From Trichoplax sp. H2 (taxonomy: Eukaryota): a DNA stretch of 64,000 bases. The notes beneath the pieces are model-generated. The model searched no databases, was not told the origin of the DNA, and worked only from the letters and a program-made list of their open reading frames with translations. Made by a program: the position numbers and the translations under genes. The stretch covers positions 434,001-498,000 of the forward strand of contig NOWV01000013.1 of NCBI GenBank assembly GCA_003344405.1. Reading direction: 5' to 3'. Shown in pieces: positions 1-64,000 of the stretch (positions within the stretch are counted from its first letter, which is position 1; every line of letters starts with the position of its first letter).

Positions 1-1290
1 TACAGTAGTATGTTGTGGTGAGTGCTGAGAATTCTAATAATGAGTCTAACTACAGTATGCAGTATACTTGTATGCGCGTTCGTAATGTAGCACGCTCGAT
101 TGGTTAAAAAAGAAAAGCAACGTTGCTGTTAGAATATTGTTAGCTGCAGTGCTATGATTGCAATACACAGAGTATCCACTGTAAACGGTGTATAAATCGA
201 CCTCGATAGACTTGTCTAAAGTATGACTTAACTGGTGGATTGGCATCGACCTGAGTGCGTTGGACTAAAAATAAATAAGTCTTAGCCAGAGACTTTCTTT
301 TGAGGAGTGCGTATAATGTAGTACTGTATGACTCATAGCTAATTATTTTGATGAAATAGGGGAGCCAGCTACATATTCCTACTTATTCGTATATATATAT
401 ATACTATTAGTACGTAAGTGTTACCATTAGAGTCAAATCAATTGTTGAATATCCCTTTCAGTTAATTATTATAACAGTTTAAGCATAAATATCTGAATCG
501 GGCCTTTGTAGTGATCACTTTGCCAAGTTTGCAGCTTCTTTACATTCTTAAAAGACTGTTTTTCTTTCTACAGTACACTGGTATTTATTCGCCCTCAGAG
601 ATGACAAGCGCATCTCTTAAATCTATGATTGCTATGAACTCTTTGATGTACATTTTGTGATTTAGCTTGCTATTTACTGTAATGGTATCGTCAATAGACG
701 CCTGAGAATTGAATTTCATTAATTATAGATATTAAATCTTTCCATTTTTCATGAAGTACTTTTGGGCGGGATATTCAATCCTGTACACTACTATTAGTAT
801 AAAGCTGAATACAGCCTAGAAACTTTCCATCTATTACAGTAATATGTCTAATATTGATGTACAGTACTGTACTGTATACTCATTTGTAAATGCTGTATTA
901 AAAGACTTCATACATGTAAATGGCAGGAATAACTCTCATCGAGGTCCTTACAGTTTCTTATGTCTTTTGAGACATAGAAATCCAAATCACATGCTGTCAC
1001 TGCTGTACGTACTGCATTCAATTCTTGCTCTCTATTATACAGTAGTACTGCACATGCACCGTACATTTACAATTTTCAAGCTTATTCATCCTAAATTTGT
1101 TTTAAATTAGAGAAGTAAGGGCGGTAGAACAGTATTTTTATTTCTTAGCTTATCATTTTTTTTCATTAAATTGTATGGGAACTATAGAATACAATTTATT
1201 CGCTAGATGAACTCATCAAGTCGCGATACTATGCTGTAGTTCAAACTTTTTTAAAGGGAAAGGAAATATTGAGACCAAAAGAATTTTTTT

Positions 1291-1480
1291 GGGGGGGGGG
1301 GATACTTGACACGTCACCAACTGAGGATGGCGTGTAATTTCTATCTCTGCGCACGCGTATTCGGTGACTCACCATACAGTATTGTACTGTACTGTACTGT
1401 ATTATCTCATTTCGACGCACAGCACTGTACAGTGTACAGTGTACAGTATATATACTGTACTGTACTGTAATTGTAATAAT
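1291..1480 (+). promoter_or_regulatory. Probable promoter of the CREB3-like gene
   Basis: G11 tract, TGACACGTCA (CRE/UPRE-like, 1307-1316), GATGGCG (YY1-like), TGCGCACGCG (NRF1-like), TGACTC, then CAGTA/TACTG pentamer clusters. Locally CpG-rich. Confidence 0.5.
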
Positions 1481-2225
1481 CAGACTGTAGAAACTCTGGT
1501 GCAGACGGGTTAAGACAATCAAACACCTGTCTACTCGTTGCTACTGTTATACTGTACAGTACATTGCAATTCTTAAACAAAGCAGGTACAGTATAGTACT
1601 GCATGTGAGCAAGTTTATACTGGCGTTTCTTCATCTACACCAGTATGTGCTTGTATAAATTCAAACTTGATAATTGAAAACGAATTGAACATTTTTTGTA
1701 AACAAATTTTCGATTAACAGTAGTAGAAATCGAACTTGTTTACATTGTACTTTGGGCTAATGTGCAACCTAAAATCCTGTTTTACAAAATTTCAATTTCA
1801 ATTTTAAAGCTTTTTGCCAGCTCTGACAAACAATTGACTTGTCTAGCCATTAAATCAAATCGAGCTGAGATTCTATAATCCTATATTCTCAGGGTACGGT
1901 ATCGTAGCATCTTGTGCTACGATGCAAGATTTAATAACATTGCATATTGAATAACAACACGAACTGACAAAATTTGGTACAGATCAATGTAATTTGTTGC
2001 AATAAATCTCACTAAATACATCGAGGAAAATCATATACAAAATCTTATACTTACGGTAGACAGTACTGTGCGTACGTATGTATCAAGAATAATTGAATTA
2101 AACAGTGTTTCTAATATAAAATATATCGAATGGCCTATTTTCTGTTTCTCTTTAATTAGACAATGGCATCCATTTTGTAGCTGTCATAAAAAAGGATGTT
2201 GCTAATTTTTCTTTGCTTTACGTAG

Positions 2226-5014
2226 CCTTTGAGCGACAAGGATACCGGATTCCATTGGTTAGAAAATGGCTTCGATGAATCAATGTTACCAACCGAGAGC
2301 GATACAATAGATTTTGACGAAGTTACCTTAATGGACTGCATCCAATCAGAAAGAGAAACGAACTTTCAAATTTGTGACGAAGTTGAAGAAACTTCTAAGT
2401 AATTGACCATAATTTAATCATTATAAAATAAGGACTTGGTATCTTAACACTTGGCCAACCGATCAAATCAACATTAATTTTCTATAATTACTGACCTTCT
2501 AAATTCTACTTAAATATTTAACCTTGGAAACTTCAAATCTTTGTAGTAATTTTACAATAATTTGTACAATAGGAACTATATTCCTGAGATTATAGAGGAG
2601 GATACCGAGGCTGGAACCACTCCAACAGATCACGATTATTGTGTGAAAGAATATACCTATGCAACGACCAGTCCTTCTAGTGCAGAGCTAAGTCCCAAAA
2701 GCGATCGCTCTGTTAAACGACTATGTACTGGTTCCCCTTCAGAAAATGATACAGGTATGGAGAATAAAGATTCAGATGACAACATAATTAAAATTACAAA
2801 ATTTAGTAAAGCAATCTTTTATTTATTAGGCAATGTTACTGTATTAAAGTATCTGTTACACTTGTACTTGTAACAAGCATTAATTTCACTGCTATGTAAC
2901 CTGCTACTGATAGGATACTCTTCTGCTGCATATACGGAAACTAGTGAAAACGACATCCCAGTAAGCCCTTTAAGCGATGATAGCAAACCTCCGGTAAGGA
3001 GTTAAGAAATATAGTATATCATCCTATCAATGCATCGTTTGAGTTAAGCTCATGAATATAGCTGTATCTGAAAATAAATCTGGCCTTCTAGGACAATATT
3101 ACCGAAATCAAGAAATTGTTAAAATTGACAGATGAAGAGATCAAAATTTTTCAGACCGAAGGCCTGGTTATTCCTCAAAAATTGCCTTTGACAAAGGTTA
3201 TTTAAGTTTAACTCTTCCGTTATGATATTATAATCTACTATCTATAGCTATGTGACAAATTCTGTTGTTTATATCTCATCGATCATATTTATTTTGAAGA
3301 GTACTTTGTTCAATAAGTATGTTCTACTAATTAATTATTTCCCTCCATAGCTGAAGTTATTATAATTACTTTTGTCATTATTTACTTCAGACTGAGGAGC
3401 GTGCTTTAAAGAGGGTCAGAAGAAGAATAAAAAACAAGGTAACAGATTAACGTCATAACTTTTTCCACTATTGTTAGAGCGATTTCTTATTTGAGGAACT
3501 ATTCAAATTTCTAAGATCTCAGCCAAAGAGAGCAGACTTAGGAAAAAATGTCACATGGAAAATTTGGAAGCCAAGTAAGACTGCAATAAATTGCACATGA
3601 TTAGGCATTTTTTAGCCTAAAAAATATTCGTAATCGATTGAGATGTTCCAATGAACTGTTTAAACCCAAATATATGTTGCAAATTAGACTAGCAGATACC
3701 AATGCTGATATGGGCGACTTAAAGAGAAAAATTGATTGTTTAGAAGACGATAAAAAGTAAGTCTAAATATTCCATTTTATTTGCTGTAGAACTTTTCTTG
3801 TAACCATATCACTTCCTTCTTTTGCTGTAATTACAATGTGAAATTTATAATCGTGTTAAATATATGTATTTTACATTTGCATACTTATCACTTTCGCCAA
3901 GATGTAACAATAGTCAGATAGCATGATTGCAGTTTATCATAACGTTATTTTAATGCTTGCTTGAAATTTTTTATTAAAAAGATAGCTAGCTAGCCGTAGT
4001 AGTCCTTTATCTTCCTTTTCAAATCACCACTGCGTGTATACAGAACTAGTTCACGACTGATAGTTTACTCAAAACAGCAAAATCGCATCTAGATGATTTA
4101 GTCTATATGATGAGACGAGTGCACTATCCAGTAATAAAAGGAAACTCTTAAACTGCAATACATAGGTCTTTATCCGCGCAAGTTCTATACTGGAAAAACC
4201 TATTTTACGACAAATTCAATCAGCCTAAGCGCTCTGCTGCTACTCAAACCGGAACTGTTCTAATGGTAAGTTTATGAATTACCTTCTGTTGTAACTAATA
4301 CTTTATCAGCTATGTGGTACTTTAGACTGGGTTTTAGTGACAACTTGCTGTACATATAATCACGGCTTTGGGCATTTTCTCATTTTCTAAGTCTCTTATA
4401 ATATTGTATAAAATGTGTGAGGAAATTGCAACAATCGAAATATTTACATTGAGTAGTAGTATTCTTATTGCATGTCATCCAAACTGTTACAATTTGGATG
4501 TCAATGATGTCGAAACAGTTTTAAACTTTGGATAACAACTTTCTTACATGTATGTATGCAGGTTGTAGTTTTATGCTTTGCTCTCGCTGTTGGAAGTTGG
4601 TCACCATTTATGCATGTTGATCCAAGTAAAGATGGAGTACTACAGAAAATTCAAAATAAAACGAATATAAATATTTTGTCCGATGCACTCCAAGACACAA
4701 CATATGATACTCCTCCAGGTATCAACTCATTACTCTATTAGTCATGATTCGTAGTATTACTACGTATCGTTTTGGTTAATTTATTAAACTAATATAAATA
4801 ATGTCGAAAGCATCATTAATGATAAATTTTTGTTATGTTGCCTGCGTTATATTGGACATGCACCAAAATCGCAGTTCGTAGCCGCGTCCTGCTAGGTCTC
4901 ATGGAAGGTGAAGATAGCGGTTTGCTCTTTACGGCATCAAATGAATCGACCAAAGTTTCGTTGGATCCCGATAAATATGATATCAAGATCAACGAAACTG
5001 AATTACGAAGATGA
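2226..5014 (+). CDS. CREB3L1/2-like: CREB3/OASIS-family (CREB3L1/CREB3L2-like) ER membrane-bound bZIP transcription factor; start codon uncertain (ATG 2163 via a short intron, or ATG 2283)
   Basis: Phase-compatible GT-AG exons: 2226-2398, 2573-2754, 2914-2993, 3092-3196, 3391-3438, 3516-3574, 3688-3756, 4166-4265, 4562-4718, 4875-5014 (TGA). The translation has a DHDY HCF-binding-type motif, the adjacent-to-bZIP segment LTDEEIKIFQTEGLVIPQKLPLTKTEERALK, the basic region KRVRRRIKNKISAKESR, a TM segment ATQTGTVLMVVVLCFALAVGSWSP, a luminal site-1-protease-type motif RSRVLL and N-glycosylation sequons NES/NET. Confidence 0.9.
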
Positions 5015-8000
5015 TGTCAACGATACTATATTCACTTTCATAAATTGCTATTATCCTGTCTTCTGTCTCTATAAAGCTACTCTTGACCATAGAGTCAGTT
5101 CGATATCAGTTGTACTTTGATGGTTTTCATATTTCGTCTTCAAATACAGTACTGCGTCACTGTATTATATCACATCTGTCTACCAAGCGGAGCAGTAAAG
5201 TATATCGTCGCATAATTAATGGAAATCTGCGGTAAATAGATTATAAATAGGATATAATAAAAACCAACGCATTGATGGCTTTGATATCCTTAGCTGTCGC
5301 GGTTTGTGCTTTATGAAACAACCTGACATTGTGTAAGTCTGCAGATTAGGTATAACAACATGTAATTATGATATATGGCTATCAATGTATAATTTAGTTC
5401 AGTAAAAATTCACTACAGCGTTTGTAAGTTCTCATGTGTACTCAAATATTGATTTTAGTATCTTTGATTAACCACCTGTTATATTGCTATTGTAAATGAT
5501 CACGATCATGAACATGATACCTGATAATTATATAATAGTAATCATACATATAGACCATTCCTATCTGATACTGATACTTTTACAGACGTTGGAAAATCAG
5601 TACCTTGCCTTGCGCTCAGTTGTGAATATATCTCGGCTATAAGATTGTAAATATATAGTATAACCCGAAGTGATAAACACTAAAATTTTGTCGGTTTACA
5701 CTGTAGAGGTTATTGATAAGTAAGAACTCCCTAAATTCTAATATATCTGTATTAAATGAAGAATCTAATTAATAAAACGGAGCCATCCTTGATTTTAACC
5801 AACTGTTTCTTAATTAACTTTGAGACAACTGAACTATAGTCATCACATGCCATAGACATGGCAATGCACAGCAATACTTTAGACCATCTTCAGTACTATA
5901 AAAACGCCTCCGATTATAATTATAATAATAAACTACTAAAAATGTAAAGATCTAATTCACGCTATGATCAAGGTTTTTTGGATAAGGTTGTATCCATCAT
6001 CAGTTCTATTTTTGTGACCTCATTGACGCATTACAGTACTTGCTAGGTAACGTTGTTAAAGTGATCAAGCTTCTTTGAGTAAAACCGCGAGAAAGTGCAT
6101 ATAAATACCACGCGAATATATACAGTAAGTTAAAACTCCTGGTATAAATTTAAGATAAACGACGTTTGGAGAATATTATTATGCTTTATGTGTAAATATG
6201 AATTTCGAATTTGTAGTAGTACAGTATCCATAGTATGCGCGTATGGTATGCGAAGTTTATACGCGTAAGTTATCATTTCGGAACTGAAAATATAAGATGT
6301 CGACTAAATCTTATCAGTTGGACAGCAAATACGCTTATGTATTCCTCTATCAGACTTTATATTTGTACCCATAGCTAGCGAACTTGGATTAATTCTCCTT
6401 CGTATTAATTCGTACAATAAATTATAATTCTTATATCAGGTTATATGTTGTTTTCTGATATAAATCCGAGCCTATAAAATAAAATAATAACTAGTAACGT
6501 ATTAGTAGATACCGTGTCGGATAGTGATAAAGCTGTATACAACAATAACTGGATGAGGTAGCTATGCTTAGCAATAGTAAATACTGTATTAGTTAATTGT
6601 ATATTATTTACCTAAGTAATAAAATTATATTGTAAGTTGATAAGCAGTGATTATTGAATGCTGTGTATAGCTGGCGCCTATTTAACCCTTGATTTCAGTA
6701 ATATTTAACCAAAACCATAGCAACAGCACGTGTAATTAATTGGTATGACAGTATGGTGTCTATACTGAATAAATAGGGTTATTTGCCAAGTAACTTTATA
6801 TAGTTTTATTTGTTGACTCAAGTAAGAACACCAATTAATTACAATGCCATTACATTGGTACGATGTAATCATTAATTTAATATGGTTTGCTCATGAAATA
6901 GTACCTTGACCATGACCGTACATCATTTTCATAATTAGTAAAATCGATTTTAATATTGGATTATTGCCATATTTATTTATTGGAATTTTAGACAAAGCAG
7001 TATGCAGTATGTTAAATAGATAAATATTGTTGTGTAGTCATTACAATAGCATATAATATATTATTAATTACTCTTATAGATAATAATCGAAGATATAAAA
7101 CAATGAAAGCATGAATGCAATATTTTGTACAAAGATTGTGCCCAGCTACCTGAAGGCTTATCCATGCACAGTATACGCTAATTCAGTACGACCCAAAAGA
7201 GGCTAGTTAGGCTAACTCAGTTATGTATCTCATTCTTTCATGCTGCACAATTAGGGTGGCCAGCAATCTGCATATTCTATTGCACAACGTGAGAACTCTG
7301 ACATTAGTTCATCACCAATATAATTACACTTGAGGGAAAAGTAAAACAAGCATGGATACGTTACAATATGCTGATTGATTTTACGAGATGAAATACTACA
7401 GAACTTTGATGAATATATTATCCGTTATAACTATTTATTGATAAGAATTTTTATACCGATTTTGTTATCAGCAATATTATAATAAGTAACTTTTTGTCCT
7501 ATGAGATACTCGTATAAATGTGTTGCACATTTCTGTGATTGCTCTCAAAGTAACACAATTACATGATCAGTGATTAGTGAACTTCTGCAGAAATTATTGT
7601 GACGCAATCGCAAGAGTGATATACTACTGTATAGACTACTAAACTGCATTGATCATCAATATCAAATATGGATTGTTAATTCAATTTAAATTAATACTAA
7701 ATTAGATGATGCATGTAAATCAGAGACATGAACATTACAAAATGACACAACTTCCAAGGCGGCTATAATCTGAAAATTGCGATTAAGTTATAATTTCATG
7801 AAGTATATATATACAGTACTTATTAGCCGAAATTTGTTATACGTTGGCACCCATACACTCAATTTTTTACTGATTAATTAGTGAGAGCTAGAGATTTTTT
7901 AAAGATTTGTTTGTAGCTGCAATGAATTTTCTTGTACTCTTTATTACTTAGTTGCGAAATATTTTCCAGTGTTATAGCAGCTAACTTAATCAAAGGTGAA

Positions 8001-11000
8001 AGAGGAGTTTAGTATTCCCTAACATCCGCTTAAATATTTATTCAGCCTCACAGCAGGAGCTAAGTGGAGACGGTAAGACACCATTTAAACTTGTACACTG
8101 TATACCATTATAGAGTATGCATAAAGTAAGATGTTGTATCACCTCGTTAAAAAAACTTGAAAGGCAGAAGTAAGAATTTTAAGAAAGTAAAATTAAAAAC
8201 TTTTAAAATCACGGCTTACGAGATCTTATTCGTTACTGATATCTTAGGATGAGTATTGTAAACTCTAATAAGCAATATCTCAACTGAGATCCCATTAGTA
8301 AACTAGAAGTGCAATAAAAATTTTATGCTATTGCGTATAAAGCGATTGAATGACCAGTTGACCACGCTTTTGAAAATTGACTTCCTATTGACAAATACTT
8401 AGTTCAGTATATCAAAAGTCAACAACATATTGATCGCACTTCGAGCTATTCTTACACTACAAATATTTTGCTATTATAGGCTATAAATATATAATATATA
8501 TATATATATTCTACCGATGCTGACAGAATCTCTAATTAAAAATTAGAAATTTTAGTGCTTTATATAGGAACACTACAGCAGTCAAGGTTAAGAGATACCA
8601 GCATGCAGGACTGTATAAGTGTATGGGTATATCGACTTATTACGATTAAAGTATTTAGTCGTAGAAAGTCGTAAGCGTAGTTAACAATATGTTTCCGAAT
8701 TAGATTATGCAAGCGTAGCATCAGTCAAGGTTATGCAGTATAGTTTCGGAATACTGTAGATCTGTAGCTGCATTACAGCTATTATCATGTCATTTGTATG
8801 ATCGACACCTTCAAATTGATCAGGCAGACAGCGGCCCAATTAATTCATTTTTTTTATTACAGAAAGTAACCAGTTTTGTACGTGAGACGTAAGTATGCTA
8901 ATGGCTAAGCTCAAAGGCCAAGTACTGTTTAGAGCGAAACAGTATTCTAAATAAATACGGGTGCAATTCATTTGCAATCGACTAATTAGTTGATACATCT
9001 ATATCATCCTGAAAGCATCTAATGCTGCTCATACTGATACTGTATAATGATATATGAAATTTAAATAAATAATTTATAATTATAGGAGCATACGTGTATG
9101 GAAATTGAAGGTAAACAAATTCAAGTTACTATTTGATCACAAGGTTTGTTATTAACAAGTCACTGACGCCTATATATCATCAGTACAAAAATTAAGGGGC
9201 ATCATTAATGCATAGCTCTCATTCATGCACTACTAAATTATATTGTAGTATGATCACGTAACAGTGCTGTAATGCATATTCATAACGCAAGGAGTGCACT
9301 TACATAGCAAGTAAATGTCATTACTGCACTCCCATTGCCGTTTGATGGTGGTGCGATCTATGGTTATTGTCATTACACAATACGATAAATCTTTGAAGTC
9401 TTTTAATGTACAATGCAAGTGATACTTGCTATTTTATAAAATTATTTCATATTGTATAATTCGGAGGCATAAAAGCACCATAACCCTGAGACCTCGTTAG
9501 TTGTTACTTAGGATTCCAATACACTACTTTTTTTAACACGTAGTCCTGATACCATAAACTGGCGGATTACAAATCACATGCTGGGTAATACTGTATGCAT
9601 CCAGTACGTGCAGTAAAGTAAAAGTACATGGAAATGAGCCGCTACTGTATGTACATTGTATGCTGTCGTAGCGATATCATCAACAACATTCGTTTACCTA
9701 TCAATGGAATTAACTAATGATTAGAAATGTCTGGTGATAATTAATATCGTCGGTTTGGTCGCCACTTTGATACGGATAATAACTGTCTCGCCACTGATTA
9801 GTTACTGATGATAACTACGGTAGGCGATGATGATAATAATTATTATTATAATGCATATAATAATTTTTATCTAAATGAAGAGAATTTTATTACTGCGATG
9901 GTCTTTGATCACTTGCAAAGTCGAACACTACTGTGCACTGTGCAGGGTGCAGCAAGTCCGTCTTATGTATTATTTATTTTTTATCTTATGTCTTAAAGTC
10001 ATGACTAGTGGTGATACTGTTCTGGTAAAATGGGAAGACCTCTTAGTTTGTTAACCCTTCCGATCTTGTCTATTTATTAACTTGACATTTGACATTTTAT
10101 TTACATTGATTGACGTATTAATAGCCAAAAATGCTGGATTTCAGCCAATCATCATTAAAGTGACGTTAGCTGAATCGAGGGTTTGGTTTACTGCAATGAT
10201 GGTATTTTGCAAAGTACAGTACAGTACTGTACAGTATAGCTCACGTGAGACTACTGTACTGTATGATGTACATAATTCCTTAGAGACTAAAACTAAGGGT
10301 CTCTAAAATGTACATCATACTGGGTAAGTTAGCACTCCATGTTTTTTTCTGAACCCTATGACCGCACCATATTAGATATGATGAGTATGATACAATCCTC
10401 AATCAATTAATTATTTATTCATCATTATTATTTATTATAATGCAAGAAAAAAGATTTGCCTCTAGCAGACCGGCATTATTACAGTAAACTATATGGTGCA
10501 GGCAAATATAGCATTAAGAATTTATTTATGTACAGTACAGTATTTATTCAAGTCAGTAATTGAGAAGAAAAAACGGCATACCACAATTTGTACAATACGT
10601 TTCGAACTTCTGCCTTAAAATACGCTGCGGTATACAGGCACTTGACCATATTGTAGCAAGCGATGTAAAAGGGTCAAATAGCTCCAATTTCCTATCATCA
10701 TGTAATTTCCCCTAACTACGGATACTCACTGCTGTTCTGATTCAGATTGCTGCAGTTACTAATGCATACAGCATATAGTACAGTAGGATTTGTTCAATTC
10801 TCTTCTATTCTATTCGAAGAAGTTGCTGATTATTCTTCTGCCAGACTTGAGAATTTTAATTAATTAATTTACTTGTTTGTGACATTACAGCAAATAATAA
10901 TAACAAGTAAGTAGTGACTGCGTTATAATATTATGTACACATCCATATGATTCATTGTATGGCATGCATAATGCCTTTTAGGTACAGCATCAGTGCTAGA

Positions 11001-12076
11001 ATGACGGTAGTCAGTTTAGTTGCCATTGCTACTGACTCACTGTATTTGTACAGCATTATTGAGCTAGTAGAGCTATAGTATTGTACCCAACTTTATTGTA
11101 ATTATTATTGCCAAGGACCACCTCTTTTCCATTCTTCATTTTATTTTTGTTAATATTGTAAATCATTACATGCGAACAAAAGTTGCATGAATGAATGCAA
11201 TGGGAAGGAAAATAACACAACACCCATTTACGGTACTGTACCAATGTTAGTGCTAAGTAGTTTTGCAGTCAGTACCGTATCTAAAATGGTGGGCAGCATG
11301 AAGAAATGTAACAAGGTTGCAGGGGTTGAGGTAAGCTCTATTGTATTGAATAATTGCATTGCATTTTTGGGCATTGAAATAGTGTACGCATGCATTGCGA
11401 TATGCATTAAGGCAGGGGGGTGTCAAATCATATTATTATCGACTTATCATGTGTACTGTACAGCGGCGATAAATACATACATTAATAATTAGAATAATTT
11501 AGAATAAAAATTTTTGTTCTCGATCGATACAGTACCAGTAGCAACAGCAATCCGACAAGAAAGGACGTTGGTTGTTAACGACTATCGGTGTGAAGAGGAA
11601 TAGATAGTGGTCGATTGTACAACAACTTTTCCATCCATTTGTTCCACATTATCTAGTGGTAGTCATCCCGCTAAAAAGACAACGTTTGAACTGTTTGGTT
11701 ACCGGTACTATCGTTGCTTCTATTCATTTATCCTAGATGTTATCACTCTCGATTGAGAAATTGTCAAATTAGCTGCTGCATGCGTGATTGTTCCTTTTAT
11801 ATCCAAGTACTTGAGCTGATAGGCGTGTAGGTGTAGATTCTACAGCATTTTCACTAAAGTAATCACCGAAGGCATCAATATTGTGACCTTCTATTGCGTT
11901 GAGGCATCGATCGACATTACTGCAACCTCGCAACGGTACAATATTGGCTAATATCAAATAATTTCAACATCTTACTCTACGCTAGACGATTAGTTCATTT
12001 TCAAAGAAGGACAATAAACAGATAAACTAGTCTCCAAATTGACGTTTTTCAATCAATCAAGCCGCAACGAAAAAAG

Positions 12077-15000
12077 ATGGATTTATTGTGCAGTGAGGGT
12101 TTCGAAAAGCAAGCTTATAAAGATCCTGTATTGCAAAAAGAACGTGTTTTACAGAATTTGCTCAAGCTAGAAGAAAATTACCTTCCTAATCGTGACTACT
12201 TCACGAACGTCCAACGTGAAATTAAACCTTTTATGCGATGCATGGTCACTAATTGGATGTTGGACGTAAGTAAATCTGGCTGAAAAATGTTATTTATTAA
12301 TACAGTATCTAGTTCATATTTTAATCGTAGTTTGTCGAAATGGAGTGAAAGCATTATCAGCATCATAAGTGATTATATTATATATTGGTAAGACTTTCCA
12401 TGAAAGGCCGAGCACAGCAGCAGTTTTTCATGCAGCTTTAGATTTGCACGTGTAGAATGTACATATATACTGTAATTATTTTACAACTACCTGTACGATT
12501 CATGGATTACTGCCACTCGATGCTATAGTTTCATAAATTCTCTACATAACGATAGTTTTTTAGGATAAATTGCATATAAAAATTTTATTATTTGCCCGGT
12601 GCATTTCACCTCATGTAGTGGCATTCTCTCCTCGATGCAGCAGCAGAAGCAGCATATTCGAATTCTTATACTGCACTGCATACCTTATCAAATCTTACAT
12701 TTGCACACACTACTCTAGTACCCATTCAGTCAACCGCCTTTTTGGAGAATGATAAGAATTATATCGTTAGATAATGGTATTAATTTTATAGATATGCGTA
12801 GATACCGTACATGTATAGACTTTAATGGTATTAAACGGTACAGTACAAACTGTTATCCGATAATAAAAGGTCTAAATTTAATGGCTGTTGAATTAAATTT
12901 TTTACTAGGTATGTCATGGAGAAAATTGTAACGATAAAGTCTTTCCATTGGCCGTTAATTATTTAGATAGATTTTTATCTATGGTTAGTATCCGTAAAAT
13001 TCGACTGCAATTGGTGGGCAGTGTTTGCTTATTCTTAGCTAGCAAGTTAAAAGATCGTATCCCATTAACTGCTGAAAAATTATGCTCCTGGACCGATTAT
13101 TCAGTTACTTGCCAAGAATTATTGGTAAGTTTTCAAGTATTGTATCGCTACACTTATTTCGATCTGTGTCGGTTGCACTTGCCTACGGTAATAGATTATA
13201 CTTCACAAGTTTTCTTTTTTACCGCATTTTTTATTTCAATATATCATACTGTATCTACCCTATTGATAGTGGTTATTTTTTGTCCTGTATTGAAACACAT
13301 TGACATTGTACGACACAGCTTTTATAAGTGTAGAAATGAGTCATTCTCACACACGTTAACATATATATACAGTATCTATATATAGAGATTAAATTGCTAC
13401 AGTACAATGTATATAGATCCTCGACTATAGAACCATTTCGACAGGCATAGAAACCTTCAACAATTTGACATCCTCGTGTTGCCTGTTGCTATATTTTGCT
13501 TAGAAACGGAAAGCAATTTTTACTAAATCACTACAGCTTTTGAAAGTTTCTCATTTAACGATGAGTAGCATATAATACTTTCGATACAGCTTTCTACTGT
13601 ACTGTAATTAAACTAAATGGTGTTTCACACAATGATGCAGTATATAAAGTCCGTGATTTCGCCATTGAAAGTACATTGAACACTTGATATGATATTAGCA
13701 ACCTACTTCAAGTCATCGCTCCTGAAAGATATTTACTACGAGTTACCATAAATGATATTAAACTGCAATATATGCGTAGATTATGCACTCAATGTAAAAA
13801 ATGTAATCTACAAATGCTTCGAAACCAATGAGGTTGACGGACATAATTGAAGTATTTCGTCACTGTAAACGATGAAATTTAATTACCTATACTGTAATAT
13901 GTATTATTGCTCATCTCTGACCAGAATATATCGTACTACTGTACTTATTTATTTAAAATCCTCTTTAATTAAACGCTTTAAGTGATATTATTATATTGCG
14001 GTTTTTCGTCGATCTAATTTCGAAGAGAAGTCTTACTAAATCGACAGTAGATCTTATTTGACAATCACGATGTCACTTTTTATACATAAAGAGTGGCAAG
14101 ATCTCAAGAATAGCTTTTCTTCTTTGCTCTATTTTTGTTTTAACACAAGTGATTAGTTTCTGATTCTTTGTTTTTGATTATCATTTGTATGCAATCAGTA
14201 AATAAAAAGTTTCCATCACCATACTGTACGTATATGTATATATATAACATTATACTGTAGACATCATATTACACCCGTGATTATTCTGTCAATTTTACCA
14301 TATTAAACCGTATATAATTGTTGAAATCTGCTAAAACGAAAAATCGAAAATATTTAGACCTGCAATCATGCACAATTTAGGATCACTAATATAGCGCGGC
14401 ATCATATCTTGTGATATTGAAATTATTGAATAGAATTTGCTCATGTGTTACTGTACCATAGTTCAAAACTTTAATGATACATTAATACACCCAATTTTTT
14501 TTTGTCTACAAATCGGAGATATGGCAAATTGTTATTTACTGCAATTAGTATAAAATTTATGTCATATCGATAACGCATTGTTCCTCCGCGCATAAATTGC
14601 AGTAAGTATGCATACTCTTGTTTTATTTGTAGCGCTGATCTATTTTATGTATTATCCTTTCCTATTCTATTTTTTTCTCAATCCGTACACAATCGCTTGT
14701 GCCTCATTAAACGTAGCCGTCTTTGTGTCCAGAATAATGCTGAAGTATACATTATAATTATTTATATTTGTTGTCTTTGCTCCCGGCGCTGCCTTAAAGA
14801 ATGTAAAATAAAATGCCACTGCAAATAAGGATCTATACCTATAATCGTTCATAAATTTATCCAGTCGTCAACATAGTAACGTCAACCCAAAGAGGTTTTA
14901 AGTTTTTACATTTCTGTAATACTGCTATCGATAATAATTTAGATATTTACAAACATAATACACTTTGCTAAGTGCTTGATCACGGACTCGTAAAATTTTA

Positions 15001-17184
15001 TTCATCGCACCACTCTTTTATAATGCGAGATCCCTATATTGATACCGTAATTATTATTATTGTAATTATAACAATTCAGTATGATGATAGTTTTGGTGAT
15101 GGTTGCTATTTGTAGATCTGCCCATTAGTATTTAAATACGTTTCACACAAGCTCAGAAAATCTTATAATTTTTAAATGCCTAACATTGGAGATTACTGAA
15201 TGTACGATTCTAGTCGTATTGTCACGAATTCGATCCACTTTTTTACGTTACTTGCGCTTTATAATAAACGTGCGAAATTAAGCGTTGCGCCATAAACTTC
15301 TATAACTGTTATATACTTCCATGTGCAATTTATGCGAGGATATTTTTAAAATTCTGTCTCATTAAGAGTAATTGTGTATCTAGCAAATTACTCCTCCCGT
15401 CTATCGCGATATTAATTAATTTGAGGAGTGGACTTTAGTGCTATAATTTCTTAGTATTGAAGAAACAACTTGTTGATTACAATCATAATCAAATCAACAG
15501 TTATTACTGTATTGCATATAGTCAGCATCGTGGAATATGTACATTGTACAGTATCCATTATAATATTGTATAGGTCATGTAATCAATCCAACGTCATTTG
15601 ATCTAAAGGACCGCTAACAATATCGATGCCCAGCATTGTTATGGAGAACAGGTTATATTCAATTATCGTCAAAAAAACAGAAAGGTCCGCTGACTGGATA
15701 GACACACAGTACTGTACATTAATGCATAATGTAATTCATTAACAATATGTCCGTCACTGTCATCACCTTACATAATTCATAATTGAAGAAATGCATTTAT
15801 AATATATACAGTATATATATATACTGTATTTAATGATTCATAATATTGTAAACTATCAACATTTTTGCAAGGCTTCAAAAATTACTTTCGAACGTTAATT
15901 TTATTCTACGTATATACGACTGTAATCGAATTACGGACTTTTGTTGCCGACAAAATATTGTTGCATATAGTAAACAGGACAATATGACGTACAGTGCTGT
16001 TTAATTGATGTACTGTATGTTCAACGACTTTCTTTGATATTTACCGTAAATGAGAAGTGCCTGATTGCACTATTTTTCTTTTCATGTATTTTAATTACAG
16101 TATCGACCTGTAATTAGACCACTATTATGAAAGTAATTTCTTACGCTGACCTTTATTTCGTGTTTTTATTAACGTGTGCCAGAGTGTAACCGGTAGCTGC
16201 AACACTATGCTATTTCATTTCTGTCACGTAAAATTTTAATGCATATTAAATGGGCTTAAAAATATTTTGTCTTCCGGCTGATTATTCATTGATGCATGAC
16301 ATGACAATGCATAGTTACTCTATTGCATGCTGATATCAAGACTACATCTGGATTTGCTTACTGGCATTGCATTCTAGTCTCTAGATTAATGTATAACGTA
16401 ATGTTTATTATGAATGAATTGAAACTAACTATTTTTAAATTTTCTTTTATCTTATTTCACTGTAGGATTGGGAATTACTCTTATTAGAAAAGCTCAAATG
16501 GGATTTGGGCTCAGTTACTCCGCTAGATTTTTTAGATCAAATTCTTTATCGATTGAGTTTTGAATTAAAAGATTATGTTCATATGCTCAAAAAGCACGCA
16601 TATACATTAATTGCATTATGCTGTACAGGTCAGTATATCAAAAAAGATCTCATTCTTGATATCTTTTAATTTTGACGTAAACCTTATTGTATCTGTCAAG
16701 CATTGCTGAACATCCCACTTTTTTTGCTCTTTAGACTTTCAATTGTGTACTAATCCACCGTCAATGATAGCTGGTGGGTGTATCTTATGCGCCTTAGCTG
16801 GTGTCTTACCTCAAAATGACAACTCCATTGCCATAGTTAATCGTATTGTACAGAAAATAACTAGCATTGAACCGGTAAGAACTACTACATTATTGATGGC
16901 TGTGAATGTCCAAAAATACAAGTCCTAAAGAGTAGTTACTGTATTGGACTTTACTATTATTTACTAAAGTAATGCAGCATATATTCAGTAAAATTTTATG
17001 CAATACAATTTCTGATTCTGAGCTCTGCATTTAACAGGATTATTTGATCTGCTGTAAAGAACAAGTCGAAGATCTTTTATCGAAAACCAATTCAAGCCAT
17101 AAAATCGATCAAATCGATGGTGCTAATGGTTACATGAGTGAAACACCGACAGACTTAGACGATATGCAGCATCTTGTAACTTAA
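12077..17184 (+). CDS. CCND: G1/S-specific cyclin D
   Basis: Five exons: 12077-12265, 12909-13124, 16466-16628, 16735-16874, 17038-17184 (TAA). N-terminal LxCxE (LLCSE); cyclin box [17 protein letters not shown]...[13 protein letters not shown]...[16 protein letters not shown]...[14 protein letters not shown]-terminal ETPTD degron. AATAAA at 17897. Confidence 0.97.
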
Positions 17185-17396
17185 AAACTTTTCCTATTGC
17201 TGCTATAAGCGAGATATTGTAATTTGATCATCTTCAAAATAAAAAAATTGATAACAAATCATGCGCTAGTGCATCATTTTAAGAATAATAATATTACTAT
17301 ATATAAAATTTAATAAGCCTGCTTTTTCCAACGATACATGTTATGCTATCTTTTATCATTTATACGTATATCTTATTACAAGTATCGTAAGGCAAC

Positions 17397-17402
<6 letters not shown>

Positions 17403-17427
<25 letters not shown>

Positions 17428-17428
17428 T
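17403..17428. repeat. (TA)n microsatellite in the cyclin D 3' UTR
   Basis: Run of about 13 TA units read directly. Confidence 0.9.
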
Positions 17429-19529
17429 CACACTTTGTGAGTGTGTAATTGATGACAACTCTAATGACAATAATGTAGAGCACGTTTTGACTTCTTTGCC
17501 TGAACTAAGGCTATGATACCATAGCGAAATAATAGTGGATATCAATCCTCGAATAGCATAATTATCACCTAGTACTATGTTGCTTTTTCCTCATTCTAAT
17601 GTAATGTAACACAAGATGCGATCATATTTCATTTATTTTTATTCGCATCTGATTGTACGTCAGTTTCTTGAAAATTCGTGTGCAGCGTTTAATGCCTTCG
17701 AAGTCTACACTTTAATGAAGACCCTTGGCGAGATGTTATAAATCGATATCCTAGTATCATGTAATTGAACGAATGTGTGATACAATATATGGGTGTTCAA
17801 GAATGCTTTCTTTCACTAGATCGCGGAGAGGTGTTATTCGTAGTAATTTTTATTCAACTCTTGTAATGTCCACCTTTTGTAAACTTATTTTATAGAAATA
17901 AAAATATTTTTCAATTGGAAAACTGCACTGCTGGCTCCATGTGTATATTCATTGGTATTGTATGTACTGTTTGCATCTATTGAAGGCAGTGGATATTATA
18001 ATCCGTGATACGTTCAAAATTTAAAGCACCTTGATTCTTGGTGATAGTTTACGTTATCAACTGCATTATGCCAATCACTAGAGTAGAGGTAGACAAGAAA
18101 TTATAAAACACCATTGCCTATTAGAGTATGCGGATTAGCTGAGTATATAGTGAAATCTTTAGCTTGGCATGATTATGAGACTGCGAGCAATGTAATAAAC
18201 AAGCTGTGGTACCTTAATCTAGGATTTTTGACATTATGGCATGACTTGACAAATTATTATGAAATATTTTCCCCGTGAGGCTACTGTACGTCTATCGTAG
18301 GTTAGAAATTGATCATTGGAATCGTTTGCTCCTCTCGATGTTATTGAAAGCAATGTCGATCATTGATTGATGCTAATTAATACGTACTAGAAAGATCCAA
18401 ATAGCACATATGGTCCATTGCACATTTCTAATCAGTGATCGGATTTTGATAAATAATCTATTCGATATTACTTGATGATTTGGCCTAGGTGATATCTCGC
18501 TATGGATGATTTACTTGTATGTATTGTAGTTGTATTCTAGGGCTGCACAATAAAGTCAAGAAGCATGAATGTGTGTGTAACTAGTAAAATAATTCATGGC
18601 TAAAAACTTTGCATATCGTTACTGTAAGTAATTGGACTACTAATTCTAATTGAAAGTAGCAATGTGGTAGCTTAGTATGGATAAGTATCAGCAACAATTA
18701 TCACCCTATACAGCATATTGCGTTTATCGTATAGTGGTGACCATTGAATTGCTTTCGGTCGTAGACATCGATGAAAAGTACTAATGCATTATTATAACAG
18801 ACGAGCATCTGTAAAACAATATATAGAGTCTCAGGTATGGCACATTGCATCATCAAGTATGTATGGCATCCAGATCTGTACTCTACAGAGCGTAACATGC
18901 ATATATAAATATACAAATCACTTTTATATTTTAATATTAATTAGTGGTCATGAAGTTAATCAAATTATAGAATTATTCTTATTGATTTCTAAATCACACC
19001 ATTGTCTATTGCATTCCTGATTGCAACGTACTGGATGATGGACCACTACAACACCGGCTTGTAATGGTGCATGAATTGGTATCCAATATGTACAGGATAT
19101 TGTACAACGAACTCACTAATGCATCTTTTTTGCTCGCTTACGACATAGCATAACCTTTACTCTGGACTTTCAAATTGACAGACAAGACGTCTCATTCTGC
19201 ATATTAAATTAATTATTCATTGCACAGCATCATCCACTACGCACAAATATCATCAGTCTCTTTACTGACCATTTACATGATTTTGCAGTATACTCGCTCT
19301 CCTGCATAAACCCTATTGCAGTCTCATTTGTGGATGCACTGTCGCCCCAAAATAACCCTCCAGCCTGTGGCTTTTGTATGGGCTTTTGCTGACTTGGTGT
19401 TAACTATGCCTTCAACACAAAACTGAACCATGGAATCAAAGTTTTACGAGGACCTCAGCTGTACTCTACTGTGCTTACTGCGTGCTGTACAGTGTATATG
19501 TGGTATACTGTATAACCAATATCAACTGA

Positions 19530-21140
19530 TTCATCCTCCAGTCTATCAACCTAGTCAAAACAGAAGACTACAGTAAAAGTGATGCCACTATAATACCATT
19601 AGAATGCTGTCTACAAGTGACAATTATTTTTTCCCCTATACTGTAGTCATCACTTTCTGCTACAGTAATCCCAGTGTTCAACTAAACAGAGTTTATACGA
19701 GTGACTACTGACAGTCACTGACCCATCCAGTTTATCAACCTAGTCAAAACAGAAGACTACAGTACAGTAAAAGTAATGTCACTATAATAGCATTAGAATG
19801 CTGTCTACAAGTGACATTTGTTTTTTCCCCTATACTTTAGTCATCACTTTCTGCTACAGTTAATCCCAGTGTTCAACTAAACAGAGTTTATACGAGTGAG
19901 TGCTGACCGAAACTGACTCACTAACTTATTCACTCTATCAACCTAGTCAAAACAGCACATGATAGTAAAAGTGATATTACTATAATATCATTAGAATGCT
20001 GTCTACAAGTGATATTTGTTTTTTCCCCTATACTTTAGTCATCACTTTCTGCTACAGTATCCCAGTGTTCAACTAAACAGAGTTTATACGAGTGACTACT
20101 GAAATCACTGACCCATCCAGTTTATCAACCTAGTCAAAACAGAAGACAACAGTACAGTAAAAGTAATGTCACTATAATAGCATTAGAATACTGTCAACAT
20201 GTGACATTTGTTTTGTTCCCTATACTGTACTTTAGTGACAGACTACAGTACAGTAAAAGTAGTGTCACTATAATAGGATTAGAATACTGTCTACATGTGA
20301 CATTTGTTTTGTTCCGTATACTGTACTTTAGTGATAGACTACAGTACAGTAAAAGTAATGTCACTATAATAGCATTAGAATTCTGTCTACAAGTGATATT
20401 TGTTTTTTCCCCTATACTTTAGTCATCACTTTCTGCTACAGTAATCCCAGTGTTCAACTAAACAGAGTTTATACGAGTGACTACTGAAATCACTGACCCA
20501 TCCAGTTAATCAACCTAGTCAAAACAGAAGACAACAGTACAGTAAAAGTAATGTCACTATAATAGCATTAGAATACTGTCTACAAGTGACATTTGTTTTG
20601 TTCCGTATACTGTACTTCAGTGATAGACTACAGTACAGTAAAAGTAATGTCACTATAATAGCATTAGAATACTGTCTACATGTGACATTTGTTTTGTTCC
20701 CTATACTGTACTTTAGTGATATCTACGAGTGACTGCTGAGCGTCACTGACTCATCCAGTTTATCAACCTAGTCAAAACAGAAGACTACAGTACAGTAAAA
20801 GTAATGTCACTATAATAGCATTAGAATACTGTCTACAAGTGACATTTGTTTTGTTCCGTATACTGTACTTCAGTGATAGACTACAGTACAGTAAAAGTAA
20901 TGTCACTATAATACCATTAGAATACTGTCTACAAGTGACATTTGTTTTGTTCCGTATACTGTACGTTAGTGATATCTACGAGTGACTGCTGAGCGTCACT
21001 GACTCATCCAGTTTATCAACCAAGTTAAAACACAAGTGTACAGTGTAGAAACAGTACGTGTCAGTGGTGACCACTGACCCTCAGTAAAAGTAATGTCATT
21101 ATAATACGATCAGAATGTTGTCTACAAGTGACATTTATTT
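19530..21140. repeat. Higher-order tandem repeat (satellite-like), about 190 bp units with about 96 bp sub-units
   Basis: The core CAGTAAAAGTAATGTCACTATAATAGCATTAGAATACTGTCTACAAGTGACATTTGTTTT occurs about 11 times. The junction TATCAACCTAGTCAAAAC has its CTAG at 19551, 19740, 19943, 20130, 20515 and 20768, with a variant at 21021. Confidence 0.95.
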
Positions 21141-21335
21141 TTCGCGTATGCTTAAGTGGTAACTTGCTAGTACAGTTAACCAGATGCGAAACTAAACACA
21201 GTTGATACGGTATAGTACTGGTGGTGGCGTGCTGAGCGTGTCGTGCACACAGTACTTCAACTGTCTTTTACAAGTCCCATGATCTTCCTCTTCAGTACCA
21301 GTTACACAAACTTCTCGAAGAAGGCGTTTAGCAAG

Positions 21336-24300
21336 ATGTGGCGAGCTGGTGTGGATACCAAATTTTCGACTACAGAAAGCCCTGAAGATGACGACTGGGA
21401 AACTGATCCTGATTTCGTAGTAAGTATTGTATATTAGTTATGATAGTTATACTATAAATTATGGAATTGACATTAGCACAGTGACTGTTGTGTAAGAAAG
21501 TTGCAATTCCATTGCGCTAAAACTGCCCGGTACTGTACGCATGAACGATGGTAAGTAGTTATGATGAAGTAGACGACTAGAGAAGAGCGACAATTCTTAC
21601 ACAGTACTTTCATCACTGGATGCAATTCGACTTCGAAAACTTGAGTATTATACTTGTCTAATGTATAGTTTGCAATGCCATTCTTAAAGTATGAATCCTA
21701 CTCATTTATACGTATACTGTTACGCAGTGTACAGAGATGATGGAGTTGTTCTACAAGTTGAAGCATTGTTATTCACTTCCTGGGTTACAACATGGTTAGA
21801 CCTGAGGATATTATGATGCATACGAGTTTATCCACTAGTCTATCATCCATCAATTTGTAGACGGTACTGGGATAAAAATTGCCCTTTTTGATCAATAAAG
21901 TGATGAAGACTTCATGTTAGTCAGTAGCAGTACAGAGAGTCATTACTCTATAGTGATTTGTTTTGAAACTAAACTGGGATTATGTGTACAATTTCCCATC
22001 TCTATTATTGACTGTACACGTACGAGTATATTCTAATCAATGGGAGTAGTAATAAAGTGATCAAGAGTACTGTACAGCTAGTCGGCTTTTCATAGTTGTC
22101 CCTTGAAACATTATACTACATTACATCTTAGTCATTGGGAGTACCAATAGTTACTTTTCTTTACTTATAAGTATACATTGATACTAAATTGGGATTATGT
22201 GTAAGAATTAGGCGTACTGTATACTCGGTCAGCAAGGACACAAAGTATCACGAGCACTTACTCTGTACAGTCAATCGGATTTGTATATAAATGGTCAGCC
22301 TTTCATAACTACAGTACGTTTTGTTACTAAATCAGACATAGACTACGTGTAGAACTTTCTATTGCCTACTGTACCTTACGTTTGTTTATATGCTAGTCAA
22401 GATAAGTGCAGTAGCCAGCTTGTGATAGTTATACATTTTGATATCAAGCTGTACGTCTACTATGTAATTTCCTGTTCCCCACCACAATATATACCAAGCC
22501 TTCCAATTAATATGTTCAGTTAGGGTTAGGGCAATACTACCGGTTTAGGAAGCGATGTTGTCTTCTAATAACTATAATGCGACAAGTATTAGCTGCAAAG
22601 GCTTGCACTAACTAAATACTGAAGTTAACGCAATACTGAAGTAGCAAGTCGAGCTCTAAGGCGTACATAGTTGTAGATGTAGCCATATTTTGCGGTGTTG
22701 CATTCGTAGATCTGTCAAAATTAATACCATTGCTAAGTACGAAGTCGAAAAGGTACTTGCCCAAGACTTGGCTACAATTTACAGTATTATAATGTACAGT
22801 TGCCAAAGTTAGTACCATTATTAAGTGACAAGTCGAATAGGTACCTACTACAGAACATAACAAAATACTAGGTTATACAGTTGCAGATCCGGCCACTATT
22901 TCCAGTCTTATAAATTTACAATATTGTTCCACTCATTGCTTAGACTTTACTACCGCTGGCTCGTTTTACATTATTAACACATTACGATCAAGTACTTCTA
23001 TCATACAAACTAATTTTTTCTCCCCTGTTTATTTTTACACTTTCTAGAACGATGTTACTGAGGAAGAGCAGCGGTTCGGATCCAAAACAGTCGAAGGTTC
23101 TGGTTCACAGCGAGTCCTCGAGTGAGTTCTACTCTTACATACAAAGCACAGTATTTTTTATAATACAGTACGTTTCCCAAACTACCAGATGAATGAACCT
23201 AAGACTGACATTTAATTGTTTACTTGCAACAAACCGCCATGTATAGTATTGATCTTCAACGTGTCTTTGATATAACATGAAATAGTTAACAGAATCATCA
23301 TGTTATCTTCCTAAGTAATTTATCTTTAAATGATAGAAGAATATTGTCAAAACAAGATTTAACTTTGTCATTACCGTATATTGTATTTCATGTATTTGCA
23401 TGTGATATTCCCTGAAACACACTTTACTCATAATAGCGTAGATCAACTTAACATCTTAAGGTGCTCTACTTTAGTATAAAGCTATATTAAAAATTATGTT
23501 ATTTTCTTTACAGCATGAATAAACTGAGAGATGATGTTAAGGACTCTGATAAGAAGAGTAAGGAGGGTAAGTTATTCCATGTAACGTTAATAATGTCGAT
23601 AGGGTGATAAAATTTTTCATTCTTAAACTTTAAACTTTTTTAAATATCTATCTTTCATTTTATACATACATGTATATAGCTCAAGGGTATCCTGAAAGAC
23701 TATCAAATCCATCTTACTCTTTTGATATAATACTTACACCTACTCACATATTTCCATTGGAGCAAAGTTATTTGTAGTTAATGTACTCAATATCTAGTTT
23801 GAAACTGCTCAAACTACTACTATATATGAAAGGTTTTTAAAACTTGTACTTGCTGGTTGTAACTTCGAATTTTAATAGGAAACAGAATTCTGCCAATATT
23901 CATGTGATCAGTTCTTGTACAGGCGTACCGGTAGCTAGTTTCGTTATATTTTCATTATCCTGCGGCACTAAATTTTTTATTCTAGTTGTTTTGCCTTTCT
24001 TTTGAGACTGGAGTTAATTCATAAATAATAGTTTACAAAAGTTGTCAGCTTAACTGAAGTATATTAGACCTAAATACAGCTACGGATACGGCGGACAATT
24101 TGGCGTACAAAAGGACCGTATGGACAAGGTAATACGTTGTTTATATTATTATATATTATCATTAATTGTAAGTTTATTTAAATCATTGTAGGTATCGGAT
24201 ATGTTGTCGTAATGAAAGCAATTAGTTTAGGCTGCTTAATTTGATAACACAAACTATCTTATCTAATAATTTCTATAGCTATTCACTTTATCATATTGTA

Positions 24301-27300
24301 ACACTTAGTATGCATAGCCTTAAATAATAATCTTCTATAATCTCAATTATAATTATCATTACTTTACCAGTTTACCGTCATAGTAATCATATACGAATAT
24401 GACTATAGCCTATAATCTATTTTATTTATTGATTGAGTAGAGTGCGGTCAGTAACTCGTATCAGTATGTACCGGAAAAGCATTCATCTCAAACTGATTTT
24501 AAGCAAGGATTTGGTGGAAAATTTGGGATACAGAAAGATCGCCAAGATAAAGTACGTAAAATCATAGCTTAATGAAGTCTTTATACTAAGGTCTAGTAGT
24601 TACTTTAAGAAATTATAAAAAAGATGTCCTTTTATAGTCTGCAGTAGGCTACGACTATTCGGAGAAAACGGCACTGCATTCATCCCAAAAAGGTAGCTTT
24701 TATGGAAATAATAAATATGATAAATGCTGAATGATTCTTGGATAAGTATAAATATACAAAAAATTACAAAATGCTTAGTGCAACCCATCATTAATTACAA
24801 TACATAATACTTTAGCTGAATTGATTTATAAGTATTGCTTTTCTTTTAGTATCGTGTATTTAGAAGTAGTTGATATTTTCATTGCCAATTTATACTGTGT
24901 GTGAAAATGACGTTTGCAAAGGTCAAGTGTCATAAGATTCTTAAATTTATTATTATTATTATTATTATTTCTTCCTAGATTATTCTAAAGGTTTTGGAGG
25001 TAAATTTGGTGTTCAGAATGATAGACAAGATAAGGTTAGCAGATCTGATATAGCTTTATACTTAGTCCTGCAATTACATCAAAAATTATAAGAAAGATGT
25101 TTTGTTATAGTCTGCAGTAGGTTTCGACTATACGGAAAAAACCGCGTTGCATTCATCACAAAAAGGTAATAATATCAAATAATAATAAGTGGTAATTATT
25201 TAAAAAAATGTAAATAAGCAAAAAACTTATAAAACGGCTAGTGAAATCATTATTCGTTGCATTAGAATAGTAGTTTAGCTGAATTGATTTATTACCCTTT
25301 CTTTTTATGTATAACTCAGAGGCGGTTAATATTTTCTTGCCAATCTATGCTATTTACAAAGATTGTGTTTATAGTACTAATAAATTATTACCATTTCACA
25401 CCAGATTATTCCAAGGGCTTTGGAGGAAAATTTGGAGTTGAGAAAGATAAACAAGATAAGGTTAGTAAATCTGTTGAGAATTTGTACATAAGTCCAGTGG
25501 TAACATTAATAAACTGTAAAACAACTACTTTGTTATAGTCTGCTGTAGGTTTCGACTATGCGGAGAAAAATGCATTGCATTCATCCCAAAAAGGTAGTTA
25601 CTTGATATCTAAATAAATGGTGCTTATTTTGGATAGATAAATATTTAAAAGATAATAAAATGGTAATGCAGTCATCATTCATTGCAACGGTAGTAATAGT
25701 TAGCTGAATTGGCTTATAGCTATTCTATTTAGTGTATAGTATTAGAAGTAATTCATATGCCCTTTACCAATCTAGTATATTGTCTACGAGAATGATTTTA
25801 AAAGATTAAGAACTGTAAAAAATTGTTATTATTTTAAACCAGATTATTCCAAGGGCTTTGGAGGGGCATTTGGTGTTGAAAAAGACAAACAAGACAAGGT
25901 TAGCAAATCTGCTAGCGCAGTTAAGCTTTTCAACTTTTAATTGTGGCATACAGAAATGAAATAGGATAAGCTTGATATTTGCGATACTAGAAATACTTAA
26001 GATCGTCCATTCTGACCATTGATTTGTAGTCCGCCGAAAGCTGGAGTTACGTCGGTAAATCCGAACTTCATCAATCTCAAAAAGGTTTAGTGTATAATTT
26101 ATTATAAAAACAGTACGATTTCTATCCTAATATGCACTGAAAATATGTGCTCACAGAATTTAGAATTTATTGCTTCAAATCTTTGGGTAGATATAGCTCT
26201 ACAAAGAAGTGATGTAATACTAGATATTTACCTGCTTATGATTTTATTACAGCCCACTTAGCTGCAATTACGAATACAAATTCCAATAGTTTTATTTATG
26301 GCTAATACTGTTTATCGTTACTAGACTACTCGAAAGGTTTCGGAGGCAAATTTGGAGTAGAAACTGAAAAGCAAGATAAAGTAAGGATTATTTAGCTCGG
26401 TATTTCATCATATAGAATGACTTCTGTGTCAGTCTAGAAGTTTTATTATGTAAACTGTGCTTTACTATCTGGTGTAAATTACATGATTATTTACATTTTA
26501 TTACCTAGTCAGCTAACACGTCACAGTTTGATACAATTTTTCTTCGTCAATCATTACAAGCTGCTATCATTCTTTAATTTATATCCTCAATTTTTTTGTA
26601 GTCTGCCGAAAATTGGAGTTACGTTGGAAAGAATGAATTACATGAATCTCAAAAAGGTTTCACATCCTATTATTTAAACTTCGTATTTTTTGGTTCTTAA
26701 TAAGCTGATTGTACTACTACACAGTTACAACGATAGTAAAATAGAATTGTCATTAAATGTACAATATTATGATACACTCTAATACTTTACCTTCATTTAT
26801 GGTAAGATTACTCTCGCGGTTTTGGAGGAAAGTTTGGTGTTGAAAGTGATAGACAAGATAAGGTATGGTAATGCTTTATATTTTAGTAGTTGTCTTGGGA
26901 GCTAATTTCTATTCATTTATTGCACCCCAGTCTGCACATAGATTTGAAGAAGTCACTAAATCTGAATTGCATTCATCTCAGAAAGGTAGGTATCGTACTT
27001 AAGCGTAACTACGATTAAAGTATAATTATAATAAAACTAGCGTGAAGATAGCACGTAATACGTATGTCTTTCCCGTTAAGATTATTCGAAAGGTTTCGGT
27101 GGAAAATATGGAGTAAGTGAGCAAGGATCGACGGAGGTAAGTTTACGGACTACAAAGTTTTATAATTAAATTGGATGGTTGACTTTAGACACAGTACATG
27201 AACGTCTTTGCTTATTAATTTCTTCTCGAACTAATCTTATTTAAAATTATGTACATACTGTATAATTAGCAAAACTCTGATCCCGAAACTGCTACTACAA

Positions 27301-28980
27301 CAGAAACACAAACTACACACAAAGGTTATAGATTTATAACTTACCCTTTCAATAAATAATTATATTTTGCGATAATTCGTTACTGTACTATAATTGTTAA
27401 TAATCAAGCTATATAGTAGTAAAATTGTGTAATGCTTTTAATATATTTAAACCAAAGTGTTAATCTAACATCGTAATGCAGTTAAAAATCTTACCGCCTT
27501 CCATGCGAGCTGATTACTTTATAAAATTCCATACCCATAGATATTCGATATCTTTAGGTTATAAACGCTTGTAGCTATTTTGTCATATAATATTTATCTT
27601 CGTTTGATCATTAACAGTTGATATAGTCCCTGGATCTTTAAGTAATTTACGCAAACGTTTTGAAAAGAATGCGGTAAGTACATAAAATGGTAATAAAAGT
27701 ACTTCATGATCTATCTTTCCCACTTACAAATGCATACTTTACTCCGCGATTGGATATTTACGGTCATTTAGCAGGTAATCGTTTTCGATCACAAAAAACA
27801 TACACAACTAGGCTAACAATACAGTAACATGCGTGATATTGTGACATAATACCAATCTAAGAACACAATGGAGCATGCGTTGGATTATTACTACTGAGTT
27901 TTAAGTGAATTCGCAAATAGCTAGCACAATTATTAGCAACTCTAGAGCAGAAAAGTTTATTGAAGGTCGTTTAAGCAGCAACAAACGTACGGAACTATCC
28001 AGTCTCTGAATAGCGTAAATGTATAGTACTGTTTGAAGCCTCGCTAATTATATGCCTTCGTGCAGTACTTGCTTTATCTGAATAGTGTAATGGCTTTTGC
28101 CTAGACCGCAGCATCTGAAGCCTATTCTTTTGTAGCAGCTGATTTAACATCGTATCAATACTGATGATGAAAGTAAATTTTTAAATCGTCCTTATACCAT
28201 TTGAATTTAAGGAAGAAGAAGTCAAAACGGAAGCTGAAAGATCCATAGAATTATCTAACAATCCCGAAGCCACTCAGGCCGAAGTTAGAACTTAGTCGTT
28301 AGATTATTTCATCTTCTTTTATCTGTATACATCATTCAAATCGGGCTAAATGATTGCATTTTGGAATAATAGACGTCAACATCTGTAAATGAACAAAACG
28401 AGGCTCCAGAATGTGATCAGCATCAAATAGACCAACAGCAAGAACTACAAGCAACTCCTGAACAACCTCCTTCCAACGTTAGTGACGTAATGAAAATACA
28501 TGTTACCTACTTTTTTATCAACTTATTATCTTATAATCTAAAATGCTAAGAACTTAAACATACGCGTATAGCTATAGAAAACCATCCTAACGCCAGATTA
28601 CTACCTAATATTCACTTTATCAGGAATCAGATGAAATGGTTAAACCCCAAGAGGCTGCAGCAGATGCTAAAATAACAGCAAAAGTTATTTACGACTACTC
28701 AGCAGGTCTGCTTAATAATGATATCTAACTCTTAATACAGTACTTTAGTATATACAAATGTTAAGATATATATGTATATATATTGTAAACGTTCTTGCAT
28801 AGACAACTAACAATAATATAATTACTGATTAATTATATGCAAGTAGCTGATGACGACGAAATCTCATTAGTCATTGGAGAGACCGTCTCTAACATTTCAG
28901 TAATAGACGAAGGATGGTGGTATGGAGAATGCAACGGCAAAAAAGGAATGTTTCCGGCAAATTATGTTGAAACTATCTAA
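21336..28980 (+). CDS. CTTN: Cortactin (NTA domain, about 7.5 cortactin repeats, helical region, SH3)
   Basis: Exons: 21336-21419 (MWRAG...[12 protein letters not shown], Arp2/3-binding DDW), 23048-23121, 23514-23566, [23680-23686 microexon], 24068-24128, 24441-24551; 55/56-nt pairs 24638-24692, 24979-25034, 25111-25165, 25405-25460, 25539-25593, 25843-25898, 26030-26084, 26325-26380, 26602-26656, 26807-26862, 26931-26985, 27081-27136; then 27270-27324, 27618-27673, 28212-28283, 28373-28477, 28624-28705, 28847-28980 (TAA). Repeats read [21 protein letters not shown]3 reads [17 protein letters not shown]...IDEGWWYG...GMFPANYV. Confidence 0.97.
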
Positions 28981-30084
28981 TAATTTTTGATAGGACGTAA
29001 CACTTATGTTGATTAGTCTGATTAATTATTAAATATTAATGCGACAAAATAGAGAGCACTATTTTTTTGTGCGACAAATAGTATAGTACAATAATAATAG
29101 TTTACGTAATTTTACGTTTAGTGGAATATGTTTTGATTACATTACCTGAAATAGAACAGTTAAAAAAGTCAGATTAGCTTCGACACCGTATAGTTTTGAT
29201 TATCTTTTATATTTTAATGAATTTATACAGTATATCATTATATCACTTTATGATCCATATTCCGATATTGATGAACAATGATCACAACAAACATTAACAA
29301 ATACAACGTAAATACATACTGGCTGAAATACACGTTACGTAGTGCGAGTTACTAACAAAATTCGGCTTGGTTCGCTCAAGTAAGAGTTATAATTATAGCA
29401 TGTTCGTATCGTACTGCAGAAATCTGATCACTATGAATTAGGATGCGGTATGAGTTCGAAGAAATAGTTTAAATAGTAACGTACGTAGGTAGCTATACAG
29501 TACAGTAAACCACTAGATTAGATAATATAATATCAACATTACAATAGAAATCGTAAAAGCTATTTCATTTTTGCCTTGCTTACAATCCAACCGTGTTGTA
29601 CATCTCATACATATACCTTGTACCATGTATACAATGTGTATCAAAATACAACTTTTTACTAACAAATAAAAGAAATCTTTAACTTCTTTAATATTCGTTT
29701 TACCTCGATTTCACTTATTCAGTGTTGTCTCATCAGTAAGGTAGATATATTATACATTATAAAAGTACAAATTCAAAAGATGATAATCCTTTATACCGTT
29801 ATTACAGTAAATTATTCCTGGTCTTCATCTATAATACATTCGAAGAATAGTATGTGTGGAAGCAGTAATTCGAATATCAAGGAAATACGACTAGTCAAGA
29901 TGAACTCATTGTCGTCTTTAAGATAGCACAGAGTAGCATAAGTCATTCGCAAAACCAAAAAGCAGATCATATGGAAAACAAATGTATTGATTTTAATTTG
30001 CGATAACTTATCTAATACGGACAAATACCATACCCCTAATAATAAAGCAAACGCCAATGTAGTACTCCATTTATTATTATATTA

Positions 30085-33000
30085 TCAACCAATAAAATTC
30101 TGCACAATAAGCTCAATTGGTCTGCGACAAATTGGGCATTTTTTCCGTCTACGACGTAACTTTTCCGCACAATTGTAACAACAAACTTGATGACCAATAC
30201 CTTCATTTATATGAATAATACTTGCCGATCTCGGCTCAGAAAGGCAAATCATGCACATTCCATCAACAGTACTCAATCTCTTGTTTGACGCCGACTTGTA
30301 CCTTTTAAGCTGACGTGATATTTTGCAATGTTTCTTCTTCCGTTGCTCCTTCTTTAATCTATTGTTGCGATTATTACTTCTAACAGGTGAATCAATGTGA
30401 CTCTCCGAGCCAGAACTATCTGATTCTTGCCTTAAACTAAAATCTATACTACTATTGGCAGATGTCGAAAGCTCCAAGTCATCATCTTGAGGTATCAAAG
30501 ATAACGTACCGTCATTGGTATCGTCTACAGCAATATCGTCATCACTAGGTAACCAATTTTCACGTAATTTCCAACAAAATGCACAATTACGAGCAATTGG
30601 ATTATTTAACTGTTGGCAATACAAACACTTCCAGTGATCTTTTTCACCAATCTCTGGATCATCATCTCCAATGTTGTCGGCTGAATTTCTTTCATCCTTG
30701 ATGCTCGATATTACTTCGACAACATCCGAAGAAGAACAATTTGAATATCCTGAATTTGGAGCATCGGTTTCACTATCTGTTACTGGTTCCAATTCAAAAG
30801 TTGGATAATTAGTGTCCTCCAATGACCAGTCATTTTCTTCTGGTTCCGAAGCTGTACTGGTCTCATACCCAACGACAGAATCGAGCTGCTGCTGTACTTG
30901 AGCTTTTAATTTTTCTAATACACTAAATAATGTGGGTTTACTACCCTTGGCTACTTCTGTACTATCAGGAATCTCTTCTTTTGTTAATGAATTGTCATAG
31001 TGAGCCTGAGAATTCTGTCTTGATCTCCAGTCAACATTTATGACACTTTGTTCTAAAAAATAAAAAATAATGTCAACAAAATAGCGCTTTCATATCTGTA
31101 TCTAATGAACAAATAATTCTTCAGGTCCAGAATTACTGTATAATAGATAATTCATAAGCGAATTACAAGTTAAGCAAAGTACAGATAAAATTTACATAAA
31201 AGTAATTGAGAAGCGAAACAATAACTGCTTACAACAAGTGTAAAATTGTAAATAAATTCTAAGGATATAAGCATTGTAATTGTGTAACAATAAATACAGG
31301 AAGCGTTATAAAACATCTAAAGTACTGTATAACAGCAGACAAAGGGTTTTTTCGTAAATTTCAGTAGTCTACATATACAACTTCCAATACAGTAGCTTAT
31401 ATCAAGGCAAATTAATAATTATAATACTTGTACTTGTACGATACACAATCATAGCAATGCATTCTGTAACCATTACATAGACTACATAAATTACAAGAAT
31501 GGCATAAAGCTTAAATCAACGCTATACGGTAATATGGAGGGCATAATAAAATTAATCTTGAAATAATGTCTCTCTGTGTATCACTGCTTATCATTATTAA
31601 GAGCGCACTACATGATCACGAGAATGGATAATGATGATTGCACCTAGTACTGCGATGTTACTTTTTCTGAAAACGCAACAAACTTGAACTACGTGTATAA
31701 CGTGACTGATTAAATTTATTTTCTAGAGTAAAAGCTGCTCTACACTTTGTCTCAATATACCGGCAACATTACTAATCACATAAATTACCGTTCGCAACCG
31801 GAACAACCTCTAGATGCATTTTTAGTCGATCCCATAAATTGGCTACCGGAAATTGATCACAAGAAAGTAATTTTTCCAAAGGATCTCCTTTACAATCCAC
31901 ATAATCCGCTCTAAGAGGATTACACAACTTACGGCTAGATATATAATCAATCAGATATTCCATTACCTGCAGATATCAAAATAAGTTATGATTTAATATA
32001 ATTTTTTTTTAAATTCTATTTAATGATTACTGAAGCATTTTTTATCTGGCTAATCAGTGAATTTACTATTATTCGTCAGCAATTTTATGCAAATTCTGAT
32101 TTCTTAATCTATTGCCGTTCAATACACTCGATGTATGATGAATAATATTAAGTAATTAATTGAACCAACTGACCTGTAGAGCTGTAAGTTCTTTACCATT
32201 GACATTTTCTGGAGGCAGAAATTGCATCAATTCGGCATTAGGCTTGACCACCTATAAAAATTGAAAATAGTGTTAAACTTACGAGTACGATACTTACAAA
32301 ATGAATGAGTTAGAGTGCAGTTTAAATTTCACATATTAAAGAAGCACAAAGAAATTGGCATTAACATTGATAGTATTGATTTATGCTATCAGTCAAGATA
32401 TAACAATTGATTAATTTCGAAGGTGAGGTAAAGCCATGAACTATTAAAATTCTATTTATTACTAGATATGACTGCTAAGACCGTAACCTTCGAATGCAGA
32501 ATGCTGATATTTATAACAGCATATTGAAAATTTTGAATGCCTAATGTAGTCTGAAGTAATGAAAGCCATCCACTATATGTAACGGCGTAGAGCAGCTAAG
32601 AGGTCATGCAATAATAGAATCAATGAATTTTGTAGTCATCCTTGGTTTACACGTATACTCGTGACACTTCTATAATACTCTTAATCATATTCTCTATGAT
32701 CATTTTCTATTACATAGTTATCTACTGTACTGTACTGTACAATATCAGGTATTGTTGTTCGGCAAGGAAGGACTTGCGCGAATAACCATACTAATTTGTT
32801 GAACCGGAGTCAAGGCGCATTTACAATGGAGTCGGTGTATGCGATTTATTTTCTTTTTAAGTTTTTCATAATACTATTATTGTCAACTCACTACTTTATC
32901 GACATCAATGAGCTTATTTCAAATGTTGTCCTGTACCATTCGTAGTTTTCCTACTACTGTATTGAAGGATAGCACTATCAAAAGTTCCAATCTACTGTAG

Positions 33001-33309
33001 GTGATTGGCTCAAGCTGACAGACAGACTCGTGGTCATCTTGACTCTTGGTGCAAATATGCGATATTTATTGCACGGTGACATTAACAATTTTCGAAACTT
33101 CTTTCTATCTATGTAACAATTTCATTTTCATCAAAGTAAAGGTGTAGAGTACTTACAAGACGGTCACCATTATAACTGAAAGGATCTCTATCAGAAATGA
33201 CAATGCGATTCTTTTTTATTTCCTCGTTCAATTCTCTGCTTCCATTATCATCCATCTTCTGGTGAAAATTGTCGTTGCATGGAATCGTTGCACTATCACA
33301 ACTTGCCAT
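30085..33309 (-). CDS. MDM2: E3 ubiquitin ligase Mdm2 (single MDM2/MDM4 pro-orthologue), about 458 aa
   Basis: Exons 33309-33157, 32251-32174, 31966-31789, 31052-30085. SWIB/p53-binding domain VVKPNAELMQFL...VMEYLIDYISSRKL...VDCKGDPLEKLL; acidic region; RanBP2-type Zn finger WKCLYCQQLNNPIARNCAFCWKLR; C2H2C4 RING CMIC...H...H...CCYNC...CPIC with a 13-residue tail. Confidence 0.97.
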
Positions 33310-33940
33310 TGGTTGGTTTCTTGAATTAATTGATTTGTCTGTACAGCTTTTCAAGTTAACCGATCCAATACCACTCTGGCTAATTACACCTTTCAATTCT
33401 ATCTATCTTGACGTTTGTAATAACTCTATACGCTAAAAAATAATACGTCCACTCGTCCACAAAACGACACTGTACAACTTATCTACTCTATCGATATTTT
33501 TCTCTATTCCACTAGTATCTAGCTTAACCAGTCTCAATTCGAGATTTTTTTGGTTGAATTTTTATAACATTACTAGAACATCATTCATACTTATAACTTC
33601 ATTTGCTGCTATCGTCTCCATCAATTTTAATCCAGCTGTTGAAGCCATCTTGATCAAGGAGGATTTCTTCCCTTTTCTTTCTTTGCTCCCAGCAATTGAA
33701 TCCAATAATAACTTGGATCGCAGTGAATTCTATATCAATATGTACCGTATCCAACTAGAATAGGGTACACATTCCAATACAAGTCAATCAGAAAATTAAT
33801 TTAGGAATTGCTGCTATTTGGTTCAAATTGTCAATCCGTTTCTATGGAGTTCTGCGTGTAAATGACTCGCTTCCACTTTGAATCCTGTAGCTGGCTTCAG
33901 TGGAACTGGTTGATTGCTTTCGTATACGATTTGATATATC

Positions 33941-34041
33941 GTACAATACGGTACTGTACGGTACTGCACGGTACTGTACGGTATGGTCTGGTTCGGTCTG
34001 GTTCGGTGTGGTACGGTACGGCGCGGTACGGTACAGCACGG
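33941..34041. repeat. Degenerate pentanucleotide array (GTACG/GTACT/GTCTG/GTTCG) upstream of the MDM2 CDS
   Basis: About 20 consecutive 5-mers read directly. This explains the spurious overlapping ORFs at 33842-34108. Confidence 0.9.
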
Positions 34042-34521
34042 TGATCGCCATGGCTAATGACTGTCTGACGATAGCGGGATAGGAGTCAGTCCTAGATAGG
34101 ACTCTCATTGGGTCGATTGGTAGAAACCGGCCAATAACAGTACTGTGACTTCAAACTGAGTCAACACTCTATGGAGTAATAGGAGAACTATCTTGTCCGA
34201 TCAAGGATAATAACAATCCACTTGACTCACGACCATTTTCTATTATTTGCTTATTTTTACACGATTATTTTTTTTTTATTTTTTGTTATACTGTATAACC
34301 GTAATAAGAGTAAACACAGCCAAATTTTATGGAGTGAGTTTACAGCAACTTTTGACTGAGATAATCGATTGAAAGGAAATTAATCCCACCCATCTTCTTG
34401 AACCCCTTCACAATTTTAATCCATCGACTCACATGATGTCAAATGAGTCTAGAAATATAGATTGCATAATCGGTAGAATCTGAGATGCAACGATATTGCA
34501 GGCTAGTTGCCATTCCAATAC

Positions 34522-34541
34522 GGGCTTGCACGAGCATGTCT
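34522..34541. promoter_or_regulatory. Candidate p53-family response element, zero spacer
   Basis: GGGCTTGCAC GAGCATGTCT matches RRRCWWGYYY twice at 19 of 20 positions with both CWWG cores intact. It lies 1.2 kb 5' of the MDM2 ATG. Confidence 0.7.
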
Positions 34542-34779
34542 GCTGGCTATCTATCCTAGTCAACAGATTGCTTGTCCAACATCATTTCCCTGCAAATGCT
34601 TACATAGAGATCTTTTCTCGACAGTTACTGACTGCCCATCGAGCGCTACCCTAGTACAATAGTACACAAGAAGCAAGAAGTATGAGGGAATGGACAGTGA
34701 AACAGCAATAGTATGCATCGCCATTGCACTAGTTTAAGGCGCAAAAGTCCGATGCAAAGCAAAGGTGCCAGCGGAATCT

Positions 34780-35000
34780 GTACATACCTGCCCGCTGGAA
34801 ACTGATTTTGATTGGGTAAAAAAAAGCGATGTTATGAGAGGAATTTGTTATTCTCGCGATTCGATTGGTCCATTTTCTTCGCGCATACTCAATGTTGATT
34901 CATCACGCAGGCGTCAAAGAACTACTACAGTACAATACAGTCAAGCGCACAGTACAAGTACTTATGTACTGTACACTGTAAACTGTAAAGTACAGGACAG
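34780..35000 (-). promoter_or_regulatory. Probable upstream (constitutive) MDM2 promoter and first non-coding exon
   Basis: CpG-rich patch with two CCAAT boxes on the minus strand, TCTCGCGA, an E2F-like TTCGCGC, CAGTA pentamers, and a strong minus-strand donor CAG|GTATGT at 34788/34787. Confidence 0.5.
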
Positions 35001-36351
35001 GTCGGGGGTCTGCTGATAGAAGAAGATGCCAACTATAAATGGAAGACCTTCAAGTCGGCAATACTGTAGATACCAAGTATCAAAATTTTTTTAATTTTGC
35101 TGTGCATCTTCGCTAATATGAATCATATTGGTAAATTGCATTTGCAGTTAGAGCTTGAAAGTACGGTGCTGTACACAGTTTAGTGCCGAAACAACTAGAA
35201 TTTACAAAAGCAGCTATGAGCATCTGTAGACTAATACCATGGACTACTAGATGCACCTGTAATGGAGTAGTCCATGGCTTCATGCTAATATTGTACATTT
35301 GAAAAGCGACAGGTCTGCTGTCCGTCTGCTAGACTTCTTCACAGTTTCTCTCAAGTGATTCCTGCCATGGACTACTACAGCAAACCCATACCACGGATGT
35401 TACGGATGTAACGCTGTTAGAATACGCGTATATACAATAATTAGTCTATCGACTACAGAGTTCAGCTGCCGTATTGCCCTAAATGATATCTTTAAATTAA
35501 ATTCTTCAGAAATTTACGGTCTGTCCAACCATTTTACAAGTCACGTCATAATAATCGTCTAATGAACGGCAACCAGAAATGAAAAATAGATACGAGATTA
35601 CTACAGTATTGACTAGTACAGCAGTGAATGATTGACAATTTCACAACGAAATCGACATCTGTCCATGGTATACGAGTTACAGTACAAGTTGACAAGTAAT
35701 TTGCAATATCTTCCACTCTAAAACTGGTAATTTACCATATTCCTTTATTAATTATACGCATATTAATAATTGCTATTGCGTTGACAGTCAGTCAAATTGA
35801 ATAAGGATTAGCCTATAAACAAATTCATCTATAAGCACTAACTTTTACCCAAACTTGGAATAATTTGTATAAACAGTTACATCCTAATTAGTTTTGTACA
35901 AAACTGCAATATAGTTGAAAATAAAGTCAATTAATTATAATTACATACTTATAATATATATAGTACATTACTGCAGTAGTCACCGTAATATATAGCACAG
36001 CAGAAGACGTTCAAATGATAGAAAAGTGTGCGTATATAGAATAGTAGCTTACCCAGCCGACATATGCGCATTAGAAATGGCATTTACAAGGTATAAGATT
36101 GCTAATGGTAATTTAAATGACAATTAAACCTTTCTACAGAAGGATTTACTTACTTTAACAATATCAGATATAAAAGATAGCTGACTCATGTGCATTTCAT
36201 ATACTATACGTAGATACGACTCCAATCAAAATGATCTAAAATACGAAGTCAATTATTCGTCTGAAACAGTAACGAATAACCGCTGGATAATTAGCTAGAA
36301 TTATACGTTCATTTTAAAAGATCAATAGTCGGCATTCTTTTCATGATAGCA

Positions 36352-39300
36352 TTATAATCTCCATGATTTCTTAATAACAGCATAAAAAATATCATCGTCT
36401 AGACCAAATGCTAATCCAATATAGTAAAGTAGAAAATCCTACAGGAAGATATTCAGAAGTTAATAAAAGAGAGAAAAACAAGCCCTCCATACCCTTACTG
36501 TGGAAAGATACAGTAGACGTATATGCTGCATTATAATTATTGACAGTACATGTGGCCTGTACTATAGAGATCCTGAAAATATTGTATTACAGCATAGTTA
36601 TTCTATCAGTATATAGGCATCCAAAATATCTAGTTCGATTGATTAAAAGATATTGCGGATTAAAGGCATTCTACTCCGATAGAATACTAAATACCTCCTA
36701 AATGAAATTCCGTAAATAATGATACCTACCCAAAAGTAAACTCTTCCATGTGCTATACTATCACCAAAGGATTCTATAAATTGTACCGCGTCTGTATGTG
36801 GCGAAATGTAATCTTCGATTGGAGAAAAATCACAATAAAATATAATTATAAAAAAAGTAGCAATATAGCTCAAACTATTAAAAGATCATTTTACTAGTGC
36901 ACAATAGTATTTGATAGTAATACATGAATAACATTACAGTACTGCAAAATGCCCAAATAAATAAAATGCATCTATTTCAGCCTATCCTACTTTAATAGGA
37001 TGCTTTTCTGGTAACTTATTCTAATTTTATACTGTCACTTCATACTTATTTTGTACAATACCGTTGTTTTTATTAGATACTTTAATTTCATTGCTTTACT
37101 GTCTATTAAATGTAAGACCTGATTAATCAGCAATCTTACCTGGTATATTTGTTAACATATTAGTCGGAAAGGTATAAAATTTCTTGATTTCAAATATATT
37201 AACGACACCTTGCTTGCTTGAATCTAGTTTCCGGAAAGCCTACAATTGCAAAATTAGAAGGAAGAAATAATTTAAATTCAAAATTACCTTATTAATAACT
37301 GTGCCATTTTTTCAATGCTTATTCTTAATTAACTTACTAGTGTATAGTAAGATCTTTTTTATCAAATTTACTTGATCTAACATTAGATAATAAGATCTCA
37401 TTGCCATATGATTGAAAACTTTCAATTATATTCCTTTCATTTAAAAAAACTGTCTTTGAATAGCCTAAGCTACTATACCGTCAAAAGCATAAACTTCCTC
37501 GGCATAGCCCTTAGTATACATGCCGGCTAAAATTTACTGAATATGAATAACATTATTACCGCTTGCTGCAACTTTACATTTTATACTGAAATATTATTCT
37601 TAAAAATGTATATATCGGCATATGCATCAATTTTGATACAGCTAATGCTTTAATATACGTATATGCAAATATGTACCACTGAAATTGCATAAGTAGAACA
37701 GGTTATAGGAGTGTATTTAGCAACTAACTAACTCTATAATTTCATACCTTTCGTATCAATGAATGTTTAGCCTCTCCAATTTCACCAACCAATAGTTGCA
37801 TGAAAAAGGAATAATCTGCGTGGGTGCTTTTCTCTATATCTACTTCATACCATAAAATCTCAAAATCCTAACAAAATTAATATTTGGATATTTCTTGTTA
37901 CATGTATTGATATTTGATATATTAAAAATAATGAATATTCTCTTCTCAGTTCCATTCAACATCATCTCATTATTGTAATTGTAAGTTATCATAAAAAGTC
38001 TATTCGCTTATAGCTACGCAGCGGTGTGAGAATGTATTCGATAAGCGAACCTTGTCGATGATATCTATGTGATATCGCTTCAGAGCAAGTTTAAATTGAT
38101 TTTTGTCTAAAGTGCAAGTAGATTGGCGATCTAGAGTTCTTAGATACTGTCCCAACCCAATTACAGTCTTGATGCCTCGTCGTTTTATTTCTTTCCGAAT
38201 GCTGTCTTTAATTTTAAATTACAAAAGTAAGCATACGAGTAAGTTCAGATGTAAATTACCTTCGAGGATAATAAATTACAAAATGGATAAATAAGTCTAT
38301 TATGATTATGAGTACCACGCTGGATCATAAAATATACAATTTCGAATCATTTACGTCATAAAATTTCCTTTACAGATATACTAAGATATTTTACCTTGAA
38401 TTGCTAGTAAATTAGCAGCATGAATATCATTTTCTACATCCTCTTTTACACTTTCTTTAACACTGTAACGTACCAAAATTTAAAGATATCGTAGTTAAAA
38501 TACACATAACGTGCACCTCAGATTATTCCATTTCTCTTACGTTATCAACTACGGCAATAACTTTAATCTTATGTAAAAAATTTTATGATACGTGATATAA
38601 AGAATAGCAATTAGAAATATATACAAGTCGATACTCACAGAGCCGCATCTCTGGCATCCTCATCTACATTTGTAATTCGAAGGATTAAAAACTTTTTGGC
38701 TGATAAAGACTTTGGCAGTGTTGTTTTATTATTGGTTTCAAAAATTAAATTATTTCCCTAAATTAAATCAATATAAAATGTGTATGAAAGTCAATACCAG
38801 TTTTAGTTTTAGAAGTTATATCCTTTCACTTCATGTCAATTGCATTCAATGAAGACTTAATATCGAACCCCTCTCTAACACCGATGTCAGCCTACTCTTA
38901 GAAGCCAAACAAGTAAAGTGATACACTTGAGATATCCTCTTGCAGTACATAATTAAATACCCGTACCCAATACGATATAAAATATGAACGAGAAAAACTT
39001 GTGGCATTCTCCGTATGTGCACGCATTTTCTCACCGTTTGAATATCTTGTAAAGATATCCTTTTGCCCTGCTTTAATCCATAGAAATGGTTGTAGATATC
39101 ACGTTGAATTAACGGTAACGCTGTTGATCTATACATATTATTCATTGTTATATAAGTTTTTTAGAAGATGCACCTTCAAGTGCTCAGTTAGCATAGTAGC
39201 TATTGGCTGTTAACATAAGTAATATTTCATATAAACGTAAAAGCCACACTTAGTCTTAAATGTGGCCATACACCACTTCCAAGCGATCACAACTAGACTT

Positions 39301-42300
39301 TACCTGCTTCCGATTTGATGGTATTCATATATTGCTAAGCTTCCGTCATCAATGAAATAAAAGCCATCTAATTCCTTCAATGCATCTGAATTGGTGCTGT
39401 TTATAAGCATGTAAAGATATTAGAATTAAGTCGACTTTGTAAATTTTCAAGGCAAAGAGACTTTTAAATACAACATCTAATACGTATAAATGATATATTA
39501 AATTAATCCTATCTAATCTAAGAATATATTTTGTATCATTAACCCTCGTAGATTTAATGTGATCAGAAGCACAATAAAATTTTGTTTTACCTTGATATAA
39601 TTCGAATACCAAATCTAATTCGGTGTTGCAGTGAGTTATCTGAATGACGATTCTGGCTGTAGGCAGTTCTATAATCAATTATAATAATAATAAACAGTAT
39701 TTGTAACAAAGTCAAAAACTTGGGAAATAAATTTCTTTAACAGTTACTGTGAAGAAGCACTGTTATAACTTTTAGTTCTCATTCAAGGAAAATTGCCCAA
39801 AATTTGAAGTGTAATCTTAATATATAGTAAATTATTTTAACTATTCAGTTCCAGTGATATTAATCATTTAATATTAAAACTTGCAATTTAATTAACAATT
39901 CTTAGTCGGGCGATGTAACAAATGTCGTAATCAGTTTTATACAATATATGTAAGGAAAGAGGGATTATGTGGTACCTATTACTAATCAAGTGGCGTCTTG
40001 ATCGGAATGCTTCTGAACTATTGTCAGTTATTTTACTCGCAACTCTAGCGGATATATCAATCCTAATAAAAATGAAAGTTATACCGCATGTTAAATCAAT
40101 ACATAGCTGGATCAACTTAATAGGTTTTCACCCTAATAGATAACAAGTTATCGAATACATTCGTTGATCAGCAAGTTAACAGGTATGAAATCCATTTCAC
40201 TTCAGTAATGCTTTACAATTAAGTGATACTTAATATAACAATATCCGCATGACTGAGATATGTTACTTAAACTGCACGATAGCATAAATGAATTTTTCGT
40301 ACTTTTTTAGGTGCTCTAAAACAGCTTCTTCAGCAGCTTCAATTCGTTTAATTTCTTCTGGAGTCATCTAAGTTAGTCATATATTTATGTAGATATTAGA
40401 GTTATGTATTTAGCATCACTATAGTATTCTTTAAATAAAGCGTCTTTTCGAAGTAAAATAGCCTCTTACCTTACCAATTAATGATTTTAATGTATATTTC
40501 AAATAAACAAAGGCGTACATTTATAATGTTATTAACGTTATAATAATAGACTGTATGCTGATATTGTGATATCGATACCTTAATATGTTACAATTTACCT
40601 GGCTCAAACTTTCTAGACTCTCCAATTTTCTCTGAGCTTGACGAAGAGATCTTGATACCAGTTTACCAGTAGTTTTGCCAACAGCATCTGGTTCCCTTGA
40701 ATTGCATTCAAAAGTAAAGTATACTAACTATACCACGTTTCACACTAACAACGAATCTACTGTTCTAGTTGATAGTGATATTTCTATAATTTAAACGACG
40801 TTCACTTTGACTAAGCGTAAGTCTCCTGCCTAATCATCGATCTTAAGCATTTATTAGCCTCGACAATAATATTTATATCTTACTGTGCGTGGATATTTTT
40901 CTCCTATATAATATTGAACAAATAATACAAGTTTTTTAATTAGCGATACTAAATAAATTTTTGCAATATTAAATAGAATACATAGGTATTCTCTATTACC
41001 CAGGAAAAGTTATATCAACACTATATGAATCCATAAGTTTTAATTTTTTTAGAATCTCAGATTTTATTGCTAACAGCAATGGCTAGTAACTCTGCTAGTT
41101 CTGATATTAGATTAAAACTTACTTGTATATCTACTTTCTGAACAAATCCTTCTCTATATGTATCAGGCAGTTTCAACGCTGGAATATCCTCGGGCTTATC
41201 GAATGTATCTGTCCTGTTATATACTAATTTTTCCTCCAGTAATTTCTTCTCTTCTGCTTCTTTTCTAGCATCATTGACACGCCACCCACCTCCTCTACCG
41301 GTTGGCTGTGGCCTCTTACTTGATAATGGTCGACCCCAACTTTAAAATATTAAATATAGTAGCATTAAAACATTTTATAATCACGAATTACACATAAAAA
41401 ATTTTCATAAAATTTTTTATGTAACTAGACATAGAAGCTTTACCTAACATTAGAGGTTGTATCAGATGTATCATATGTAGATTGAGGAAGCAATTGATGA
41501 CTCTGAGGTTTAGGTAATCATCCAATAGTTAAGAAAAATAGATTTGTTAGAGATTCATGATTAAATTCTACTTTTGTTGTTTAAAAGTGTCATAGAAACG
41601 AGTTTAAGAGATTTTTGAACTTTAAATGGTAATTAACGAACTCTATCATCGCCTTGGGCCAAATTTCCAAGCTCTAGAGGAGGAACGCTAGAGATATATT
41701 ATAAAATGCAAAAAGATACTGATATTACGCCTGTATGTCATTAATATAGTGATCATAAATTTACATTCTGAAAAGTTATTTGGAAATATATGTGCCATGG
41801 TCAAAATAACGATGCAGTGAAATGTTACTCACTCACCCAAATGGAGTTTTCTTCTGGATACCCTTTTGATCATTGTCTTGCGTAACATCTCTTGCTGGAT
41901 TCACTTGGTCTTTCTTTTATAATTATAATCAAAAGAATTTATCGATCGACTTCATACTTACTCACTAAGCATATGATTGCTAACATGTACGGTATTTCGA
42001 CTGTAGAGTACTGCTAATGATATTTTTATCATAAAATTTCCCACGTAATAGCTGTTAATTCATTCAACGGTCAAAGTAATGAAACACAGTACATTATAAG
42101 AGTAAATAGCTACAGCATATTAATGGATATTGAAGTTTTTATTAACACATTTGCAATTAAAATGTAGTTCTATAATCTAAGTTCTTTAGATAGGTACCGT
42201 ACCGTTGATACTCCAATTTCTCTTTTAGTAGCTTCTAAAGCTGACTTTGTAATAACTCCAGCCTATATACATATATTAAAAATATATCTTAGTAAACATA

Positions 42301-42755
42301 TCAAGGAAATGTATCGCAAGTTGGCAGGAGAATAATCAATAGTAAATTTTAACTGTAAGTGTCAACTGACTGCAAGAAATCGTATTATAAAAGCAACTAT
42401 CCGCAATGGCATTACAAGGGATAAGAGCTCTAACAATATTCAACTTATTCTATGAGATCACATCTAACGCCAATAATGCAATATACACAAGTGATTTACT
42501 AGACTGGCATTACATAAGAGTTGCATCTACAGCTTGATAGTGTAAAATGATGGACAGTAAATAAACCGTTACGATAATGCTTTCCGTTCATACTTTTTGA
42601 GATGGTTGATGTCCAGGGGATTGCGGTAGATTTTGGTTACTCCCACCTAATAAATCAGCTACACCGAACCGCTGTTCTCTTGATTTCGCCGATCGCTGGC
42701 GAGGAGAATTCTCAATTCGCGAAGATTTACCGTGAACAGTTAAATCAAGAGACAT
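36352..42755 (-). CDS. CAPS2: Calcyphosin-2 (DM10-like domain plus EF-hand region)
   Basis: About 18 phase-compatible exons from ATG 42755 (MSLDLTVHG...) through VPPLELGNL, HRIRFGIRIIS, ELDGFYFIDDGSLAIYEYHQIGSRSTALPLIQR, LRITNVDE, IKRRGIKTVIGLGQYLRTLD and AFRKLDSSKQGVVNIFEI to DFLLYYIGLAFGLDDDIFYAVIKKSWRL-TAA (36352). These motifs match my recollection of vertebrate CAPS2. Includes a frame-required 20-nt exon at 40903-40884. Confidence 0.88.
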
Positions 42756-43696
42756 TGATCTTGACTATTGTGTAGGGGATTTTTGCTATCTATGTAACAA
42801 ATATTAAATTGGAAACGTTCAAAGTAAAATTATTACAGGTAAATAGCCTTGTAATTATATCAATTACAAAAAATGGCTAGAAAGGTGATCATAAAACATA
42901 TCATTACAGCATAACGCACTTATGCTCCTACATTAAACAAGTACACGTAGAGTATCATCAGGCATGATCGTATTTATCCTGGAAGTTACTACTAATATAC
43001 GGTAAGTTATGTAACTATGCCAATGCTAGCGATAATATTTATCATTGTTATCGCCATGAGATCATAATAGTTTACTATATCTGTTTCAATGATTGTTTAT
43101 TACCAAGTTTAACTTTAATTTCAAGTTATTTATAAAGTATTTTATACTTCAGTCTAATACTAACCAAACAAGTCCAATCGAAATAATAACAGTTCTTGAG
43201 TTTGCGATTTGCAAGTTATGGTGTATCCGTCCTCCGTATTGTAGTATTATCCGATTTAATGCTATCCTAGATATCAGTGCTCGCTATCGTACAGTATAAT
43301 AGTTTAATCTTACTGTAATCGTTAATATGCTTCTGTGTAATCATTTACTACGTCGAAATGAGTTGTTGAATTTTTTGGCTGCAAATCTGCAAAGTCGTTT
43401 CTAAGATACGATCTAGCTAAGCGAGCGAACATTGGAGACTGTAGTGAACAACTAACCATCATCTCGTGTCCGCTACAGTACTATAATAGTATAGTCAAGG
43501 ACCACTAGAAAAATGAATAGTGCCGTACAGATTAAGTAGGACAGTAATATCCGACGGTAAAGTACTATACTGTGCAATAAACGCTGTTCAGTACACTATA
43601 GCGTAGCTCATAATAAGACTAAGTATAGCAATGATGAACAATTATATGAAATTTACATATAATTATATACTTAATTATTATATTTCTTTATTTATA

Positions 43697-44008
43697 AATT
43701 CCCAACTATAATATTAGGTGCCATATTTGTAAATTTGCCTTCATAATTTTTGTAGTATGTTAATCTCCTGGGTAGTATAAGTATCTCTGCTTGTAATAAA
43801 ATTTAATTATAACATTAGATGCCATTTTTGTAGATTCCCGTTTCTAACTTCTATAGTATGTTAGTCTCCTGTGCAGTGTAAGTATCTCTGCTTGTAGTAA
43901 AATCCAATTATAACATTAGGTGCCATTTTTGTATATTTTATTTTATAATTTCTGTAATGTATTAGTCTCATATATAATATAAGTATCTCTGCTTTTAATA
44001 AAATTCAA
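43697..44008. repeat. Three diverged tandem copies of a 101 bp unit
   Basis: AAGTATCTCTGCTT at 43779, 43880 and 43981; ATTAG(G/A)TGCCAT recurs with the same period. Confidence 0.92.
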
Positions 44009-46428
44009 ATCCAGTTAAAACTTCAGCGGACAGTAATGTCATTTATTACAATTTTTCAGGGAGAATGGGACAGTCCAATATTAACGGAGGATAAGAATGA
44101 ACAATGACAGAAAAATCTCACTTTACATATAACCGACAATTAATAGCTTCTACTACCTTACAAATAATTATAACTTCCTAATAGACTAGCGTTAACAGCT
44201 ATTTAAGTTACTTAATCTTGCTAATATTACAATGCCATGAAGAAATAGTATCAACTAGCGAAACTCCATGGAAATTCCACGGAATAAAATATGCAATTTT
44301 AAGGTAATAACTGCGTAGCACACGCACAGTACAATCGCATTAATATGATTTGATATTTTTAATATTTCATAGTAATACAAGTAAAAATAGACAAAATGAA
44401 CATTTTTAGGTATCAAATACATATATCACATTTGTAAATCACCTACTGTAACGTCTATTCAATACGAACGGAAATTCAATTTCATCTCGCACGTTAGGCA
44501 TGCTTCATATTTCGAAGGTTGATCATGCAATATTATTCAAAGTATAATTCATTTAGTTAGAAAGTGAGTTATGCATGAATTACGATTTGAATTGATCGCA
44601 GTCTTGTATATTTTATTTTGCAAGTACAATCGTATGCATTGCTAGATTATGCTTACATATATGACAAATCACAGGATAGCCAATGACGCTACGTTATCAC
44701 TGAAATGCCTATCATCTTTAGCCAATCGTAAATTCTTAACTAAACTTCTAACATAATTTTGATATTATAGCAAGGACAGCGTATAGTTGAGCGTCAGAGA
44801 ATGTTAATTGGTCAAAAGATAATCCAAATTTCGTTTAACTTTTGTCTTTGCAATTTATTAGCAGCGATTGCAAGAGCTGGATTAATTGAAAATTTTTTCA
44901 TCTCTATATGAAAGGGATAAAGAAAACGCCAAGGTTCTAACTTATTCCTGCTATAAATCGAGACTTGTAACGAGGAAGTTACAACTTCTATAAGAAATTA
45001 TTTAAACTATGAGTCTGCTCTGCCCTCTCCAATATCTACCTATAGCACGAATCTAGATACAGACACTCTCCCCATTAATATTATTACGCAAGAATATCAG
45101 CAGATTTCTAGACTATGAGACCTACTGAACTGAGTAATTGGTATTATTGTCACTGATAGCTAGGCAGAGTTTATTAACATACTAGCTATGTACAGAGATA
45201 TCGACAATAATTTCAGTGTAGTAAATCATCTGAGATACCCTATCTTAGCAAATGCTCTTTGAACGGTTTATACACTCTCGATATGCAATTATAAATAAGT
45301 TAATGACTTTCATTATAACAGTAATAAAGTCAATAACTATAACTTAATCAAAAAATTGAAATAATGGATCTTGAATAACCAAACGGTGTATAGCTGATAA
45401 TTACATTATAAGGATTACAGTACTGTATAATACCCTTCTGAGTTGGACAGATCGATAATAAACATATATAGTGCTAATTTTAACTAGTAATTACATGATT
45501 GACAATATGATATCAACAATATATTATATGCAGCATCTTTTCTCAATTGAAATTCCTATTGCTATCACATTGTAACGTTTTATTTAATATGCTAAACTAC
45601 TGTGATACACTTTAAGTCTTATCTTAAAAATAATACTATCAATTAACTCAAAACACATGAAAGAAAAAGACATAGTGTATATACCCATGATGTATAATTA
45701 CCCAAAAATAACGAAGATCTATTTAAATTGAATTTTATGCTACCCCTCTAAAATTGGCCGGGTATCCTAATGTAAATACAAATATACCTTTACACAATAG
45801 TAATATAAACCTAATAACTTACATTATATTATCTAATATCGCAGTTATCTAAGTATAATAATGAATACTCAGACTTTGCAATGAGCAACAATTAATGAAC
45901 TACTATAGTACAAACCATAAAGTCAGGTAGTATCTTAAAAGCCGCGGTAAACTTAATGTAAAATCATATAATAAACAATGATAATTACAGTTTTTAAATT
46001 TTAAAGCTTTCCTAATCAAAGATAAACTATCTTTATCCTCAATCACATAAAATAAATCGAAAATTTCTATTTAAACATTTCGAACAAACAGCATATCAGC
46101 AATTAATATGTAATTATATGTATTAAGCTAGTCAAAAATTGAAGCCATCCATATAGCAGTTAATTTACCATTATAATATTACTGATGGTATGATACGAAA
46201 AATCAGTAATTTGATAGCAATATACTGTACAAAAGGTAGAGTAGAAAATTTCTCTTGGCGTACGCAAGTCAAAAACAACTTTTTAAAAAAGTTTTTAGCT
46301 CTAAGAAATAAACGATTGTGTAGAAATAATTTCCCTATCAAGACAGTATGAATAAATGTGCGTCTCAATATTTGCCGTAGGAAAAATCACGTAATTTAAA
46401 CCGAAGCCACAATATATAAACAATGAAA

Positions 46429-54060
<7,632 letters not shown>

Positions 54061-54169
54061 TTTCAGGTACTTTTTAAGCGATGCTCGTTCGCGTTCAACA
54101 AGAAAATTTTGATTTAGATTTTAGTTTTAATCTACCAGCCGACAAGTGACAATTGCAATGCGGCGGCAG

Positions 54170-54520
54170 TCAGCAAGAGTTCACTATGAACTCTCTGCTG
54201 TAAGTCCAGTACAGTATACAGTAAGTCAATAGTACTATACTGTATTTAAGGCGTTAAGGCGTAGTTCGGTAGTTGTGATACAGCGAATATAGGTTCAAGT
54301 TGTCCGGTTGTCCGTAGTACAGTACAGTACGTTGCTGTCGCGTGTACTGTACTGTACTGTACAGTACAGTAGAAAAGACTTTTTGTACAGTAGTACTGTA
54401 ATCTAGCCATCGTGCTGTCCAGTGTACTGTGCTATACAGACTTGACAGATGTACAGATGCGTGATACAGTACTATATTGTACTTTGCGCACTGTCAAAGG
54501 GCTGTACAGCGATGTGCATC
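54170..54520 (-). promoter_or_regulatory. Probable USP47 promoter with palindromic CAGTA/TACTG pentamer arrays
   Basis: Immediately 5' of the USP47 first exon; CpG-richer; contains GTACAGTACAGTAC-13nt-GTACTGTACTGTAC. Confidence 0.5.
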
Positions 54521-57500
54521 CAATTTCGAATTATTAGATCTAGACCTGAGAAAGGTTCAGTAAAATGCTGTTCAAATTGAAAATTCTTTCAATTTGAACC
54601 GCTATTAGTATAGGGGGAAATGGAAGGGATCGAATTCAATGCACACTTCTGTACTGTACTCTGGCTTTTACTTACTTTACAAATTTTACTGTCATTTCCC
54701 ATTAATTAAGTACGCGTACAGCATATCTCGCGTAGGCATATCATTTTGTCGGATGATTATACTAGTAAATGATAGAGTATTTGAATCAGTGTAACTTTCA
54801 TCAATTTTCAATATTGTTTCTATAGTCTTAACAGACACAATAAATTCTTACATCATTATACGATTTTCGTAGGTCATGATACCGTAGTAACATTGATGTG
54901 AATTGTGTGAACTGTTCTCGCTCTCTTTTATTTATTTGTTAGTCTATAATCTTGTTATTGCTGTCTACTCGATACTGTATGACGTTGTTGGTAATATACA
55001 TCGAGGTTTTAAATAAATTAGGCGTCTCCCCATTCGATTAAATTTACTCAATAGCACTGGAAGTTCTTGACTTCATGAGAAAAATCTTGCAGATTTCTGG
55101 TGGTATAGCAGCACAGGGCGGAAAAATCGACCCACAGAACGGAAGTTAATGCGGAGATTTCGAGGTTGCGGCTTGCTAACGTTTGATACGCAAACTCAGT
55201 ACTATCGCTGTTTCCTAGAGACAACGAGACATTTTTGTCAAAATTTCAGATCAATGTTACTAGTAGTCTACGCAAAAGGTATCGATCAGTTTAGCTCCGA
55301 TATATTCTATGTCAGTCGGTATGATCAATTCGATTTGGACTCTAACTGGTCTGTGTTCGAGTACATCTCTAATTGCAATCTACTAAACTATACTGTATCG
55401 TTCGCCTAGTAATTAATAATTTGTTGGCCAATTGAATTCACAATGACTACAATTTCTATTAATGAAATTGCCTGAAATACGAATTATACATAAGACATAG
55501 GCGTAAAAGTAAAAAATACGCTTACCCACCATTTCCTCTTAGCGATTATAGTAGATAGTAAATTATTTATATTTTGTCCGTTCTCACAATCATTTCTATT
55601 CCAGTCTCAATGAAATACAACTAAAGTGAACATAAGAAGGTCCGTTTGACATTACAGCGATATCTATTTCTTGAATCATAGAGGTATGAGTGGATCGTGT
55701 TGTATCCAAGATAGGGATAAAATATCAGTCGATTAAAGAGAACTTTCAAGATCGCTGAAATCGACAACATAGCCCATCGCAAACCAGCTCATTGACAAGG
55801 TGACGAAAAAGCCAAATCTACAAATCTTCTCCCTAAACAGCATATCCGGTCACTAAAATTCGTCTAAAAAGAAACACTTAGGAATACTTATCTAATTCTA
55901 CAGATTTTCAGTGATTTGTACGCCTTTAACTTTACGTTTTAAGCACTATATTTAAGAACTAACTTTCTTATACAAAATTTAGGGCTTATATATTTTTTAC
56001 AGTAATTAGAATTCATAATTATATAATTAGTATCAAAACCACCTATAAAATCAGATGGTTAAATTACATCTAAATGCTTAATCATAACGGTGATATTGAA
56101 GAAGATCGATATCCGATAATTTAAGACTATTAGGTTACAATATGTCTATTTTCAGAACTATTAAGGCACACTATGCGATCTAATGTAAATCAGTCACAAT
56201 CACATATTACGGTACAAGATACGTAAAGTTCGAACTATCTCGCAATCGAAATAAAGCTACGTCGCCAAGCATTGCAAAACTACCCTACGTTGAGATAGCA
56301 CCGTGACATAGCCCAATGTTAATGGAATGTCGCTAGATAGTTAAGCATTTAATATGATCAGATATACCAAAGAAAACGAGGGAAAGAAATTTATCAATCT
56401 TAGACATTCTAACATATGCAAATAATTATATTCATGAATATCGCCTTTATTGTTGCTTCAACATACGGTAGTTCTGAAAATTAGTCAATTTTCAACTACT
56501 GGATGAACAACATCCTTCTTAAACAAATGCCACTTTTCATTAATTATATATTATTCGCCATTCTTGCAATATAGGCTTGATTGCATTCGCTTATAATGTA
56601 CGCCGTGTTCTTACAATTGCAATGGAAATAGTTAAACAATTAATTTTCCCTTGCGAAATCGATGATGTTAAATCTCTTGAAGACACTTGCATAGTCTAGT
56701 ACCCAATAGTGCTCATTTATTACAGCTATAGTAATTACAATTTATTGCACTATTTTACTTCAATATTAATTCAAAAAACCATATTGATTCTCTTTATCCT
56801 GATAATTTTCCGTTGCTTAAACATAGACACCTTCATAGTCTAGAATGCAAGAACAATCTATTATGCTGTTTTACTTTGGTAGCAATTCCAATAACCAAGT
56901 TGATTCTCATGCCCTGATAATATATATAATATGATCTACCATTGTATGAACTACATTTAGCACGGTTTACCAATAAGAAAAAACTACTCATGATGGCATT
57001 TTATCCTATGAAAACCGAGCTTAACGCGTATATCTATAAGATTAACTTTTCTTGATGAAGAATTTTTTCCTTGCGAGTTTCTCATAAGCCTTTCACAAGC
57101 TGCGATCAGCTAGCTAGTAGCTATATTAGTCAAATAATTCTTATTATTTTGTAGGTGCCATACAAATTCTTTAGATGCGTGAAACTTACGTACCCTCTAA
57201 CAATTAACACTTTTAATTCTTTTCGAAATTTTTTAATACTATAACTTTGTCTTGATACTACATTTGATCAGGAGTAATTATTTTTTCCTTGCGCAATTCT
57301 GACATCATTCAGAGTATTAAAGTAATGATATATAGAATTAACTTAATAATACTAGCCCAAAGATAGTAAACGCAATTCTTAAGATTTGTTTCTTTGTTAC
57401 AAAGACATCAATGTCCTTGTCATCTATTTTTGAGAAATTTATTCGTGTTAAAACAAATCATCGACCTTTTTAAGCTGATTTTTATGCGGTATTTTTCTGT

Positions 57501-58852
57501 TACGATCCGATCCTTGCATAAAGATTTTACTGATCACATCGAAAAGAAAAGTTTATGTTTATCAAGAAATAAATATTGAAAAGCCTTTCAATTTTAAATA
57601 ATAATCCATACCAAGAAAATGAGAATTACTGCAAATAATTTAAGAAGGGAAATTGTTAACTATTCCTACTGCACCCTATTGATATCGTTTACAGTGATTG
57701 TATCACTAAATTACATTAAAAGTTAACTAGCAATAGAATGTGTAAGATTTTAGCAACATGTAGAAATAAACATGATTTAAGGCCGAAGTATGCTATTTCC
57801 TTTTGCATCCGTAATTACTATAGTACCACTTAGGACACATTGGACAGTGAAGAGTGTATTAAGTAACAGTCACCATCATTTCTTTAAAGATACTACGCCT
57901 AAACAAAGCTTCTGAATTATTTAATCATATTAATGACAAAGACCAAAACTTTCATCAACCTTTCCAAATCATGGCTTATTTTTTAGGTATAAACCATGAG
58001 TACTAACGCAGCGTACAGTAGTCCTAGTATTTGAGATATGCAATACAACTATCCACTATAATTACTTACGTCACCTAAGAAACTACAATTAAGAGTAGAT
58101 TTTCACTTTCTATTATTTATTCTTACTCTAAAAATTGCTAAAAATTTAAAGTTATAAACGTATATAAAAATAAAAAATTAATATTCATCACAATGAATTT
58201 GTGAAAGATCAAATGTATTTTGTCGTAATTGAAAAACAATTAAAAAATTTAAAATTCCTCTACAATAAAAGGCAGGCCCTGCAGAATAGCTAAAATGTAC
58301 TTACAATTTACAAATCAAGGTATCGAAAGGTTAAATATCTTTTAACGATTAAATTATTAACGATTGGTTAAAAAATGTCGATAATAAAAAGGAAGATAGT
58401 ATAAATAATAACTATTAATTAAGTTTACCGGGTAATTATTTTTAATTTACCGGTTGAATAACCAGAAAAAATCCAACTGTTTTCATTCTTATATATTTTT
58501 TTTAGCTTTACGATATCAATCAATTTGATATTAGTACTAAACTTCAAGATTGCTTTAAGGTAACACTACTTTATTATTGATATTATTTTTATACCTATAA
58601 AGTTTTTATTGACTCTTTAATTCAATAAACTTACATTCAAATTAATCACAGTTTAATTCATAGTTCTATTATTCTCGTCATTTAAAAGTCTATGCTACGT
58701 TATCAGGATTCAATTGATTCTGCGCCGATATTGTACCAGGTGGATTCAGCTAAACATTCCTACAGTATAAATTGGCCAGACAATATTATTTTTACCAAAT
58801 TTCAATCCACATTACCTAAAGATCAAGACTGAATATTTTATTGAAAATCACG

Positions 58853-60298
58853 ATGAAAAATGAATGTCAAATAAGTTATGGAGCAGTTATATACCTTTGT
58901 AAGTAAAAATCGAGTACAAGATAGAAATAAAACAAAATTCTATTTATGAGCTTATTTGAATATAATACGGAAAATCATCTCATGTCGGATCATATCTTGA
59001 TAGACTTAGTTCTGTATAGCTTTAAGAAATTACTTTAGTAAAAAAACTAGAAAAAATTATGATAAAACATTTTTCTAAGTATAGCATTTCCGATTTGTAA
59101 TTTCTGTATTTAACTTAGTATAAATTTTCACCATTCTTACTATACCTGATCCTATATTATTACGATCGAAATAATTAGTGAAGTTTATTTAATTTTGTAT
59201 GCCGTTGTAATTCATTTCTGCATACACTATATTCTCTAAGATCCATTTTTACTAACAATTGCTCATAGTAGTGTGAATTAAGAATCTATACTTTTAGATA
59301 CGATACATCTTAAATAAATTTAAGTAATGTTCCATTCCTACTAAATCTTAAAATATCTAGATTTTGTGCTGGCAATTTCTTTAACAGAAGGCCTACAAAT
59401 TAACAATATAAGCTATATACCGTTTGAGATAACTTTACAAAATGGATCAGATTGCTATTGGATCCATAATTCACAATCTTACGTGCAGATGCAAAGTGAT
59501 GTCAAGGAATGGGTAAATATGAGATTGCTAAGTATAAAAGATATATTTTAGAATAATGCTATAATTCTTAATTACGATACACCGATATAATCTTTTTGAG
59601 ACAGCGATAGATATTTCATAAAAATAATGAAATTTAAATAATGTTAAACTCGGACACTACCAGTATAATATAACATTAACCTAAACGGAATAACCTCTAG
59701 GAATTTTTTCACGGCTTTCTATATCTGATATCGTATCAATTAACTAGATTAAACTATATAAAAAGCAAGGATATGCCTGATGATGGCAGCTAACCTTTTA
59801 CAAATCATTCTCCTGAAAAGTATCAATGTCACTAAATGTGATGTTAATTATATTATACGTATTATATATTTATTAGCATAGAAAGAGTGCCGTAAAAAGG
59901 TATGTAGTAAAATTAGTTATGGGACATTCACTCTTGTATGATAGTAATGCCTAGAATAAAATGGCAATATAAGCATAAAGAGTCAATCTTCAGAAATATC
60001 AATTTATTTAATAGCTGAAAGAGTTTATAAATTTATTTCTATAGTGAGAGAAAAAAATCATTTCAGATAAACATAAAATCCTTGATTATAAATATAATAC
60101 TTTTCCACTTCGGTAAACATCATTTGATTCCCTTGTGATTTATGTTATGTTAACTAGTTTTAGAGTTTTAACTGTTATTATAAATACTCAATACATCGCC
60201 ATTTATATTTTTTTGCCTACAATTGATATATCTATAATAGACAGTACGTTGGCGCTGTACTAAATTAAATCGCTACTACCGTCATAATAACAATGATC
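58853..60298 (+). CDS. Putative orphan secreted or membrane protein, 5' exons only (3' end unresolved)
   Basis: ATG exon 58853-58898 (donor GTAAGT, phase 1) joins 59361-59512 in frame to give MKNECQISYGAVIYLYFVLAISLTEG-LQINNISYIPFEITLQNGSDCYW..., a signal-peptide-like N-terminus with two N-glycosylation sequons. Possible further exons: 59882-59899 and 60241-60298. Confidence 0.4.
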
Positions 60299-60503
60299 GT
60301 AAGAGTAAACAAACCAATAAAGCGATAGACTGTAAAAAAATTGAACTGTCCCTTGAAAATAATCAACTGGTCACACCTTCATTTTTGATAATTCATACTC
60401 TAGCAATTATCTATTTTTAAGTGAACTTTAATAGACATAATAGCTAGTTTTTGCTAAAAAATGTTTATGCTTAAGTTATATATACATAGGATTTGTCGAG
60501 CTA

Positions 60504-60573
60504 TTTATTAAATCCCAGCCACCCACCCTTGAAACGAACATTTATTAAATCGCACCCACCCTTGAAACGAGCA
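60504..60573. repeat. Two-copy tandem duplication of about 35 bp
   Basis: TTTATTAAATC..CACCCACCCTTGAAACGA occurs twice. Confidence 0.85.
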
Positions 60574-63500
60574 GCGCAGGGGTATTTATACTACTGTTCG
60601 ATGACTTTGATTATGGGTTCATTTCAATAGGTCAGTATAAGATTCTTATAGTACTTTTTACCTCAACATTTCTTCATGTAAAACGAATAGCTCTAAGGTA
60701 GTCATTTCTGCAGAGTACTGAAATTTATTAAAATAGTATTCGTTATATCGCTAAGGGTGGCCACTGGGCCTTTCAATTTTGATTTGATGGAATATTCTGA
60801 TGAAAATTGAATAAAAATAGAATCTTTATAGAGTTTTCTACACAGCCATTTTGATGGTTACATTTTCTTCTAACGGTTGCTATCGACAGAGCAAGCTTTG
60901 CTTGCATACTCAAGCGATCCTTAGACAAATTATAATGATTGATATAGAATTGACCGCAGTACTAAGGACATTATACCGCACTGTAGATATCTTACAGTAC
61001 CTGCTAATCTTAACTTGGTATGTCCATCACCGTCCATTAGTTATCATAATGTGCTTTGGACCATTAACTAATCTTAATATAGCATTTCATAGTATTTCAT
61101 CCGTGAATGCATTATTGAAAAGTAGTATTCTACAAGTATAGCTGTGAATATAGTAGTGCCTGGCTATTACCGGCATATATATAATGTCGAATGGTAAAAC
61201 TATCTATTAATTATTAACAAATAAGCACATTATCGTAAACCGTCAGCAAAGCGACGTGAGTTTGTACTAGTCTAACTAAATCGAAATTGTAAAATAATGT
61301 GTCAAGTTTGCACATAATATAAAAGCTTAAAATAACTACATGTATGTTATACTGTAGATGTATCTAGATGATCAAAGCAACAGAAATATTATTTTAATCA
61401 AAAATAAACAGGAAAATTTTAGTAAAAGGTATAAAGTTAATCCTCCTAGAATATCATCGCTATCATCATAATATTTCACTAATGGCTATGTAAGACAGTG
61501 TAATATTGTATTCTAAGTTGATGATATATTTAGTAATATCTACCGTAGGTGTATGTTCAACGTGTGATAGATATTCTCGTTAGAGGCTTAAGTATTAAAT
61601 ATAGCTAGCTTAGTAACTGTAATCCTTTTGAAGAGGAGCGCTACAGTGCTCACACTAGAGCTTCACATGAAAGGTGTAAACTATCCTGTATTTGAAATGC
61701 TAATACTGAAGTGTGTAGTAAGTAAGTAAAGTTGCTAAGACTGTAAACGCGGAAATGTATATAAGTGAGTGGTTTAGTATAGTAAGAGAGTTCTTTCTCA
61801 TTAGAGATCCTCAGCTAATCGATTACGTTGTACCTTCGTAAACGAGGTTTTGTTCAATAAATCTTAATTTTCTAAAAGTTTTAAAGATTCTTGATCTATC
61901 AACCTCACAGGCTAACTACAAAGTTAGATGATTGCTACATTGGACGTATACTTTACGAAATATACTCGTACACAATTTTAAATTGTAGTACAAATCTAAT
62001 ATTATGGCGTATTGATAATATTTAATTAAATTAATCGATTAATCAATCAAAAATTTAATTGCTTTAATTTTAGAATCGTGTCACAAACCAGCTTCATGAC
62101 AAAGATAACGTAAAACAAATCTCTAAATTACTATAGTCTCCGGGATTCAGTTCCTTTAACTACCTCATAAGAATTTAGACGCCTTTGCTTCTACGTTAAA
62201 ACAACTATATAACTCTTCTTTTATTTAACTATCTGCCGAGCTTAAATACCCTTCGGCAGCAGCTATCATGTATGAGTCATAACAGTTCATGAAATTTAGC
62301 TCATATTGGATAGCTAAATTAAGACAGACATTATTCATAATTTTGGACATGTACTGAACGATTTTAGATAATTAGACTACTGTATGTCCACACACAGAAT
62401 TATTTATGGTATCATCTATAATTGAATATCTTCAGGATATTCATCACAAGCGTTACAAGACATAACACTACAATCAATTAATATTAGTTACCTTATGAGA
62501 ACTTTTACTACAATACAGTATAATTTACTGTAAAAAAATAATAACTACCGTAGTTCTTACTGTAAGTCATTATTAGTTATCTCCATATATAAATGTTTAA
62601 CACTAAATTTGGTCATTTACTCTTCATGGTGGTTCGTACCGTGATAAATCGATAGCAAATTATTGTCATTTGTTTTGACAAAATAACTTGATAAAATGAC
62701 TGGCTAATAATTTATATCTGATTAGTCATAACTTGGTTAAAAATTTTTTATAGTATGACATTTCTATGACGGTCTCAGAACATTTCAATAATGATGAGAA
62801 AAAGGCAGAGTACAGTAAGCCTGAAATTAAAATCTTTCACAGAACAAATCACAGCTTTGTAGCACCTTTACTGACCAAAATTGATATTTAAAACTAGTTA
62901 TGAAATCTAGATAATTAATACGTGTAAGACTTTGCTAGACAGATTCATACAGAATGTAGCGGAGGAAGTTTAGTAATGAGTTAATCTTAATCACTAGCCA
63001 TATTTTTATTTTTAAGGGGATACAATATTACAAACTATTCGTATTATTTACTTTTAGAAAAACACAGCTAAAGGGTTTTAGATACTTTTCTATTATTATG
63101 TATGCCTTAATTTTGACATTGGTTGATTTACTATATGATAATAAGTTATTTTAAATCATGTAAAGACGATCATGAATTAAAGTCATAACTTTAGCAGTGA
63201 AAACATCTTGATTTTGGCATTGCCAGACCATAATAAAGTTATAATATTTATTTAAAATAATAAAATGATAACTATTGCTAGAAAAACCTTTAGTGTTGTA
63301 GGTACAATTTAATTTCGATTTAATTTTGATAGATCAATTTTTGCGCTTACGCTTGACTTTAAAATATAACGTATCGTTACAGTAATCATTCCTTAAAACG
63401 TAACTATTCAATATAAAATGCTACAAAACCTGGCATGCTTTTTATCGTAAATAACACTAATTTATAATATAGAATTTAAAAAGCGGCATTTGAATAATTG

Positions 63501-64000
63501 AAATGCACACACATGTGGCACTCGAAAATTTTGTTAATAAAACCAAAAATACCACGAAAAAGGGAATATACAAGCAGTGCTATACATAAATGTCAAGGTA
63601 GTTAAGGTATGAGTTTGAAGAAAAGTGAAACTGAAACTTAAATGATTAATTTTATATCGAAAGTTAAAATTACACGAGATTTTTGCACCCGTACTTCTTA
63701 GGTTACGTTAGAATCATCCTCTTAATACCTCTTGAGCTATCTTACAAATGCAATTTTTACATTTCTAAGAAAAAAGATGCAATAAATGATAATAAATTTT
63801 ATCGATCATAGACCTCGATATGTTTATAAAACTTCATGATAACTAAGCAATGAAAATTTAAAAGCCCTCTATAGGAAATAATAATAACATGTCACGCTAT
63901 CATCAATTTTTATTCCTTGCTCTTGACAAACATAATAATTACGAAATAAAAGTAGCATCTTCACATATTGCCTTCACTTATTAGATCACAATGGATATGA

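What the first reader, a model, noticed from the sequence alone, without database searches (positions are those of the whole stretch)
23567..24067. 7-nt cortactin microexon followed by a U12-type (minor spliceosome) intron
Seen: the exon ending at 23566 has a perfect donor (GG|GTAAGT, phase 1), but the next clear exon (24068) needs phase 2. A 7-nt segment TAG|CTCAAGG|GTATCCTG (23680-23686) fixes the frame and gives [14 protein letters not shown], restoring the GPK that I recall precedes repeat 1 in vertebrate cortactin. The downstream intron starts GTATCCT (U12 consensus GTATCCTT), has CTTAAC at 24049-24054 (branch A about 14 nt from the AG), lacks a polypyrimidine tract and is phase 2, all established U12 hallmarks. 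Inference: a frame-critical microexon between a major and a minor intron could make cortactin output minor-spliceosome-limited, since skipping frameshifts before the actin-binding repeats. Gene finders would likely miss it by using a weak donor at 23581 or 23586.
Basis: partly seen in the sequence, partly recalled or inferred. Interest (0 to 1): 0.75.

Follow-up and report, generated by a model that had tools for sequence, protein, structure and literature searches.

The report
Seven-base cortactin exon beside minor-type intron
In the cortactin gene of the simple marine animal Trichoplax, the reading frame seems to be kept only by a seven-letter mini-exon followed by an intron bearing the signals of the rare "minor" splicing machinery; the sequence evidence is good, but no RNA data could be obtained to prove it.

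Summary
The window is Trichoplax: an MDM2-like exon matches T. adhaerens at all but one coding residue. The gene is cortactin (HS1 repeats and SH3).

The exon ending at 23566 (AGG|GTAAGT, phase 1) and the homology-fixed exon starting at 24068 (phase 2) cannot be joined in frame. Only 10 single-exon bridges of 60 nt or less exist.

CTCAAGG (23680-23686) is the only realistic bridge that reads Ala-Gln-Gly before Pro-Lys. That fits 56 homologues: G in 30 at that position, against 0-1 for the residues the rival donors give. It is also the only one followed by GTATCCT, the U12 5' splice-site core.

Two "hallmarks" do not discriminate here. Trichoplax U2 acceptors are equally pyrimidine-poor, and U2 branch-like motifs also lie about 14 nt out.

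Trichoplax has all the minor snRNAs. RNA evidence was unobtainable.

Verdict: probably real (about 0.8), a new member of known kinds. The regulatory idea is untested.

The parts
21336..21419 (+). Cortactin coding exon 1 (MWRAGV...[11 protein letters not shown]). Donor GTAAGT at 21420, phase 0.
   Evidence: tblastn with cortactins P0005 and P0019; flanks read.
23048..23121 (+). Exon 2 ([24 protein letters not shown] + GA). Donor GTGAGT at 23122, phase 2. It fixes the frame of the next exon.
23514..23566 (+). Exon 3 (C + [17 protein letters not shown] + G). It ends in phase 1.
   Evidence: KLR aligns to the KLR of homologues.
23567..23679 (+). 113-nt U2-type intron, GTAAGT...GTATATAG. The donor is the best-scoring GT of the region (9.1). 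The acceptor scores 1.0, in the lower range of real sites. ATAG acceptors are common in this gene.
   Evidence: matrix from 21 introns of the window.
23680..23686 (+). Candidate 7-nt microexon CTCAAGG. With the flanking bases it reads G|CT CAA GG|A = Ala-Gln-Gly.
   Evidence: frame restored, [14 protein letters not shown]; one of 10 possible bridges, and the only realistic one giving Gly; fit to the homologue profile.
23687..24067 (+). 381-nt candidate U12-type GT-AG intron, phase 2.
23687..23694 (+). 5' splice site GTATCCTG (7 of 8 of the consensus [A/G]TATCCTT).
   Evidence: It is the only GTATCCT on the + strand between 1 and 45761. The +8 G occurs in 43 of 853 listed GTATCCTN strings.
24049..24054 (+). 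Branch-site candidate CTTAAC, with A at 24053 lying 14 nt from the intron end. It also fits a U2 branch motif.
   Evidence: The context GCTTAAC is 8 of 469 CTTAAC strings in the minor-intron table.
24066..24067 (+). Acceptor AG. The nearer AG at 24058-24059 is only 6 nt after the branch A.
24068..24128 (+). Exon with the start of cortactin repeat 1 (A + [20 protein letters not shown]). Donor GTAATA at 24129.
   Evidence: Pfam HS1_rep, E = 5.6e-7; tblastn.
23581..23587 (+). Rival weak U2 donors: GTAACG at 23581 (pairs with the AG at 24058-24059 and gives ...GKLFHYIRPK) and GTTAAT at 23586 (pairs with the AG at 24066-24067 and gives ...GKLFHVTPK).
   Evidence: scores 4.0 and 4.1; both in frame; their residues occur in 0-1 of 56 homologues.
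24441..27136 (+). Remaining cortactin repeats (7.5 in all). Most are split into two exons at the same two positions: phase 0 after ...QDK and phase 1 after ...SQK+G.
28847..28977 (+). Last coding exon, carrying most of the SH3 domain. The stop codon follows at 28978.
   Evidence: Pfam SH3_9, E = 8.8e-12.

Best explanation
This is the cortactin gene of Trichoplax (Placozoa). Between the exon that ends the N-terminal linker (23514-23566) and the exon that starts actin-binding repeat 1 (24068-24128), the pre-mRNA carries three elements:
- a 113-nt ordinary (U2-type) intron, GTAAGT...TATAG;
- a constitutive 7-nt exon, CTCAAGG;
- a 381-nt GT-AG intron of the minor (U12) class, with GTATCCTG at its start and CTTAAC placing its branch A 14 nt before the AG.

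The 7 nt supply GCT CAA GG-, so the protein reads ...[15 protein letters not shown]...

Because the upstream 3' splice site and the U12-type 5' splice site are only 7 nt apart, the two introns are most likely recognised by intron definition and removed one after the other. Whichever goes first leaves the 7 nt attached to a normal-sized exon (60 or 68 nt).

Every failure gives a premature stop: skipping after 130 codons, retention of the U2 intron after 83, and retention of the U12 intron after 102.

Shown: the motifs, frames and products, and the fit to homologues. Inferred: inclusion in the mRNA, use of U11/U12, and the order of splicing.
For: 1. Frame. Exon 3 is fixed in phase 1 and exon 4 in phase 2 by homology on both sides. 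The direct join shifts the frame.

2. Few bridges. Only 10 stop-free single-exon bridges of 60 nt or less exist. Besides two 1-nt 'exons', CTCAAGG is the only one that gives Gly before Pro-Lys.

3. Homologue profile. Among 56 homologues with a DWETDP motif and a first GYGG:
- position -6 is G in 30 and M in 11;
- position -7 is Q in 11;
- position -8 is A in 4;
- P at -5 in 44 and K at -4 in 33.
The rival donors give H-V-T or Y-I-R, which occur in 0-1 of 56 at each position.

4. 5' splice site. GTATCCT directly follows the 7 nt. It is the only copy on the + strand in the first 45 kb of the window. GTATCCTG is an accepted minor 5' splice site: 43 of 853 GTATCCTN strings in supplementary file 1 of Olthof 2019.

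5. Branch site. CTTAAC places the branch A 14 nt from the AG. CTTAAC is the commonest branch-site core string counted in that table (469, against CTTGAC 266 and CTTAAT 149).

6. Chance. The joint probability of points 4 and 5, plus a frame-compatible AG, is about 1.6e-5.

7. Decoy argument. AGG|GTAAGT at 23567 is the strongest donor in the region (9.1, against 4.0-4.1 for the rivals). If a weak donor 14-19 nt downstream were the real one, this would be a frame-breaking decoy.

8. Machinery. Trichoplax has U11, U12, U4atac and U6atac, and U4atac expression has been verified (passages of PMC2655684; PMC2396436).

9. Assembly quality. There is no sign of assembly indels. The other exons modelled (16 cortactin and 4 MDM2-like) are in frame with GT-AG borders.
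Against: No Trichoplax cortactin protein or cDNA-derived model turned up in three protein searches.

No second placozoan locus could be fetched. The metagenome scan gave 7 SH3 loci with no cortactin repeats, and the genome-contig scan gave 0 hits.

The branch motif and the poor pyrimidine tract do not separate U12 from U2 in this genome.

G before CTTAAC is the rarest context in the minor-intron table (8 of 469), and G at +8 occurs in only 5% of GTATCCTN strings.

On a U2 matrix the 4-nt bridge CAAA (23763-23766) scores higher: 1.7 + 6.4, against 1.0 + 4.7.

With the microexon, the DW-to-GYGG spacing is 59, against the usual 62 (35 of 56 homologues; range mostly 58-65).

CTTN and HCLS1 are not in the mouse/human minor-intron tables as held, so the intron is not a conserved mammalian U12 intron.

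Two unnamed relatives (P0022, P0023) read ...KEFEAGPKASYGYGG... in one open frame, without an intron at this point.
Confidence: 0.8

Rival explanations
1. There is no microexon. The major spliceosome uses a weak downstream donor. Either GTTAAT at 23586 is joined to the AG at 24066-24067 (protein ...[15 protein letters not shown]), or GTAACG at 23581 is joined to the AG at 24058-24059 (...[16 protein letters not shown]). The GTATCCT and CTTAAC motifs are then coincidences.
For: Both paths are in frame and open. Weak donors are normal here: 7 of 21 ordinary introns start with GTT, and the rivals score 4.0-4.1 within a training range of -1 to 11. The acceptors score 3.3 and 1.6, also within range. 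The DW-to-GYGG spacing would be 63 or 64, close to the usual 62-63.
Against: A perfect AGG|GTAAGT (score 9.1) would sit 14-19 nt upstream as a frame-breaking decoy. The inserted residues H-V-T or Y-I-R occur in 0-1 of 56 homologues at each position, and the Gly seen in 30 of 56 would be lost. The U12-like coincidence would have to be chance, about 1.6e-5.
Confidence: 0.07
2. A different, U2-type microexon bridges the gap. The best by a U2 matrix is the 4-nt CAAA at 23763-23766 (GGAG|CAAA|GTTATT), giving ...KEAKPKYSYG.
For: It has the highest summed U2 score of the 10 possible bridges: acceptor 1.7 and donor 6.4.
Against: It gives Lys where 0 of 56 homologues have Lys and 30 have Gly. It leaves the GTATCCT 77 nt upstream unexplained. 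The matrix was built from only 21 introns and discriminates poorly.
Confidence: 0.05
3. The frame problem is an assembly error: one G is missing from the GGG run at 23565-23567. With GGGG the exon would end in phase 2 before GTAAGT and join 24068 directly, giving ...KEGPKYSYG through one ordinary 500-nt intron.
For: It also restores Gly-Pro-Lys (one search lists the same peptide for the 1-nt bridges). It needs only one base. The window differs from the T. adhaerens MDM2-like protein at 2 residues, so it may be another assembly or strain.
Against: A 3-base run is not a typical site of homopolymer error. None of the other exons modelled (16 cortactin and 4 MDM2-like) is frame-shifted. The DW-to-GYGG spacing would be 57, shorter than in 54 of the 56 homologues. 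The U12-like signals would again be chance.
Confidence: 0.04

Closest known systems
U12-type (minor) GT-AG introns, as catalogued for mouse and human in the Minor Intron Database (Olthof et al. 2019, PMC6717393, supplementary file 1)
   Same: GT-AG ends and a GTATCCT 5' core. The CTTAAC branch core lies close to the 3' end and the intron is not in phase 0. Both GTATCCTG and GCTTAAC occur among listed minor introns (43 and 8 strings).
   Different: The gene is new for this class: CTTN and HCLS1 are absent from the held tables. Both motifs are in their rarer variants. Classification by a scoring program and by RNA was not done.
Microexons (exons of 3 to about 27 nt), as reviewed in PMC13149111
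   Same: A very short exon flanked by AG and GT that is easily missed by gene finders.
   Different: The review says most described microexons are multiples of 3 nt and are alternatively included (passage). This one is 7 nt, so it must be constitutive to keep the frame, and its donor is of the U12 type. The neural regulator program of bilaterians is not implied.
U11 snRNP-binding splicing enhancer (USSE) of SNRNP48 and RNPC3 (review PMC8329584, passages)
   Same: A U12-type 5' splice-site sequence lies just downstream of a U2-type 3' splice site, so that the two spliceosomes meet across a short exon.
   Different: In the USSE the U12-type sites are not used as donors and they switch on an unproductive isoform. 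Here the site would be a real donor of the productive mRNA and lies only 7 nt from the AG. The USSE spacing could not be read, because PMC4829294 is not held.
Cortactin / HS1 family
   Same: [12 protein letters not shown] acidic motif, HS1 repeats, a C-terminal SH3 domain and a G-P-K lead-in to repeat 1.
   Different: There are 7.5 repeats, most split into two exons, and the linker is 3 residues shorter than usual (59 against 62).

Membership tests
U12-type intron | 5' splice site [A/G]TATCCTT at the first intron bases | tested here: met
   GTATCCTG at 23687-23694 matches 7 of 8. The consensus is as given in PMC6259924 (legend). The +8 G occurs in 43 of 853 listed GTATCCTN strings.
U12-type intron | Branch site TCCTTAAC-like, about 10-20 nt from the 3' splice site (the distance range is recalled) | tested here: inconclusive
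   CTTAAC is present with its A 14 nt from the AG, matching 6 of 8 of the consensus. However, G precedes it (8 of 469 in the table). Ordinary introns of this window also carry yTRAy motifs at 14-15 nt.
U12-type intron | No polypyrimidine tract | tested here: inconclusive
   Pyrimidines are 9 of 18 at -20..-3, but 21 ordinary introns here range from 8 to 15 of 18.
U12-type intron | The organism has U11, U12, U4atac and U6atac | tested here: met
   From papers only: passages of PMC2655684 and PMC2396436. The window's own genome is not held.
U12-type intron | Called U12 by a trained classifier (intronIC or a U12DB-type matrix), and removed by the minor spliceosome | not testable with these tools
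Microexon | Flanked by usable 3' and 5' splice sites and needed for the frame | tested here: met
   TATAG|CTCAAGG|GTATCC. The frame is open only with a bridge whose length is 1 modulo 3.
Microexon | Present in the mature mRNA | not testable with these tools
No Trichoplax cortactin protein was found.
Cortactin / HS1 | HS1 repeats plus a C-terminal SH3 domain and an N-terminal acidic DDW motif | tested here: met
   Pfam HS1_rep (E = 2.4e-12 and 5.6e-7) and SH3_9 (8.8e-12). [11 protein letters not shown] was found by tblastn.

The most novel reading that the evidence does not exclude
A constitutive, frame-critical 7-nt exon has its acceptor read by the major spliceosome and its donor read by the minor spliceosome. 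That would be an unusually tight meeting point of the two machineries: too short for both to sit on it at once, which forces ordered, intron-defined splicing.

If the U12 intron goes first, the tandem acceptors TATAG| and CTCAAG| (6 nt apart, both in frame) could give KEAQGPK and KEGPK isoforms.

If the arrangement is conserved in other placozoans, it would make cortactin a placozoan-specific minor-intron gene and a natural test case for cross-talk between the spliceosomes.
Probability: 0.6. Interest if true: 0.6.

Novelty: new member of a known kind. Interest (0 to 1): 0.45.

Why it matters
If the arrangement is real, public Trichoplax gene models for cortactin probably mis-join this junction, and a protein with the wrong linker would be used in comparative work on early animal cytoskeleton and synapse-scaffold proteins.

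For splicing biology, it would be a natural case of a U2-type acceptor and a U12-type donor only 7 nt apart. That bears on how the two spliceosomes share very short exons and on the order of intron removal.

It would also add a minor intron in a gene that is not a minor-intron gene in mouse or human, which is useful for tracing gain, loss or conversion of U12 introns near the base of animals.

I found no paper describing a microexon bounded by a U12-type donor in two full-text searches:
- 16 papers hold the terms. I read passages of two (PMC8329584, PMC13149111).
- 16 papers hold the terms. I read passages of a third (PMC4667643).
I did not read the other papers beyond their listings, so this is weak evidence of absence.

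Tried and rejected

The window's own genome is not held, so the snRNA genes and other U12 introns of this assembly could not be searched.

Protein searches for an existing Trichoplax cortactin model or transcript returned 9, 14 and 150 listed proteins. None contained any of six Trichoplax-specific peptides, apart from the generic [11 protein letters not shown] motif.

A second placozoan locus was sought twice:
- The metagenome scan with the SH3 exon gave 7 loci, all without cortactin repeats.
- An exact 27-nt pattern found nothing in genome contigs.

Earlier notes of this scan had nothing on this genome or on cortactin. Two notes on human U12 introns added nothing.

The polypyrimidine tract and AG-rich acceptor region were rejected as U12 evidence.

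A blind scan for U12-like donor/branch pairs was rejected as evidence, because shuffles give about 5 pairs per window. The minus-strand GTATCCT sites at 2245, 2605 and 2918 lie antisense to a plus-strand open frame.

An ATATCCTT on the minus strand at 31261-31268 lies inside an MDM2-like intron, not at its donor.

An RNA fold of 23540-23720 is no more stable than shuffles (z = -0.75). Rfam found nothing in 21000-29500.

Pfam on five other open frames of the window gave nothing above cut-off.

PMC4829294 (on USSE spacing) is not held.
Full report
**What the window is**

The window is AT-rich (about 32% G+C). A 334-codon open frame on the minus strand (30088-31089) matches the T. adhaerens protein TRIADDRAFT_54791, an MDM2-like RING protein. 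All residues of the coding part match but one. Its three upstream exons also match, with one further substitution. The window is therefore Trichoplax adhaerens or a very close placozoan.

On the plus strand lies a cortactin gene:
- exon 1 at 21336-21419, with the [11 protein letters not shown] motif;
- 7.5 HS1/cortactin repeats between 24068 and 27136;
- an SH3 domain ending at 28977.
This rests on tblastn with cortactins from the database and on Pfam HS1_rep and SH3 hits.

**The observation**

Exon 3 (23514-23566) ends AAGGAGG and is followed by GTAAGT. Its frame is fixed from upstream by exon 2 (23048-23121, donor GTGAGT, phase 2). Together they read ...[17 protein letters not shown], which aligns without a gap to the GSG-(8 residues)-KLR of other cortactins.

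Exon 4 starts at 24068 and reads (A)CCT AAA TAC..., that is [20 protein letters not shown], an HS1 repeat. Exon 3 ends in phase 1 and exon 4 needs phase 2.

A direct join runs into a stop after 130 codons. With CTCAAGG (23680-23686) inserted the protein reads ...[15 protein letters not shown]... and stays open through all 17 exons that I modelled (352 residues).

**Which bridge is real**

I listed every AG...GT segment inside 23600-24040 that is 60 nt or shorter, has a length of 1 modulo 3 and has no stop codon. There are 10.

I then compared the peptides with 56 homologues that carry both the DWETDP motif and a first GYGG repeat start. Counting back from GYGG:
- position -6 is G in 30 and M in 11;
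- position -5 is P in 44;
- position -4 is K in 33;
- position -7 is Q in 11;
- position -8 is A in 4.

A-Q-G-P-K fits this profile. The 4-nt bridge CAAA gives K at -6, seen in 0 of 56.

The spacing from DW to GYGG is 59 with the microexon. The usual value is 62 (35 of 56), with others mostly between 58 and 65. The linker is therefore 3 residues short. This is tolerable but is not positive evidence.

**Is the downstream intron U12-type**

GTATCCT directly follows the 7 nt. It occurs 4 times on the plus strand and 3 times on the minus strand of the window, no more than in shuffles (6.1).

A blind search for GTATCCT or ATATCCT followed within 2 kb by CTTAAC-N-AG gives about 5 pairs per shuffled window. 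As a scan hit it means nothing; what counts is its position.

The position-specific chance is:
- 0.027 expected GTATCCT in the 494-nt interval;
- times 0.33, the share of positions with a frame-compatible, stop-free upstream AG;
- times 13 of 7077, the share of AG dinucleotides that have CTTAAC with its A 9-16 nt upstream;
- giving about 1.6e-5.

The last factor is too generous to the U12 reading. Real acceptors are enriched for branch-like motifs, and ordinary introns of this window have CTGAC, TTAAT or CTAAT at 14-15 nt. Allowing a ten-fold enrichment still leaves about 1e-4.

In the mouse/human minor-intron table of Olthof et al. 2019 (supplementary file 1, searched as text), the counts are:
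- GTATCCTN: T 722, C 62, G 43, A 26;
- CTTAAC preceded by C 377, T 68, A 16, G 8.
Both motifs here are therefore accepted but rarer variants.

The consensus sequences themselves are as printed in PMC6259924 (legend). That U12 introns avoid phase 0, and that the branch-to-acceptor distance is about 10-20 nt, I recall and did not check.

**What does not discriminate**

I built donor and acceptor matrices from 21 introns of the window whose borders are fixed by homology: 18 in cortactin and 3 in the MDM2-like gene.

Trichoplax sites are weak. Seven of the 21 donors start with GTT, and pyrimidines at -20..-3 range from 8 to 15 of 18. The acceptor at 24067 has 9 of 18 and scores 3.3, mid-range. "No polypyrimidine tract" is therefore not a mark of U12 here.

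The rival donors at 23581 and 23586 score 4.0 and 4.1, within the range of real sites. What speaks against them is the perfect AGG|GTAAGT at 23567 (score 9.1). It would be a frame-breaking decoy 14-19 nt upstream of the real donor.

**The assembly-error rival**

One more G in the GGG at 23565-23567 would give ...KEGPK... through a single ordinary intron. I could not look at reads. Against it:
- the run is short;
- none of the other exons modelled (16 cortactin and 4 MDM2-like) is frame-shifted;
- the spacing would be 57, shorter than in 54 of the 56 homologues;
- the U12-like signals would be chance.

**The organism can do it**

Trichoplax has the full set of minor snRNAs, and U4atac expression has been verified (passages of PMC2655684). 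A second screen agrees and notes a variant U6atac 5' splice-site pairing motif in Trichoplax (PMC2396436).

**What I could not get**

- The window's genome.
- Any Trichoplax cortactin protein.
- Any second placozoan locus.

Two unnamed relatives (P0022, P0023) read ...[26 protein letters not shown] in one open frame. The introns here are thus not universal.

CTTN and HCLS1 are absent from the held minor-intron tables, while MAPK8 is present. The files may have been cut when stored.

**Mechanism**

The most likely reading is a U2-type intron (113 nt), a 7-nt exon and a U12-type intron (381 nt), recognised across the short introns and removed in sequence. After the first removal the 7 nt belong to a 60-nt or 68-nt exon.

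All mis-splicing outcomes give early stops. The gene therefore depends on both machineries, as any minor-intron gene does. A special rate-limiting role is speculation.

A local RNA fold is unremarkable, and no Rfam family lies in the gene.

**Verdict**

I put the probability that the microexon and the U12-type intron are real at about 0.8.

It is a new member of known kinds: a U12 intron in a new gene, and a microexon. The adjacency is one for which I found no description in print (passages of three papers read).

Noticed in passing
window 12026-17181 (+): A cyclin gene with a Cyclin_N domain (E = 6e-19 for 12909-13130) lies directly upstream of cortactin. From memory, human CCND1 and CTTN are also neighbours on 11q13, so this may be old linkage. 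That the gene is of the D type is my reading of the sequence and was not tested.
   Followed up: partly
window 30088-33309 (-): An MDM2-like gene of four exons is nearly identical to T. adhaerens TRIADDRAFT_54791. There are two substitutions, one in exon 1 and one in the last exon, which suggests another strain, haplotype or assembly of Trichoplax.
   Followed up: partly
window 19569-21044: A tandem-repeat array with periods of 96, 253 and 385 nt (73-96% matches) ends about 300 nt before the cortactin start codon. It gives long repeated open frames that are not genes.
   Followed up: partly
window 24441-27136 (+): Cortactin has 7.5 repeats. All but one are split into two exons at the same two positions (phase 0 after ...QDK, phase 1 after ...SQK+G), with very similar intron ends such as GTTAGC...TTATAG. 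This looks like repeat duplication that included the introns. The exon 24441-24551 is the only unsplit repeat unit.
   Followed up: no
window 23678-23685 (+): Two acceptor AGs lie 6 nt apart (TATAG| and CTCAAG|), and both are in frame. If the U12 intron is removed first, use of the second would drop Ala-Gln and give ...KEGPK...
   Followed up: no
window 27137-28211 (+): The exons between the last half repeat and the acidic region were only partly placed. These are a candidate [18 protein letters not shown] exon, and ...[13 protein letters not shown] at about 27618-27673. The C-terminal half of the gene model is incomplete.
   Followed up: partly

What the first reader, a model, noticed from the sequence alone, without database searches (positions are those of the whole stretch)
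34500..34788. p53 response element in putative MDM2 intron 1: a vertebrate-like P1/P2 feedback promoter in an early-branching animal
Seen: GGGCTTGCAC-GAGCATGTCT (34522-34541) matches the p53 consensus at 19/20 with no spacer. Weaker half-sites flank it (AGGCTAGTTG 34500, ATCCTAGTCA 34553, TTGCTTGTCC 34568). It lies between a strong minus-strand donor (34787) of a CpG/CCAAT-rich upstream promoter and a second CCAAT-containing patch (34087-34135) ahead of the ATG exon (acceptor about 33432). My rough estimate is a few percent chance of such a match anywhere in 64 kb at this base composition, and it falls at MDM2. Established: mammalian MDM2 has a constitutive P1 promoter and a p53-inducible P2 promoter with response elements in intron 1. 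Inference: the transcriptional arm of the p53-MDM2 negative-feedback loop, not only the protein interaction, may predate bilaterians.
Basis: partly seen in the sequence, partly recalled or inferred. Interest (0 to 1): 0.8.

Follow-up and report, generated by a model that had tools for sequence, protein, structure and literature searches.

The report
Strong p53 site upstream placozoan MDM2
In Trichoplax, one of the simplest animals, a near-perfect binding site for the tumour suppressor p53 lies just upstream of the gene for its inhibitor MDM2 and probably explains why that gene is switched on by radiation, but the proposed vertebrate-like two-promoter layout is not shown.

Summary
The site is real. 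It has 19/20 consensus matches, both cores intact and no spacer, and lies 1,212-1,231 bp upstream of the ATG of Trichoplax MDM2. The chance of such a match there is about 0.1-0.3%, although the genome holds 130 equally good matches (control 104). The idea is not new: Siau 2016 proposed p53-to-Mdm2 feedback in Trichoplax from three weaker sites nearer the ATG, and Fortunato 2021 showed MDM2 mRNA up 10-13x two hours after X-rays with p53 mRNA flat. I found no paper naming this element. Added support: the genome's p53 keeps its main DNA-contact residues, and 3 of 7 promoter regions of X-ray-induced repair genes carry paired p53-like sites versus 2 of 204 control tiles. The 'intron 1, P1/P2' layout is unproven. 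RNA contigs from 4 of 4 runs cross the proposed 33432 acceptor unspliced, so the ATG exon reaches at least 33886. The upstream promoter rests on sequence features and a divergent spliced RNA. Conservation in other species could not be tested. The scan's earlier notes held nothing similar. Verdict: probably a functional p53 element (about 0.7); new member of a known kind.

The parts
34522..34541 (.). Full p53-type response element: two half-sites, no spacer, 1 mismatch, cores CTTG and CATG; 1,212-1,231 bp upstream of the MDM2 ATG
   Evidence: single-copy, not in a repeat
34500..34509 (.). Flanking half-site, 1 mismatch, 12 bp from the full site; overlaps a weak RFX X-box-like stretch at 34506-34519
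   Evidence: X-box consensus recalled
34553..34577 (.). Two weak half-sites (34553, 3 mismatches; 34568, 2 mismatches)
34779..34790 (-). Strong 5' splice site, first intron base 34787; candidate end of a short upstream (P1-like) exon; use not shown
   Evidence: no joint
34809..34870 (-). Distal promoter-like patch: two NF-Y-like CCAAT boxes (34811, 34864), 53 bp apart
34920..35000 (.). GTAC-rich tract found at several other places in the genome; similar tracts lie ahead of MGM101 and LIG4 and upstream of RAD52
35001..35306 (+).
34105..34135 (-). Proximal promoter-like patch: two minus-strand NF-Y-like boxes (34107, 34116) and one plus-strand CCAAT (34131)
33940..34045 (.). GTAC/GTTC tandem-type tract; holds Siau's TXRe320 and a TXRe350-like stretch
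33766..33793 (-). Siau's TXRe540 element (exact match): one intact core only, and inside the transcribed leader
33157..33886 (-). ATG-bearing exon as assembled: unspliced from at least 33886 to the donor after 33157; ATG at 33310; 8 upstream ATGs in 33433-33886 (longest uORF 28 codons), none in 33311-33432
33432..33449 (-). AG acceptor-like site (first exon base 33432) inside the first exon; read through in all 4 runs laid; at most an alternative acceptor
32174..32251 (-). MDM2 coding exon (start of SWIB domain)
31789..31966 (-). MDM2 coding exon (SWIB domain)
30085..31052 (-). MDM2 last coding exon: acidic region, zinc finger, RING
   Evidence: (loose end at 31789 continues here)

Best explanation
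The 20-mer is the working p53 response element of Trichoplax MDM2. After DNA damage the p53-family protein is activated without more p53 mRNA (flat mRNA: shown in print; activation: inferred). A tetramer binds the two abutting half-sites, perhaps helped by the half-site 12 bp away (inferred; binding to a consensus element shown in vitro in print). It raises MDM2 transcription about tenfold within 2 h (induction shown in print; dependence on p53 and on this site inferred). The transcript that can be seen starts between about 33890 and 34110, behind the proximal CCAAT boxes, so the site acts from roughly 400-650 bp upstream of that start. A second, distal start ending at the 34787 donor is about as likely as not; if it is used, the site lies in its first intron. 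MDM2 then limits p53 (degradation shown in heterologous cells; direct binding disputed), which fits the decay of the induction after 2 h. The same p53 code probably serves some repair genes (a photolyase pair, LIG4, MGM101).
For: Rarity at this place: 0.13-0.33%. Within 2.5 kb of the start, where productive p53 elements mostly lie (PMC7498329). The genome's p53 keeps the residues aligned to human S241, R248, R273, C275, A276, C277 and R280; R283 is Ser; a K120 equivalent sits in a small exon read by eye (their contact roles are recalled). Trichoplax p53 binds a consensus element and upstream TaMdm2 sequences in vitro (PMC5039725). MDM2 is up 10.5, 12.3 and 13.0-fold at 2 h in 3 of 3 replicates, TP53 0.89-1.16 (recomputed from S5 Data of PMC8635375). 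3 of 7 promoter regions of X-ray-induced repair genes hold 2 or more core-intact sites with up to 3 mismatches, against 2 of 204 control tiles (p=0.0002; without the photolyase region that prompted the cut-off, 2 of 6, p=0.004); 6 sites were seen against 0.41 expected from shuffles. RNA contigs of three studies end at 33796, 33852 and 33886 with no loose end listed (a weak hint, as no DNA run was laid beside them).
Against: No binding, reporter or in vivo test of this element exists. Conservation could not be tested: no other placozoan or cnidarian MDM2 promoter was obtained. Such matches are not enriched genome-wide (130 vs 104). Near 9 other top sites, no known p53 target family was seen (4 loci had a Pfam hit near or over cut-off plus one faint hit). 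4 of 7 induced promoter regions (RAD52, LIG3, POLL, AlkD pair) have no site. At the stricter 2-mismatch level the enrichment without the photolyases is 1 of 6 vs 1 of 204, p=0.056. A 2-mismatch site also lies at window 22753, ahead of a gene with no known link to p53. Trichoplax p53 did not activate reporters in human cells. MDM2 is not among the FDR-significant genes of Fortunato's Table 1. Purified Trichoplax p53TAD and MDM2 SWIB showed no measurable binding (PMC10303687), which weakens the return arm of the loop.
Confidence: 0.7

Rival explanations
1. Full vertebrate-like layout (a sub-case of the best explanation): a constitutive distal P1 with a short exon ending at 34787, and a p53-inducible proximal P2, with the element in intron 1.
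For: Strong donor with 3-5% chance. Two same-strand NF-Y-like pairs against 0 in 340 kb of control. The order GTAC tract, CCAAT, start is the same as at MGM101. A divergent spliced RNA suggests that the distal patch is active. An unspliced mRNA reaching 33886 is what a proximal start would give.
Against: The 33432 acceptor is read through in 4 of 4 runs. The proximal form is well covered in runs not known to be damage-treated, and it carries 8 upstream ATGs, whereas mammalian P2 gives the uORF-free, efficiently translated leader (PMC2567066).
Confidence: 0.3
2. Inverted layout (a sub-case): the proximal start is the basal one and gives a long, uORF-braked leader. p53, bound about 250 bp inside the first intron of the distal start, switches on a spliced 34787-to-33432 form with no upstream ATG, which raises MDM2 protein more than mRNA.
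For: 0 ATGs in 33311-33432 against 8 in 33433-33886. Strong donor and a T-rich acceptor. In run X7 the first-exon contig has depth 90.6 against 169.1 downstream, which two forms would give, but so would a 5' decline.
Against: No joint was seen, and contig depth is one figure per contig, so it cannot separate the forms.
Confidence: 0.15
3. Chance match. The site is one of about 130 neutral near-consensus 20-mers, and MDM2 induction uses other elements (such as TXRe540) or a p53-independent route.
For: No genome-wide enrichment. Conservation untested. TXRe540 did bind Trichoplax p53 about 30-fold over control and supported human p53 reporter activity. Mammalian P2 can work without p53.
Against: 0.1-0.3% chance of such a site at this one gene, for which it was expected beforehand. 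TXRe540 has one intact core and forms no full site with up to 3 mismatches. Paired sites at other induced genes.
Confidence: 0.15
4. The patch is functional but is read by another factor (RFX-like, through the X-box-like stretch at 34506-34519) or serves the divergent plus-strand RNA more than MDM2; or p53 binds there but no negative loop closes because MDM2 does not control p53 in the animal.
For: X-box-like match, 11 of 14 to a recalled consensus. Divergent spliced RNA about 480 bp away. No measurable p53TAD-SWIB affinity.
Against: The X-box match is weak and separate from the 20-mer. The divergent RNA has depth 2.9 in one run against 65 for MDM2. TaMdm2 pulled down and degraded Trichoplax p53 in cells.
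Confidence: 0.15

Closest known systems
Mammalian MDM2 P2 promoter and the p53-MDM2 feedback loop (PMC2567066, PMC4012731; passages read)
   Same: p53-type element upstream of the MDM2 coding sequence, beside a proximal start; fast, transient induction after irradiation with p53 mRNA unchanged; a candidate upstream start with a non-coding first exon.
   Different: One full site plus loose half-sites, not two full sites. About 400-650 bp from the proximal start. The proximal exon runs unspliced into the ATG (no separate exon 2). The uORFs lie on the proximal leader, not on the distal one. No P1 transcript shown. No sequence homology can be claimed.
TXRe320, TXRe350, TXRe540 of Trichoplax Mdm2 (Siau 2016, PMC5039725; abstract, Results, oligo list and passages read; Figure 3 not seen)
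   Same: Same gene and same hypothesis: p53 elements upstream of TaMdm2 as evidence for the feedback loop.
   Different: Different sequences. TXRe540 maps to 33766-33793 with one intact core, inside the transcribed leader; TXRe320 and a TXRe350-like stretch map to the GTAC tract. Their numbers fit positions counted within a 1-kb upstream window (325, 347, 517-544), so the site at -1,212 probably lay just outside the region searched (inference).
X-ray response of Trichoplax adhaerens (Fortunato 2021, PMC8635375; passages, one section, S1 and S3 Tables and S5 Data read)
   Same: MDM2 (TriadG54791, this gene) and DNA-repair genes are induced 2 h after X-rays.
   Different: In the parts read, the paper names no cis-element and reads MDM2 induction as a brake on p53, not as p53 output. 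Its primers lie in coding exons and cannot tell promoters apart.
Drosophila p53-Corp feedback (PMC4521751; search listing and start of abstract only)
   Same: A p53-linked negative feedback loop in an invertebrate.
   Different: Corp is not an MDM2 orthologue. It shows that such loops can arise anew.

Membership tests
p53 response element | Two RRRCWWGYYY half-sites with intact cores, no or short spacer | tested here: met
   19/20, spacer 0, both cores intact
p53 response element | Within about 2.5 kb of the target's start or in intron 1 | tested here: met
   636 bp beyond the longest RNA contig end (33886) and 1.2 kb from the ATG; criterion
p53 response element | A cognate p53-family protein with canonical DNA-contact residues in the genome | tested here: met
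   One p53 locus found; contact residues kept except R283 to Ser
p53 response element | Bound by p53 and needed for induction | not testable with these tools
   Only indirect: consensus binding in vitro, X-ray induction
p53 response element | Conserved in related species | tested here: inconclusive
   No orthologous promoter DNA obtained
MDM2 gene family | N-terminal SWIB domain, acidic region, zinc finger, C-terminal RING | tested here: met
   (SWIB 24 bits on one exon, just under the 25-bit cut-off; PF02201 is listed for the full protein P0001)
Vertebrate MDM2 P1/P2 dual promoter | Upstream non-coding exon 1 spliced to the ATG exon | tested here: inconclusive
   Strong donor present; no joint in contigs, which can drop short or rare branches
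Vertebrate MDM2 P1/P2 dual promoter | Proximal (P2) transcript has its own non-coding exon 2 spliced to the ATG exon | tested here: not met
   Unspliced across 33432 in 4 of 4 runs; continuous to 33796-33886 in 3
Vertebrate MDM2 P1/P2 dual promoter | Two full p53 elements in intron 1 | tested here: not met
   One full spacer-less site plus half-sites
Vertebrate MDM2 P1/P2 dual promoter | uORFs on the P1 leader, efficient P2 leader | tested here: not met
   8 upstream ATGs on the proximal leader, 0 downstream of 33432; mammalian state
Vertebrate MDM2 P1/P2 dual promoter | P1 constitutive, P2 damage-inducible | not testable with these tools
   Published qPCR primers are in coding exons; only contigs were offered
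p53-MDM2 negative feedback loop | MDM2 binds and degrades p53 | not tested
   Literature is split: pull-down and degradation in cells against no FP or ITC binding

The most novel reading that the evidence does not exclude
Placozoans run a p53 transcriptional programme with the vertebrate DNA code. This element drives MDM2 through a promoter switch (either P1/P2-like, or inverted, with p53 turning on a uORF-free spliced leader), and paired p53 sites drive a photolyase pair, LIG4 and MGM101. p53-controlled DNA repair plus MDM2 feedback would then be the ancestral circuit of placozoans and bilaterians and part of the reason for Trichoplax's radiation resistance.
Probability: 0.3. Interest if true: 0.78.

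Novelty: new member of a known kind. Interest (0 to 1): 0.5.

Why it matters
[quoted passage not shown] The one direct attempt in a non-bilaterian that I found used weak sites and left confirmation open. This element is a far better match than those tested, links two papers that stand apart (in vitro binding and X-ray induction), and makes the question testable with one oligo and one 5'RACE. If the repair-gene sites hold as well, they give a first outline of a p53 regulon in a placozoan.

Tried and rejected
(1) Conservation through metagenomes: 50 MDM-like loci were mostly mRNAs or last exons; none gave a usable promoter, and of the 7 of 50 loci with a spacer-less site at up to 3 mismatches none was shown to lie upstream of an MDM coding sequence. 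A 70%-identical relative (P0002) came without DNA. (2) Run X18 (another organism label) covered only exons and a 39-bp low-identity piece. (3) The bins 34437-34919 had no depth in any of 4 runs and 34115-34436 none in 3 of 4. This is a hole in contigs and proves nothing about P1; short 5' exons can be clipped as tips by such assemblers (recalled). Depth at 33954-34114 and 34920-35080 comes from repeat matches and was disregarded. (4) A repeat or transposon origin of the site was rejected: BLAST hits lie only in the flanking tracts. (5) The CpG-island argument was rejected. (6) Neighbours of 9 other top sites (126 ORFs) gave no p53-target pattern; only the first 50 of 130 sites were listed and 9 loci were examined. 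(7) The Ku search found nothing and was uninformative. POLB was not located. The locus first taken for POLB (C608) is MUS81 and was moved from the induced set to the controls. Only 7 promoter regions (9 genes) were examined against a list of 74 induced genes; identity was verified by accession only for the two photolyases, the rest by family or similarity; the paper lists one alkylation-repair gene and I did not determine which of the pair it is; RAD52's start may lie further upstream. Three control loci (third photolyase, MUS81-like, LIG1-like) had no site. (8) The post hoc class pattern (4 sites vs 5 control) was not used as evidence. (9) Whether the GTAC tracts are the Mutator-derived promoter motif of PMC12221973 could not be told: the motif letters were not in the passages read. 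(10) Literature searches that named no paper with this element or with p53 control of photolyases; subscription journals are mostly not covered. The Siau supplement held as text had no TXRe entry, and figures were not visible. (11) Nutlin as a test: it does not block the Trichoplax pair in vitro.

Full report
Verdict. It is probably functional (about 0.7). The vertebrate-like two-promoter layout is possible but not shown (about 0.3). The general idea was already in print, based on weaker sites.

The gene. The minus-strand gene has a SWIB exon and a C-terminal RING, and its last exon is about 100% identical to Trichoplax adhaerens TRIADDRAFT_54791, the gene studied as TaMdm2. Proteins of this genome are labelled Trichoplax sp. 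H2. The ATG is at 33310; its first residues equal those in the published cloning primer. RNA contigs give the introns 32252-33156 and 31967-32173 and the link to the last exon at 31052.

The site. The 20-mer at 34522-34541 matches the consensus at 19 of 20 positions, with both cores intact and no spacer. It is the only such match in the window at up to 2 mismatches. 5 of 100 window shuffles contain one. The genome has 130 matches with up to 1 mismatch against 104 for the reversed pattern (p=0.10) and 3 perfect matches against 5. Most such matches are therefore noise, and the argument rests on position. The chance for a 1.5-2.4 kb stretch upstream of MDM2 is 0.2-0.3% from the genome rate and 0.13-0.18% from shuffles with intact cores required. 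The flanking half-sites are as described, but a triple of good half-sites also occurs at 53197 and twice in 340 kb of control DNA, so they add little. The site is single-copy.

The reader of the site. The genome has one p53 locus. Its exons align to human p53 and keep S241, R248, R273, C275, A276, C277 and R280; R283 is Ser, and a K120 equivalent lies in a small exon that I read by eye (contact roles recalled). Siau 2016 showed that Trichoplax p53 binds a consensus element in vitro but does not activate reporters in human cells.

Prior work. Siau 2016 (PMC5039725; abstract, Results, oligo list and passages read) tested three sequences upstream of TaMdm2 and offered them as evidence for the feedback loop, to be confirmed in the animal. 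Their best one, TXRe540, maps exactly to 33766-33793. It has one intact core and lies inside the transcribed leader. TXRe320 and a TXRe350-like stretch map to the GTAC tract. Their numbers fit positions inside a 1-kb upstream window, while the present site is at -1,212 to -1,231, so it was probably just outside their search (inference). Fortunato 2021 (PMC8635375; passages, one section and three supplements read) reports MDM2 up after X-rays with TP53 flat. From their Ct values I get 10.5, 12.3 and 13.0-fold at 2 h in 3 of 3 replicates, and TP53 0.89-1.16. MDM2 is not in their FDR-significant table. Nine searches gave no paper naming this element; most subscription papers are outside the library. 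Against the loop's return arm, purified Trichoplax p53TAD and MDM2 showed no measurable binding (PMC10303687, passages), although pull-down and degradation worked in cells.

Promoter layout. I laid 4 of 21 listed runs; one is on record as RNA and three are guessed to be RNA, and all four show spliced joints. All 4 cross the proposed acceptor at 33432 unspliced, in contigs joined to the coding exons. Three extend to 33796, 33852 and 33886 with no loose end listed, and the fourth to 33469. So the ATG exon, as assembled, has a leader of at least 576 nt and 33432 is at most an alternative acceptor. This fits a start near the proximal CCAAT boxes (34105-34135), roughly 400-650 bp downstream of the site. 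No joint from the 34787 donor was seen, but contigs drop short or rare branches, so this is no refutation. The distal patch has real promoter features. The donor is one of 2 such 9-mers in the window, with a 3-5% chance upstream. Same-strand pairs of NF-Y-like boxes occur at both patches and 0 times in 340 kb of control (pattern set after seeing them). The order GTAC tract, CCAAT, start recurs at MGM101. One run has a low-depth plus-strand spliced RNA leaving the patch in the other direction (intron 35054-35147). 'CpG-rich' carries no weight, since the window has no CpG depletion. The leaders differ from mammals, where P1 carries the uORFs and P2 is translated efficiently (PMC2567066, passages): here the proximal leader has 8 upstream ATGs and a 34787-to-33432 form would have none in the shared part. 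An inverted switch is thus as testable as the vertebrate one.

Does Trichoplax use this code elsewhere? I located repair genes of families that Fortunato lists as X-ray-induced and scanned about 1.5 kb upstream for core-intact sites (spacer 0-1). The divergent photolyase pair, confirmed as TRIADDRAFT_51590 and 51591, has two sites with 2 mismatches each in its shared 1.4 kb. MGM101 has one with 2 and one with 3 mismatches, and LIG4 has two with 3. RAD52, LIG3, POLL and the AlkD pair have none. That is 3 of 7 regions with two or more sites against 2 of 204 control tiles (p=0.0002), and 6 sites against 0.41 expected from shuffles. The cut-off was chosen after the photolyase region was seen. Without that region the count is 2 of 6 (p=0.004), and at the 2-mismatch level 1 of 6 against 1 of 204 (p=0.056). 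The controls are arbitrary tiles, not promoters. One locus first taken for POLB is MUS81 and was dropped from the induced set. Neighbours of 9 other top genome-wide sites showed no target pattern. The result is suggestive support, not proof.

Mechanism, shown and inferred. Shown here: the site, its rarity at this place, the p53 residues, the unspliced first exon. Shown in print: consensus binding in vitro, X-ray induction, degradation in heterologous cells. Inferred: binding at this site in the animal, p53 dependence of the induction, the distal start, and closure of the loop. Ancestry is also inferred. Fewer than 13% of p53 binding sites are shared even between mouse and human (PMC7498329, passages), so a shared link may be old or may have arisen twice, and I obtained no orthologous promoter from any other species.

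Score. It works like the mammalian P2 element. It meets the sequence tests for a p53 element, but it fails three defining features of the vertebrate dual promoter (a spliced exon 2, two full elements, the uORF pattern). It is a new member of a known kind. Interest is 0.5: the hypothesis is published and partly supported, but this element, and the possible repair regulon, make an acknowledged open question directly testable. The scan's earlier notes held nothing that bears on it.

Noticed in passing
G000:C830:99116-100498 (L080:3117-4499): The shared promoter of the X-ray-induced photolyases TRIADDRAFT_51590 and 51591 holds two core-intact p53-like sites with 2 mismatches each (100025, 100175). 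A third, near-duplicate photolyase at 105355 has none upstream.
   Followed up: partly
G000:C1018:273708 and 273788 (L085); G000:C574:363426 and 363805 (L084): Paired p53-like sites 470-550 bp upstream of LIG4, and at MGM101 one just before the ATG and one 400 bp upstream. The LIG4 site shares a 10-base stretch with the MDM2 flanking half-site at 34500.
   Followed up: partly
window 35001-35306, + strand: Low-depth spliced RNA (intron 35054-35147) running away from MDM2, with only a 12-codon ORF; candidate divergent non-coding transcript, seen in 1 of 4 runs.
   Followed up: partly
window 33562-33648, - strand: 28-codon upstream ORF among 8 upstream ATGs in the MDM2 leader; possible translational brake.
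   Followed up: no
window 33940-34045 and 34920-35000; also L079, L084, L085: GTAC-rich tracts recur next to promoters; possibly the placozoan promoter-hub motif tied to Mutator TIRs (PMC12221973), not verified.
   Followed up: partly
window 22753-22773: Core-intact p53-like site with 2 mismatches and spacer 1, ahead of a plus-strand gene with repeats and an SH3 end (cortactin-like by recall; SH3 confirmed at 28822-28977).
   Followed up: no
L113:4846 and 5060 (G000:C2, about 304846 and 305060): A control stretch holds a pair of p53-like sites (3 and 2 mismatches) in a GTAC-rich, promoter-like region; the gene was not identified and could be another target.
   Followed up: no
L079 (G000:C157:101175): The RAD52 ATG directly follows an acceptor-like site, so a non-coding first exon is likely; this suggests that 5' UTR introns occur in this genome.
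   Followed up: no
window 35714-36439, - strand: The long 3' part of the upstream gene's RNA ends near 35714-35768, with low-depth pieces down to about 35370; this bounds the MDM2 upstream region at about 2.4 kb from the ATG.
   Followed up: no
L083 (G000:C242:357475-362689): Divergent duplicate pair of AlkD-like DNA alkylation repair genes, with no p53-like site between them.
   Followed up: partly
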